Assembly: GCA_046563655.1 (NCBI GenBank)
Contig: CM102285.1
Coordinates: 930,001 to 994,000 of the forward strand
Source of the DNA: Yuukianura sp. NJ FZ-2021
Lineage: Eukaryota
Reading direction: 5' to 3'
Length of the DNA stretch: 64,000 nucleotides
Below are positions 1 through 64,000 of the stretch, in pieces. Position numbers and translations under genes: made by a program. Each line of letters begins with the position of its first letter. The first letter of the stretch is position 1. The notes under the pieces were generated by a model. The model had not been told where the DNA came from, did not search any database, and was given only the letters and a program-made list of their open reading frames with translations.

Positions 1-1491
1 TTTTCTTGTCGCCACTTATTTTCCAAGAATGTGCAACTTTAAACAAGTACGATGCTGCTAAAAAAGTTGTGAAATTTCTGGAAAGTGTTCCAGCCATAAC
101 AGACGACCCATTCACCGAAGTGTATCAGTTAATAGACAAAGTATTTGATAAAATAGGAATAGGCAAAGCACTCAACGGGAATGCTGAAACGAATCAAGCC
201 AAAGTGAGCAGTCCAGTACGCGTGACGAGACCACCAATTGAGTCTGCCGTTTACTACTACAACTACGCAATTGCATCTACATGTGAAAGTAGTTTGGAGA
301 AATGGGACTGCTACTACTGCAAAGTGCTTGGAAAACACATTCGACTGATCACACTTTATGTCAATCCATACTACCAAACCAAGTGGTTTGTAAATGTTGA
401 TGACAAAAGGCAAGAAATTGTGTTGACCTTTCGACCTTCGTTTAACATCGCAACACTTTTTGTGTCCGCGAGTGTCGTATTGACTAAATTTGACGAATTA
501 CCTGACATTATGATTCACACGGGATTTTTAAAAACGGTTTCTGCTGATTACGACAAAATTGTGGATGTTCTGAAACGCTTAACAGAGTGGCATCCAAAGT
601 ACAAGTTGATCATAACAGGTGATGGTAATGATGATGATAAAAGCTACTTTATGCATCGACCTTGTCGGCCTGTCTGTTTATTTCTTTCTGTCTGTCCGTC
701 TGCGTGTCCGTCTGTCTGTCTGTCTCTCTTTCTGTCTGTCTGTCTCTCTTTCTGTCTGTCTGTCTCTCTTGTCCGTCTGTCTGTCTGACTTTTGTTAAAT
801 ATAGCATGTTCGAGACTACATTTCGCACCATTTCTGTGTTTTATTCAAATGACCTTGACCTTGACCTTGACTTTACTTTGATTGTTTAGGTTTGAGCTTG
901 GGCGGTAATATGTCTTCAGTGATGACTTTTTTGCTGAAGTATCGAAATACTTTGCCGAATACTGTAATTGAACTTTTCACTTACGGACAATCACGTTGTG
1001 GAAACCAAGCTTATGCAGATTATATGAACAATTTGACAATTCCAGTTGCTCGTGTGGTGCAAACAGATGATCTCCCCGCACGGATTCCTCCAGCAGCTCT
1101 AGGCTACTACCATCACCACAACGAACTTTTTATTTTGGATTACGGCGGTGGGAATCGAACAGTTCGCTACTGTTCAACAGAGTTCTACGAGTCTCCAGAG
1201 TGTGCACAGTCACGTGGTTCTGGTTTACTTTTGAAACAGCCAAGTCTACATCTAATTGATCATCTCTCGTACTTTGGGATTGAAGCAAGCAAATGTGTCC
1301 TGGAAGCTCCAATTGAATTTTTTCTACAAGCGGTTTGGCCACTGCGTAGTCTCATTCCAGTAGACCTGTTGGACGAAATTCCAAAATTTTCATTCGATTC
1401 AAACATAGTTCAAGACTTGCACTACTTTGTTACAGCTGGAATACGAAATTTATATAAAGTTGCTAGTAAATCATCAACTTACCATAAGTAA
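1..1491 (+). CDS. Class-3 (fungal-type) triacylglycerol lipase, copy 1 (5' end at or beyond the window edge); exons <1-618 and 890-1491
   Basis: Splicing ACAG|gt(619)...ag|GT(890) rebuilds the nucleophile elbow G-L-S-L-G-G. Also present: TYGQSRCGNQAYADY, RVVQTDD(L)P (catalytic Asp), GYYHH, DHLSYFG (catalytic His) and the upstream IHTGF motif. Confidence 0.85.
641..872. mobile_element. DINE/Helentron-like dispersed repeat with (CTGT)n microsatellite, in the lipase-1 intron
   Basis: AAAGCTACTTTATG start, long (CTGT/CTCT)n tract and GACCTTGACCTTGACC. The same motifs recur at about 2968-3100, 5190-5500, 12370-13170 and 29400-29535. Confidence 0.55.
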
Positions 1492-2278
1492 GTCTAATTG
1501 ATGAAAAACTGCAGTAGAGCGAGAACAAAAACAAATTTTTTTTTGAGTGGCTTTGGCTGTTAATTTAATATTACTTTACAGAACCCAAACATTCAATAAA
1601 TATAATATACATAACATTCTAACTAATGAAATGGTGAAAATACAAAACAAATTGCAATTGCAAACAGGGATTAAAAAATTACATGAGACTGAATCATTGT
1701 CAAAGGAAGGCACGGTGACGGATGTTTTGCTAATTTTTTAACAAAATTTAAAAACTTCTAGTTATTGTCTAACCTGTTGAAGAAAAAACTATTTTCTTGT
1801 TTACGAACCTTGTTCTAACTAGTATTAACTCAAAATCAGTTGCTTAATTTCAAATTTACTTTCAACTTTTCCGTCTTACTCTTATAGTATAAGGTTATAT
1901 TATAGTATAATGTTAAACATGTCCTCAGATTTATTTTAATATAGTATAATTAAATATAATTAATATGCAATTATTAATTAAAAGTAGGTGGAAAATTATA
2001 CCACTACACTCAAAGTACAACTGAAGAGCCGACTGAACCTTTGAACATTGTTGTGAAGCTCAAGTGCACAGAAAAATTAAATTTTCACTTTAAATATACA
2101 CATCAAATTATTTCAAAAACTGTTATTTAAAATAATTCGGAAATTTTTTGAACATTCACGCTGGTTATTTCACACTAAGCTTCTTCCAAATAAACAAAAA
2201 AGAAACGTCGTAGAAATTGTATAAATTCGAAGCTCAAAAAAACTTTCTGTTTGCAGATTTGCTCTTAAAAGCATCAAA

Positions 2279-3743
2279 ATGCTCAGGCGAGGATTTTTCG
2301 GAATTAAAATTTCCATAATTTTTTTCTCACCACTCATTTTAGAAAATTGTGCAACTATAAACAAATACCATACTGCCAAGAAAGTTGTAAAATTTCTGGA
2401 AAGTGTTCCGGCCATAACAGACGATCCAATCACTGAAGTGTATCGGTTAATAGACAAAGTGTTTGATAAAATAGGCATAAGTCAAGCACTGTACGGGAAT
2501 GCTGAAACGACTCAAGCGAAAGTGAGCAGTCCAGTACGCGTGACGAGACCATCAATTGAGTCTGCCGTTTACTACTTCAACTACGCAATTGCATCTACAT
2601 GTGAAAGTAGTTTGGAGAAATGGGACTGCTACTACTGCAAAGTACTCGGAACACACATTCGACTGATTACACTTTATGTCAATCCATACTACCAAACCAA
2701 ATGGTTTGTAACTGTTGATGACAAAAGACAAGAAATTGTGTTGACCTTTCGACCTTCGTTTAACCTCGCAACAATTCTTGTGTCCCTGAGCGCCGTTTTG
2801 ACTAAATTTGACGAATCGCCTGACATCATGATTCACACGGGTTTTTTAAAAGCAGTTTCAGCCGATTACGACAAAATTGTGGATGTTCTGAAACGTGTAA
2901 CAGATTGGCATCCGACTTACAAGTTGATCATAACAGGTACAACTGATATTAATTTATTAAAGTAGCAAAAGATACTTTATGCAACAAGGGTGTCTGTCTG
3001 TCTGTCTGTCTGTCTTTTGCTAAATATGGCGTGTTTTAGAGGAAAATCGCGAGAAAAAATCATTTGCTTTTTTTTTATTCATGTCACCTTGACCTTGACT
3101 TTGTTTATCTTTAGGTTTGAGCTTGGGCGGTGAAATGTCATCGGTCATGACTTTTTTGCTGAAATATCGAAATCCTTTGCCGAATACTGCGATTGAACTG
3201 TTTACTTACGGACAAGCACGTTGTGGAAATAAAGCTTATGCAGATTTTATGAACAACTTAACAATTCCAATTGCGCGCGTAGTTCAAACGGATGACCTCA
3301 TTCCACGGGCTGCTGCAGCAGCTCTAGGCTACTACCATCACCACAATGAACTTTTTATTTTGGATGACGGCGGTGGGAATCGAACCGTTCGCTACTGCTC
3401 AACAGAGTTCTACGAGGCTCCTGAGTGTGCACAGTCTCGTGGTTCTAGTTTACTTTTGATTCAGGGAAGTCTGCAAGTAATTGATCATGTGTCGTACTTT
3501 GGGATTGAAGCAAGCAAATGTGTACTGGAAGCTCCACTTGAATTTTTTCTACAAATACTTTGGCCACTGCGCAGTCTCATTCCGGTAGACCTGTTGGACC
3601 AAATTCCAAAATTTTCTTTTGACTCAAACATTGTTGAGGACTGGCGCTACTTTGTTACTGCCGGAATTAGAAATTTGTACAAAGTTGCAAGCAAATCATC
3701 AACTTACTACAAGTCTAATGGATGGAGGTCAGAAAAGAGCTAA
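2279..3743 (+). CDS. Class-3 lipase, copy 2 (tandem paralog); exons 2279-2936 and 3115-3743
   Basis: Highly similar to copy 1 with the same phase-1 intron position. Shows GLSLGG, TYGQARCGN and DHVSYFG, and a hydrophobic N-terminal segment. Confidence 0.88.
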
Positions 3744-4711
3744 AAATTTTACTGAGTTGTTGTTTGTTAAACCTTTCATTGTTTTTTTTTTTAGTTTTTT
3801 TCGTTATTTGTAACATTAAAATGTATTGGCTCATATGTGATGTTACATGTTGGAGAATTCAACAACAAAGTTATTAGCTTGACGTAATATACGGTACTTA
3901 ATACGGTAAACCTAACGTAAAATGAAAAACGAGTTTTGAATAAAGTTAGTTTTTTCTCTTTCGCGGGGCGGCTCCTTGTACATTCGGGTGAAGATTTCCA
4001 CTTTGACTTAAAGTCAATGGTTTATCTGTAAAAAAAAAAAATGCAAAAAAAAATAGACTTATAATGTGTACATGTACGTTTAAAAATTAAAATTTTTTTC
4101 TTACCGCCAGCGTTTGCATCTGGAACAGCAATGTTCGTACTGCTAATCATTATTCCGCCTGGTTCTGTTGTTGCGTTGTGTCCGTTGTGTGGTGTAAGTG
4201 AAGAAATTTCTAACTTATCTTTAGTACTATCTTTAGTATGAAAGTTTCCCATTTTAATTGAAATAGGTTGACCTCTTGACCTCCTAGCTTAGTCAACCTA
4301 TGACTAAGTTATGGCTAATTTGAGCTAATTGTTTTTAGTGTAAAAGTAAAAGAGCTTAGCTTCCTACTGAAACGTTAAACTTTGCTTGTTCATAATATTA
4401 TTCTCAACTTCTGTGGTTTTCAATTTAAACTGAACTTTGTAAAGACTCATTAGAAGTGAAGAAAAATCTAGCACGAAGCATTTAGTTAACCAAAAATTCC
4501 CTCCTAACTCCTTCCTGCCCGTCATTTATCCAAATTGAAAGTTTTTATAAGGTTTTGCGGTTGGACACATTTTTTTAAATCCTTTTTTGCGTATTTTTCC
4601 TAGAAATTAAAATTCAAATAGAAGTCAAATCGAAATATTTTATTGTGTTGCATAATATGGGGCTTTAAGAACGACACTGTATAAAATATTTTTATTTTTT
4701 ATAAACTTTGC

Positions 4712-4810
4712 AAATTACGAGGTCGAAAATTTCCAACCTCGTAAATTACGAGGTCGAAAATTTTCAACCCCGTAAATTACGAAGTTGTAAATTTACAACC
4801 CCGCAAATTT
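4712..4810. repeat. Three tandem 31-bp units, each an imperfect palindrome
   Basis: AATTACGAGGTCGAAAATTTCCAACCTCGTA repeated three times with progressive decay and no spacers. Confidence 0.8.
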
Positions 4811-4910
4811 CACTTTTCACCTTTTTTTTAAAATAAGTCTAGGATTAGTAAAACTATAACTTGTAAAACTACTTTTAATATTTACTCAACTACTTTAACT
4901 CTTGTTTTAA

Positions 4911-7749
4911 CTATACAACTTTTTCATCGTCAGCCACAGTAATCCACCATTGGACTTTGTAGTACTGTTGAACTTGTTCAACGTTGTGAATTTCACGCTC
5001 CTGAGTTCAAATTTCAAAGTAGAGGGAAAAACTCAATTTAAAGAAAATTGGGTTGAAAAATTTTATGTAAAATATTGGATTCAGTCAAATCACCTTTAGG
5101 TAGTTCCGAATTTCGTCAGGCCCACCTAATCTCCTCACCAGGTCTGATCCTAAACGAGTAGAAAGAGATTTAATAATATGCTTATTAAGCAGAGCTACTC
5201 TATGGTTAGACTCGTCCGTCTGTCTACTGGTCGGTACTAAACATCTCGGAAATATTTGAGAAATACTGTTTAATATTTCCGGGATCTGTTTTCAATAATA
5301 AACGTTATGGGCTCCGGAGGGTGTTAACTATTGAATATCATCCCGGTGGCTCCCGTCCATCCGGGTCAAAGGTCAATACCGGTGTTATACCCGGGAGCAA
5401 CAAAAATGACCTCCACAAGAGTTGCTCGTTTCGTCGAGGACAACTACTTTTGTATACGTCATGTTACCACAAGTAGTTTCATCCCGGGTCAAAGGTCAAC
5501 TTTTCTTTTACCTATCATAGTCATGGTGTATTATGGTACTCCACCAGGAGCAGTTTTCCGCTAATCCAGCACCCTCTCTCGCTACTTACGTAAATCGGTT
5601 ACCGACAGTTTTTTCATCATGTAATACAAGATGAAAAAACGGTCGGAAACCGCTGTAAGTATATATTTGCCTTACATTATATATGATGTAAGATATAATA
5701 TTCTCGCTTACTGATCCAGGTAAGACCCGGATGTATGTTGTGCCAAAAGTAAACGTCCTTCAAACTTGTCAACAACAATGATTTCGCACTGGAAACCAAT
5801 TTGGAAAAAATGTCTTCCCTTCCATTCATATTGATGTATTCCAGTCGCTCCAACTCTACAAAGAAAGTTATTTAATGTTTTATATATAATGTCACATTAT
5901 AATACACATACAATACCACAGCACAGTAAGACCCAACTCACTTTCGAATGATGCGACGTGCGGCTTAGCTCCACACTCCAGGTCAAAGTCATGTTGTTCC
6001 AGTGTATAATAAGAAATTGCGAGACAACGGACATGCACAAAGTACTTGAACAAACCAATCAGATTGCGCGTAGCTTCGTTGTCGAACTGGAGTTTAGTGA
6101 CATTTGGGAAGAGTTTGTAGTATGGCAGAGGTGTGTATGTCCGTTCAGGGTTTGTTTTTACTTCTAAGTGGAATTCTACAACGTTTGGGTAGACATAGGA
6201 CAGTGCAGCTGGAAAATCCTGTGCGGTTAAGACAGTTGCATTTTCACTCAAAACAACCAGTTTGAGTTGCGGAAGTTGCGTTGAGCTTAAAAGCTTCAAC
6301 GGGTTTTCCAACCACGTGACTGCCGTAGTACGCAATGAGCGAACGCGCGGAAAGACGTCAAACAAAGCCAATGCATCGTGGGGCAGTGACGAGTCGATGG
6401 CTACTATATTTTTGATCTGATCCTTCCATACCCGGTGACGTACACTGGTGGTATCTAATAACAAAACATAACATACCATGGCAACATTACATAAAAACAC
6501 AACAAAATCCCGTTACCAATTCCCACGATGTTCACAGCGAACAGCTGAAGTTTGATCCTCCGTGCGTTTGCGTCGAACCACCGTTTGGAATATTCTTGAA
6601 CTTCGCTCCTCTCTGGATCGTAACCAAGGTCTTGGAGATGCGTTCCAAATTCACGCGGCATGCTGTTCCGGCCATAGTAGAAAATACAAGGTTGTGGTAT
6701 AAAAAATTCCAATGCAGGAGCATTCCTCACGACGGCCTTAACCCAATGGGAAATGCTGAAAATATTGGTAAATAGTCTCCTTTGCAGCATTCTGGTTTTC
6801 TGGTATTGACGGATATACTGTAACGTTTATAGTCAGTGGTAACCTAACTTAACCGACCAATGAGAAGCCACAATGCAAAAGTTGGTATGTGCAGTAGCGT
6901 AACTACGGGTAGCCGTACCCATCAACCTTTCATCTTACCAGTCACAAGCAATGTCAAGGATAGACAGCCTCGGGAGCAACGGCACTGAAATGTCATCCAG
7001 CTCCTGTTCAAGCTTCTTCCAATGAATAATATTTCCTACCATAAAAATGTAAAAACCCGAATTATGATTCAACCAGGCGTAGAAATCTTTTTTTTTTGTT
7101 AACAAACCGTGTCTTAGTTGTTCAGGCCAGAAGTCCTGTATGGAAATTTGAAGTACTTCGAGTGAGTGGCTGACTTTGTGTAGAAGAGCGCTGATCCGTA
7201 CCAGTCCTGCCTTATCAAATACTAAGTAATTGCTTGGTAGTACATCGACCATGATGTCATCAGTAGCGACGTCGTTGACGCACAATTCCACGATGCAGTT
7301 TGCGTACAGAGTTCCAAAGGCCTGGGCCTGGGCATCAGTTCCAACATGGACATTCCACAGAAATCGTGGGAATGGAATTGGAGTCTCAGCTCTGCCGAAT
7401 GTGCACAGGAACAGTTCCATCTGCTCCTTTGTTTGAAGGGAAATGTACTGCAAAGCCTTAAGAAAATTTGAATTCGAAAATTTCATTTTCCATAGAAAAA
7501 GTTGGTTCCATTTGGAGCAAACGAGTCGTGTGGAACACAAGTCTCGAACGTTGAGATTTTCGAAAATCTGCTCTAAAACCTGTATTATGAAGATTATAAC
7601 AACATGAAACAAAAATTGTATGCCGTAATGACATAAGCTCAAGTTGAAAGTATGTTCTAAAATTATTATTGAATCCGTGTTACTGTTTATTTAGCTATTT
7701 AGTCAAATATAAGACAACATCAAATTACCAATTGTGGAAGACGGTTCAT
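4911..7749 (-). CDS. F-box protein with LRR-like C-terminal region, paralog A (multi-exon)
   Basis: Exon 1 MNRLPQL (7749-7729) splices to VLEQIFENLNVRDLCSTRLVCSKWNQL (F-box). Later exons carry FPRV..L.T...WLENPLK, LPYYKLFPNVT, HDFDLECG.KP and LERLEY, ending ...VQWWITVADDEKVV*, all shared with paralogs B-D. Confidence 0.8.
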
Positions 7750-7822
7750 GTCAGTACAAGGTGATAGGAATTTTGAAATCAAGAATTTAAGGTGCAGTAG
7801 TAGCACTAGCACTGAGTCTCCG

Positions 7823-7922
7823 NNNNNNNNNNNNNNNNNNNNNNNNNNNNNNNNNNNNNNNNNNNNNNNNNNNNNNNNNNNNNNNNNNNNNNNNNNNNNN
7901 NNNNNNNNNNNNNNNNNNNNNN
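7823..7922. other. Assembly gap (100 N)
   Basis: Run of N. The true length is unknown and the gap probably hides the 5' part of Gemin5. Confidence 1.
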
Positions 7923-8275
7923 TCACCGAAACCCTGTATGGTCTTAATATGTCTAAGACCCCCTCTAGACGCGAGGCGCGAGGGCAGACCCCCTCCCCCC
8001 TCCAGGCGGGCGCGGCATAAAATATAGTAAATTTGATTCATTTTGGAAAGATAACTTCGAAAATTTCTTCCGCCTTCGGCGGAAATATCTATTTTTCATT
8101 GAATTTTGCGTTTTTACAGCCGAATTTCTCTTCGCGATATTAATTTCTTACGTTTTTGCGAACAAAAACTGCTTTTTTCGCACGTTTTCGTGAGAAAATT
8201 TTTTTTGGGGGGTACCACCCCCTGGGGAATGACCGGGCAGACCCCCTCTACCCTTGACCGAGGTTTCGGTGACTG
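7923..8275. mobile_element. MITE-like element abutting the gap
   Basis: TCACCGAAACC at the left end and GGTTTCGGTGACTG at the right end form an inverted repeat. GGGCAGACCCCCTC is repeated internally. Confidence 0.55.
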
Positions 8276-8289
8276 ATGCTATGTTTCAG

Positions 8290-10213
8290 GAAAATTGAGA
8301 TTTACTTGGCTCCAAACTTGAACATTCGTTGTTGGATCAAATGTCACTCCACTGCCATCCAGTTCTTATCTTGGCGTGGACTGGACTTTTCCGATTCTGA
8401 ATCCAAGCACAAGTATTTAGCTTCTGCTGCAAACGACGGAACGGCCAAAGTGTACGATGTGGCGGGATTGTTTGATGTTGACTTTCTGTGCAATCCGGAT
8501 GCAGACACCTTGGAATTTATCAGTAGCAAGGCCATTCTGAACGGACATCGTGGAATCAGAGTTATCCAGGTCGTTTGGAGTCCGCATGATAACAATCATG
8601 TCCTCACTGTATCTTACGACACAACTGCAGTGGTTAGACTTTTTCGAAATTAGAAAAAAAATTAGTGTTTTTTGAAAAATGTTTATCGTTTTCAGATTTG
8701 GGACTTGAGAGACAATAGCAAGATTGCTCGTTACATGGGCCATGAACATCGCTTGGTTGCATGCGGCTTTCATCCTACAAATCCGTACATGATTTTCACT
8801 TGCAGTGATGAGATGATGACCAACTCTTGTTTCCACATGTGGGACTATCGCAAGCATCCGGAAGTGGAAGATTATCAAGAAAAAATGGGTGAGTTACTAA
8901 GCATAAATGATAAAGTAATTAATTGATAAAGTAATTAGTAATTCATCATGAATTACGAATTACATTAAATACCAATTACACTAATTACCATGAATAATTC
9001 ATGGTAATTAGTGTAATTGGTAATTCATGGTAATTATAGTACATAATTCGTAATTCGTGGTAATTATAGCAGTTCCTAATTCATGGTAATTAATGTAATT
9101 CGTAGTTCGTGATTATAGGACATAATTCGTAATTCATGGTAATTAATGTAATTCGTAATTCATGATTCCTTTTTTGTAGCTCAAAAGTCCATGATTGGTT
9201 CAACTGTGGAATGTGTGAAGGCCTTGGCAGCTCCCAAACCAAAACTCATGTTTCGACCAGGACAAGAAGATGCTGCTGTTGGAAAAGACAAGTACGAAAA
9301 GCGTCCAGTTCGTCAAGACGCCAATGCTCGACTGATGTCAAAGATTCGTGACCGAATGACCCTCCTGCCACTGCTGACACACTGCAAACCCAAGAATACC
9401 TTGCTAGCTGAGCTAGAATTCCTGATTGACGGTAAACCGTTACGGAATCCTGAGGAATTGACTGATGCTGACAAGGAGATGATTCTGGCTGAAGCATCGA
9501 CGACTAAAAAGCTGAACAAAGTGGATCTTCTTGTGGATGAAATGGAGTTGAAAGCTGTTAAAGGAGAGCTGGATAACTTGGATCCATATTACCACCTCAA
9601 GCTGTTCGGATCAGCGGCTGACGCTGAAAAAATTGTCGAAACGGAATGTAAGCAACTCACTTTTGAATTACTAATTGACTTGCTAATTGAATTGCTAATT
9701 TGGTTTTTAGTTGAGGGTCATGTCAAACGAGGTGACTTTTACTCAGCAGTATGTCTGTTGGGCTGGACCAAAGATCCACATCCGTTTATTCAGCGCTTGA
9801 TGGCTGCTGGACACATGGAAGAGACGCTGGTCCATTTTGCTAAAAAGTGTTCTAAGCGATTTTACTTGGAAGTGAGTCGAGCATATGCTGAGCATCTCGC
9901 AGCGATTGGAAAGACGAGTGAAGCTGCTTGGCAGTACTGGCATGTGCTTGAGAGTTTTGATGAAGCATATCAGACGCTGGTTGATGGAGGGCTGTTTCTG
10001 GAGGCGCTGATTTTCTCTAAGCACAATCGTCTCGGTGATGGAAAGGAAGAGGACAAGGGTGTTCTGGACAAATTGGCTGCTCAGATGAAAGCACAGAATG
10101 TTGCAGCGTCAATCATCGCTGATTTGTAAGCGATAATTAATTTTGAATAATTTTAATTAATTTAATTTTTTTTTTTTTTGAATTTCAGTTATGCTGCGAT
10201 TGGAGTTGAGTAG
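8290..10213 (+). CDS. GEMIN5: Gemin5 / rigor mortis-like WD40 plus TPR-like dimerization protein (5' partial); exons about 8290-8631, 8696-8888, 9180-9647, 9711-10125, 10189-10213
   Basis: LASAANDG, LNGH..VVWSPHD..VLTVSYDTTA.IWD..YMGH match the last Gemin5 WD repeats. LFG..EGH..LLGW..AYAEHL..AA..EA..L....FLEAL resembles the Gemin5 TPR-like module. The 9648-9710 intron is in frame, so the ORF track reads through it. Confidence 0.72.
8905..9170. repeat. Intronic AT-rich TAATT/CATGGTAATT repeats with an internal fold-back
   Basis: AATTACACTAATTACCATGAAT is followed closely by its inverse ATTCATGGTAATTAGTGTAATT. Many GTAATTC units follow. Confidence 0.7.
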
Positions 10214-10652
10214 GCTGGATCTGTGCAGCTCGATGCTCGAGGCTGGAGATTTGCAAGTCAAGTAAATTCAGGTTTATTTCAAATGAATTAATTGTAATTC
10301 GTTGTAATTACTTGGTAAATATGTCTAACTGGTTACACTTTTAGAACTTGAGAGTTTTCTAGAAATATAGAAGTTGGTGTTAAGTTTTGGAAACAAAGGA
10401 ATTTTTGGCCTTTTCCTTCAAAAATTTCAGTAACGTTGTTGTTTCGATGGATTGATGCGTTTAATTTGAATTAATTACAGTGTGAACTGTGATTGAGTGT
10501 GAATGGCACAATTAGACGGGAAGCGTTAATTAAGACAACTTAATTAAAGGAGTATTAATAGAGCTTCATTTGTTGTATACGTCAAGCCAGTTTCTGTTGA
10601 ACTTTTCGTGTGTTTTAAACTCTTGCAGTTTCAGAAATTTCCACTTTGGAAA

Positions 10653-11173
10653 ATGGAATTTTGTCTTCTTAAAATCTCAGTTTTGACACTTCTGACCACC
10701 GGTAAGCAAAAGTTTGAAAAAAAAATTGGTTGGAATTAGGACAATCTTAATTAATTTCATTTAATTAATTGGGTCAAACTAAATGTTTTTGTGTTTCAGG
10801 AAGCAATGGATTTTACTTTGACAAAGACGAAGGCGCAAAGGTGACGCTCTACTTCGACACGAATTTTCGCGGTACAATAACGACGAGTTCCTAAACAATT
10901 TTTTTGAATAAGTTTTTGAACAAAATTTTAAAATTATTGATGTTAGGTATCCAGAAAACGTTGGAAGCCATATCTGAATGTACGAAATTGGCAGGAACGT
11001 GGAACAATGCTGCCTCTTCAGTCGATGTGCTCAACAACGCCTGCGTCAAATTCTATGACTCTGACGACTGTCGTGGAAAAAATGTCCAGCTGAGTCGGCG
11101 CATAGACTATGGAGCCGGAAATCTGCAATTAATCGGACTCAACAAAAAAATTTCTTCGTTAATTAAATGTTGA
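10653..11173 (+). CDS. Small secreted beta/gamma-crystallin-type (Greek key) protein; exons 10653-10701, 10800-10871, 10947-11173
   Basis: Spliced product: MEFCLLKISVLTLLTTGSNGFYFDKDEGAKVTLYFDTNFRG|IQKTLEAISECTKLAGTWNNAASSVDVLNNACVKFYDSDDCRG...GLNKKISSLIKC. It has a signal peptide and two (Y/F)xxxxF/CxG...N..SS motifs. Confidence 0.65.
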
Positions 11174-11199
11174 AAGTTCATAAAAAATTATAAAATCGA

Positions 11200-12040
11200 A
11201 AAAGTACTGCCCCGGAATTTTAAAATTTTATACTTTTTTTAAACTTAGAGTTTAGTATCACCGTCTGCAGTACAATTTTGAATTTGATTTGCAATTCTTG
11301 TATACTGCGCTACTCGAACTGCTGCGTCGACATTTTCAGACACGAATTGGATTTTTAAGTTTTTAAATTTGGCGGTAAGTTCTTCTTGCAAAATTGGATT
11401 GTACAGTAGAGCGGATCAAGTGACAACAAGCGTTTGGATTCGTGTTTGAATCAGTTCTTCCTCCTACAGAAGCAGTGCCAAATTATGAACCAGCCCACCG
11501 CAAACTACTCGTGTTAAGGTCTCAGGTCAGGTCAGGATTAGGTCACTTGCAGCCGATAAGTTTCAAATTGTCGCTCTGTCGACGGCGATATGTCGCAGGG
11601 ATTGCCGCATGATAGAATCATAACGATAGAATCATGATAGAATCGTCCATCCCGATTTTTCATCCAAAAAATCCAGTAATTCTTGTAGGAAAAAGAGAAC
11701 AAAGCTTCACTTTTCGGCATCTCTCTCTCCATAACACTAGTTTAACACCAATTTGACACTAATCAAATTTAAATTATTAATTTTACCCACATATCGCGTC
11801 ATAAGGATCCCATCTGGGACAAGTTTGATCGCTTACCAAACCTGTTCAAAGCTTGTCCCGATGAATTTAACATGAAAAATGATTCTATCTGATTCTATCG
11901 GATTCTATTAATCTATCGCTGGTTTCACGAAACCATCGCTAGATTGCGAACCCTGATATGTCGCTCACCAAACAGGAACAGCGACATTTCCAAAGTAGTT
12001 TCAGTAACGACGGTAGCGTCAAGAACTTATGTCCAAATGG
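11200..12040 (-). pseudogene. Duplicated 3' exon and 3' UTR of sedoheptulokinase, degenerate and interrupted by a MITE
   Basis: Colinear nucleotide similarity to 17460-17935 (for example GCGGTAAGTTCTTCTTG, GTGCCAAATT, ATGTCGCTCACCAAA). It has indels and no upstream exons. Confidence 0.85.
11596..11955. mobile_element. hAT-like non-autonomous element (360 bp)
   Basis: CAGGG...CCCTG termini and a perfect 8-bp TSD ATATGTCG (11588-11595, 11956-11963). Subterminal GATAGAATC repeats on the left mirror GATTCTATC repeats on the right. Confidence 0.9.
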
Positions 12041-12369
12041 TTAGGTTAAACCTATGCAATCCAATAAGCGTATCAGTTGAAAATTCATCATTCAATATTC
12101 TACATAAACTCCAAACGTTCGTTAAAAAAACTTTTTGTACACCAGGTTGTACAATAACTCGAAGTTTTAAACTTTGTCTGAAAGTAGGAAATCTGCCTTT
12201 ATTTGGTAATTTTTTGCATGTAATATAAATGCGATTGGTGCTAAAAGTTGCTTGAAGTTAGATTTTTGAAACCCCTGAGTTATTGGACAGCCTGTTGTAG
12301 GAAATAAAATTCGGGTGCCAAGGAAATAAACCGTTGTAAACGCCGTACGTAAGTAGCGAAAGGAAGCTA

Positions 12370-13170
12370 GAGTGCACTTCCGGTCAAACCGGAGCCGTAT
12401 TAATCACCCCTTATGCCAAACTGATTTACGAAGACAGATTGCAAATCGGTTTCGGAGGTATAGTTGCGGACAGGCAGACGGACAGGCAGACAGACTCGGG
12501 GAAAAACATAAAGTAGGTCATGCTTGCCCGAGTAGGACGAGGAAAGCAATTTTGCAACTTTTATCGTCTGTATCTCTGTAATCGTAGATCAAAGGTCAAG
12601 GTCACCTTTACAAAAGTTGTTCAGCCCAATGAGATAAACAACTTTTGTAGAGGTCATCTTTTTTTATTTCCGTCATTAAAGTATTAGACCTTGACCTTTG
12701 ACCTGGACCTGGACAACATCCGGTCAAGCTGGACAATGATTAGACACCCCTGGAACATGTGAAGCGCAAATGTGAAGACAGATTGAAAATCGCTTCAGTG
12801 GTTCTGGAGTTATAGACGCGAATATCACGAGTGACCCCATTATGCAACTTCTAAGGTCTATATCTCCAGAACCCCAGGTCAAAGGTCAAGGTCACCTATA
12901 CAAAAGTTGTTCGTCTCGATGAGATGAATAACTTTTGTAAGGGTCATTTTGCCGATTTCCGTCAAAAATGTATTTGACCTTGACCTTTGACCCTTAAGGG
13001 GTCTACTTCCGGTCAAATGGGTGACCGATTGTTCACCCCCAGACCATGTCAAGTTCATCTGTAAAGACAGATTGAAAATCGGTCCAGCGGTTCCAGAGCT
13101 AGCTTGACCAGCAGACGGACAGACAGACAGACAGACTCGGGGAAAAACATAAAGTAGCTCATACTTTCGC
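12370..13170. mobile_element. DINE/Helentron-like composite repeat with duplicated internal units
   Basis: Two units of CAAAGGTCAAGGTCAC...AAAAGTTGTTC...GACCTTGACCTTTGACC, repeated ACTTCCGGTCAAA...AAGACAGATTG, and (CAGA)n followed by CTCGGGGAAAAACATAAAGTAG twice. Confidence 0.6.
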
Positions 13171-13640
13171 TACTTATTAAACTGAAACTAATGGAACCTT
13201 GATAAACTCGGATTCTGAACAAAAGTTCAATTTACGACGTTTATGATATCGTGACGTATAATTTTAAAATTTTTGAACATAAAATTCTTTGAAAAACACT
13301 CTTGTTAAAATCTGAGCTAGAAAAGAAAACTATAGAGAGGGAAACTTGATCCTTTGAAAAAACAATAACCAACATTTACTTTTGTATGTTAGATAATTTT
13401 TTATTTAATTAGTTACATTATGACCAATTTATTAAGGATGTATTAATACATCTCTTATTGAGCAAACAATTTAATTTGGATGACCTTGACCTATTGACAA
13501 CTACAATAGTCCGAATTTTTAACACACCTGTGAGCATCTGCAAGATTAGTTCTACATTTTGCAAATTTTGTTTTGATTAGTAAGCACTAAAGCAAACATA
13601 GGCTGAAGTTTTAAATGTAGAAAATAAATATAACTACTTC

Positions 13641-14253
13641 TAGTTCATGAGAAAATGATGTGCAGATTGTTTCTTTCTAAAATCGCGTTTTTTTTTCTCT
13701 TGTTTACACAAAATGCAGAAAAATACAAATACTGCACTGAGGTGTAGTGTGACTGTGACTTTAGGACTCAAATTGGATTTTTTTTTCTCGAAAAAATTAC
13801 GAAATTTTGTAGGAAAAATTGTAACTTTTTGGAACAAAAATTCGACATTTTTTCTAAAATTTGTCGTAAAATACGATTTAATACATGTGTGCGAAACCAT
13901 TTGTAGGTCAAAGAAGTTGAAGTTAAACACAAGTTTTTTGAAAAAAAAAAAAACGAAAAAGAAAAAAAAATGGCGACTTATACAACGCTGTGGTTACATG
14001 CATGTGAAATTTCGTCGCCTGAATGGAACAAAGAATTGCCAACTCCATTGCAACCGCAATGACATCAACAAATCACCACCCAGAGCCGGACAAAAACTAG
14101 AGTAGTTTTCTTAATTGCAATTAAAAGTAGTATTAATTGTTCCACATGTGGGTACATTGCTGCTGCAACAGCATTACGCAAATCTTTGTGTTTCTAGAGC
14201 CAACGTACCAAATTAATGAATCAACAATCTGCACATCATTTTGTCCTGAACTA
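13641..14253. mobile_element. MITE with ~31-bp terminal inverted repeats
   Basis: TAGTTCATGAGAAAATGATGTGCAGATTGTT versus AACAATCTGCACATCATTTTGTCCTGAACTA (2 mismatches). Confidence 0.7.
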
Positions 14254-14385
14254 TAAAATGTAATTACTCTGAATTAAATATAATTTTAGTTACGTGCAAC
14301 GCACATACTGGAACACGCAAGGACCTCAGTGTTCCGAAGAATTTTTTAATATTTTGTCACTTTCCAGAAAATTTGTGCTCATTGT

Positions 14386-16399
14386 CTAGTCAATTCTGTT
14401 GGCTGGATTTGTGATTAGATTACCCGATGATGGGGACAGCCCAAGAAGTCTGTGTGTTAGTTGGTTCACACGCTCCTAAAAAATATTTAGGAAAAAATTA
14501 TATATAATTGCAATGTTTTTGATTAAAAAAAAAGTACGACAAGCGGGTCAGAATTTAAAATCATGTAAAACATACTTCCCACTGTAATTAAACCACTTAA
14601 GGTGAGACATCAGGTCAATAAAAATAACGCTAAAAAACGCTCTGTAGACATAGCAACGGCTGAGAATTGAGAATTAACACATTACGCAATCATACAAAAC
14701 CCCGAACGGGTGGATTCTCTACGATTGAAATTTGCTTGAAACTCATGCTAACTCGCGAATCACTGCGTTGGATTTCAAATTTGTGGATCATTCGCGGGTT
14801 TTTCTCAATGAACATGGCGAAGTGGATGAGCCACTTCTGATACTCAATTCTCAAGTCGCCCCAACTCTTAGTGACGTAATACGAAATTGTAATTTGTAAA
14901 CACGAAATTCGTGAACTCTGACCCAATCGTAAGGTGCATCGCCTGTATGATTGGTTAGGCGCTCAAAAAGCTACGACCACACTTTTCGCATTAGCATACG
15001 CTGCTCCACATCGCAAAAGTTTGCGATCTAACGAATCTTCGACTGTTTCGCCGTTAAAAGCAAAAGAAGGCAGAAATCCGAGGATTTCTGAAACGTCTTC
15101 CAGAAAACCTATGTTTTCTGGACGAAGGGTCCTGTTTTCGTCAGATCGCAAAGTTTTGCGTTGTGGAGCAGCGTATGCTAATGCGAAAAGTGTGGTCGTA
15201 GTTTTTTGAGCGCCTAACCAGTCATAGACGCGATGCACCTTAAGTCTTATGGGAAATTGCGTATAAGCGAATCTGTAAATCGCCTCATTAAACTATACAA
15301 CTACAGAAAGCCACATCACCTCCAGGTTGCCAATCTGAATCGCTTGATTCTGAATAATAGTGTCCTGTTGGACTACTCTCTCTCGCAAGGACGTGTTCTC
15401 CGCTTCTTTGACAATGTCACTTAATAAGAAACAATGTTGAAGTTAGTACATTTGGACAGCAAATACAAATAATCAAATGGTTTCCATACCTGTGACACTT
15501 GCCTGTGTGATGTCCTTCCGTGGCAGTTTTCATGTGGACCTTAAGACTTTTTCCACAAAGAGTGCATCGTGGTGCCTGGAATTCAGCGTCGCACCTAAAA
15601 CATTATAAGAGTGTACAGTGTAATAGATAATATTAAAAACTAGAAGCTACAGTGTACAAAAAGTTTCTTTAAATTGAAACTTTTGTTTATTGTTTCTTAA
15701 CAGGTTATGCCATAACTCCTATTCTTTAAAAAATGTGTTTTGAATTTTTTGTGCCATTTATTAACCTCGCGCCTTGTAAAGTAAATGGGATTGGTGCAAA
15801 ATTTCTTTGAAAAATGTGAGTTATCGCATAACCTGTTAACGGCATTTGTATCAATGGACTCTACACACTCTACTTTGTTTAGAATACAAGATTTATATAG
15901 AAAAGCTGTGAAACAAGATTGTAAGTGCCGTGTGAAATTACCCAATTTTGGAAGTTTCGCAATTAAAATTCTTGTTCAAATTTTAGGATAACTCGATGTT
16001 AAGTTGGAATTCGAATGAGCACAATAAATTGGCATGCAAGTTTGTTAGGAGTAAGAAAAATCTGATTGTGTAAAATGAAGCAGAAAAAGCGTTAATAGCC
16101 TACGAGTCCAAATTAGAAATTTAACGTTTTTCGAACATTTAGTTAATAATAATTAGAGAAGATGAAATAGAAATTCCATTAAGGGTAGAGTACCCATGAC
16201 GTTGATCGAATGCGAAACTTGCATCTTGTAAGAAACCCTGCTGTAGCTTGCTGCTGCTTGTAACAAATGGTACTGAAATCGTTGTTTCAAGTCCAGAAAT
16301 TGGTACTAATTCTTTGGAGATACTGGAATTTGAGGTTGAACTGTCTCCTACTTTTTCGTCATTTAAAACATCTTGTTCAATTTTAATTTTTGGAAACAT
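14386..16399 (-). CDS. Unknown multi-exon protein with a CxxC/His segment and a probable coiled coil; exons about 16399-16192, 15594-15490, 15419-15320, 14867-14697, 14475-14386
   Basis: GT-AG junctions keep one open frame: MFPKIKIEQ...QRHG|CDAEFQAPRCTLCGKSLKVHMK...HHTGKCH|SDIVKEAENTSLRERVVQQD...LE|SWGDLRIEYQKW...|ERVNQLTHRLL...RID*. No family recognised. Confidence 0.45.
14930..15242. mobile_element. Long palindromic (fold-back) MITE with ~105-bp arms
   Basis: TAAGGTGCATCGC...TTGCGATCT is mirrored by AGATCGCAA...GCGATGCACCTTA. This explains the mirrored ORFs 14934+ and 14963-. Confidence 0.9.
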
Positions 16400-17534
16400 A
16401 GTGCCCTGATGTAACTTCAAACTGGCAAGCAACCTAAAGAATAATAAATAAGATAACATGCAATATTAACCAAAGCTTACGTCATCCCTAGTAAGCGCTG
16501 CAAAATTATTTTAAATCCAAGGTGTCTCCTGACCAGAAAATATACTTTCATTTGAAGAAATTCGAACTTAACAATACCCCAGCAACTAATTTACCTCATT
16601 CAACTTGACGCAAAAATTTATACTTACATTTTCTTGACGAGCTGCTGAAACCTTTGCTCTTCAAAATAAATCCTTTAAGCTAACAATGTGCTAATTAAAC
16701 TTTGACCTCAAATGAACGGTGCAAAAATTCTTGAATATTTAAGTTCCAATTTTCTCCAATTTAACAATGTCTTGTGAACACCTTTTCTATTTCTGTTTGA
16801 GTTTTCTGGTCAGGGAAAAACGCCTCAATTTTTTCTTGATTCTTGTTTTTATTAACTAGCTTTGTAAATATCATACAAAACGTGCTTGTAAGAGTATAAT
16901 CTTCTGCGTATCTTTAATAGTTTAAAAATTAAGATATGGTTACTTACCGTAAAGCTAGATTTTAGGGCTCTGAGACAGACAAACTTTACCAATGAAACCA
17001 ACTCCAAAGCTCAACTTTAATCATTCCTTTGTTGAAAAAAAAAATAAATTTAGAAATGCCAAATTTTTGGGAAACTGCCTCCGGCGAGTTAGCAATTTTT
17101 CATCTTTCAAAAGAATTTATGTTTAGTGGGATTTCTACTCTGTCGATCCTTGACCTATTTTGTTATTTCTTGTGTATTGAATTTCGTGGACTCTGCAATT
17201 GTGATCGGCGTCTATAAATGAAAAAAATGATTGTCCAAAAATTTTAAATTCTTAGGTTAACTCTGACCACTCGCAAATTGTGGTCAAACCAAAAGTATAA
17301 TTTTGTTAAAAAACTAACTTTGTTGTCAAATACTTTTATTTTATAGTTCGTCAAATTTTATTTTTACAAATACAGTAACAAAATTCAACAGTCAAAATTC
17401 AACATGTTGAAAGACCAAACAAAATTATCAATATTTCGTTTGACTATCAAATTGAAAAGTATATTGCCGCGGAATTTCAAAATTTTATACTTTAAAAAAA
17501 ATATTTTTCAAAGCTGATAGTTTTCACAGGCATA

Positions 17535-19549
17535 TCATTCAGTACAAAGTTTCTTTTGATTTGCAATCCTTGTGTACTGCGTAAGTCCAAGTGCTGCGTC
17601 AATATTTTCCGAAACGAATTTGATTTTTAAATTTTGAAATTTCGCGGTAAGTTCTTCTTGTAGAATTGGATTACGCAGTAGAGCGGATCCAGTGGCAACA
17701 ATCGTTTGAATTCCCCGTTGAATCAGTTCTTCTTCCGACACAAACTGTGCCAAATTTTGAATCAGCCCGCCACAAACTGCTCGTGTCAAGTCACCAACCG
17801 TGTGATTTGTAGCCGATAAGTTGAAAATTGTCGCTCTGGAAGACGGGGAATGTCGCTCACCAAAAAGTAACGGTGACATTTCTAAAGTAGTTTCAGTAAC
17901 GGCGATTCCAGCGTCAAGAAGTTTGGTCCAAATGACATCTACGCAAAATTGAACTTAAATTTTTGAAATTGAAGAAAGTTTAAAAAACATTTTTGTTTTG
18001 AAAATGTTTACCAGTTTCTACCGTTTGACCGAACAGGTCTAGGAAATTTTGAATCGAGGTTACAAAAGTAGCCAGAACGTTCCCACCGTTAAGCGATGCA
18101 CCGACTGCCAGGTAAGTTGCGTTAAAAAAAGGAAAGTATTCGATCCCCCGACATCGCTCACGTTCGGATCCGATTTCTTCAGCGACGTAAGCGATCTGCG
18201 CAGAAGTTGAAATGTTGACGAACGCTTCCCTGCTTGTTCCATTTCCGCTAGATGTCGATGAAATTGCAGAGTATACTGAACACTGGAGGTCACCAAGAGC
18301 TACACCTACAAAAGAAGGCGGGAATTTTCAAAAAGAAGAAGTATTTAATGGAATTTACTTCACATTGAATTGGACTGAGGAGGCAGTGATAGTGTGGAAA
18401 AATATTAGAAACCGAGTGGAATTCGAACCCACACCTCTTCAATCTGGTAAGTGCTTTAAACCGTTGAGCTAATCTCATCCTTGGCGATTGGCATGGGACT
18501 ATTGCCAAAGGCCACATTCATTAACCTTTTGACCTTTGACCTCAACATGTCACTCACCTACGACTGTTCCCGCCTTGACCCCAAACCAAGACTTTTGAAG
18601 TTTCCCGGCAATTGTGCCCGGAGTGGCAACTTCTGGAAGCAGATGAGTAGGAAAGCCAGCTGATTGGAGAATTGACGTATTGAAGGCATTTGTTAAGCAA
18701 TTGAAGTATCCCCAACTGGCAGCATTTTGGGTTGACATCACTGGACGCTTCAGGTCACACAAAGTGACAACTAGCAGGTCCTGCAAAAGTAAAAGGTCAA
18801 AGGTCACGTTTTTTCCAGAGCTCAAACCCCATTGGTCAGAAATTGACCAATCACGAGGCTATGCTTACCATAATAGTTCCGGAAGAGTTGTACTGCGCAA
18901 GTATTTCAGGAGTGTTTTTGCTCAACCAAAATAGAGTGGCACATCCGTGACCTGTGCTCAAGGTCAAGTGTGAATCGGGTTTTGGCAAAGTTGACAAGAA
19001 GTTAGGGTCACACCGTTGGTCCATCCAGGTCACAAGTTTGGAACAGGAAGTTACTCCCTCTAGTGGATCGTAGTTCCACAAGCAAACGCCGTGCATTTGG
19101 CCGCAAATTCCTAAAGAACAAAAACTGTAACAGTTTTGACCTTTGACCCTTTTGTACTGTGCTTTACCAATTGTGGTGACCTTTTCCAGTGCATCCTTGG
19201 GGAGGTCACGCATGCAGTTGTCCAAACTTTCAAATATGGTTCGTGTATCCTGTTCAAAGTGTCCATCGGCCGCAACCGGTCCGTCCTGCTAAAAATTATG
19301 CTTTAACTTTAGTACAAAGGTAAATAACTTAACATGTTACGTATTTTTCTTATTTATTATATTATTTATTAACATTTTTACACTTACTTGTGGGTGTGCC
19401 ATACGTTTGGTGTCAACGATTCGTCCAGAACTATCAATCAAGCAGACCTTGACAGTTGTCGTGCCGATGTCAATGCCAAGGTGGTAAGAGGTAATGTTTT
19501 TCAAATTCAAGCCTGATTGGTCGCTGCCTTTAAGTACATTTGTAGCCAT
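17535..19549 (-). CDS. SHPK: Sedoheptulokinase (FGGY carbohydrate kinase); exons about 19549-19389, 19286-18869, 18781-18559, 18305-18012, 17938-17535
   Basis: LGIDIGTTTVKVCL, GQMHGVCLW, TWMDQRC, GHGCATLFWL, QNAASWGYFN, VALGDLQCSV, NISTSAQ, YFPFF..YLAVGASLNGGNVLA, PLLFGERH, GSALLRNP. Confidence 0.92.
18406..18480 (-). mobile_element. tRNA-derived SINE head or tRNA pseudogene in an SHPK intron
   Basis: The minus strand has an A-box-like TTAGCTCAACGG and a B-box-like GGTTCGAATTCC. A homologous degenerate copy lies at 58746-58830 (+). Confidence 0.55.
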
Positions 19550-20277
19550 GTCTAGAAAAACGTTTTGAAAACGTGAGATTTTACAATTGACAATTGGATG
19601 AGCTTAATTATATATTATAGTAATTAGTTGTTTTAATTATTTAGTAATTTAATTAATTAGTAATTTTAAGTAGTTATTTCGTTCCGATATAAGAAGGACA
19701 AGCCATTTGCTCTTGTTGATCTTTTTTGAAAATTGAAGCGGGAAAGGGAAACGTGGTTTTCCAAATGTGAAAAAGTGGAATTTTTGTCATTTTAGTTTGT
19801 TTTCTTTTTTTCATAATCTTCATCTTTTCTTTTAATTTTATTTTTAGAAATTCGCAAAAAATACCGAGAAATACCGAGAGCGGGCGAGTGAAAAGATCAA
19901 GATCTGCTAAGGATAAGGAGCTGAGCCCAAGATCAGGTTAGATTTAGACGATCAAGGTTTATAATCTAACGTCTACCACCGTATTATCGGTAGTGTCTGG
20001 GTCAGAGGTCACGACGGGGAGGTCAGTCGGTCGTCTTATGTGTAAGTCACTTCTTACCAGTCTAACTTGACAAACGAAACGTTCCGCCTACGTTAATAGA
20101 AGTTAGTTTGAAGTCGGTTCGTATTTACGTAAGAATAAGAGAGACGTTTGAATATGGCTTAATCGATTAAGTTATTGATTGAGTTAATTACAAAACTTGG
20201 AAGGAATTAAGGTACAACACAAAAATTATTGCGCAGTATTAACTGTATAATACCGAAAGCGGCAGGAATTGGATTAC

Positions 20278-20551
20278 TAGGGGTCAACCATTTCCTCGCA
20301 GAAAATTGCAGTGGCACTCTCGCACTTGATCAGCTGTTGGTAAAGTGCGAGCGATCGCAGATTTTTTGGGTTCGCCTGTACCCGCCTGTACTCAACAGCC
20401 AATCAGGAGAAGTGCAATTTTCTTTTTCCAACTCAAAAATCTGCGACCCTCAGAGGCTTCTATAAATATCTCTTTCGCACTCTCGCACTCTCGCAGATTT
20501 CCAACTGCCAACTCAAACTGCGATGAAGTGCAAAGAAATGGTTGACCCCTA
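20278..20551. mobile_element. MITE (hAT-like TAGGG termini) upstream of guanylate kinase
   Basis: 17-bp TIR TAGGGGTCAACCATTTC / GAAATGGTTGACCCCTA. No clean TSD. Confidence 0.75.
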
Positions 20552-21290
20552 CTGATTTGATTAGTGATTAGAGAGTTATTGGACATTGAGCAACACTGTG
20601 AAACTGAGACTGTGACCTTGTCTGTCTACCAATTACATTTGGATTGGAGTGGACATTTTCACAACAGATTAATCAATGTGGATGGCATTATTGCTCTTTG
20701 GCTACTACTGTAATTACCCGGAATATAACTTCCATAACATAAATCATTTACGGTAATTAATCTGATATTGACCTACTTTTTATTCCTAGAGTGGTTCGCT
20801 CGATTCGATCACTTTTCCAATTCCTACTCCGCAGTCCGCAAAGGTTGTGATTTGGTTCGACTAAGCTTAAGCCTTTTGCTGAAGTTCAAAGTCAATGCAT
20901 TAACGGTAATCGAAACACCAATTTGGACTAATTGAACCAAGAAAGATTGAGATATTACTTACTGTCACTTCCAGAATAACTGCCAAGGTCTCTGGTACAC
21001 ATGAGAAGGCATATAAAGAGAAATAATTTTTCATAAGCCGATTCATTATCTACCGCAGCTGTTTTTTACATTTAGATTGTTACATGATTCCATCCAGCAA
21101 CTTTCGTTACGTGTACATATTTTGTTGCATACATTTTTGTTGTAGTAGCTACTTTTTGACAAGTTGAATTGATGATTTGGTTTTTGATTGTCTTTCAGTG
21201 TTCAAATTACTGAGCAGAGTTCCAGTTACATTCCAATTGAAGCAAGAATTATTAATCAGTTACCGGTTCATCTCGTCCAAGAACACTAAG

Positions 21291-22072
21291 ATGATGTACA
21301 AGGCTCTCCCAGTCGTCTTCTGTGGCCCTAGTGGTGTCGGAAAATCTACTTTGGTCAAACAACTGCGTAGTCAGTACCCAGCAGCATTTGGATTCTCAGT
21401 GTCCCATACCACAAGGAAACCCAGAGAAGGAGAGGTCAATGGCAAGGACTATCACTTTGTCACAAGAGAAGTCATGGAACAATCGATCAAACAAGGAGAA
21501 TTTATTGAGAACGCTGAATTCTCTGGAAATCTTTATGGAACGAGGTAAAAGTTCAAGATTTTAAAATCTTTGAATTAAAAATTACAGTCATAACCTAGGA
21601 TTTGTTGCTCACTTTTTAGCAAAAAGGCGGTAGAGGATGTCCAAGCTCAAGGGAAGATCTGTATTCTGGACATCGATGTCCAAGGAGTCAAATTAATCAA
21701 GCAAACTGACCTCAATCCGCGTCTCATCTTTGTCAGCCCACCCTCATTTGAATCTCTCAAAACACGACTGGAAAACCGTGGAACCGAAACAGGAGAAAGT
21801 TTACAAAAACGGTTGGCAGCAGCAAAGGCAGAAATGGACTACGGTACTAACATAAAGTCTAGGAAATTCTCGCTGTGTTTGGTTTGTTAGTGATTTTTGA
21901 AATTTAATTTTTTGAATTTGAAGGAACAACTCCCGGCAACTTTGACATCGTCATTGTCAACGACGATTTGGACGTAGCGTACAAGCAGCTAAAGAATTTC
22001 ATTTACCCGGACATCTGTAAGCTGGAAGAGTTTCAAAAACAGCAACAGTCAATCGCTGGAGGCGATCGCTGA
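21291..22072 (+). CDS. GUK1: Guanylate kinase; exons 21291-21544, 21620-21843, 21924-22072 (possible upstream N-terminal extension)
   Basis: [10 protein letters not shown]-loop, [59 protein letters not shown]. Confidence 0.95.
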
Positions 22073-22756
22073 ATTTAAAATCGCCGTCGTTTTAGAAATT
22101 GTATCTTGAAAATTTTGAATCAATACCCCGCCACTGTCAGTATCGACTTTGTAGTTACCCTCTTAATGCAGGTTATTTTTGAACTACCCGGAACTAAAAG
22201 TTACGTTAGGTTGCCAACCTAGCCCAGCCTAACCTTCGCAAGCTTTTACATTTGTGCTCGTTGACTTCAAACGTCTGCATTACAACATTATTACATTTAG
22301 TTACGTTATGAATTAATAATTTAAGTGAATTACACGACTTTGGAGTGTAATCATGAACGGTTCATGTTCATTCGCTGCACAATCAACTTAAGTACTAGAT
22401 AGTTTATCTCCCCGTCTAAAGTAGGTTGGTTGAGCAGCAACTGAGAGGTAACTTGAAAAATACATTTAAAAAATGCAGTCTTTTGCTTACGATTAATATA
22501 GTCAATTAATAGAGGATTTAGGTAGGGTTAAACCAATGTCATTTACTTAACATGTGGCAAAAGAAGTGACCATGAATAAGAACAATAGTCTTTAGTTGAA
22601 AGCATCCAACACACTTCGTGACGTAACCAGGTTTGATGGCCGATTCAAAAGAGAAAGTGTAGAGTAGAACTTTTGAATGTTTAATTCACACACCCCGTTT
22701 CGAGAAATCACGTTACTTCATTCACCTCAACGTTCATTTTGACCAAAGGTTGGGAA

Positions 22757-23266
22757 ATGATGGTTAGGGTTTTGCTCTTGGTCATCGGATTGATCGTGCC
22801 GGAAAGAGTTTTGAGCGACAATCTATTTGAGCTCACATACTTTCGAAATGTACCTAGAAAGGAGCCTGACAAGCAGTTTATTTTCAAGATTAATGACCCT
22901 GAGCGTGTGAAAGAGGCGGATGACATGATCCGAAATGGGCAGAACGTACCGAGAAATACGAAAATGGTGATTGCGTACATCTGCAAAACGAAGGCTTCCT
23001 ACAATCCCAACTGGAGCTTCCACCTTGGTAACTTTTATACACAACTATTTCGAAAATATTAACGTACAAAATAATGCATTTGGAACGGAACTCAATTTCT
23101 AGATCCAGATAGGATAAATTTTGCTGAGGCAATGGTTGAGGTATGCGATGCGAGCACGGAGATGGTGGAAAAGCGCTTAAGCCAAGTTGGAGGATCCTTC
23201 CTACCAGGCAACAGATGGTGCCCATGGATGGCTTACATGTCTGGTCGTTATAATTCTTCAGCCTAA
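22757..23266 (+). CDS. Secreted BP74-like (BP74 N-terminal domain) protein; exons 22757-23027 and 23103-23266
   Basis: Spliced product has a signal peptide followed by FIFKINDP..A...YNPNWSFHLDP..INF...VEVCDA...VE..L..VGGSFLPGNRWCPW. This is the motif set I recall for BP74-type proteins of Dictyostelium and bacteria. Confidence 0.7.
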
Positions 23267-23350
23267 AACTCATTCAGTTCATATCTACAGTTGAACGTTT
23301 ATTAAATTCGGTTCATACAGAACTATCGTTAACCTCGTGTCACTTTTCCG

Positions 23351-25126
23351 TTATGCACAGCGTTTAGATGCCTCAAGGACTGCCTTCCAAGCATCGATCC
23401 GGCCATGACCAAAGGAGTAGTCAGGGAATTCGTGTTCATTCGGACCGAAGCCGCTACAATCAGGGTCGCTTAAACTAAAAGTTAGGTTCTGTGCTGCAGT
23501 GACCGCTAAAATTTCCTTGGCAAATTCAAAATCCATGGATTCACCACAAATGGACTTGAGCAGGGCCACTACTCCAGTCACATGTGGACACGCCATTGAC
23601 GTTCCAGATCCAACCACGTAAGAGTCATCATGTTGAATTCCCGCAGAAAGAACATCGAGTCCAGGAGCAGCAATGTCCGGTTTATGTTGACCTTCAAAAG
23701 GGGATGGTCCTCTGGAACTGAAATCCGCAATTCCATCCTCTGAAGTCGTGGCTGCGACGGAAATTACTCCAGCTGAAGAATCTGCAGGAGACCCGATACT
23801 TGCGCAATTCGGACCATCGTTCCCGGCTGCAAAAATGGGAATAATATTGGCGGCATGAAATGCCCGTATAGCGGCGTCGTAGAAGGTTAGTCCTCCAAAA
23901 GGGATTCCCCACGAGTTGCTGCAAATTGTCAAACATTTGGTCAAATTGGTCAGACACTTAACATCACATCACACATGAGTTGTTATTTCCCCCAACCTCA
24001 CTACTTGTGGAGCCTTCGAGCAGTCTTCCATGGTTCCATCGTACGTGTGTGGACAAAGCATGAATTGAGCGCACTCAATTAATTTGGAAACTTGTCCACC
24101 ATCTACACCGAGCCCTCTGCATGCAATCCACTTTGCCCCAGGCGCGACCCCAATTCCAAACCTACGCAAATTACGGTACACGATTAACTAATGTTCACTG
24201 AATCATAGATATTTCTGTTTACCCTCCAGCAATTGTTCCTGTCACGTGAGTTCCATGTCCGTCGGGGTCAATGGGGTCTTGACTCGCAGAATACGGATCA
24301 TACCAAGAGTACGCGTCCCCACGATAACTGTCTCTGATAGCTGCATGACTAAACATGACACCAGTGTCAATGATCCCCACGGTCACTCCTTGTCCAGTAC
24401 CAGCAATGGCCCAGGCCTCTTTTGCTTTGATTCTCTCAATGCCCCACACTCCGTCGCCGACCTTCCAATCTTCAGAAGCTGCACTTGCGATGGTATCGTC
24501 CAACGGAACCACCATTTCTTCATGGATTTCCTTCACTTCATCCATATTTGAGAGCAGAGCGATGAGAGCAGAATCGGCAGACTCAATGTAAAGTTGGTTT
24601 GAAATCCACAAGGACTTGACCTTGAACGAGGTCAAATTGCCAGACTTGAGCAGAGCTAAAACAGATGCCTGTGACCGCTTGGCGTGGGACATCAGAGTCT
24701 GGTATACCTGTTGGAAAACAACAAACAAGCGTCAAGAATTTAGAGTAGGCCCTGGATTGTTTGAAAGGCCAGGAATTCTAGTAGTAAGTATTTTACTTAA
24801 TCGATAATTCAGAGCACAGCCTTGTAGTCTCGTATTTAAGCGATGGTTGGTTGAATAAAGTTAAGTTATGTATGCAAAAGATGATAAAACCATGTACTCT
24901 TATTTCTTAACAGTACCTGCGTTGCGGTCAAACCGCGTTCGTTCTTTTGCTTCTGCGTAAGAGTAGACAGGACCCCATTCGTTTCTTCAAAGGACACCAG
25001 GATGTGGACAGTGCCCTTGACTTTCAGCGCATGCTCAATTCCTCTATCTACTTTACTCCCGAACCCAACGCCCGATGCAGAGTTCAACACAAGTTTCAAC
25101 ATTAGTAGGTACAGAAATAACTTCAT
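23351..25126 (-). CDS. Secreted S8 subtilisin, bacillopeptidase F-like; 4 exons (about 25126-24918, 24708-24223, 24161-23997, 23918-23351)
   Basis: Signal peptide and pro-domain. Catalytic triad motifs IIDTGV, GHGTHVTGT and GTSMACPHV. Also GVAPGAKWIACRG, NSWG, FAAGNDG, FSSRGP and KPDIAAPG. Confidence 0.92.
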
Positions 25127-25980
25127 TTTCTCAACTTCCTTACGTTATTCGAGTTTTTTAGAAATACTTCTCAAAAGTGAAAAATAGATTTTTGATGTTT
25201 TCTTTGCGAAAGTGGCAAGGATTATATAGGAGACAAATTGTGAAATTCAATTTTAGCACAGGGTCAAATGTATCAAAAAAAGAAATTTCGGACAAGTTAT
25301 GGAAGAATATAAAATATTAACATCAAATTCAGAAAATTATTGAGAAAAAGTAGGTTTAAGTTTTTCAAACTAACTATTTTTACTAGTTTCCGTTGATTCA
25401 TATCCTCTGCAACATAAAATATTTTCAATTTCCAAGCAGTTGGACATTAAAATTCGGAAAATGTGTCTTGATGAATTCCTAGTATAAAAAAAATTGGAAC
25501 TTCCTATTTTAATGGAAAATTTACTACTTAATCTTGCAGCATTTTTTAACTACACACCTTGTATTCGGTGTCATCAGAAGCATTAAATCCATTTTCCACG
25601 TCAACTAACTTTCCAGAACGAGTTTTTTCTCTGAATTTTCGTAATTCTAAGTTAGCAATATTATTTCTGCTTCTCTACTCAAATTCCTTGACACAATTTT
25701 AAAAAATAATCCAATGAAATGGGAAATTTTTTAGATTAGAAGCTCCAAGGACTGAATGAATTTCAAATTTCAAACTTTTTAATGTTGAAATCCTTCTAAA
25801 ATGTTGACATAAATGTTGAACGTCTGTGAGAAGACGTATGTCATCGTCCCGTATGACCGCGCTAATGACGTGATGCTTTGTAAACTGTTTGACTTTTATT
25901 GTTTAACGATAATAATCGATTAATTAGTCGAATTATTCAACATTTAGCGACAAGTTAAATTTTTTAAGTGTTAGGTTTTA

Positions 25981-28900
25981 TTACGCCTCTTTGTTTTGCT
26001 TTGCGAGCTCCTTTTCATTGTTCTTGACAAACTCCTGAAAAAAAAAGTGTCGGATTAGTTTAGTTAATCGAAAGTGGCGCCCACAAATTAATAATTTAGA
26101 AAATAGAAAATTTAGAAAATTGAAAGTTAAAAATTAACTGCGCCGGCTCAAACTCACCATTAAACCTTTGCTCATGTAGTACGGTTTCTGGCGACCGTCG
26201 TTCATCTCACAGTCTTCACAGAAACAAATGAACACAGTATCGATAGTCATCTAAAAGTAGTGTTTAATTAGTTTAGATTAATTAGAATTAACCATAATTA
26301 GTTAACATTTTAGTCACCTCGTAGATACTAATGAAACAATGGGCGACGAAGTACGAGAAGATTCCGCCCAAACTCAATGGCACCCAAATGTGGGTCACGT
26401 TCGCTTTGCTCTAAAAAATGAAAACAAACAAGTTCAAAATTTTTTTCAAAATTGAATTTTTTTTAAAATTTCAATTTTGAAGTTTTGTGCAAAATCACTT
26501 TGGTTCACTTACGCTGACGATTTCGTAGCCAATGAAGACGCTGAGCGCCACTACACTCAATTTGGCCAGAAACAGCACAAAACTGCCAATGGAATTGATG
26601 GTGACGAGTCGCAGTGGATTGTTTGCAATTACTTCGAACGCTTTTTTTGCCGATTTACAAAAACTCTTACCGTAAATAGCTGCAAAACAATAAAAAATTT
26701 CCGCATTTAACTTTGAGAATTCCTGCAAATCAGAAAAACTTTTGTAACTTACCAATTTCGATATAAGCGTTTTCGTTTAGAAAATTGAGCAATCCCTCGA
26801 GACACCATGTGAAACATTTGCAGCAGCAGCAAATGGCACGACAACAAGCATTTCCGGCGCCAAGTCGATTTTGAATTGCAGTCAAAATGTAACGAATCAC
26901 TTTGACAATGGCGATAATCAAGGATCCAAAGGCAACCGAACCCAAGTGGTTCCAGACTAAACGTCTGTAGCTCAGTGCCAGCGGGAATCCTAGTCTTGAT
27001 TTGTCTCTGCAAAATTCAAAACAAAAGTTTAAAAAAACGCGCCAAAAGAGCGACTTTGAAAAAAAAAAATCGGCGTAATACTTATACCTAGTAAAGTACC
27101 AAATCGAAACGGCTCCAGCGACAACCAAATGTTGGCATCCCAGGATGAACTGAACCATCCACAGGATCATGAAAATGTTCCACCAGCGGGAAAACTTGAA
27201 AATTCAAAATTCCCGCCATTTTCAAATTTCAAATTCCTCAATTACATATTTGTTCACAAAATTTGTCTTACTATAGTTATTGTATTCATTTCATAATGAC
27301 AAGTTTGACCCTCTACTACCGGGGTTCCACTGGTCTCTATCAACAATGCGATGACCATCCAGCAAGAAACGGCTATTCCAAGGGCTACGAAAGTCTATGT
27401 TAAAAAAAGTTAGCCTTACTATTTCAGTTAGGTTGAAGTTTTTTAGCCTAACATTAGGTTTCTCATTAGGTTGAGTATGACGTGACCTCGAGGTCAAATG
27501 ACTTACAACGAGAGGTTGGAACAGAATGAATGGCAGAGCATGAACCGCTTTTCCCGCCACATTAAACAGTTTGATGAGCAGAGCAATTCGTTTTCTCACG
27601 CACAGCAAAACGATTAGAAGAATAAGCTAAAAAAAAAAAGCATTTAGATTTTTCATTAATTAGGGAGTTTGTGTTATAAATCATTTATAGAATTTATAGA
27701 AAGTATAGAATTTATGGTGAGAAGTGACGTGACGTCACTCTTTAAACTTTTCGAATCTCCAAAATTTATAAACACGTTTTATAAGTGCCATAAATGAAAA
27801 AATGTTTGGAAAGTGACGTCACGGATTTGAGATCGACCAATCGCGAGAGCCGTAACAAAACGGGTGGAGGGGTGTTAAAAAAAGGGGCGGGACTTGCTAA
27901 ATTCTATACTTTCTATAAATTCTATAAATGATTTGAAACGCAAACTTCCTATTAGTAATCAAATTTTTCAATAATCCACTAATGCAAATTCAATGTCCGA
28001 TTTCCCATAATCTCTATAATCGATTAAATTCAGATTCTTTTTTAAATTTTGAACGGCGGAAAAATAGATTAACTGCTATGTAATTTAATTGTTAACTTTA
28101 ATTCTTAAACGATTAACTTTTGTTTTCATTTTGAGAAGCGGGAAAATCGATGAACTTGCGTTTTTAACTATGGAATGGCGGGAAAATGTACTAAAATTTG
28201 AAATTACTGTTAGAATTGTGACGAGAATTGCAGAGACTAAGAGTGCAGTTACTTCCGTGGAACTCCATGACCCTTGACCTTCGTTAAATTCCGAGCTTCT
28301 TGACCACCAGAGGATCCACAGAGCAATGGAACCACCAATGGCAGAGAGCGAAATGGCGCCAACTATAGTCCAAATTATGACACCAGCGAAGATACGCAGC
28401 AAAATTGTAACAACTATGGCAACTCCTAAAAAGTACAAGAATTTCTAAATTTTCAATTCAGATTTTCAGAATTTTGATGTTCGGCCGTACCTAATGAAAT
28501 CAAGCAAATCCAGAGAATGTCTAGCCACGACGACTCGACATCCTCGGTAACTTCCTGGAATTTGAATTTTGAATTTTTATTTGACCAAATGGTGCCCTGT
28601 TGACAGGTCATTATACCAGGAAAAGAATTTTTTTTTAAATTTAAAGTTTCAAAGGATTTCAAAATGTGGAAATGTTGAAAATTTTGGTGAAAAAATGTTT
28701 TGATTTAGAAAATGAGAAAGAAAAAGAATGAAATTCAAACTCAAACAAATTCAAACTTCAAAAATTCGCGTGACATCATCCACGGCATCAGTGACGTCAT
28801 CAAGCGTCAGAGCTTCGATGTTGATCCGGGCAGTGCGATTCTCAATTTCGAAATTTCTTCGACTAACGCAGCGGTTGAGTATAACTTTGCTACAGAAAGA

Positions 28901-30001
28901 TCAGAAAACCCAATTTGTTTTTCTTTTTTGGAAAAAAATTTTGTGAAAGAAATGATAGATTTTCGAAAAATTTTACCTGTCAGAAGGACATTTTGTTTGA
29001 CATTGTCGAACTCGAAGTGCCCGTGGCTTCAGAGACCTCGTGACCCCGAGATCACCCAACTGCAGTTCAGGAGAAAAACGGAAAGTACTGTTTTTGAAAA
29101 ATTTCGGTCGTTGCTGTTTTTGTGTGACCAGAAAGTGTGAAAGACGCAAGTCTTTTCCCGAGTTAGCCACGCCCACTCTTGCGTCATTTTGGATTCCGCA
29201 AATGTCACAGTTGAGGTCAACGCCGTTTGTAAATCTCCGCAAATCTCCATTGATGATAGCATAAATTGCAATTGTGAGCTTCACAAAAAAACACAAAGAA
29301 AATAAACTGCAGTAAACCGGTGTACGTAAGTAGCAAAAGATTTGCAAGCAGCACAGTATAACACACTACGACGATGAGCGAGCGGTAATATGAAAAAAAG
29401 GTTGACCTTTGACATGGAAGGGGGTCCCTTGGGGTCATAGAAATGATGTACACAAAAGTTGTTGGTATAAATGAGAGCAGGCAGACAGAGAGACAGACAA
29501 ACAAACAGCAAAACAATACATAAAGTAGCTTTCACAACTTAATGAAATGAAAATTGCGTGTTTCGGACGTCAACTGTAATTTTTCAGTTGAGTGAACTTG
29601 ACTTCCTGCTTCTGTTTTTTTTTACAAATGTTTGCAAAAATCTTGCTTTTTACAAGCTATGCAAAAACTGTTCTTTGCAAAACAAAAAAAATTTTGCAAA
29701 CTTACGCTTAGGCCAATAGCGGCAATGAAGAAGGCCAAACATATCATATCTCTGCACTTCCGCCGCTTCTCAATAGGACTCTGTTCTTCCTCATGACTAC
29801 TCTCATAATCGTCTTGAAACCTTGGAGATCCACTGCTTATCTAAAAAAAATTCAAAAAAAAAAATGAAATTTTTAAAAATTTTCATAAAATTTTGAAACA
29901 CCAGGTTGTTCTTGACATACAAAGAAAATGCGGTCGGATGTGGATGAGTGATACACCCGAATGTTATTAGTAATCACCAATCCACAACATTCAACCAGCA
30001 T
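25981..30001 (-). CDS. Choline transporter-like protein (CTL/SLC44 family), multi-exon
   Basis: RKCRD..CL, GDLRRFTNGVD..CDICG, RKRIALLIKLF, WMVQFILGCQH..VAGAV..WYF, HLGSVAFGSLII, NAYIEIAIYG.SFC.SA, YEMTIDTVFICFCED. The start codon is tentative. Confidence 0.88.
27661..27951. mobile_element. MITE with ~54-bp TIRs in a CTL intron; related degenerate copy at about 57319-57600
   Basis: TAGGGAGTTTGTGTTATAAATCATTTATAGAATTTATAGAAAGTATAGAATTTA is mirrored at the right end. The internal GTGACGTCAC..GATTTGA.ATCGACC.ATCG...GTAACAAAA block is shared with the 57.4-kb copy. Confidence 0.8.
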
Positions 30002-31038
30002 TTCAAATTTTGGAATTTCATTTTCGTATATTTTTGAAATAAATTTTCGAAATTCAATTTTCCACCAAACTCAAAACAACTTTTCACAAAATTTCTTAAA
30101 ACAGTTTTGTGAAGATTTGAAAAATTGAGAAAAGTGAACACTTTTATTGCTTCAAGATTTCTATCTTCGCTTGCAAAATAACTCACAAGAACTGACAGTT
30201 TTCTGGAAGTTTTGGCGGTTTTTTACGAAAAGTTGGAACGTCTTTTGGTATGAAAAGTTACGCTGTGCAAAAAATACTTCCGTAAGCCACGCCTCCAAGT
30301 ATCTGACAAGCATCGTACCTGCCACACGCCCACCAACTGACATCTGAGAAGCTCCAGTAGCTTTCAGAAGTCGGATGTCAATATTGACTTTCGTTCAAAC
30401 CAGAAATTTCAAAAAAAAAGAGTGCAAATACTACTGTATGTCCAAAAAACTTCTAAAAATACAGGATATTAAAGTGCCCGGAAACAAGAGAACTTGCGAA
30501 AAGTTTGAATTTCATTTGCCTAATTTGTTTGTTTATGTTTCTCTTAAGTTTCAGTGTAAAAAAAATTGGAACACGGAAGTTTTCAAAAAAGTCGAAATTT
30601 GTTTTTCTCTGCTTCTAAACAAACTACGTTTTCAAAATTAATTTGAAAAAAAAGTGAGAAAACGACAAAAAAAAAGTTTCAAAAGAGCGTTGACTTCTGT
30701 CAAAAAACTAATTTTGGAAGCCACATGTGGCTTGAGCAGTTGACCTACATTTGAAACGGTGAAACGCCGTGCACCATGCTATTGTTAGCACGGTGCTTTT
30801 GGACAAGAATCTTCCCTGAATTGATTTCACATTTATCAAAACCACAAAAACATATCAAATGACACTGTCTCTTTCTAATCCCATGACTTTGTCACAGCCA
30901 ATCACATTCAAACTGTTTCAGAAACATAAAAAAAAGGAAATTTTTCAAATAAAAAAATCGAATTTGACAAGAATTCTAAAATTTCAGAAAAATTTCTTCT
31001 TCTGTTAGTCGTAAACCCGCTTCAAGTTTGCAAAAATT

Positions 31039-31483
31039 TCAGTTCTAAAATTCATTTCCCTTTTGTTTTTCAATTTTTGAAGAAAAAAAACAGCTTTTTT
31101 GAAACTTTTTTTTCTCGAATTGACACTATACTTACGTCGTATTGATGAGCATAGTAAGGAACTTGTTGTTCGTATGGATTTCTAGGCAATGGGTATCCAT
31201 ACTGGTCGTATCCTGCGTAACCCTGCGCAGAAGCAAATTGATGGACTTGCGCAGGACCATATTGGTAGCCCTGGGCCTGACGTCCATAACCTCCAGCGTC
31301 AAAAGCTCGATTGTCATAGTACTGCCCAGCAACAGACACTGGTGGCACTGACACTACTGAAACACTGTACGGTGATCGATTCCACCCTCCGGCATTTACA
31401 TTTTGATTATTTGGATTTCCAGCCTGACGCAATGCTTCTTCCCGCCTTTTTTCGTGGTTCCGCCAATCTTTCTTTGGTGGCAT
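31039..31483 (-). CDS. Small orphan Gly/Tyr/Gln-rich protein with a basic N-terminus (main exon 31483-31136)
   Basis: MPPKKDWRNHEKRREEALRQ...GGYGRQAQGYQYG...YAHQYD followed by a GTAAGT donor. Base composition is coding-like relative to the flanks. The 3' end is uncertain. Confidence 0.45.
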
Positions 31484-33282
31484 TCCAGCAGGTCACGATG
31501 GGTCACAGTCTAAAACAAAACTTTAACTCACGTCAGCTTCAACTTGTTAGTCTTTACGAAAAATCACTTTTTCGAAAATTTGAAAACGAAGACACACTTT
31601 TGTCAAAACTTTGAGACCAAAAACGGACTTTTATGTCAATTTGGTAACAAAAAACCACTTTTTGAAAAGAGGCGTTTTTTCATCACTTAAATGCAAAGGT
31701 AATGTAGTTACTTTATCTCGCACACGAAATCTAACCACAATCAGTGCACTTCAGGATAAATGTAATGACTTTTTTCAACTTTTTTCCAATTAATTTTGAA
31801 GCAGTTTGTCATCCTTCAAGAGCAACAAAGTTTTGTACCGTACAGAAACAGCTGTAAACCATAAAAGATAAAGTTCATGTGAACGTTCATGCGCAGAACG
31901 TTCACAAACTATGCACAAACGGACATCCGCTGCGCATGCGTCCTACCTGCTAAGTGGTAGAAAACTTAACTAAAATGGAAATCCAAGATACATTAGGTAT
32001 GCTGCGATGAATCACGGTTTTTAGTCTTCCTTTAAAAAACAGGACTCACATGAACGTTTTTACATAAGGTTTTTCCAATTCAGGTAAATATGCTATTGTT
32101 AGTGGTGGTGTGGTTGTGCAAAATCTTTGCGCGATAGGGATACTAGGCTCACAAGCAGGAAATTTCAAGGCAAAAGTTAACGTAGCGTTAAACTTAAGTT
32201 TTCTTTTTGTAATACATATACTATTTTTATTATATATTTTTATTGTTGGGCCAATGAGTTAGAATCGATGCGTTTGAAACCAATTCCACTGCTTGTGAAA
32301 ACATCACATCAAGTTAAGTGAACCATAAAAGTTATCTGTTGGAGTCAAGTACACTTCGCACTTGACAAAAAATGGAGTGTTGATGATGTGCGATCCAATT
32401 TGCAAATTTTAGCAATCGTTGCAAAAAAAAAAAAGTCTGCTGCAGATGAAATGAGGACTAGAAATTGTCAGATTAGCTAAGGTCAACTTGACCTTGATGC
32501 AAAACTGGAACAAAAGAGAGAGACAACACAGAGGAGATACGCGTTCGTCAAAATTGGCAATTTACTATAAAAAAGAGTTTTTTTTTCAATAACAAAAAAA
32601 TCGAAGCAGAAAATCACTTGTTTAAAAAAAAATGACAATTTGTAGATTCGACGGACCGATTTTAGCAATTCCCGATTAAACCGAAATAAACTGTAAAGTT
32701 AGAACTAATTCAGATGACTAATTTTTGAAAATAAAATTAATGCGTAAACACGACCAACGTTAAAATTCATGCTTTAAACTTTGAAAAGTTACTCGTACAC
32801 TTTATTTTTTTTTCAAATTTGTATTTTGCAATTTTCAAGTTTTTAAGACTGAAGCCCATATGAGTTCTAATCAGCGTTTCTTAGAAAATTTGGCACTTGG
32901 AAACTACAACTTAAAATCATCGCTATTCTTATCTATATTTGATGTCTAAAAGTCAATGATAATTTAACATTCAACTTAGAATTTTAAGTTAACTTAGGTT
33001 AAAGTTTAGAGTTGTCCACACGTCATTGGTTTTTCTCTGACTCGTTTTTGGTATCGTCGTGTGTGACACCAGTTTGTTATGATTTTTCATTGAATCGTTA
33101 AAAAAAAAATTAGCGACGCAAGCCCTATAAATAAGACATGCAGAACAGCTAGTTTTCAAATTGCAACACAACACGCCAGAAAATTTTCAACTCAAAAACA
33201 TTACACTTACAAGAGTTCCGCAAATCCTCCAATTTATAGAAACATTTGAATTTTGCAAACTTGCAATTTTTTCATACTAAAG

Positions 33283-33805
33283 ATGTCGAAAGTAGTTTTT
33301 GTGCTTGCGATTTTCCTATTGGTTGGTTTAGTTTTCGGAGAGGAAGCGGGTGGTAGAGGGCGCCACGGAGGAAATCATTTGAATAAAGTCGCATATCGCC
33401 CCGGAACCTTTGACCCCGAAACGGGCATTATCAAGGGATCAGGTATACCATGGTCATTTCTTCTTTTTCAAAATCGAAAAATTTTGAAGTTTCAAACTTT
33501 GAAATATATGACATTTGCAGTGAGGATGGGGACTTGTAAATCTTCTGAACCGTCACCTAACCGACCAATTGGACCACAACTTGAAAAAGTTTGTACGAGT
33601 TGTATCGAAGGGATTGTGCGATTCTGCGCACTGCGTTTAGGTCAGCCTGTAACTACACAGCAGCCCGCCACCACTACTACAATTCAAATTGCACCAAGTA
33701 CTAAGGAATTTCAATTTCAATTCAAATTTTTTTTTTAATATTTTTGAAAAAATAGGAAAAAAAAACTAACAATCGCATTTTCTAGGTAATGCATTGGACA
33801 TCTAA
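33283..33805 (+). CDS. Secreted 4-Cys peptide, paralog 1; exons 33283-33442, 33521-33697, 33786-33805
   Basis: Signal peptide, then DPETGII|...C-x18-CTSCIEGIVRFC and a Thr-rich tail. TATAAATA at 33126. Confidence 0.75.
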
Positions 33806-34298
33806 TTCTGCCAGGACTCACAAGAACGAACCGCGTCCTTGTGATGTTTAATTGCTAAAACTTCAAGTTTTTAATGTTTTTTGAATTTCAATAGCTTCGT
33901 TCCGTTTCATTTCTTTTTTGATTAAAATCGTCGTTTTACAACATGAAAACACATTGCTTGCCCTTCAACTTTAAATTTATGAAAACTTCCGAATTATTAC
34001 AAATTCGACTAGACAGAAGCTGTTTCTTTTCTCTTCAAAAATTTATTTTGTGTCAGAGATTTTGAAAATGAATGTGTGTAGTGGCAAATTTCGGGTTTTC
34101 AAGAAAATAAACTAACGCTTAGAAACGGGACAGACAGACAGACGGACGGAAGGACAGACGGAAGTAGAATTATAATAATGTATTAATGTATATTCAACAA
34201 CTTTATTATGTTAGAAATATTAAGTGGTGTAAAATGGCCAATCACGCTTACGTGTTAAACAGAAAATGAAATTGAAGAAGGAAAAGTTGCCTTTAATT

Positions 34299-34754
34299 TT
34301 AAATCCGCTTGGCATGAAGAGCAGGCGTATTTCCGCAAGCAGTCGGAAGCTCCAAGTATTCAATTTGAAATTGTTCGTCCCAAATGTTCTCCAGAATGAT
34401 TTCTGGAAGAGAACTTCCATCTGTGGCTACTTTGACGTTCTTAATCCGTGGGTCAGCCACAAGGTCATTCAGTATCATTCCGTTGGATGGTTCGGTGGAT
34501 TCGTCATGCAACACTGGTTTCCAACAGTCCAACGTGTAGCCGGCTTCATTTGGGCTCAAACCAAGGACCATCCATCCAACAGGTCCCATGCTCACACCGA
34601 CTGAAACAGCAGCAGCAGTTTCCCCTGCAGCAGTAGTAGTAGTTGCAGCAGCCACAGCGACTCCACCAGTTGCCGTAGCACCACCCGCCGTGGCAGTGGC
34701 CGTGGCCACAACGACTGGTGCAGCAGCAATTACCGCCACGGCAAGCACAGCCAT
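34299..34754 (-). CDS. Uncharacterised protein with an Ala/Gly/Thr-rich hydrophobic N-terminus and a globular C-terminal domain
   Basis: Intact 151-aa ORF. GPVGWMVLG...YTLDCWKPVLHD..PSNG..DPRI..ILENIWDEQF..LP..HA looks like a conserved folded domain. A splice acceptor lies just upstream (34767). Confidence 0.7.
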   Translation of the reverse strand: MAVLAVAVIAAAPVVVATATATAGGATATGGVAVAAATTTTAAGETAAAVSVGVSMGPVGWMVLGLSPNEAGYTLDCWKPVLHDESTEPSNGMILNDLVADPRIKNVKVATDGSSLPEIILENIWDEQFQIEYLELPTACGNTPALHAKRI

Positions 34755-34790
34755 GTCTACCGAAACCTATAATTATAATAGTGTCGTGAA

Positions 34791-35051
34791 CAAGGTTGCT
34801 ATAGCAACGTAATAGTTTTTCTTTAACAGGTTAAGCGATAAGTACTTTTTTTAAAATCCTATTTTTCTACCTTCTACTCCTTTTCTACTTTGAATTTGCC
34901 AATCCCGATTGAATTTTTTAAAACCATTCCAACCGCGACTAAAGCATGATGAACCAAGTTTTGCTAATTTTTTAACTAAATTTAAAAAGTTCAAGTTGAG
35001 TTATTGCGTAACCTGTTGAAGAAACAACTATTTTCTTGTTTATCAATCTTG
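34791..35051. mobile_element. CAAGG-ended MITE
   Basis: CAAGGTTG...CAATCTTG termini and internal TTAACAGGTT...AACCTGTT, as in the copies at 45.0, 55.8 and 61.3 kb. Confidence 0.6.
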
Positions 35052-36632
35052 GTGTCGTTCGTTAGTCTATACCGAAACTTTAAAGTTACAATTTGTCTCG
35101 AATGACGTGGGCAAGCTTATGATTTTTTTTTTTAATTTTGTGAATTTTGTACCAGTATGAAACATAAAAGCTATTATAAAAAAAATTTTTTTTTATAATT
35201 TTTTTTTTATAGGATTTGAAAAAAAAGCTGAATTTCAGAAGGCCTAAATTACTTTTCTCATCCTACCAAGAGCATAAATACTTTTTTAAAGGAACTTTTT
35301 AATTTTTTGTTTACAAACCTTGATAAATACCGTAAAACTTCTAATAGAACTCCGACGTCTAATAAAAGTCCGAATGCAAGACCTGGCTTTTGTTGGAGTC
35401 CAGTTTCTATTAAAACATGATTTTTTTTTTAAATAATTAGCCGTTTTATGCTTATTTGGTCAAATGTCTTTTGGCTGAATTACCTGGAGCAGTATTGTCC
35501 GTGCTGTTTTGGTTTTAAAGTCGCAAGCCTGGTTGTCGTTTAGCGTAAACGAAACCAAATGAATCGTAACCTTCAGTTGTACGGATGAAGTGATACTAAA
35601 AAGTATCTGGTTGCATATATTGTTCGTTGGGCTGAAGCGTTTGAAATGCAAGAAAAATGCAAAAATAACACAGCGATAGGCAAGAAATCAAAATACAGAT
35701 ACACTTCTTAAGTAAAAGCTGTGAGTAAAAATAGTTCCAAGTAAAATACAAGGTTATGGCTGTGAGTCATTGCTCTGGTCGTCCATTTCACGTTATTAGG
35801 TCTTGTTACGTCAGGCTAGGCTTCGTTGGTTCTTGTTTTTCGCGCAGGATATTGGTGACCTTGACTTGTGATGTTGTTAGCAGTCAACCAAAAACCTTAT
35901 TTCCCCTTCAACTTCAAAATTATGAAAAATTCAGAAGTGCAAATTTGACTATACAAAAGCCTTTTCTTTTCAAAAAAAATTAATTCCGTGTCAGAGATGT
36001 TTTAAAATGAAAGTGTCATGTAGGGGAAAATCTTGGATTTTGAATTTGCAAATAAACTTTCGCATACAGACGGACGGAAAGACAAATGGACAGAAACACT
36101 AAAGCAGCTTTCGCCACTAAATAATCAATAAAAAAAATCGGTATTTCGCAAATTTCGACCTGTTCATACCCTTGACCTCCAAAATTTGTAATTTCTCTAA
36201 AGAAGAATGTGTTTGCAGTGATCAAAAAAATTAATGCAATGTCAGGATAGCCGATTCTTTGGAACATCGCATGCGCGGGAAGTTTTGAAAAAAAAAATTC
36301 ATTGTTTTTCTTGGAAATTTTTCCTCAGCTCTGTCGACTTGTAAAATCCGGAAAAATAAAATGCAAAATGCGGCCAAGAATTTTTTTGAACTTGATTAAA
36401 ACTTGGTTCAATGTAGAACAAATTACCTCAATACAATTTTCGCTTCTGTTGTGGCATAACTAAACTGAATTGTATAAATTAATTACAGTTTTATACAGGA
36501 AACCGTGAGCTATAAATACTTTAACCAATTGCAGGATCAAGAAAAAACGAAAGTAGACTAAAAACTTACGAACAAAATTTTCTAAAAAAAAAAAAAAAAA
36601 AAGTTCAAAACAAATTTTGATTTTGAAAAAAA

Positions 36633-37119
36633 ATGAGCAAACTGTGGATCTACGCCGCGGCGGTGCTGGTAGTTGCTCTTGTACTTGGACAAGAAACTAC
36701 TGGATTTCGGTTTGGTCCACCGTTCGGAAATGGTGGTGGAAATGGTAACGGTGGGTTCGGAAACCAAGTTGAGCCGGACACTGGAATCATAACTAGAACA
36801 AGTAAATTTTGATTTCAAATTTTATTTTAAAAATTTCAACAACTGCTTTTTGAAAAAAAGTTACCCTTAATTTCCAAAATTTTGAACAGGGAGCTTCGAA
36901 AGTTGCGGACCGCTGCGACCACCTCCAGGCATCTACCAACAACGAATTTGTACGCCATGCTTCTTCGGAATTGCACGGATTTGCGCAATACGCGATACAC
37001 GCGTAGGAACATTCACGACGACTGTGGCGCCTCCAACCACCGGACCCACAGCCACCGGACCCACCGCCACCGGACCCACAGTCACCGGACCCACATCACC
37101 CGCTCCGCCTACACCTTGA
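36633..37119 (+). CDS. Secreted 4-Cys peptide, paralog 2; exons 36633-36801 and 36890-37119 (missed by the ORF track)
   Basis: MSKLWIYAAAVLVVALVLG-QETTGFRFGPPFGNGGGNGNGGFGNQVEPDTGIITRT|RSFESC-x14-CTPCFFGIARIC with a (TGPT)x4 tail. TATAAATA at 36511. Confidence 0.78.
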
Positions 37120-37804
37120 TGAAGAAACGTTTTTCCTTTAACGTTAAAGAAAAACTATTTCGTGGTCCAGACACCTTGGCTCCGCCTTAACAAAATTCAG
37201 CAACACGCGAAACTCATTTTGGTTTTCAAAAATTTGAAATTTTACACATTTGGATTTTCTTGTTACGTCAAGCAATGAGTTTCATAAAATGCGGTTCTGA
37301 CTATTTAAAAATTTAGTTAAAAACTGTATTGAAAATATACAAAAATGTTGTTGAAATTTTCAATAAATATAAAAAATTATCCTTTGCTGAATTTCTAAAA
37401 AGAATTCGTCATTTTCAAGAAACTTTTGATAAAATGTGTGAAAAAATCGGTTTGAAAAACAAAACCATAAAGTTTGGCCTTTGACATTTACTGAACTGTT
37501 TAAATTCAGACGTCAGTTGATAACCTTCTCGTCTTCTTGGAATTGAATCTGCTGAAAACTTAATCTTTTCTTAGAAGTCTGAGAATTCATACCCTAGTTA
37601 TTGAAGTGCTAGAATTGTATGCTTTAAGTCAAAGGTCAAGATTAAACCTAAACAGTGCACGTCAGTGGACTTTTTGGACCTGGTTTAGTCAGAATATAAA
37701 TAGAAAACATAAAGTTAACATTTAAAAAAACTGTGACTATTGGACCACAGAGGTTTTAACTCTTTTTTGAAATACGGAATTTTAAATTTCGAGAAAATTT
37801 CAAA

Positions 37805-38303
37805 ATGCTAAAAGTTGCACTAATCCTCTGCGTAGTCGGAATGTGCGGTGCGATTTCTAGGATTGACGCACATAGGAATTCTAGAAGCTCCCGCTATTCA
37901 TACCACCAAAGTCAAGTTCGAACTGAACCTGGGACTGGAATTCTTATAAATTCAAGTAATTTTTCAAAAATTCAAATTCTTAAAAAAATTTTGCAACTCC
38001 AGCTAAAGGACAAGCAAAAGTTTTGAAAAAAGTTGCTGTTTCAAAAATTGTTTGTGTTACATGTAATTTCGTTTAAGAAAACTAGAGGCTTGCACATCTT
38101 CAAGCGAAACTTCCCGCCCGACGCAGTTCCGTCGATCAGGAGTTGAAAAAGTTTGCAGTTTTTGCATCGACGGGATTGGTCGAATTTGTGTTGAGCGCCA
38201 AATCAGACCAAATTCAACTTCAACAACTACGCAGCAACATCTTACGACTGTTGAAACGACTACACGTGACCCCGAAGACGCCCCACTTCCAAACTTTTAC
38301 TAA
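37805..38303 (+). CDS. Secreted 4-Cys peptide, paralog 3; exons 37805-37955 and about 38086-38303
   Basis: Signal peptide, then EPGTGILINS|KAC-x20-CSFCIDGIGRIC and a Thr-rich tail. TATAAATA at 37695. Confidence 0.72.
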
Positions 38304-39526
38304 ACTTTTTTCTTAGCAAAAATTAAAACGCGTAAGTGTTAAATTCAATAATTTTGATGCAAATTTTAAAAGTAGGATTAAAAGTTTATTTGGATTTAGG
38401 AGTCCCGCCATTCACATTAAATTTTTTTTGAATAAATTCTAAATTTTTCCAAATACTTTGTATCTGACAAGCAATAGAATAATTATACTCTGGGAATGTT
38501 AATCTGTACATAAAAATGGCAATTTCAAATTGCCGTTTGGAGTTAACTTTTTCTTGACTTTAAAGCAGCATTCAACATCCGACGCTTCTTTCCAAAACTA
38601 AAAATTTCATCTTACAGGTTGTCTAAAATAAAAGTATTTTTCAACTTTAAAAAATTAGGTTGCAGAATAGTTAGCCTAACATAATGTTAACAAAAATCAC
38701 TGTAAATAGGTACAGAGGAAGGTAATTAGTCAGGTTAGTAATACAAGGTGAAACTTTACGTTTTAAGTTAATTTTGATAGGTTAGGTTAAAGATAGCTGT
38801 TATGTTTCAGGCGGAGGAAAGACTTTGAGTGTTTAGCTAGATTTGACTGTTGACCTTGACGTATAATCCACGAATTCACAATACAAAAATGGTTCCATTT
38901 TGAGAATTTCATAAACTAGGTTTTCTAAAATTCAATATTTCGAGAATTTCAAAAATTTGGTTTTCTAAAATCCAACATTTCTATCACCGCACCTCAGCTC
39001 CATCATTTCGCAAGCCAATCTCTGCTTCTTTTTACGAACAATCTTTGTACTGTTGGTTAGCATTAATTTATGCTAACATATTCCTTAACTTAACAATTAT
39101 ATTAATAGATTTAATACAAATTCATCATAGATTTAAATTTTAAGTCAAAATAGAATACATTCTAAAACTCTGACTGATCGGATATGCGACCAAAACATGT
39201 TAAAGTTTTAAAATTTTGAAAAGCACTACTAAATTTAAAAACACTTGATTAAAAACTGCCAAGATTAAGATCAAATTCTTTAAAATGAAAAATTAGCTGA
39301 AAAATTAAACACTGTTGTACTGAAAAGAATGATTTGGTTAATCACTTTGGATTTTCTATTGGCCCAACAGCTAAACTGCACATTTAAATGTTAAAGTTCA
39401 TAATTTTAGCAAAACAAAAAATATAAGTAAATCTTTGGACGATTTTGATTCTGAACTTACTTAAATTAACTGCAATTAACTTAACTTAACTAACCTGCAG
39501 TTTATAACTTATTAAGTGCACCTTGC

Positions 39527-42434
39527 TTATTCTGCCGCTTTCTTAGCTTTCTTCGCTGGAGGAGCACTGGAATTGTCGCTCAAAATTTGTGCAGTGTTGT
39601 CCCATGTTTTCCCTCCGGACGTTTTTAAGTCCTTCTGCAAAATCAAAATTTTGAAAAATGAAGCACAAATTCCAAAATTTTGAAAAATGGAGCACAAATT
39701 CCAATATTTCAAAAATATCTATTTTTTTGAAACAAACCTTGAGGATCTTTTCGGCACTAACGCGAATGGGAATATTCATGCCAATTGCTTTTGAAAATTC
39801 TGTACTCAGCGCAGCGTCGTTCATTCCATCCATCTCTGATACTGACTTTCCAGACAAAATCTCAACATTCTCACGGTACAAGGTGGTTTCCATTTGACCT
39901 GTCGCATCTTCAAAGGTCACCTGTAACACAAATTTCAAAAAAAAAAAAAATTCAAAATTTTTGCAAAAAATTTCTAAATTTTTTCAAAAGATTTTCAAAA
40001 TTTCAGAAAACATCTAAGCTACAAGCAGTTATGGTGTCCAAAACTTACGAAAAGTCGAGGAAATAATTCGTAGGCTTCGTTTTCATGTTTTTCCTTGCAC
40101 ACGTACTTTTTTCCTTTGCCTTTCAACTGGACCTAAAAATATGAATTAATCGATTAAATTCGCCTGGAATTAATCAGAAATCGATTAAATCAAGTCAATT
40201 AATCAAAGAATTAGTCATTTATAATTATTTACCTTTCTAGTGCACAAGTAATTCCCTTCTTTGGTTGGACATCCTTCGTAAAATAAATCACTTTTATCAT
40301 TGTAGTTGATCTTCTTCACAACAGCATCCAAGTTGACAAAAGTAAATCCCGTGATTCTAACAGAAGTTTTTTGCTTGTCTTCTGCTTCATGGAAGGTCAT
40401 GACCTTCGCATGTTGAGCTTTGGCTAAACCATTCTTTGGTCGAAACGGAGAACCAGCGGGAACACAAGTATTGAACACCTTGGATGCATCCGGTTTCACA
40501 TCTCCACTTCCAGATTCCGGTTTTGGTGTACTTGTCCCCGATGAACTGCCTTCCTTCTCTTTACTTTTGTAGACCAAAGTCGCTGCAAAAGTTGGAAAGT
40601 GTGAAAAAATACTTCCCAAGTATCAGCAATATTTCAAAGTCAAAGTGGTTAGTTCGAAAATTTTACCTGTAAGTGATGGACCGGGAGTAACAACTTTAGT
40701 TGCACCTTTCGATTTGACTTTCCCGGGATAAACTTTCTTGATCCCGGGTTTTTTCTCTTTTTTGATTCCACTTTTATCTAAAAACGAAAGAAGAAACTTC
40801 AAATTTCTGAAAAATAATACAAAACAGGAAAGAGTTTTGAGAAGTTTCAAATAAAATTGAATTGTCGTACCACCAGCAGCAGATTTTGGAGTCGTTGCCT
40901 TCTTAGCCGATTTGGGAGTTCGTGCTGGAAAAAAAACGAAAGTTAGGTATCATGCTTATTATTAGAGGAAAATTTTTAATTTTTACTTACTTTTAGCAAC
41001 CGGAGCTGGAGCAGGCGAATTAGCATTCGGATTGAAATCGAAGATGTCAGCCGCTAACGAGTCAAAAGCCGCTTCAACGCTGGACTTCAGCTGTGGCCCG
41101 TTTTCTTTTGGCCTTGACCTTGCTCTTGATGAAGGTGCCAACTTTTTTAGTGCTTTTCCAGCCTTATTTGCAGATTTCGATGATACTTTACGTGCCGTTG
41201 TACTCTTGATGACGGACGGTTGAGTCATAGCAGTGGTGCCAAGGTTTTGAAGCATTTGGGTATGAGTTGTTGTAGTGTTGGCGAAAGGGAAAGAAATTGG
41301 CAAGGACGTGATGATCGGTCCATTTCTAATGACACTCGCTCCACCACCTCCATTTCCTCCACTTCCAAGCGGTTCAACGGAGTTGACTTGATTCTGACCA
41401 GAAGGAACCGAATGGAAGAAGGGAGGAACGGCATGGAATTGAAGTTGGTTGGATGACTGGGCAGGAAAAGCTACTGATCCAGACCTGGGTTTTGCAGCGA
41501 TTGACGCTGACGGTGGCACTTTTGGTTTTCCGGTAGACTGGATCAGCGGTAGTCCTCCATTTCCAGCTTACAAAGTTATAGCAATCGTTAATTAGTTAGT
41601 TACACCACAATTGAAATTAACTGTTTTTGGCTCTTCTTACCTTCAGCCTCCTTCTTCAGAACCTTAGCAAACTGCTTACTGGCGTCGCAATTCTTGACTC
41701 CTTCCAGGAAAGTTTCAAATGCAACTGGAGTTGGACTGAAAAATGTAAAAAAACAGAATTTAGGCAAAACGTAAACGTCCCGAATTGATTGTGCTGTTAA
41801 GTTTTGTTGGAAAGATGAATATCAGTTTATGATTAATTGCAAATTCTTATCTTACTTCCTACGGTAGATTTTTGCAAACACGTGGAAGTTACTACACTAT
41901 TTCAAGTATATCAACATGTGATATCATCGTATCCCATGTGCTATTGTACCGACCGACCATGAGAGTTGTTCGATTGACCTACTTTTGCCTTCTCACTCTC
42001 GTGCCACACTGAAAGGTGTCTTACGCACAGCCCATAGTTTACAGACTGAGAATGGGATACATACGGTAATGACCAAAACATAAACAATGATACGTGGATG
42101 ATGTAATTACCTAACAATAATAAGTAACTAGACGAGTCCAATTGCTAATTAACATGTTAATCATGCATTAAGTTTAACCTAATTAAAATTAGTGAAATTA
42201 GCAAACTTACACTTCATCGATAAAGTCGAGTAGGGAGTCCATGCGAGCAGTATTGGCTGCCCTGGCTTCCTGGATGTTCTGGGTCAAGCTTTTGATTTCC
42301 TTGTGCTTCTCCATGGGCAAAATCCGTTTAGAAATTAATGGAGCTGACACGGTATAGTAGTCACACAGTTTGAGTATTTTGACACGATTGTTCAGCAGTG
42401 TATTTTGAATACTCGTAGCCACTTGGGCATCCAT
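39527..42434 (-). CDS. CARD-like domain, low-complexity linker and RPA70 DBD-C-like Zn-ribbon OB fold (about 594 aa); exons 42434-42211, 41735-41641, 41566-40991, 40924-40871, 40777-40667, 40582-40233, 40132-40049, 39920-39738, 39634-39527
   Basis: All eight GT-AG junctions are phase-compatible (1785 nt). The C-terminus FYEGCPT....CTRKV....YVCKEKH....LFVTFEDATG....LY.E..E.L.G matches RPA1-C. The N-terminus MDA..LLNNR..I....V...LISKRIL....EI....RMDSLLDFI....AFETFL fits a CARD/death-fold pattern. Confidence 0.8.
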
Positions 42435-44074
42435 CTTGAATTAGTTGTTCAATTACTTCTCGATTACACCCAAAAAGCACCAGACGCAGCTTATTGTCTA
42501 AAACCAAAAAAAAAGTCGGATCAAAACAAAATCACTGAAAAATCACCACAATCTAACAACTTATTGTCAATGAACAAACCTTTATGTCAATCGAACTCCC
42601 ACAAACGATACCCAAAGTGACACGACACGATGACGTTGATGACGAACACGGTCCAAAAACTTGTGTAGTAAGTTTGTATCTCCGAATTGGATCTTCTGGA
42701 TGAGGAATGAATGAGACTGGTCCACAGCGTTGTTTATGACGAAGTGCGCCTAATTTCTATGGGCAGAGATAGGGTGAGGAGTACAGAGCGCCAAAGGAAC
42801 TTGGACATGGCGGGACACCATTGCCAGGATTTCGCACATCTCCCAACGGTTCCTCTTCCAAGATCTAAAAAGAGTCCAATACTTTAGATATACTTCGGAG
42901 TAGAGTGTATGTACTTGTTTGTACTATGTCCTTACCTCCTACAACAGTAAGCCCCTCTTCAGCAAGTCCCTCCATGCTGGGTAGTGGCAGAGTCCTAATG
43001 CACAGAGTCCATAAGGCCCTCCACTTCTCCGCCACTCAAAAAGTCACACCTCGCTAAAAAGTGGATGAGCAACACCTCTCCCTGCCTCCTCTTCTTGTGT
43101 CCATGGACTCGTCATGTCCATGGGAACATTGGTTTTTGTTTAGGCAAAGTTACACTAAACGCAGTTACCAACATACAGTAGCAACGAGATGTAAAAAAAA
43201 GTTGCAAAATTGCTAAAATTATGAGTTGGGGAAGAAACAAGGGGAGGAAAATGGCGAATTTAATTTGCAAACGGGAGATGCTGACATGACGCTAGTAAAC
43301 CACTTGACTTCTACTCGTTTTGTTCTTGATGTTCCTTCACACTATTGTTTATGTTATACTAACTGGACATTACAAGGCTCAAAGTGCCAAATAATCTCCA
43401 AAATGACTGTCAATTTGCAATATACAAATTCCAACAGAAGTAAAGTTCATTTCCAATTTAGTACAACACGAAACGTGCAATTTTATAACTTCCATTCCAC
43501 AACTTCGATTTGCATTTATTCAACTTGTTCATCATAAAAAATAAAGTGAACCAGGAAGTAAAATGCATTTTTCCAACTGGAAAATCTGCGGAGATAGGCA
43601 CAATTTGTTTGAAAATGGCCTTGAAACAATAATTGCAACTTTCAATGTGAAACTGTATTAATATTTTAATGGAGTAAACTAATTTAGTAGTTAACATTCG
43701 CTTCATTATATTTTTTTTTAAATTAGTGACATTTTTATTCTGCACGTTGGTGAGCATGAATGATAAAATAAAATATGTGCCTTACCAAAATTGTCGGCCA
43801 TACTTTTGAGTGTCAATTGCTACTAGTTTCAGAAATTCAGGTTAATACATCAGCAACGGAGACATTTTTCATAGTTACTCTAATACAACAAATTTTTAAC
43901 TCTAATTTTAACTACACAATTTTGTCAAGTTTATCTGCATCTCCGCTAGTAAACTATTTACATGTGAAAGTCAAAAATTCAGTTTAAACCACTTTGGTTA
44001 AATGTTGAAAAATTCTGTATACAAAAATTTGGAACATTTTTGTAAAGAGTTTGTAATTTGTTTTAAGGTTAGGT

Positions 44075-47000
44075 TTACACAAGTTGTTCGACTTCAATTA
44101 AGCCCGGTTCACTGATCCACCATTTGATTTCGAAAAACTCTTGCAGTTGAGTTACATTCGGTAGCTCCTGTTTCTATGAAAATTGGTTTTCGTTGGTAAT
44201 TTGAATTACCATATATTAGTTATAATATAATATGTTATTTGCATATTTTATAACAATAGTTTCAATAAATTGCACTTTGGTTTTGAATGGCACAAATGGA
44301 CACTTACTTTTAGGGTTTCGCCATACTGTCGAATAGTTTTTCTTGTTCTACCTAAATTCAAAACAGAGTCAAAGCCATCAAGGCAAAAACTAACCAATTG
44401 GTTAGTTAGTATTTTGTTTGTTAACAAACAAAATGGCGGATACAAGCTACATGGAAAAGTCGTCCGAAGAGTAATGACAATATTGACTTACCACTCCTAA
44501 GCGTCTTACGTGGAATCATATACCATAGGTACACAGACTTCAACTGCGACAGCGCAGAAGCCTTGGCACTTCTGAGCAATCTTGATATAACCTCCTCACT
44601 TCCATCCAAACACCAGTATTCTAGTCGTTCCAGGTCTGAAAATACATAGAGTAAAAGCATACTATATGCTTTTATAAATATATATAAATTATTATACATT
44701 TATTATAATAATATAATATATGTACAGTGTTGTTCACGAAAAAGTAGACACCCCAAAATCATTTCCATGCCATTTCTTGTAAAATTTGCAATTTGTGTGG
44801 GGAAATTGAGACCACCAAACAAAAAACGTTTGAAAGAAATTATATTGGGCAGGTTATTTTTTTGAATTTTGATACTCATAGCCCCCCAGAATTTTGAAAA
44901 TAAACAAACTTTTGAGTTTGTTGGTGTCTACTTTTTCGTGAACAGCACTATATACTGATTGATATATACGTAAATGGTGTAAATGTATCATACATTTAAA
45001 CGAAGGTTGTTATAGCTCCCATTTGTACAAATACGCTAACAGTTTATACCATAACTCCGATTTTTTTTAAAACACGATAAAAAAAACTTTAGTAACAATT
45101 TTTTTTTATTTTCACAATTATTTTTTGAACCTTTTTTAATTTCCGCGTTTCTGAATGATAGTTTTGATTTCAATTACTAACGCAACGTAGCCGCGTCGGA
45201 TATGACATTCAAAAAATTTTAAAATTTGAAAAAAGGAGTTATGTTATAACCTGTTAGGAAAAACATACAAAATTTCGATTTAAACAACCTTGATTTACAA
45301 GGCTCAACAAAGACACACTTCTTCTGTATAGCGTAAGGTTAAGGAAAAGTTTTCCGTTGGCAAGACACCTTGATTCACAAAAACAATGATGACATAGTAT
45401 GCGTTATTTCGAAATTAACAAGTATTCACTACGTAAATTGAAACTTACTCTTAAATGACACGACGTCAGGTTTCCCTCCACACTCCAAGTCAAAGTCATG
45501 ATCTTCAGCAGTACGGCCCCCAATATACATGCCGACAGCATCACCAAGTACAAGGTAACTAACTTTTGGAAAGTGGTTGAGTAAACCAAGCAGAGTTGGT
45601 GTAACTTCACGGTACACCTTCAGCATCGTGACGTTTGGGAATAGTTTGTGGTAAGGTAAAAGTATATATGTATCATACAGTCCAGTATTCACACGCAGAA
45701 CCAATTCTACGACATTGGGGTAGATGTTGGACAGTTCCGCTGGGAAATCCAGAATAGAAACGTTAGAAACTCCACTTAGCATCACGCGCCTCAGGCGCGG
45801 AAGTTTTGTTGGGCTCAAGACTTTCAAGGGGTTTTCCAACCACGTGAGTGGTGAAGTATATAGTGTTTTCACGCGCGGGAAAACATGATTCGTGATTTCG
45901 CCTAAGTCAAATTCCGTTAGTGCTTCAAAATTTCGGATTTGGTCGGTCCACAAACGGCGTAATGTTTCATCCTCCCAAAAAAATGATCTTATTTCACGTC
46001 GGTATGTTCGAGCGTTTGCTGAAACGCACTTCTCGATGTAGCGTTGATCATCTTTCTTTTGAGTATTATACTCAAGCTCTATTAACTTTTTTCCAAAGCC
46101 AGCCAACTTGGAGTCAGACGGAGAATTAATGTATCTTCGCGAAACAAATTCCAATACAGGAGCTTTTCCTATTAAGGCTCCAATCCATTCGTGGATGCTG
46201 AAAACCACAGAAAAATGATTCTCTCAGTTCTACACTCAATTTGGACATTCATGATTTGAAAGAACAATACAAGAACTTTAAAACATTAGGAAAACCGTGC
46301 TACTTAAATATTACAAAGCATTATTCAGGCTACACCAGAACCCCAAATTGGGAAACTTTTTTTCTCTCACCTGACACGAGGATACCGTAAACGCTAACTT
46401 TTTATGGGGTTTTGCAATATACAGAAATGAGCTCAAGGCGCTTTGGGTAGTCCGATTTGTACTGTACTCAGAAAGTTTACGGTAGGCGCGAAAATGTTTT
46501 AATCCAACCAACCAATCAGAGTGAGTTTCCTAATTTGGAGTTCTGGTGTATATAGATCAGAAATTAACTTACTTGCCACCAAATACGTCCAAAATCGTTA
46601 ATTTGGGCAGTGCTGGAACTGGGATTTCCATTAGCGATATTTCTTTGTACCAGTCCCCAAATGTAATTTGGAGTACTTCCAATGTACTTGCCACTAAATG
46701 CAGAAGAGTGCTGATTCGCATGTGCGACTCCTGATCACTCAATGGTTGAAATGGTCCATAGTATACTATGTTGGCATAAATGTCGGTGCTCCGTTCTACA
46801 TCAATGCTTAGTTCCACCATTGCAGAGGCATAGAGAGTTCCAAGGTCATTGACCTCAGCATCCGATCCAATGTACACATTCCATAGAAATCGGGGAAACG
46901 GAATTGGCACTTCCGCTTCAGAGAATGTGGACAGGAACAGACGCAGTTTTTCATCCGACTCCAGTTGGACGTAGTGGAGGGAATTTATGAAATGTGGATT

Positions 47001-47217
47001 TCGAAATTGAAGGAATATTTGGTTGAATGTGGAGCAAACGAGTCGCATGGAACAAGAGTCTTGTACATTCAGATATTTGAAAACATGCTCCAAAACCTGT
47101 TAAAAACAATGAATTAGTTGAACAATTGGAGTAAAATTAGTTGAACAAACTGGAGTAAACCTTGTTTTTTTTTAATCAATAGTGGCTAGTTTTTACCAAA
47201 TCCGGCAACTTGTCCAT
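44075..47217 (-). CDS. F-box/LRR-like protein, paralog B
   Basis: MDKLPDL|VLEHVFKYLNVQDSCSMRLVCSTFNQI, followed by exons homologous to paralogs A, C and D, ending WISEPGLIEVEQLV*. Confidence 0.85.
44725..44950. mobile_element. Tc1/mariner-type MITE in an F-box B intron
   Basis: TA|CAGTGTTGTTCACGAAAAAGTAGACACC ... GGTGTCTACTTTTTCGTGAACAGCACTA|TA: 28-bp TIR with TA flanks. Confidence 0.85.
45002..45292. mobile_element. CAAGG-ended MITE (inverse orientation relative to 61278-61538)
   Basis: AAGGTTGTTATAGCTCCCATTTGTACAAATACGC is the reverse complement of 61504-61537. Internal TAACAG..CCATAACTCC / GGAGTTAT..AACCTGTTA inverted arms. Confidence 0.75.
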
Positions 47218-48089
47218 TTTCAAATGTTGTCTAGAAATTTCAAGATACTTTGCAATAGCTGTGTGACTTGTAAACGGATTCAAACTTTTCTAAAGTTTCA
47301 ACTGCACATTTTTTCTTTTACTGTAGCGGTTCATGCTCAAATGGACCTTCGTTTCCTATTTTGAGAAGTAGGAAAACGGTTTTGTTCAAACCAAAGGGAA
47401 ATTTTAAAAATAGTGCCTTAAGTTAACAATGCTGAGGTCCTTTCTGGTGATTCCGATTGTAAAGGCAGAACTTTTTTCCGGTTTCTGTTTTGTTGTAATT
47501 TAATTTGCTATAAGTAAGTATAACATTATACTTTTATCGTCTCTGCTTATGATGTACTTTTACCGCTGAAAATATAATGCCGATGTAAACACACTTCAAC
47601 ATTACTTCTTTCTTTCTTTGTGTGTTTTGTTTTGAAGTAATGGCATGGACTCGTTTGCACAAATTTTGAAATAGCATAACCATCGTTGCTGGAATTGTAC
47701 ACAAAGAACGGTGAAATATGTTTCAATGGCTCAAAAATTGTAAATCCTGCGTGTAAAATTTATTCACAACCAGTTTAAATATTAAAACATATTTTTTAAA
47801 AAGCGAGATGTCAGGCGGCAAAACTTGATTGATGTAATTCTACATTACTGTTTTCTATGTGTTGAAACCAATTGCACTTTATCGTCCATTAAAAGATAAC
47901 CTTTGGTGAGTGACACCGCCATCAGCGCATTTTGGCGGTCGCCAGTTTGATCAGTTTTTCGAATCAATTGACTTTTAAAGACCAAGTTAACCTAGTTTTA
48001 ACTGAGTTAAAATTAACACAATCAACATATTTTACAGCTTCAACGTTACGACCCAGCTTTTGCTTTTGATTTTCATTACAACAAGGTGG

Positions 48090-51000
48090 ATGGCAAGCGT
48101 AAGGAACGAAATGGGGACAGTACGGGAAGTCCCACTGGTAAAAACTAAATAAACTGATTTTTTAGATAGAAAGTCAATATAGAAGAAAATTGTGTAATCA
48201 GAACATCCTTTTACTAAAAAGTGATTTAATAACTAGGGTTGTTCAAGTTCCGTTCCGTTCCGTTCCCACGAAGAAACGGAAACGGCACTGGAAGAGAGTT
48301 TTTTAAAGTGGAACGGAACTGGTTTAAAAATTGTGAAACGGAAACGAAAAGGCACCGGAATGAAACGGAACGGAACTGGAACCGAAATATAGACATAACT
48401 TGAGGGTCCGAGTGTTGGACGTAGCTTTTTGTCTTCCTATGTGGTCGAGATAAGCGAGAAATAACCACCATGAGCACATAAGAACAATATTTCAATCTTA
48501 TTCTGCATTTTTGATTAATTTTCTCTAAAGAATTGACTCAGAAGGTATGAAATTTAAATATTTGAGGAAGTTTTCGTTTCCAGTTCCATGGAGAGGTGAA
48601 AATGGTTGCACTACACCATGGAACTGGAGACAAAACAGAAATGGAACTTTTATTTCGTTTCCCAAAATGTGGAAACGGCACTGGAACCGGTTTCGTTTCG
48701 TTTCTGGCGCCGAAACTTGAGCATCCCTATTAATAACATATTAGAACTTATACTTTATGAAATTCTTGCAGCAAAGGAATACTCCCGAGGAGCTCAAGAC
48801 AATGATGAAGAAATTGTTTGAAGAGGAATACTACTCAAGCATACTTGAACGTCAAAAAAGCGCTGGACTTCATATTAGACTAAAAACTGTGGGTGGAACT
48901 TCTAATGCTGACTTGGAGAAAATGATCCTGGAAGATATTTCAAATTCAAATGGTCCGTTGTCAACACTTGTGCTTGGAGATTCGGGAACTGGAAAATCCT
49001 GGTTAGCACTCAATTTAGCCAAGACATTGTACGACTCTCCAGAATACGCCAACAAAATTCCTGTGTACATTCCGTTGGGGCGAATTGAGAAAATGATTAG
49101 GCAGCAGAAAGCTCAGCCGTCCAGTAGTTTCAGGTCGGACATTTTGTTTAGTTATATAATGAACCATACAAATCACTTTCCAACAAAAATTCAAGACAGG
49201 GAGTTGCAAAATTTGTATTTGGATCTCTGCGCATGCGAATTGGTTTTGGTTTTGGATGGATATGATGAGCTCAAAGTCAAGTCGAATTTGTGGGAAGAAA
49301 ACAAATGGAGGACTAAAGATTTCAAAAATGTTCGAACAATCGTTTCTTGTCGACCGAATGCACTAGTTGATGTTGACGTTTCAAAAGTGTTTGGATTCAC
49401 GGAAGAACTTCAATGTAGTTATGTCATATTACCATTACAAGGAAACATTGTTGGGCAGTATATTAGTCAAGTTCCGCTATTTTTACATTCACTTGAGTAT
49501 GATTCAAGGGTCAATGACCCATGGATGATGACCAAGTCTATTACAAAAGAATATCCAAAGTGGGAATCTACTGAGGAGGATTCCGAGTACAAAAAATGGT
49601 TTTTAGACAAACTTCCGGAATTGCAAGAATTGGCACAAAATGTTTTCATTTTGACAACAATTTGTCAACTGTTGCCAAAATTAGTAGAGACTGAGAGGAT
49701 TGCTTGTAAGAAGGAAGACGTAACTGATGAGTTTATGCAGAAATTACAAGAGCTTTGTAGAACAGAAGTTCTTTTGTATGATAGATTTACTGAAACTTGG
49801 TTTAATTATCAAGTAGAAAGGATGGAAGCAACTGGACATGCGCCTTTTCTTTATGAAAATCGTTATATACTGCATCACTATATGGGTGGGTATGCACAAA
49901 ATTTAGCCATGCGTTGTGCTCAACTTGACAGAGAAATGGTTTCAAATGGTGAAATTTCAGAAGATAAAACTTTGTTTTGGAATCTTTGGACTCCTTGGAA
50001 TCCAAACTCAGAAAAATTTCATAGAGATGAAAAGATAGAAAAACAACTTTTTCCACAAAATGAAAATGACACAAATGAAGATCGGCTAGAAAATCTGAAA
50101 TTTTTGAGGAATTCTTGTTTGCTGCGATACGAGTCAGGCGCTAAAATTTTTCGTTTTTTGCATTTGTCTCTTTTTGAATATTTTTTAAGCCGAGAAGTTT
50201 TTGAAAAATATCGTGGTGCATTGAATTACTATTCGAATTGGAACAGAAGAAGGGAAGGAGTTTACTTTCTAATTAATCAACATAATATTAATGATCCAGA
50301 ATTTAGCGGTGTTTTGTCCATGCTTGTTGGCAGAGCTGAAACAGATGAAAACTTTCAAGCTACTTTGCTAAAAGCAATTAAAAAATCTGCCACACTTCCC
50401 GGAATTGAGCAAATGGCTTCGAATGCTTTGACGATTTTAAATTTAAGCGGGTACAGTTTTTCTGGGAAAAACCACGAGGGCGATGATTTTCAAAATATTC
50501 AAGTTCCAGGAGCAAATTTTAGAAATTCCATTTGCGGAAACACTGATTTTAGTGGAGCAAATTTTGAAAATGCTAAATTGAATCAAGGCTGGTTTCAAGG
50601 ATGTAAATTTCAAGGTGTAAATTTTTCAAATTGTTCGTTCGGTCAAATTCCTCCAATTAATCTTGACTTACAAAATTTTCTCATTCATGACATTATTCTA
50701 TGTTCCACAATTGACGGATTTGAGCATGTCATCATCTGTTGTGAAGAACAAAGTCCAACAACAGAAGACGCAAAGGTTTATGTAAAAAATTACAAATTGA
50801 ACGCAAACTTTGAATTTGTAGAATGCAAATCATTTTTTGTTCAAGAAACCACTAAAGAAATAGAATACATATTTTCCTTAGTAGAACGTCCAAGCAGCAT
50901 TATTCTTTTCGTGTTTGTGCCTTGTGTATTAGGTTTTTTAGATGAGAAAATTATGCGTCCTGATTCTTGGCACGAATTCAGTTCCAACTCGGTTTTGAAT

Positions 51001-53622
51001 TCTGGAAAATTTGCAGAAACTAATATGAATTTGCAACATCATTTAAAAATTTTCGAGAAATTGGACACAACACAAAAATTTATTATGTTCTCCCAGAATA
51101 AACTTCCAGAATTTTGTGACAAGGAAACATCAATGTCAGTTTATGAAAAAAACCGAAAAAATGGCGTGCGTTTTTTGTGTGCGCGTTGGATAAAGTATAT
51201 TTGGATACCGTTTGGACAATTTAAATTTCTTGTTTCGATATCTTCTCGACATGCTGGTGAAATTGGAGGTATTATCGATCACGTTTCGGTTTTACACAAT
51301 TGGAAGCCAATTTTGTGCAACGATGAAAGCATTCCTTTAGAAATATTTTGGCAAGTTGACAGTTCTGGTTCTAAAGCAATGCAAGAAGAACAAGAGGCAT
51401 TTCAATTTCAACAAATCTCTATACACTGTCGTGGATCATACTTTGATGACAACGTGATTTTGAGTATTCCAAGCGCCGCAAATATTTACTTTTTTGACTT
51501 AAAGCACAACAAAGTACTCACTGTATTGAAAAATAACATTTTCAATGAAACTGTTTCACATAATAACAGTGCCATATCTGAAAGAATAGCCTTTACTCGT
51601 TACCCGATGGAACGCAACAGGGAAATACCAGGATATATTGCGAACATTGCGACAAGAAGGAATGTAGGCTGTTTTGTTTCCCAAGAATTTGACTTTATTG
51701 GACTAAGAAACCAACTTTCAACAGAAGTGTTTAGAGTTGAAAATGGAACGCTATCACAGTCTGTTCTCAAGGATTTCCAAACGCCTATTACGTTTAAACG
51801 TTCAAACGGGAGTGCTTATTTGGTTTACGTTTTTAAATGTTCCTTGCATTTTGAAAAACTTGACGTGGTTGAGCTTGGTCCAAAAAAGAGGGCTACAAAG
51901 TCTATTGCCGGAAAATATTTTTCAGGAGATGGAAGCTTATTTGTTGTAGTTGTCCCTTCTGCACCACTAACAGCTATCTTTGATATTTGGAAACTTCATA
52001 GTGAAGCTGGTAGTCACGTATTGAAAGAAAGTTTTGATAGTCGTATTCAGTTAAAAAGTTTTGAGATGCCTAAACAGAAGCACAGAGTTCTCATAACTCC
52101 ACGCAACTTGGTTGTATTTTCCTATTGGCTTTTTCGTCCTCCAGTTTCCCTGACTGTACCTCAGCTTAATGGGTATGATGCTGAATCTGGGAAAATATTT
52201 CAAGTAAACGGTATACCGTACGAGAGGATGTCTCAAGGAACTAAAGTTTTGATGTTTCAGGATTTACAGGAAATTGTGTTTAGAAATGACGAGGAGTTTG
52301 CATGTTATAGTGTTAGTGAAATTATTTGTGGTGATACATTCGCTGTAGAGTTGATTCCCAGCGTCAGTTTTACCTGCAATTTCCAAAGTCCCGAATTTTA
52401 CATTGATCCGAATGAAAAACGTATATATTTTTTCTCAAAAAAGGATACTAATTTTGACCGTATTGGAATTTGGGACCTACAAAATAATACGTACGGGACA
52501 TTCGATGTCAAAAATTATAAAATTGTTCAACCTAATATAAGTCTTTGTACAGTTCTCTTAAAAACAAAGATCATTCAAGGCTACTGCAACAAAAACTCGT
52601 TTAATATAGAAAGTACAAATGGATACAGCACATTACATGCAGAGAGTCCTGTACATGTTTCTTCCAGTTCAAAATTAGGTTGGATTGTAGCACAGTTTCG
52701 CAATGGGGATTTAGTCATTTTAGAATCAAGAAAGTTGGTAACATTGTTTGTCTTTTGTGGATTTCAACCTGGGTTTAAATTTCAAATAACATTTAAATCT
52801 CCTGAACAAGTTCGTATCGCCCTTATTAAAGATTATGCTGGAGAGGTAGTTTGGCTGAGTATAAACGCAGTGGCTCTAAGGCAGTATTATGAACAAGGAA
52901 AATTGAAAGAATTCAAAGACTGGAAAGTTAATAAAAGTGAAGTTCCAAGTTCCAGTCTTTCGTTGAGTGAAGTTGACATAAGCTGCTCACGAGCGATGGA
53001 TAAGCGATTTGGGTCACTGTTTAAATTTCATGGTTCACTTGGTTCTCCGTCAGAGGGAGACGCGTATAAACCATTTTGCAATTTGTTTCTACCGGTAACA
53101 GACTACCAACATTCCATTCTAACAACTTCTGGCAGTAAACAACTGGTTGACTTGACTACTAAAAACTGGACAGTGACAGTCATTACTAAAAAGAATAAAT
53201 TTAAACAGTTGCGTCAAGCAGTGCATGGTTCAGTAGAACAACATGCAGCGTTGATTATTGAAGGAATTTTACATGGGGGACACTTTGTCATTAGAGCGGA
53301 ACTGACACGAGAAAACAAAGCAGTAAAAATCAAATGTGAATCTTTTAGAGGGAAATCACTGTATGAAGAAATTATTAAGAAATATTTTGGAAAGCAACTT
53401 GAAGTAAATCCTGAAATGGGAATGAAATTGTTGAAAAATATTTGGGTAGATACGTATAACCTACAATGGAAGTACAATTTATTGCATCATAACTGTAATA
53501 GCTGGTGCAAGGAAAAACTCAAGGAATTGAATATTGAAACCAAATTTAAGTCTAAACCATATAAACTTTTCGCTGACCTTCCAAAAGATTTTGAGTTGAA
53601 GGAATTTAAATTTAGTAAATAA
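48090..53622 (+). CDS. NLR-like STAND protein: NACHT, pentapeptide repeats, divergent beta-propeller-like region and a C-terminal PPPDE/LRAT-like peptidase motif; probable exons 48090-48098 and 48772-53622
   Basis: Walker A GDSGTGKS, Walker B LVLVLDGYDE, IVSCRP, LYDRF..WF and FRFLHLSLFEYF. Pentapeptide block ASNALTILN..G.SF..DFQNIQVPGANF...DFSGANFENAKL. C-terminal QHAALIIEG...YNLLHHNCNSWC. ATG GCA AGC|GTAAGG joins in phase 0 to the TTGCAG|CAA acceptor. An alternative start is the in-frame ATG at 48757. Confidence 0.85.
48234..48729. mobile_element. hAT-like non-autonomous element (496 bp) in the first intron of the NACHT gene
   Basis: TIRs TAGGGTTGTTCAAGTT / AACTTGAGCATCCCTA, a perfect 8-bp TSD TTAATAAC (48226-48233, 48730-48737) and many GGAAC/GTTCC subterminal repeats. 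Confidence 0.9.
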
Positions 53623-54294
53623 ATGTGACTATCATGTTATAAAAAATTTAACACTGTTAAGGATTTGAACTACAAATTATGTTTATTATGAAACAAAATT
53701 AACGCTGGCTGGATCTTTTTCCACTGCGATTGGCGACTGCTTTCATAAACTTTTTCTGTTGATTCTGTACACATATATACAGCAGCACTCAACATTAAGT
53801 TCGAAAATTGTTATTTAACTATTTTTCCAGAATTTTTGAATTTGCAAGAAAAAACAATTTGCAAAATTTTATACTTTTTGTCAGAGTTGGCGCAAAGCGA
53901 ATTATCAAAATTGCTAGTTTCAGGAATCGAACTGAATATTTTTTATTACTGAACTGAAGTTTTGAAACATCAGTCGGAAGTTTAAGGTAAACCATAGTTA
54001 AATACCAACATTTAACTTTTAACTGAACTAATTTTTAATTATAAACTTTAACTATATAGACAATTTTTTGACGTTTATTTTCAACTACTCTAATACCACA
54101 CCGCTTACTTTGAAGAACTATAAATAGCAGTTGTTTAGATTTCACAATTCACGTTTCTAAAATCAAGTCGTGTGAAAGTCAAAAGTTCAGATTAAACTAT
54201 TTTGGCTAAATGCTGAAAAAATTAATATAAAAATTTTAATTGTAATTGTGCATCTGAATATGTAATTTTTACATTGGTTTAAGTTTCTACCCTA

Positions 54295-56748
54295 CTACAC
54301 AAGTTGATAAACGTGACCAAACTCATGTCTCATGATCCACCACTTGATTTCGAACAACTCTTGCAGCTGAATAATATTCCGTAGCTCCAGTTTCTATAAA
54401 AGTTCGTCCCCAAACGTTATTGATATTAATATAACAATATGTATAGCATTTATGTTATTTAGAACATAATTTCATTTTATTCAACATTTTTCTTAATTGT
54501 ACAATGGATACTCACCTTCACGGTTTTGCCATATGCACGAAGGGATGTCGAACCTTTTAAGAAAAAATTGATGCAGTCAATCAACAAATAGTCGAGAAAA
54601 AATTGGCGGGATGAACGTTATATAAAAAAGTTGTTGCGTCACACGAGTAATAACAACCGACTTACCGCGTTTCTCCTGTGGGATCACGTACCAGAGGTGC
54701 ACAGATTTCAATTTCGGCAGCATCAAACCCTTTGCACTTCTGATCAACCTTGACATAACCTCCTCACTTCCATCCAAATACTTGTATTCTAGTCGCTCTA
54801 AGTCTGAAAATCATTACAAATAAACGCGTGCTTTTGAGCTTCTTCAGTAAGGAGAAGTTTTCCGTTATGTATAACACATTTTGATTTACACAAAAAATAG
54901 TAAAGTGTCGTTTCAAAATTATCGGTATTTATTTTTACGTAATCGCAACTTACTCCTAAATGACACGACGTCGGGTTTTCCTCCACACTCTAGGTCAAAG
55001 TCATGGTCTTTATCCGTACGGCGCCGACCATAAATGCCGTCAGCATAAACAATTACAAGGTGACGGACTTTTGTAAAGTGGTTTAATAAACCAATCAGAG
55101 TACGCGTAACTTCATGGCACACCTTCAGCGTAGTAACGTTCGGGAATAGTTTGTAGTAAGGTAAAAGTATAAATTCCTCATCCAGTCCAGGAGGCGCGTG
55201 CATGTCCATATGCAATTCTACCACATTCGGGTAGATATTGGAAAGTTCTGCTGGGAAATCATGAGTGGAGAGGCCAGTAGGATTTCCAATCAGAATTACG
55301 CGTCTTAGGCGCGGAAGTTTGGTTGGGCTGAAAACCTTCAAGGGATTTTCCAACCACGTACGTTGTGCAGTACAAAGTGTTTGAACGCGCGGGAAAACAC
55401 GATTCACGAGTTCTCCTACGCCAGGTTCGAGTAGGGCTTCAAAATTTTGAACTTGGTCATTCCACAAACGACGGAATGTTTCCGTTTCATCTTCATTAAA
55501 AAAGGGACTTACTTCACGTCGGTATCTTCGTGCATTTGCTAAAAACCACTTTTCGGTGTACCTTTGGTCGTCTTTGTTTCGTGTATCATACTCAAGCTCT
55601 ATAAAATTTGACCCAAGATCAGCCAACTTGGTGTCAGACCAAAAATGAATATGTTTTAGTGTAACAAATTCCAATACTGGAGCTTTTCTTATTAAAACTT
55701 CAATCCATTTGTGGATGCTGAAAATGATAGGTCATATGAGTGATTTTTTCCGTTCTACATTCAATTTTGACTTTCATGATGTAAATGAACCAAGGTTCCT
55801 TGACAATGAAAAATGAATTTTCTTTAACAGGTTGAGTACTACCTTGCTTGTTGACAAAAATATTTAAAAAAACAAAACAAGAAATTGGTACCAATTTAGG
55901 TACCTATACACAACACTACGGTACCAATTTGCATATAAAATTTAAAAATTCGGCTGTATTGTTATGACTACGATACAATGAAATTAAAGGTTCTTTTTTG
56001 CGAAATCGAAAAAACAGGAGGTATTACTCAACCTGTTAAAGAAAATCAAAGTCAACAAACCTTGTGAAAGAACAATTCAAACATTTACACTTTAAAAAAT
56101 TATGAAATTTACCTGGCCCAATATACGTCCAAAATCGTTAATTTGGGCAGTACTGGAACTGGAATTTCCTCTACCGATAGTTTCTTGCTCGTTTTTTTAT
56201 ACGAGTACGCAAACGTGATTTGGAGTACTTCCAGAGTGCTGCCAACTAAATGCAGAAGAGTACTGATTCGCTTGAGCGATTCCTGATGGCTCAATGGTCG
56301 AGACAGTTGATAGTCTGATCCATTGGCATAAATGTCGCTGCTACGTGTAAAACTTATGCTTAGTTCCACCATGGTAGAGGCATAGAGAGTTCCAAGGTCA
56401 TTGACCTCAGCATCCGATCCAATGTACACATTCCATAGAAATCGGGGAAACGGAATTGGCACTTCCGCTTCAGAGAATGTGGACAGGAACAGACGCAGTT
56501 TTTGATCCGACTCCAGTTGGACGTAGTGGAGGGAATTTATGAAATTGGGATTTGAAAATTGAAGGAATATTTGGTTGAACGTGGAGCAGACGAGTCGCAT
56601 GGAACAAGAGTCTTGTACATTCAGATACTTGAAAACATGCTCTAAACTCTGTTAAAAACAATCATAAACAATCAGTTAGTTGAACAATTAAATAAAACTT
56701 ACTTCTTTAGACCAATTGCATTTTTACCAAATGTGGCAAGTTGTCCAT
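54295..56748 (-). CDS. F-box/LRR-like protein, paralog C
   Basis: MDNLPHL|SLEHVFKYLNVQDSCSMRLVCSTF, colinear with B and D, ending WIMRHEFGHVYQLV*. Confidence 0.83.
55790..56064. mobile_element. CAAGG-ended MITE in an F-box C intron
   Basis: CAAGGTT...AACCTTG termini with TTTCTTTAACAGGTTGAGTA / TACTCAACCTGTTAAAGAAA arms. It is absent at the equivalent site in paralog B (about 46255-46270). Confidence 0.65.
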
Positions 56749-57957
56749 CTTCAAATGTGGTTCAGAAATTTCTAGATCTGTGAGTTGTAAACTGATTCAA
56801 GCTTTTCCCAAGTACCAACTGAATATTTTTTTTCTTTTAGAGTAGCACTTTGGGCTGAAAAGAACATTGGATTTTCTATTTTGAGCAATTGTAAATCGGT
56901 TTGGTTGAAGCAAAGGGGAAACTTCAAAAATAGCGCCTATACTAACAATGGTAAGGGTTCTATTTGGCGATTCCGATTGTAAAAGAACTTTTTTTTTCGG
57001 TTTGAGTTTTGTAGTAACTTAATTTGCTAAAGCAATTAAAATATTACATTTGTGTTTTCCTGCTTATGTCTGTGATTCTGCTGCTGCAAATGTAAAGTAA
57101 AAGCAATTTAACATAATTTCTTCGTGTGTTTGTTCTGATGTAACCCTTTGAACAAACGGCTTAGAATAACTAAACCATTGTTAAATAACATAGTCTAAAG
57201 TGTAATCAATCACAAAAGATTATTTAAGCATTCGTTTTTTTTGTATACATAATAAAATCTCTATTTTATTTCTCAATGCAATGAGAGTTATAGTAAGAGA
57301 AGTGACTTCACTTTTAGTCAGGGAGTTTCTACTATAAATAATTTATAGAGTTTAGAAAAAGGATTTAATTTGCGGCGAGTAGTGACATCACTTTTTCAAG
57401 TTATCGGATTTCCAAGATTTATAAATACAGTACAAAAACGAGAAAAGTTTTGAGTGACGTCACAGATTTGAAATCGACCTATCGTGGGAGCTGTAACAAA
57501 ATGGGCGGAGCGTGAAAAGAGGCGGACTTTCTATAATTTATAACCTTTATGTATAACTATTTATACCTATTTATAACCTTTATCTATAACTTTGTCCAAA
57601 CTGTGATTTATGCAAATTTGTTAGTTTCAGAAATTAGAGTAACTGTAACCTCTAACCGTACTTAAGTTTTAACTTAAGTTCACAACTAATTTTTAACTCT
57701 AATATTAACTAGACAATTTTTACAAGTTTACATTCATTTCCGCTGGTACAGCGCTACACCATGAAGAATTGTTGCGGTCGATTTATATTTCACAATTCAC
57801 ATTTCTAAATTCGAATTCCCTCTCCATCCGAAAGTCAAAAATTCAGTTTAAACAATTTTTGTTAAATGTTGAAAAATTTTACATAAAGAATTTCGAAATT
57901 ATCCTTGTAGTTGGAGTTTGTAGTTTGTTTTAAGGTAAGGTTTCTATATCGATCCTT

Positions 57958-60900
57958 CTACACGAGTTGTTCTGCTTCACATGCGCCCATTCTGCTGATC
58001 CACCACTTGATCTCGAAAAACTTTTGAAGTTGAGCTACATTCGGTAGCTCCTGTTCCTATGATAAATTCATTTTCGTAGGTTATTTGTAATAATATAGTA
58101 TAATATTTGCATATTTTGTAATATAGTCTCAATTTATCGTAAGTTGTTTTTCTATTGAACAAATGAATGCTCACTTTTAAGGATTCGCCATACTGGCGAA
58201 CAGTTGTCGAACCTAAATTTAAAAAAGAATCCAATCAATTAAAGCAAAAAATTTCAAAAGTGCAAATGGACAGATAGAAGCTATGGAAAAGTTGTCCAAC
58301 GAGTAAAGACAATTGACTTACCAGTCCTAAGCGTCTTATGTGGAATCACATGCCATAGGTACACAGACTTCAACTTCGGCAGCGCAGAAGCGTTTGCACT
58401 CTTAATCAATCTTGACATTACCTCTTCACTTCCGTTCAAATACCTGAATTCCAGTCGCTCCAAGTCTGAAAATTATTCCAAACAAATGTGTTATATAATA
58501 TTTCCTACATCGATAATCACGTAAAAATATATGTACAGTATCTGCATATAAACGAATAGAAATTATTAACATTTACGCATAAACATTCACACGAACATGC
58601 ACAAGCATTTATGTATGGCCGAATTTTGCCACAGAACTTTGCCGCAGAATTTTACCACAGAATTTTGAGTAATTCGAAAACCATGGGGCGAAATCCGTCG
58701 CAAAACAGGATTTACATATATGACTTCGAGAGGTTGTAGAATTGTGGAGTGACAACTCAAGGGTTAGAGTACTTCCCGAATGGAAGAGGTGTATATGTTC
58801 GAATCCCACTCGGTATCTTATTTGCTACACTCTCGTTCTTTGTCTCTCAAGCCATGTGATCCCTGAACGTTCAGTTTTTAGTGTGATACGCTGTATTTAT
58901 ACATATATACTCCTGGGATAGGTGTATTTACATTTACGTATATTAACGCAATTGGAACTTACGCTTAAATGACACGACGTCAGGCTTTGCTCCACACTCC
59001 AGATCAAAGTCATGCTTTTCACGATAACGGCGTGAATCCAAAAGGCCGGTACCATACTGAATTACAAGGTGACGGACTTTTGGAAAGTGGTTAAGCAAAC
59101 CAATCAGATTCCGAGTAACCTGACGCTCCAGTTTCAGCATAGTGACATTCGGGAAGAGTTTGTAGTAAGGCAGAAGTGCATATCTCTCCCCTCGTTTCCT
59201 TCTCACGCGCATAAACAATTCCACGACATTCGGGTAGATGTAGGAAAGTTCCGTTGGGAAATCAAGAGTGGAGAGGTTATTCGGATTTTCACTCAGAATC
59301 ACGCGCCTCAGCCGCGGAAGTTTAGTTGGGCTGAAAACTTTCAAGGGATTTTCTAACCACGTACGTGGTGAAGTCCAAAGTGTTTGAACGCGCGGGAAAA
59401 CATGATTTGCCTGTCTGTCAAATTCGATCAGCACTTCAAAATTTCGGATTTGGGCATTCCACAATCGGTGGAATGTTTCTGTTTTACGTTCGATCCGTAC
59501 AGAAAAGGGACTTATCACACGTTTGTATCTTCTTGCATTTGCTAAAAACCACTTTTCCGTGTAGATTTGGTCATCTTCGTAGTATGTGTCATAATCAAGC
59601 TCCATTAAATTTGATCTAAGGTCAGGCAACAGGAAGGGCGAGGAAAACGGAGAATTAATAATGTTTCTTCGTGTAACGAATTCTAATATAGGAGCTTTTC
59701 TTATTAAGGCTTCAGTCCATTTGAGGATGCTGAAAATCATAGAACATAGGCATGAATCACATTAACACTTTTAGTTCTACACTGAATTTTGATGTTTATG
59801 ATATGATAAGGAAAGATCAACTAAAATATTTAAAAATTTAAAAAAAATTAAAATAGCGGGTGTATTAAAGCTAAGTTTATTTATTATTGTTTTGATGTTT
59901 CGTAGGGGTGGGTCCGTTTCGTTTCGTTTCTCGCTGGAAACAGAAACGGAACGGCACAGCGTGTGTGGAAACAAAAACGCAACAGAAATTTTGAGCATGG
60001 AACGAAACGGAACTGGAACAGAACCGAAACGGAACTAGAACAAGAAATGCATGCGTTGTATAGCAAACCCTCCCGAATGCATCTTAGCCGTCAATTTCGA
60101 AACTTTGCAAATGCGCCGGTTAGTCATTTGACTCGCTAACAACATCCATAAGCATGTGGAAAATCGGTTAAAAACTAAATTTTGTCGTTAAAAATTTCCG
60201 GTTCGACATTTTTACAGCTAAAAATCGCCGAACACAAAGAAAATTCTTAAGTTCTGTTCCAGTTCCGTTTCTGATCTTGGAACAAGAACAGAAGGGGATG
60301 GAACAGAAACGAAACGGAACCGGATTTTCTGTTACAAAAAATTATGGAACAGAAAAGAAACGGAACTGGAACAGAGGCTGTTCCGTTTCTTGGAACTGGA
60401 ACTTTCCCACCCCCAGATTTTGTGTGATGAATAAATAATTCTGTAAATTAATATTACGCTTTTAAGATTAACTCACAGATTAACTAACCTGTCACCTGTT
60501 ACGCCCAAAATGGAAAGTTTGGGCAGTACTGGAACTGGGGCTTCCTCTTCCGACAATCTAGTATACCAGCAGAACGGGAAACTAATTTCCAGCATTTCCA
60601 ATGTGCTTCCCACCAAGTGCAGAAAAGTGCTGATTCGCTTGAGCGATTCTTTCTGACTCAATGGTTCAAACAGTTCATAGTCTGCTATGTCAACAAACAA
60701 GTCGATGCTACGTGTATCAGTTATGCTTAGTTCCACCATGGTAGAGGCATAGAGAGTCCCAAGGTCATTGACCTCAGCATCTGATCCAATGTACACATTC
60801 CATAGAAATCGGGGAAACGGAATTGGCACTTCCGCTTCAGAGAATGTGGACAGGAACAGACGCAGTTTGTCATCCGACTCCAGTTGGACGTAGTGGAGGG

Positions 60901-61110
60901 AATTTATGAAATTGGGATTTGAAAATTGAAGGAATGTTTGGTTGAATGTGGAGCAGACGAGTCGCATGGAACAAGAGTCTTGTACATTCAGGTACTGGAA
61001 AACATGCTCCAAAACCTGTTAAAAACGATCAGTTAGTTTCACAAATGGATTAAACCTTGTTTTCTAAATCCATAGTGGATAGTTTTTACCAAACGTGGTA
61101 AGTTGTTCAT
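57958..61110 (-). CDS. F-box/LRR-like protein, paralog D
   Basis: MNNLPRL|VLEHVFQYLNVQDSCSMRLVCSTF, colinear with B and C, ending WISRMGACEAEQLV*. Confidence 0.85.
59903..60415. mobile_element. hAT-like MITE related to 48234-48729, in an F-box D intron
   Basis: TAGGGGTGGG...CCCACCCCCA termini and the same GGAAC/GAAAC subterminal repeat style. No clean TSD. Confidence 0.65.
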
Positions 61111-61277
61111 TTTCAAATGGCCAGGAATTTCAAGATACCGTGTAACAGTTCTATGAGTTGTAAATAGATTCAAACTTTTCTGAAGTACCAACTGACTATT
61201 TTTTGTGTTAGCACTTCAGGCTCAAACGGACCTTCGTTTCCTATTTTGTCAAGCAGTAAAAACGGTTTTGTTCAAAC

Positions 61278-61538
61278 CAAGGTTGTTTAAACAGTTTTAT
61301 TAACAGGTTACACCGTAACTCATCTTTTCAAATTTTCAAATTCTTTGAACCGCAGCATGACCCGACTCTGTTGCATTAGCAATTCGAAATCAAAACTATG
61401 GCTCAGCAACGTGAAAATTAAAAAATTTCAAAAGATTATTGTGGATTTAAATAAAATTGGTCAAAAAGTTGTTTTTTAATCGGAGTTACGGCAAAACCTG
61501 TTGGCGCATTTGTATAAATGGGCGCTATAGCAACCTTG
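61278..61538. mobile_element. CAAGG-ended MITE with 8-bp TSD, upstream of F-box D
   Basis: TIR CAAGGTTG/CAACCTTG and TSD GTTCAAAC (61270-61277, 61539-61546). The empty site is visible upstream of paralog B (GGTTTTTGTTCAAACCAAAGGG, about 47378-47398). Confidence 0.9.
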
Positions 61539-62521
61539 GTTCAAACCAAAGGGAAGTTTGAAAAAATAGCGCCAATGTTAACAATGGTAAGGGTTGATAT
61601 TGGGTGATTCCGATTGTGAAAGCAGAACTTTTTTTTTGGTTTGAGTTTTGTTGTTAATTTAATTTGCTATGTAATTTTTGTTTTTCCTGCTTATGCTGTG
61701 ATTTTACCATTGCAAATATAATGCTGATGTAAATCACTTCAATATTACTTTTTGTGTATTTTGTTTTGATGTAATGGCATGGACTCTTTGAACAAATTGC
61801 GTGAAATTAGCTAATCATTGTTAAATAACCTACTCTAAAGTGTAATAACTATTTTAGAGAAAAACTAAAGCCAAAAATTAGCACTCGTTTCATTTGAAAA
61901 TTAGCCTCAAGTTGTGATTTGTAGCACTTTACTGTTTCTGTTCACTTGTAATTAATATTATATCGTAATTAATTTTTGTATTCAATTTAGCGTTGTATAT
62001 AATAATAAAAAATAAAATTCACATGCTGAATTGAACGGGAAAAGCGACATTAAAAATCATTTTCAAATTGAAACAGACCAAAAACACTTTGGAACAAATT
62101 ATACTTATTCGAAATTGAAAAAAAAATATATGCACCAAAGTTGCACTTGCCAAGTAAAAGCTCTTAAAAATTCCATGAGAAATGATATTTTCGAAACGAA
62201 CCGGAAAATTTTAACGGGGTTTGGCAGAATTTGAATAGCACACTTCATGTTTTGAAAAAAATTAAATTTTAAATTCTAAAAAACGTTTGAATTTTAAAAC
62301 TTGCGCAGCAGTAAGATAACACGACAGCACCCGGCAGTCGCATTGCAAGTACAAATCGTAAACTTGAAAAAGGGCAGTGTGATGATTAATGCTTGTTTTG
62401 TGTAACGATTGATAGATCACGACATTAGACACATGTTTTGGACAAGGGAAATACTTGACAGCATCCTTCGACGTCTTCTGCGAGGTTTGAAAACGCTGGC
62501 GTAGTGTTGATCGATTGAGTA

Positions 62522-63492
62522 CTAGGAGAAACGACGTTCCTCGTCACCCGGTTCCTTGTTAAGGTCAACGATGTTCAAATCAGGCTCTTTATCCAGTAAC
62601 TCAACTACACCGGAGTCTGTACTTTCCTTACGACTTGTGGAATTGTAGCCAGAGGCATTGTCACCACCATCCGGAACACCCAACGTCTGATTGGCTATTG
62701 ACAAGTTCCAGCGCTGATTTTGACTTGTCGTCTGATCCATCACTAAGAAAAGCTCCTTCTCCTTTGATTGCAACTCTTCTCGAAAAAATGTGAGCAGGTC
62801 TGAGGCCTACGATCAGAAACGAAAACGAATCGTTTTTAGTCAATCGTAAACTTTACAATTTAAACTTCCAATCTACCAAACCTACCTTTCCGATTAAGAC
62901 GGGTGACTCGAGCTTTGAGTCCAAATTGAAGTAATCTTCTCCGAATGCTCGAACGGCGTACCAGTGTTTCCGTTTTAGTGGAAGCGATATCCACCCTACT
63001 TTGCAATCTGTAGGTATGTTAAAGATGAATCCGTAAATGGCGGGAAGATTCAGTGTATCTGGGTCCCTGAAGAATAGAGCAAACGTTTTTATTACGTTTT
63101 TATTATACTGCTCTCATATCCAAATGCTAACTTTCGTTTTAAAAACTACGTCAAGGGCCTACTTTCTCTTGTCAAACCAAACTGCGTCGTAATTCTTCCC
63201 TTGCAGCGCTGTCATGATCACATTGATGTCGTAGTTCCCGAGTCCGAGCACAGACTTATGTGGGTTCACCCAAGAATCGGGGGCCAAGTTATCACAAATA
63301 CTGTCCAACTCGTTTTTCCTAAAATGCGGACCTTGGAACAAATTGTTCAAGGCGTGAAGGGCACACAAAGCTCGTACCTACAACAAATAACAGAGAGTTG
63401 ATTCAATTAATTCATGAAACAATGAGCATGAACAACGGAGCTTAACGTTCAGTTACCTGCTTCTCGTGATAAATCTCAGGAGTTGCTGACAT
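62522..63492 (-). CDS. Josephin-domain deubiquitinase (JOSD1/2-like); exons 63492-63457, 63377-63163, 63066-62886, 62806-62522
   Basis: [69 protein letters not shown] (Cys/His/Asp triad). Confidence 0.93.
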
Positions 63493-64000
63493 TGTATTCT
63501 GCAGTTCAGTTGCTCTCTCTGTTTATTATAGGCATTTATAAGTCCTTGACTTCATACTTTTTAAAAACAATTCCGTTTCAATTTGACTATGGAGTGAAGT
63601 GGAAGTTAACGTGTTAATGCGTTCGCGTTGCGTAGGCACTTGATGGCAATGTCACCGCTTCAAAGTCGCTCCGTAGGAGAATTGCGATTAACTTGAATTT
63701 ACTCAAACTCTCACAGTAAGTTGACTTCAGTAAATTTAATTTGGAACTGGAAGTACGTCAAAAACAATTTTTTATTTTTTATTTGAACTTTTCAATAAGT
63801 AGAAATCAGAATTGACCATTTAAATTTGGTGAAATATGTTTCGACAAATCAGACTAATACACTGATTCGCGTATTCCGCTGATTTAAGCTACTACGATGT
63901 TGGAGTAAGGAATACGTTTGCACATGTAACCACCGTCGCCAAATTTATAGCCATCCATTTAGTTTACAGGTAACAGTTTACAGACGTAGTTACAGATATC

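Follow-up and report, generated by a model that had tools for sequence, protein, structure and literature searches.

Results

ORF analysis identified a single-exon open reading frame at 48757–53622 on the forward strand, encoding a protein of 1621 amino acids, here termed P0001, plus a stop codon. Within the window (the whole 64,000-nucleotide stretch analyzed), this frame spans 1625 codons from stop to stop and the runner-up among all frames spans 325; the chance of a frame this long at the local base composition is ~1e-50. The first ATG lies at 48757 and the stop codon at 53620–53622. The sequence-only reading placed the start 667 nt too far upstream, at 48090; a stop codon at 48742–48744 interrupts the frame ahead of the ATG. 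The N-termini of relatives line up with Met1 of P0001, and an upstream exon is therefore unnecessary. The gene contains no introns, its surroundings are intron-rich, and its GC content is 0.354 compared with 0.375 and 0.360 in the flanks. All features described below lie on the forward strand.

The first 70 residues (48757–48966) form a leader in which Pfam detected no family; in the alignment of relatives it is a weakly conserved helix-strand segment ahead of the P-loop. The NACHT ATPase core follows at residues 71–204 (48967–49368) and carries a Walker A motif, GDSGTGKS (residues 74–81, 48976–48999), a Walker B motif, LVLVLDGYDE (residues 162–171, 49240–49269), and a VSCRP motif (49342–49356). 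The Pfam NACHT profile, PF05729, matches from residue 71 with 25.0 bits, just below the cut-off of 26.7. Five relatives that bear the C-terminal domain described below score 28.0–46.4 bits, all above the cut-off, which is also passed by further relatives lacking that domain; relative P0025 falls just short at 24.1 bits. Judged by the Walker A motif, the Walker B motif of hhhhDG-DE form and the NACHT profile, P0001 is a NACHT-clade STAND/NLR protein. Given the positions of Walker A and of the Pfam match, the ATPase begins ~60–70 residues in, as the sequence-only reading had stated (~60 residues). Its claim that an N-terminal effector is missing extends to the whole family, since Walker A lies at residue 62–122 in all 14 members in which it could be located, out of 16 aligned.

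Residues 205–557 (49369–50427) make up the rest of the nucleotide-binding/oligomerization module, which is kept in relatives by both BLASTP and phmmer. P0001 and P0002 are 31% identical across 597 residues (BLASTP, E 3e-59), and residues 50–660 of P0001 are matched in 15 long relatives (phmmer). The module is followed by a pentapeptide-repeat β-helix at residues 558–630 (50428–50646). Here PF00805 matches with 31 bits, above its cut-off of 20.2, in line with the repeats proposed earlier; pLDDT is 84–90 in AlphaFold model 2, and comparison with the PDB returned weak matches to designed pentapeptide proteins. On the strength of the profile match, these repeats are the C-terminal superstructure-forming repeats of a NACHT NLR.

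The middle of P0001 (residues ~640–1400, ~760 residues; 50674–52956) is hypervariable. It yielded no Pfam match and no relatives by homology search, and 15 long proteins matched by phmmer to the NACHT-pentapeptide part and the C-terminal domain do not match it. A propeller had been proposed for this region, and could be argued only by analogy with relatives of P0001, in which canonical WD40 repeats occupy the corresponding position. P0001 itself did not bear this out: a profile built from 206 WD40 repeats of relatives gave no match in the middle region, scoring no higher than on shuffled sequences. AlphaFold predicted 594 of 1062 residues at pLDDT <50, with strands alone where structure was predicted. 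Atlas leads for the region were ANAPC4_WD40 clusters (0.85–0.87). We presume that this β-rich region is the sensor.

In contrast to the middle, the last ~200 residues of P0001 form a conserved domain. A phmmer search with the last 242 amino acids against 1.84e9 representative proteins recovered 30 clusters at E≤1e-3, seven of them at E≤1e-10. The domain reached the cut-off of no Pfam or NCBIfam family, and no PDB sequence was matched in a profile search; by these searches it is a small, previously unnamed family outside Pfam. The domain proper covers residues 1466–1614 (53152–53598). It is preceded by a conserved linker (residues 1419–1465, 53011–53151) of the pattern G-x-P ... Y-x-P-x-C-x-L-F-x-P, which packs against the domain in the AlphaFold model with pLDDT up to 92.

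Residues along the C-terminal domain occur in the order His, polar, Tyr, Asn-Cys. As noted from the sequence earlier, His comes ahead of Cys: QHAALIIEG spans residues 1495–1503 (53239–53265) and YNLLHHNCNSWC spans residues 1573–1584 (53473–53508). Conservation was counted in a 30-sequence alignment, some columns of which hold 28 sequences. The candidate catalytic residues His1496 (53242–53244) and Cys1580 (53494–53496) are kept in 29/30 and 28/28 members, respectively, giving the His-before-Cys order of permuted NlpC/P60 enzymes. The Glu-Gly of the IEG turn is present in all 30, and position 1515, a Glu in P0001 (53299–53301), is always polar (E in 16, D in 8, H in 5 and Q in 1). Tyr1573 (53473–53475) is kept in 27/28, the Asn before Cys in 25/28 and a Trp in 27/28. 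At position 1508, P0001 alone has Gly where 27 of 30 members have Arg; the P0001 copy could therefore be impaired. Neither Pfam nor the alignment revealed a further output domain in any family member examined.

AlphaFold modeled the C-terminal domain with pLDDT 79.5 and pTM 0.77. In model numbering, His78 immediately precedes strand 79–87, the polar residue 97 lies within strand 90–101, and Cys162 opens helix 162–171. Permuted NlpC/P60 members combine a Cys/His/polar triad with a conserved Tyr and place the Cys where a helix begins; model and alignment together reproduce the layout given in the available part of PMC3142127 (helix-start Cys, strand His, polar residue on the next strand, extra Tyr).

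The top Foldseek match in the PDB was TseH (6v98; probability 1.00, E 0.012, TM 0.41/0.45, 157 columns), followed by Aichivirus 2A (probability about 0.9, TMt 0.47–0.56), CLN5 (0.57), DeSI-2 (2wp7; 0.44, TM 0.32/0.38) and B. cereus 3kw0 (0.21). BFVD contributed Kobuvirus polyproteins, one PPPDE protein and one YaeF/YiiX C92 protein. The leading matches, TseH, Aichivirus 2A, CLN5 and DeSI-2, are permuted NlpC/P60 enzymes, and all are weak matches: no PDB or BFVD match reached E≤1e-3 (best E 0.012) and TM-scores were mostly <0.5. TseH itself is classed among the permuted NlpC/P60 enzymes, in one group with LRAT, YiiX, DUF4105 and the phospholipase Tox-Act1 (PMC12994826, in part).

Profile comparison by hhalign linked the C-terminal domain (profile A1) to DUF4105 (score 31.5, P 4.7e-4) and to LRAT, represented by eight bacterial LRAT-family sequences (score 27.8, P 1.5e-3). 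The hhalign probabilities are low (33% for DUF4105, 17% for LRAT, and 0.8%). Both scores beat 40/40 column-shuffled controls (maximum 18.9) and the reversed controls (10.5–12.2), and exceed those of DUF4105 itself against C92 (21.5) and LRAT (21.1). When A1 is aligned with Peptidase_C92, a non-significant match, its columns for His, Glu, Tyr and Cys line up with those of that family. Sub-threshold Pfam matches among 23 members were to Peptidase_C97 (5/23), Lnb_N (3/23), DUF2459 (3/23) and LRAT (1/23, E 0.11, below the 24.3-bit threshold of PF04970); because all are permuted NlpC/P60 families, we counted them for that assignment. LRAT/PLAAT proteins have an N-C-E-H-F motif, whereas the P0001 family has N-C-x-S/T-W-C. 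The order of the residues, the secondary structure predicted for the domain and its best structural neighbors agree on a permuted papain-like domain, so that the sequence-only reading largely stood at the level of the permuted NlpC/P60 superfamily.

A narrower assignment to the PPPDE family was not supported. Against a threshold of 29.2 bits, PF05903 (Peptidase_C97) scored 12.6 on full P0001 and 14.5 when searched with its last 203 amino acids, and the match spans just ~21 residues around the Cys. We regard as unlikely the idea that the domain is a PPPDE/DeSI-type isopeptidase (deSUMOylase or deubiquitinase) and that the receptor signals by stripping ubiquitin-like modifiers. Peptidase_C97 is the commonest weak Pfam match (5/23 members at E≤1, best E 0.004; E 0.12 on full P0001), and PPPDE/DeSI proteins, like CLN5, share with our domain a permuted papain-like fold and a similar Y-x5-N-C spacing, but their His-box differs. 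DeSI-2 and a viral PPPDE protein are among the Foldseek matches, yet DeSI-2 ranks under TseH, Aichivirus 2A and CLN5, and the profile links point to DUF4105 and LRAT. Three of 30 Atlas neighbors, scoring 0.93, are one cluster with PF05903 in 31% of its members, a lead only; PF05903 was found in 0/400 bacterial genomes. The N-C-N motif of P0001, which is like the PPPDE motif, favors the isopeptidase; the bacterial hosts of the family are not known to have SUMO, which counts against it.

Sampling 400 gammaproteobacterial genomes turned up the C-terminal domain in 12, and whole-length relatives are found in gammaproteobacterial genomes of 1.5–5.3 Mb. One full-length bacterial homologue (from L003) is 1683 aa long and combines NACHT, pentapeptide repeats, WD40 and the C-terminal domain. 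Because the P0001 gene is intron-less and has such whole-length relatives, the most likely account of its presence in this eukaryote is transfer from bacteria, a direction that we infer.

Discussion

We think it somewhat more probable than the reverse that P0001 is a NACHT-pentapeptide-repeat STAND/NLR protein with a C-terminal output module of permuted papain-like layout, activated by NACHT oligomerization and probably derived from bacteria. By analogy with other NLRs, the fast-evolving middle region would bind a trigger, upon which the NACHT module would swap nucleotide and oligomerize. The C-terminal Cys-His enzymes, now clustered, might then turn on and attack acyl, lipid or (iso)peptide bonds, which could either damage membranes or kill the cell, or produce a signaling modification. 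The sequence-only reading offered an isopeptidase or an acyltransferase. Isopeptidase activity is just one option, because the best links, TseH, LRAT and DUF4105, are characterized as lipid-targeting (PMC12994826, in part); for the predicted enzyme domain, lipid or acyl substrates are equally likely.

The closest described systems are the NACHT-PPR-WD40 NOD-like receptors that Mortierellomycota and Mycoavidus/Glomeribacter endosymbionts encode, part of a NACHT-pentapeptide-repeat lineage known in fungi of the Mucoromycota and in the bacterial endosymbionts of these fungi (Ciach et al. 2024, PMC11291939, in part). As in P0001, pentapeptide repeats directly follow NACHT and the distribution covers bacteria and eukaryotes, and P0001 is homologous to an Entomortierella-named protein (E 2.5e-6) and a Glomeribacter-MAG-named protein (E 3.6e-14). 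However, these receptors have WD40 repeats, which neither Pfam nor the family profile detects in P0001, and the NACHT-PPR-WD40 relatives P0003–P0018 align with P0001 over its N-terminal third alone, with no C-terminal His/Cys domain seen. The available portion of PMC11291939 mentions no C-terminal enzyme domain for them.

With the known permuted NlpC/P60 enzymes (TseH, Tox-Act1, LRAT/PLAAT, picornavirus 2A H-NC, YaeF/YiiX C92 and DUF4105), the C-terminal domain has in common the His-polar-Tyr-Cys order, the helix-start Cys and the N-C dipeptide, while it is set apart by H-x-x-L-I-I-E-G, N-C-x-S/T-W-C, the invariant Glu-Gly turn and the conserved linker on its N-terminal side. Our literature search found no paper on a known permuted NlpC/P60 family fused to a NACHT ATPase. 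NLRs with an enzymatic or C-terminally placed effector include fungal PLP-1 and mammalian NLRP1/CARD8 (PMC10197012, in part). The patatin-NLR PLP-1 carries a lipid-hydrolase-type output, as proposed for P0001, but N-terminally and with an unrelated fold; NLRP1 places its output after the repeats, as P0001 does, but that output is a CARD adaptor and not an enzyme.

A more specific reading, which we hold as a possibility and would bet against, makes P0001 a eukaryotic member of an undescribed trans-kingdom NLR-like family whose C-terminal, lipid-targeting permuted NlpC/P60 phospholipase or acyltransferase is switched on by NACHT oligomerization. Its origin would lie in Gammaproteobacteria that have small genomes and are probably host-associated; after transfer into a eukaryote it would have grown into a multigene family that is polymorphic and has a hypervariable sensor, and its output would be death or defense. 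In those bacteria, a small paralogue consisting of the enzyme domain alone repeatedly comes after the large gene.

We give little credence to a non-effector role for the C-terminal domain, whether as an integrated decoy (raised by the sequence-only reading) or sensor, or as a self-processing protease cutting the linker ahead of it. Integrated domains of plant NLRs often sit after the repeats, as this one does, and the linker packed on the domain could be a pseudo-substrate or cleavage site. However, decoys usually lose their catalytic residues, and a decoy is unlikely here because 27–30 of 28–30 members retain the His, the polar residue, the Tyr and the Cys. Conservation of this domain and NACHT around a variable middle is, moreover, the pattern expected of an effector plus a sensor, and no family member examined offers another output domain.

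That P0001 is an inert recent bacterial insertion or decaying paralogue, functionless in the eukaryote, is very improbable: its lack of introns in intron-rich surroundings, full-length bacterial homologues, a gene-free junction from 47413 to 54232 (one contig in each of two runs) and the Arg-to-Gly change at 1508 fit this idea, but the 1625-codon frame is unbroken against a chance of ~1e-50, the ATPase and catalytic motifs are all intact, GC is in line with the flanks, and the conserved parts recur in this sample as many diverged copies, with at least 19 distinct contigs covering one site, which points to an expanding family and not a relic.

The usual NLR/STAND layout is effector-NOD-sensor, with the effector N-terminal. 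Here a whole sub-family lacks an N-terminal module and has instead a conserved enzyme-like domain behind the sensor. Because this domain is compact (~150–200 aa) and has clear candidate catalytic residues, the proposed output function is directly testable. If active, it would represent a new NLR output chemistry, that of a papain-like acyl or lipid hydrolase, and enlarge the permuted NlpC/P60 superfamily by a new family. P0001 would be a further case of immune-type receptors common to host-associated bacteria and eukaryotes.

The gene and its N-terminal receptor half

The gene occupies a single unbroken frame at 48757-53622 on the plus strand, which runs for 1621 codons from the first ATG and for 1625 codons from stop to stop. 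The longest frame otherwise in the 64-kb window is 325 codons, and the chance of a frame as long as this one at the local base composition is ~1e-50. A start at 48090, as proposed in the sequence-only reading, lies 667 nt too early, since an in-frame stop is located at 48742-48744, upstream of the ATG. Additionally, the N-termini of related proteins align with Met1 of the 1621-aa product, P0001, and thus no upstream exon is called for; this alignment and the in-frame stop together ruled out an upstream exon or further N-terminal domain.

Short frames are sparse in the surrounding window, no tRNA is present, and F-box, Gemin5-type and class-3 lipase genes are represented by fragments, all of which gives it a eukaryotic look. 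The GC content of the ORF (0.354) matches that of its flanks (0.375 and 0.360). Local gene-family repeats are present near the receptor gene, namely three separate F-box motif frames on the minus strand (6935-7642, 46569-47093 and 60473-61012) and two frames with near-identical class-3 lipase matches (3-788 and 2279-2965). Neither a second copy of P0001 nor a small paralogue of its C-terminal domain was found elsewhere in the window, where all remaining matches had E≥0.54. Upstream of the ORF, the segment 48241-48705 is dense in short GGAAC/GAAAC-type repeats in both orientations. Here two 26-nt stretches (48241-48266 and 48357-48382) form an inverted pair of 88% complementarity, a 30-nt near-palindrome lies at 48572-48635, and two of the four occurrences of GAAACNGRAAC in the window (0.46 expected) fall within this segment. 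As a whole it may serve in regulation, as an array, or represent a small inverted-repeat element.

Pfam placed the NACHT domain of P0001 at residues 71-204 with 25.0 bits, slightly under the cut-off of 26.7, and pentapeptide repeats at residues 585-630 with 31 bits, exceeding the cut-off. The Walker A (74-81) and Walker B (162-171) motifs and the subsequent S-C-R-P motif are all intact. The stretch ahead of the ATPase is just 70 residues long and has no family match. Among 16 aligned family members, Walker A lies at residue 62-122 in all 14 in which it could be located. Thus, the absence of an N-terminal effector, noted earlier from the sequence, is borne out and is a trait of the family rather than a truncation.

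Searches with the whole protein returned weak matches to designed pentapeptide-repeat proteins only among PDB sequences (best E 0.0085), weak sub-threshold NCBIfam matches confined to the pentapeptide stretch, and no meaningful match in PADLOC. Distant NACHT-pentapeptide-WD40 proteins, including one named for Entomortierella and one for a Glomeribacter MAG, match the N-terminal third of P0001 only. PMC11291939 reports NACHT-PPR-WD40 receptors common to Mortierellomycota and Mycoavidus endosymbionts, with a parallel case in Gigasporaceae. The receptor backbone is therefore already known, as is the proposal that it has been exchanged between bacteria and fungi.

A conserved C-terminal family

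To its C-terminal side P0001 carries a conserved linker (residues 1419-1465; G-x-P ... Y-x-P-x-C-x-L-F-x-P) followed by the domain of interest (residues 1466-1614), hereafter the C-domain. Searching 1.84 billion representatives by phmmer with the last 242 residues gave 30 proteins at E≤1e-3. Seven of them lie at E≤1e-10, none at E≤1e-30, and P0041 was dropped from the set as a weak multi-stretch repeat match. Fifteen long proteins (1157-1673 aa) match both the NACHT-pentapeptide part and the C-domain of P0001, and not the stretch between them.

These matches mark the C-domain as a genuine conserved family. In the 30-sequence alignment His1496 is kept in 29 sequences and the Glu-Gly of an I-E-G turn in all 30, while position 1515 is invariably polar (E in 16, D in 8, H in 5 and Q in 1). 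Further along, Tyr1573 is found in 27 of 28, Asn1579 in 25 of 28, Cys1580 in 28 of 28 and Trp1583 in 27 of 28. P0001 itself departs from the family at residue 1508 (53278-53280), in the hairpin that follows the His strand, where it is the sole member with Gly and 27/30 have Arg.

The family has no Pfam or NCBIfam model of its own: no Pfam family scored above its threshold, and NCBIfam searches with the members gave no consistent match. A profile of the 23-sequence C-domain alignment recovered two matches only from a set of 5.8 billion proteins, both within the family, with no bridge to a named family, and the best hit of the C-domain profile among PDB sequences was to unrelated proteins (E 0.2).

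Predicted fold and probable superfamily of the C-domain

An AlphaFold model of the C-domain, built with the 23-sequence alignment, reached a pLDDT of 79.5 and a pTM of 0.77. In the predicted order, a strand (52-60) is followed by His78 just before strand 79-87 and by strand 90-101, which bears the polar residue; two further strands and helices lead to Cys162, the first residue of helix 162-171. Circularly permuted NlpC/P60 enzymes, as given in PMC3142127, combine a Cys/His/polar triad with a conserved Tyr and place the Cys at a helix N-terminus, and the modeled layout corresponds to this description.

Foldseek returned no PDB match at E≤1e-3 for the model. [quoted passage not shown] The BFVD matches, none with E below 0.011, comprised a PPPDE protein and a YaeF/YiiX C92 protein besides kobuvirus polyproteins. 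Sub-threshold Pfam matches among the 23 members were to Peptidase_C97 (five, best E 0.004), Lnb_N/DUF4105 (three), DUF2459 (three) and LRAT (one).

For profile comparison, alignments of curated families were built from bacterial genomes, comprising 20 loci for Peptidase_C92, 20 for DUF4105 (excluding two loci from an unpublished genome) and 8 for LRAT. With hhalign, the C-domain alignment scored 31.5 against DUF4105 (P 4.7e-4, probability 33%), 27.8 against LRAT (P 1.5e-3, probability 17%) and 18.0 against C92 (P 0.073). As controls, the reversed alignment scored 10.5-12.2, and the maxima over 40 column-shuffled alignments were 18.9 and 18.4. Comparing the known families among themselves gave 58.7 (C92-LRAT), 21.5 (C92-DUF4105) and 21.1 (DUF4105-LRAT). 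The links of the C-domain to DUF4105 and LRAT are therefore no weaker than those between DUF4105 and its accepted relatives. Although the C92 alignment is non-significant, its columns for His, Glu, Tyr and Cys fall together.

Overall, the C-domain probably has a permuted papain-like Cys-His enzyme fold. The earlier proposal of a C-terminal permuted papain peptidase holds at the level of the superfamily, as judged by model layout, Foldseek group and hhalign, and not as an assignment to PPPDE. A PPPDE-type isopeptidase specifically is unlikely. PF05903 (PPPDE, Peptidase_C97) was found in none of 400 bacterial genomes and none of 14 controls.

The middle region

Residues of about 640-1400 had been read as a propeller, and this was not borne out in P0001. 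The region has no Pfam match at E≤1, none of 3566 candidates from a word-based database search at E≤0.01, and, by phmmer --max against all collected relatives, a single overlapping fragment (P0019, residues 1295-1399). A WD40 HMM derived from 206 repeats of relatives also found no match, the real sequence scoring not above shuffles. Protein Atlas scores of 0.85-0.87 (<0.9), some to ANAPC4_WD40 clusters, serve as leads only. When residues 560-1621 were modeled with 18 aligned relatives, the mean pLDDT was 50.8 and 594/1062 residues fell below 50; the pentapeptide helix and C-domain were confident, and the low-confidence middle was drawn almost solely as beta-strands. Because five relatives (P0028, P0043, P0002, P0040 and P0048) have canonical WD40 repeats at the same position, a degenerate propeller in P0001 is a reasonable inference by analogy.

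Relatives in bacteria

When one genome per prokaryotic species was scanned with a degenerate DNA motif, three loci came up in Gammaproteobacteria MAGs, among ordinary bacterial genes (Kdo hydroxylase, PEP mutase, transposases). NACHT, pentapeptide, WD40 and C-domain are all present in the 1683-aa product of L003, and L001 encodes a partial equivalent. The third, L002, on a 2.4-Mb gammaproteobacterial chromosome, retains a 401-aa remnant (4250-5455, minus strand) consisting of the end of the WD40 region and the C-domain, in which a hydrophobic insert rich in Gly, Ala and Val precedes the His box, beside an IS66-family transposase (5774-7309, plus strand).

The C-domain profile detected the domain in 12 of 400 sampled gammaproteobacterial genomes, mostly small (1.5-5.3 Mb) and several multi-copy, in which the C-domain usually ends frames of 1400-1570 aa. 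In four cases (two in genome G001, one each in G058 and G193) a stand-alone C-domain paralogue directly follows the large gene, in frames of 233-263 codons stop to stop (annotated ORFs of 220-226 aa where listed), and in G003 a 419-aa paralogue is located before it. In the two translated paralogues, P0051 (226 aa, G001) and P0052 (419 aa, G003), the His motif and the Cys motif are preserved. Small flanking paralogues lie at L001 3886-4566 (minus), L003 495-1754 (plus), L010 2145-2807 (plus), G058:C2:202849-203172 and G193:C143:14240-14551. Pfam gave no match for them; a partner, an inhibitor or a separate effector are candidate roles.

Possible further copies and gene-less joins in sequencing runs

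Four DNA sequencing runs contain parts of the stretch as short contigs, whose depth was not taken as copy number. Run X1 has 872 contigs on 9 kb at 90-100% likeness, with at least 19 distinct contigs over the single site 50187. Within one sample, very many short contigs of 90-99% likeness cover the NACHT-pentapeptide (48900-50700) and C-domain (53012-53622) parts, and loose contig ends cluster just before 53012, the start of linker and C-domain, and just after the stop at 53622. This multiplicity and these loose ends fit several diverged copies in one sample, with the conserved modules in common and the middle and flanks differing, which suggests a multi-copy family.

One contig each from runs X2 and X4 joins 47413 straight to 54232, skipping 6818 nt that include the whole gene. 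The 9-nt AAATTTTAA occurs at both edges of the skipped segment (47399-47407 and 54231-54239). The join, seen in single contigs at a 90% threshold, may reflect presence/absence polymorphism, an insertion that duplicated its target, or an empty locus that is paralogous.

A proposed mode of action

P0001 combines an intact NACHT ATPase, a fast-diverging middle and a conserved C-domain with the permuted NlpC/P60 signature and predicted fold class. By analogy with other NLRs, the middle region would sense a ligand, the NACHT would oligomerise, and the clustered C-terminal enzymes would cut an acyl or lipid bond or, alternatively, an isopeptide bond; we favor this reading as moderately probable. [quoted passage not shown] That the C-domain, with its widely kept His and Cys, instead acts as a decoy or self-processing module seems doubtful, even more so than a PPPDE-type isopeptidase. 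The least likely explanation is that this gene, with its unbroken frame and its relatives in bacteria, is an inert acquisition.

In the open-access literature searched, we found no description of a fusion between NACHT and a domain of the NlpC/P60, PPPDE or LRAT type. P0001 carries an unnamed, enzyme-like C-terminal output on a known receptor backbone, a design common to small-genome Gammaproteobacteria and a eukaryote.
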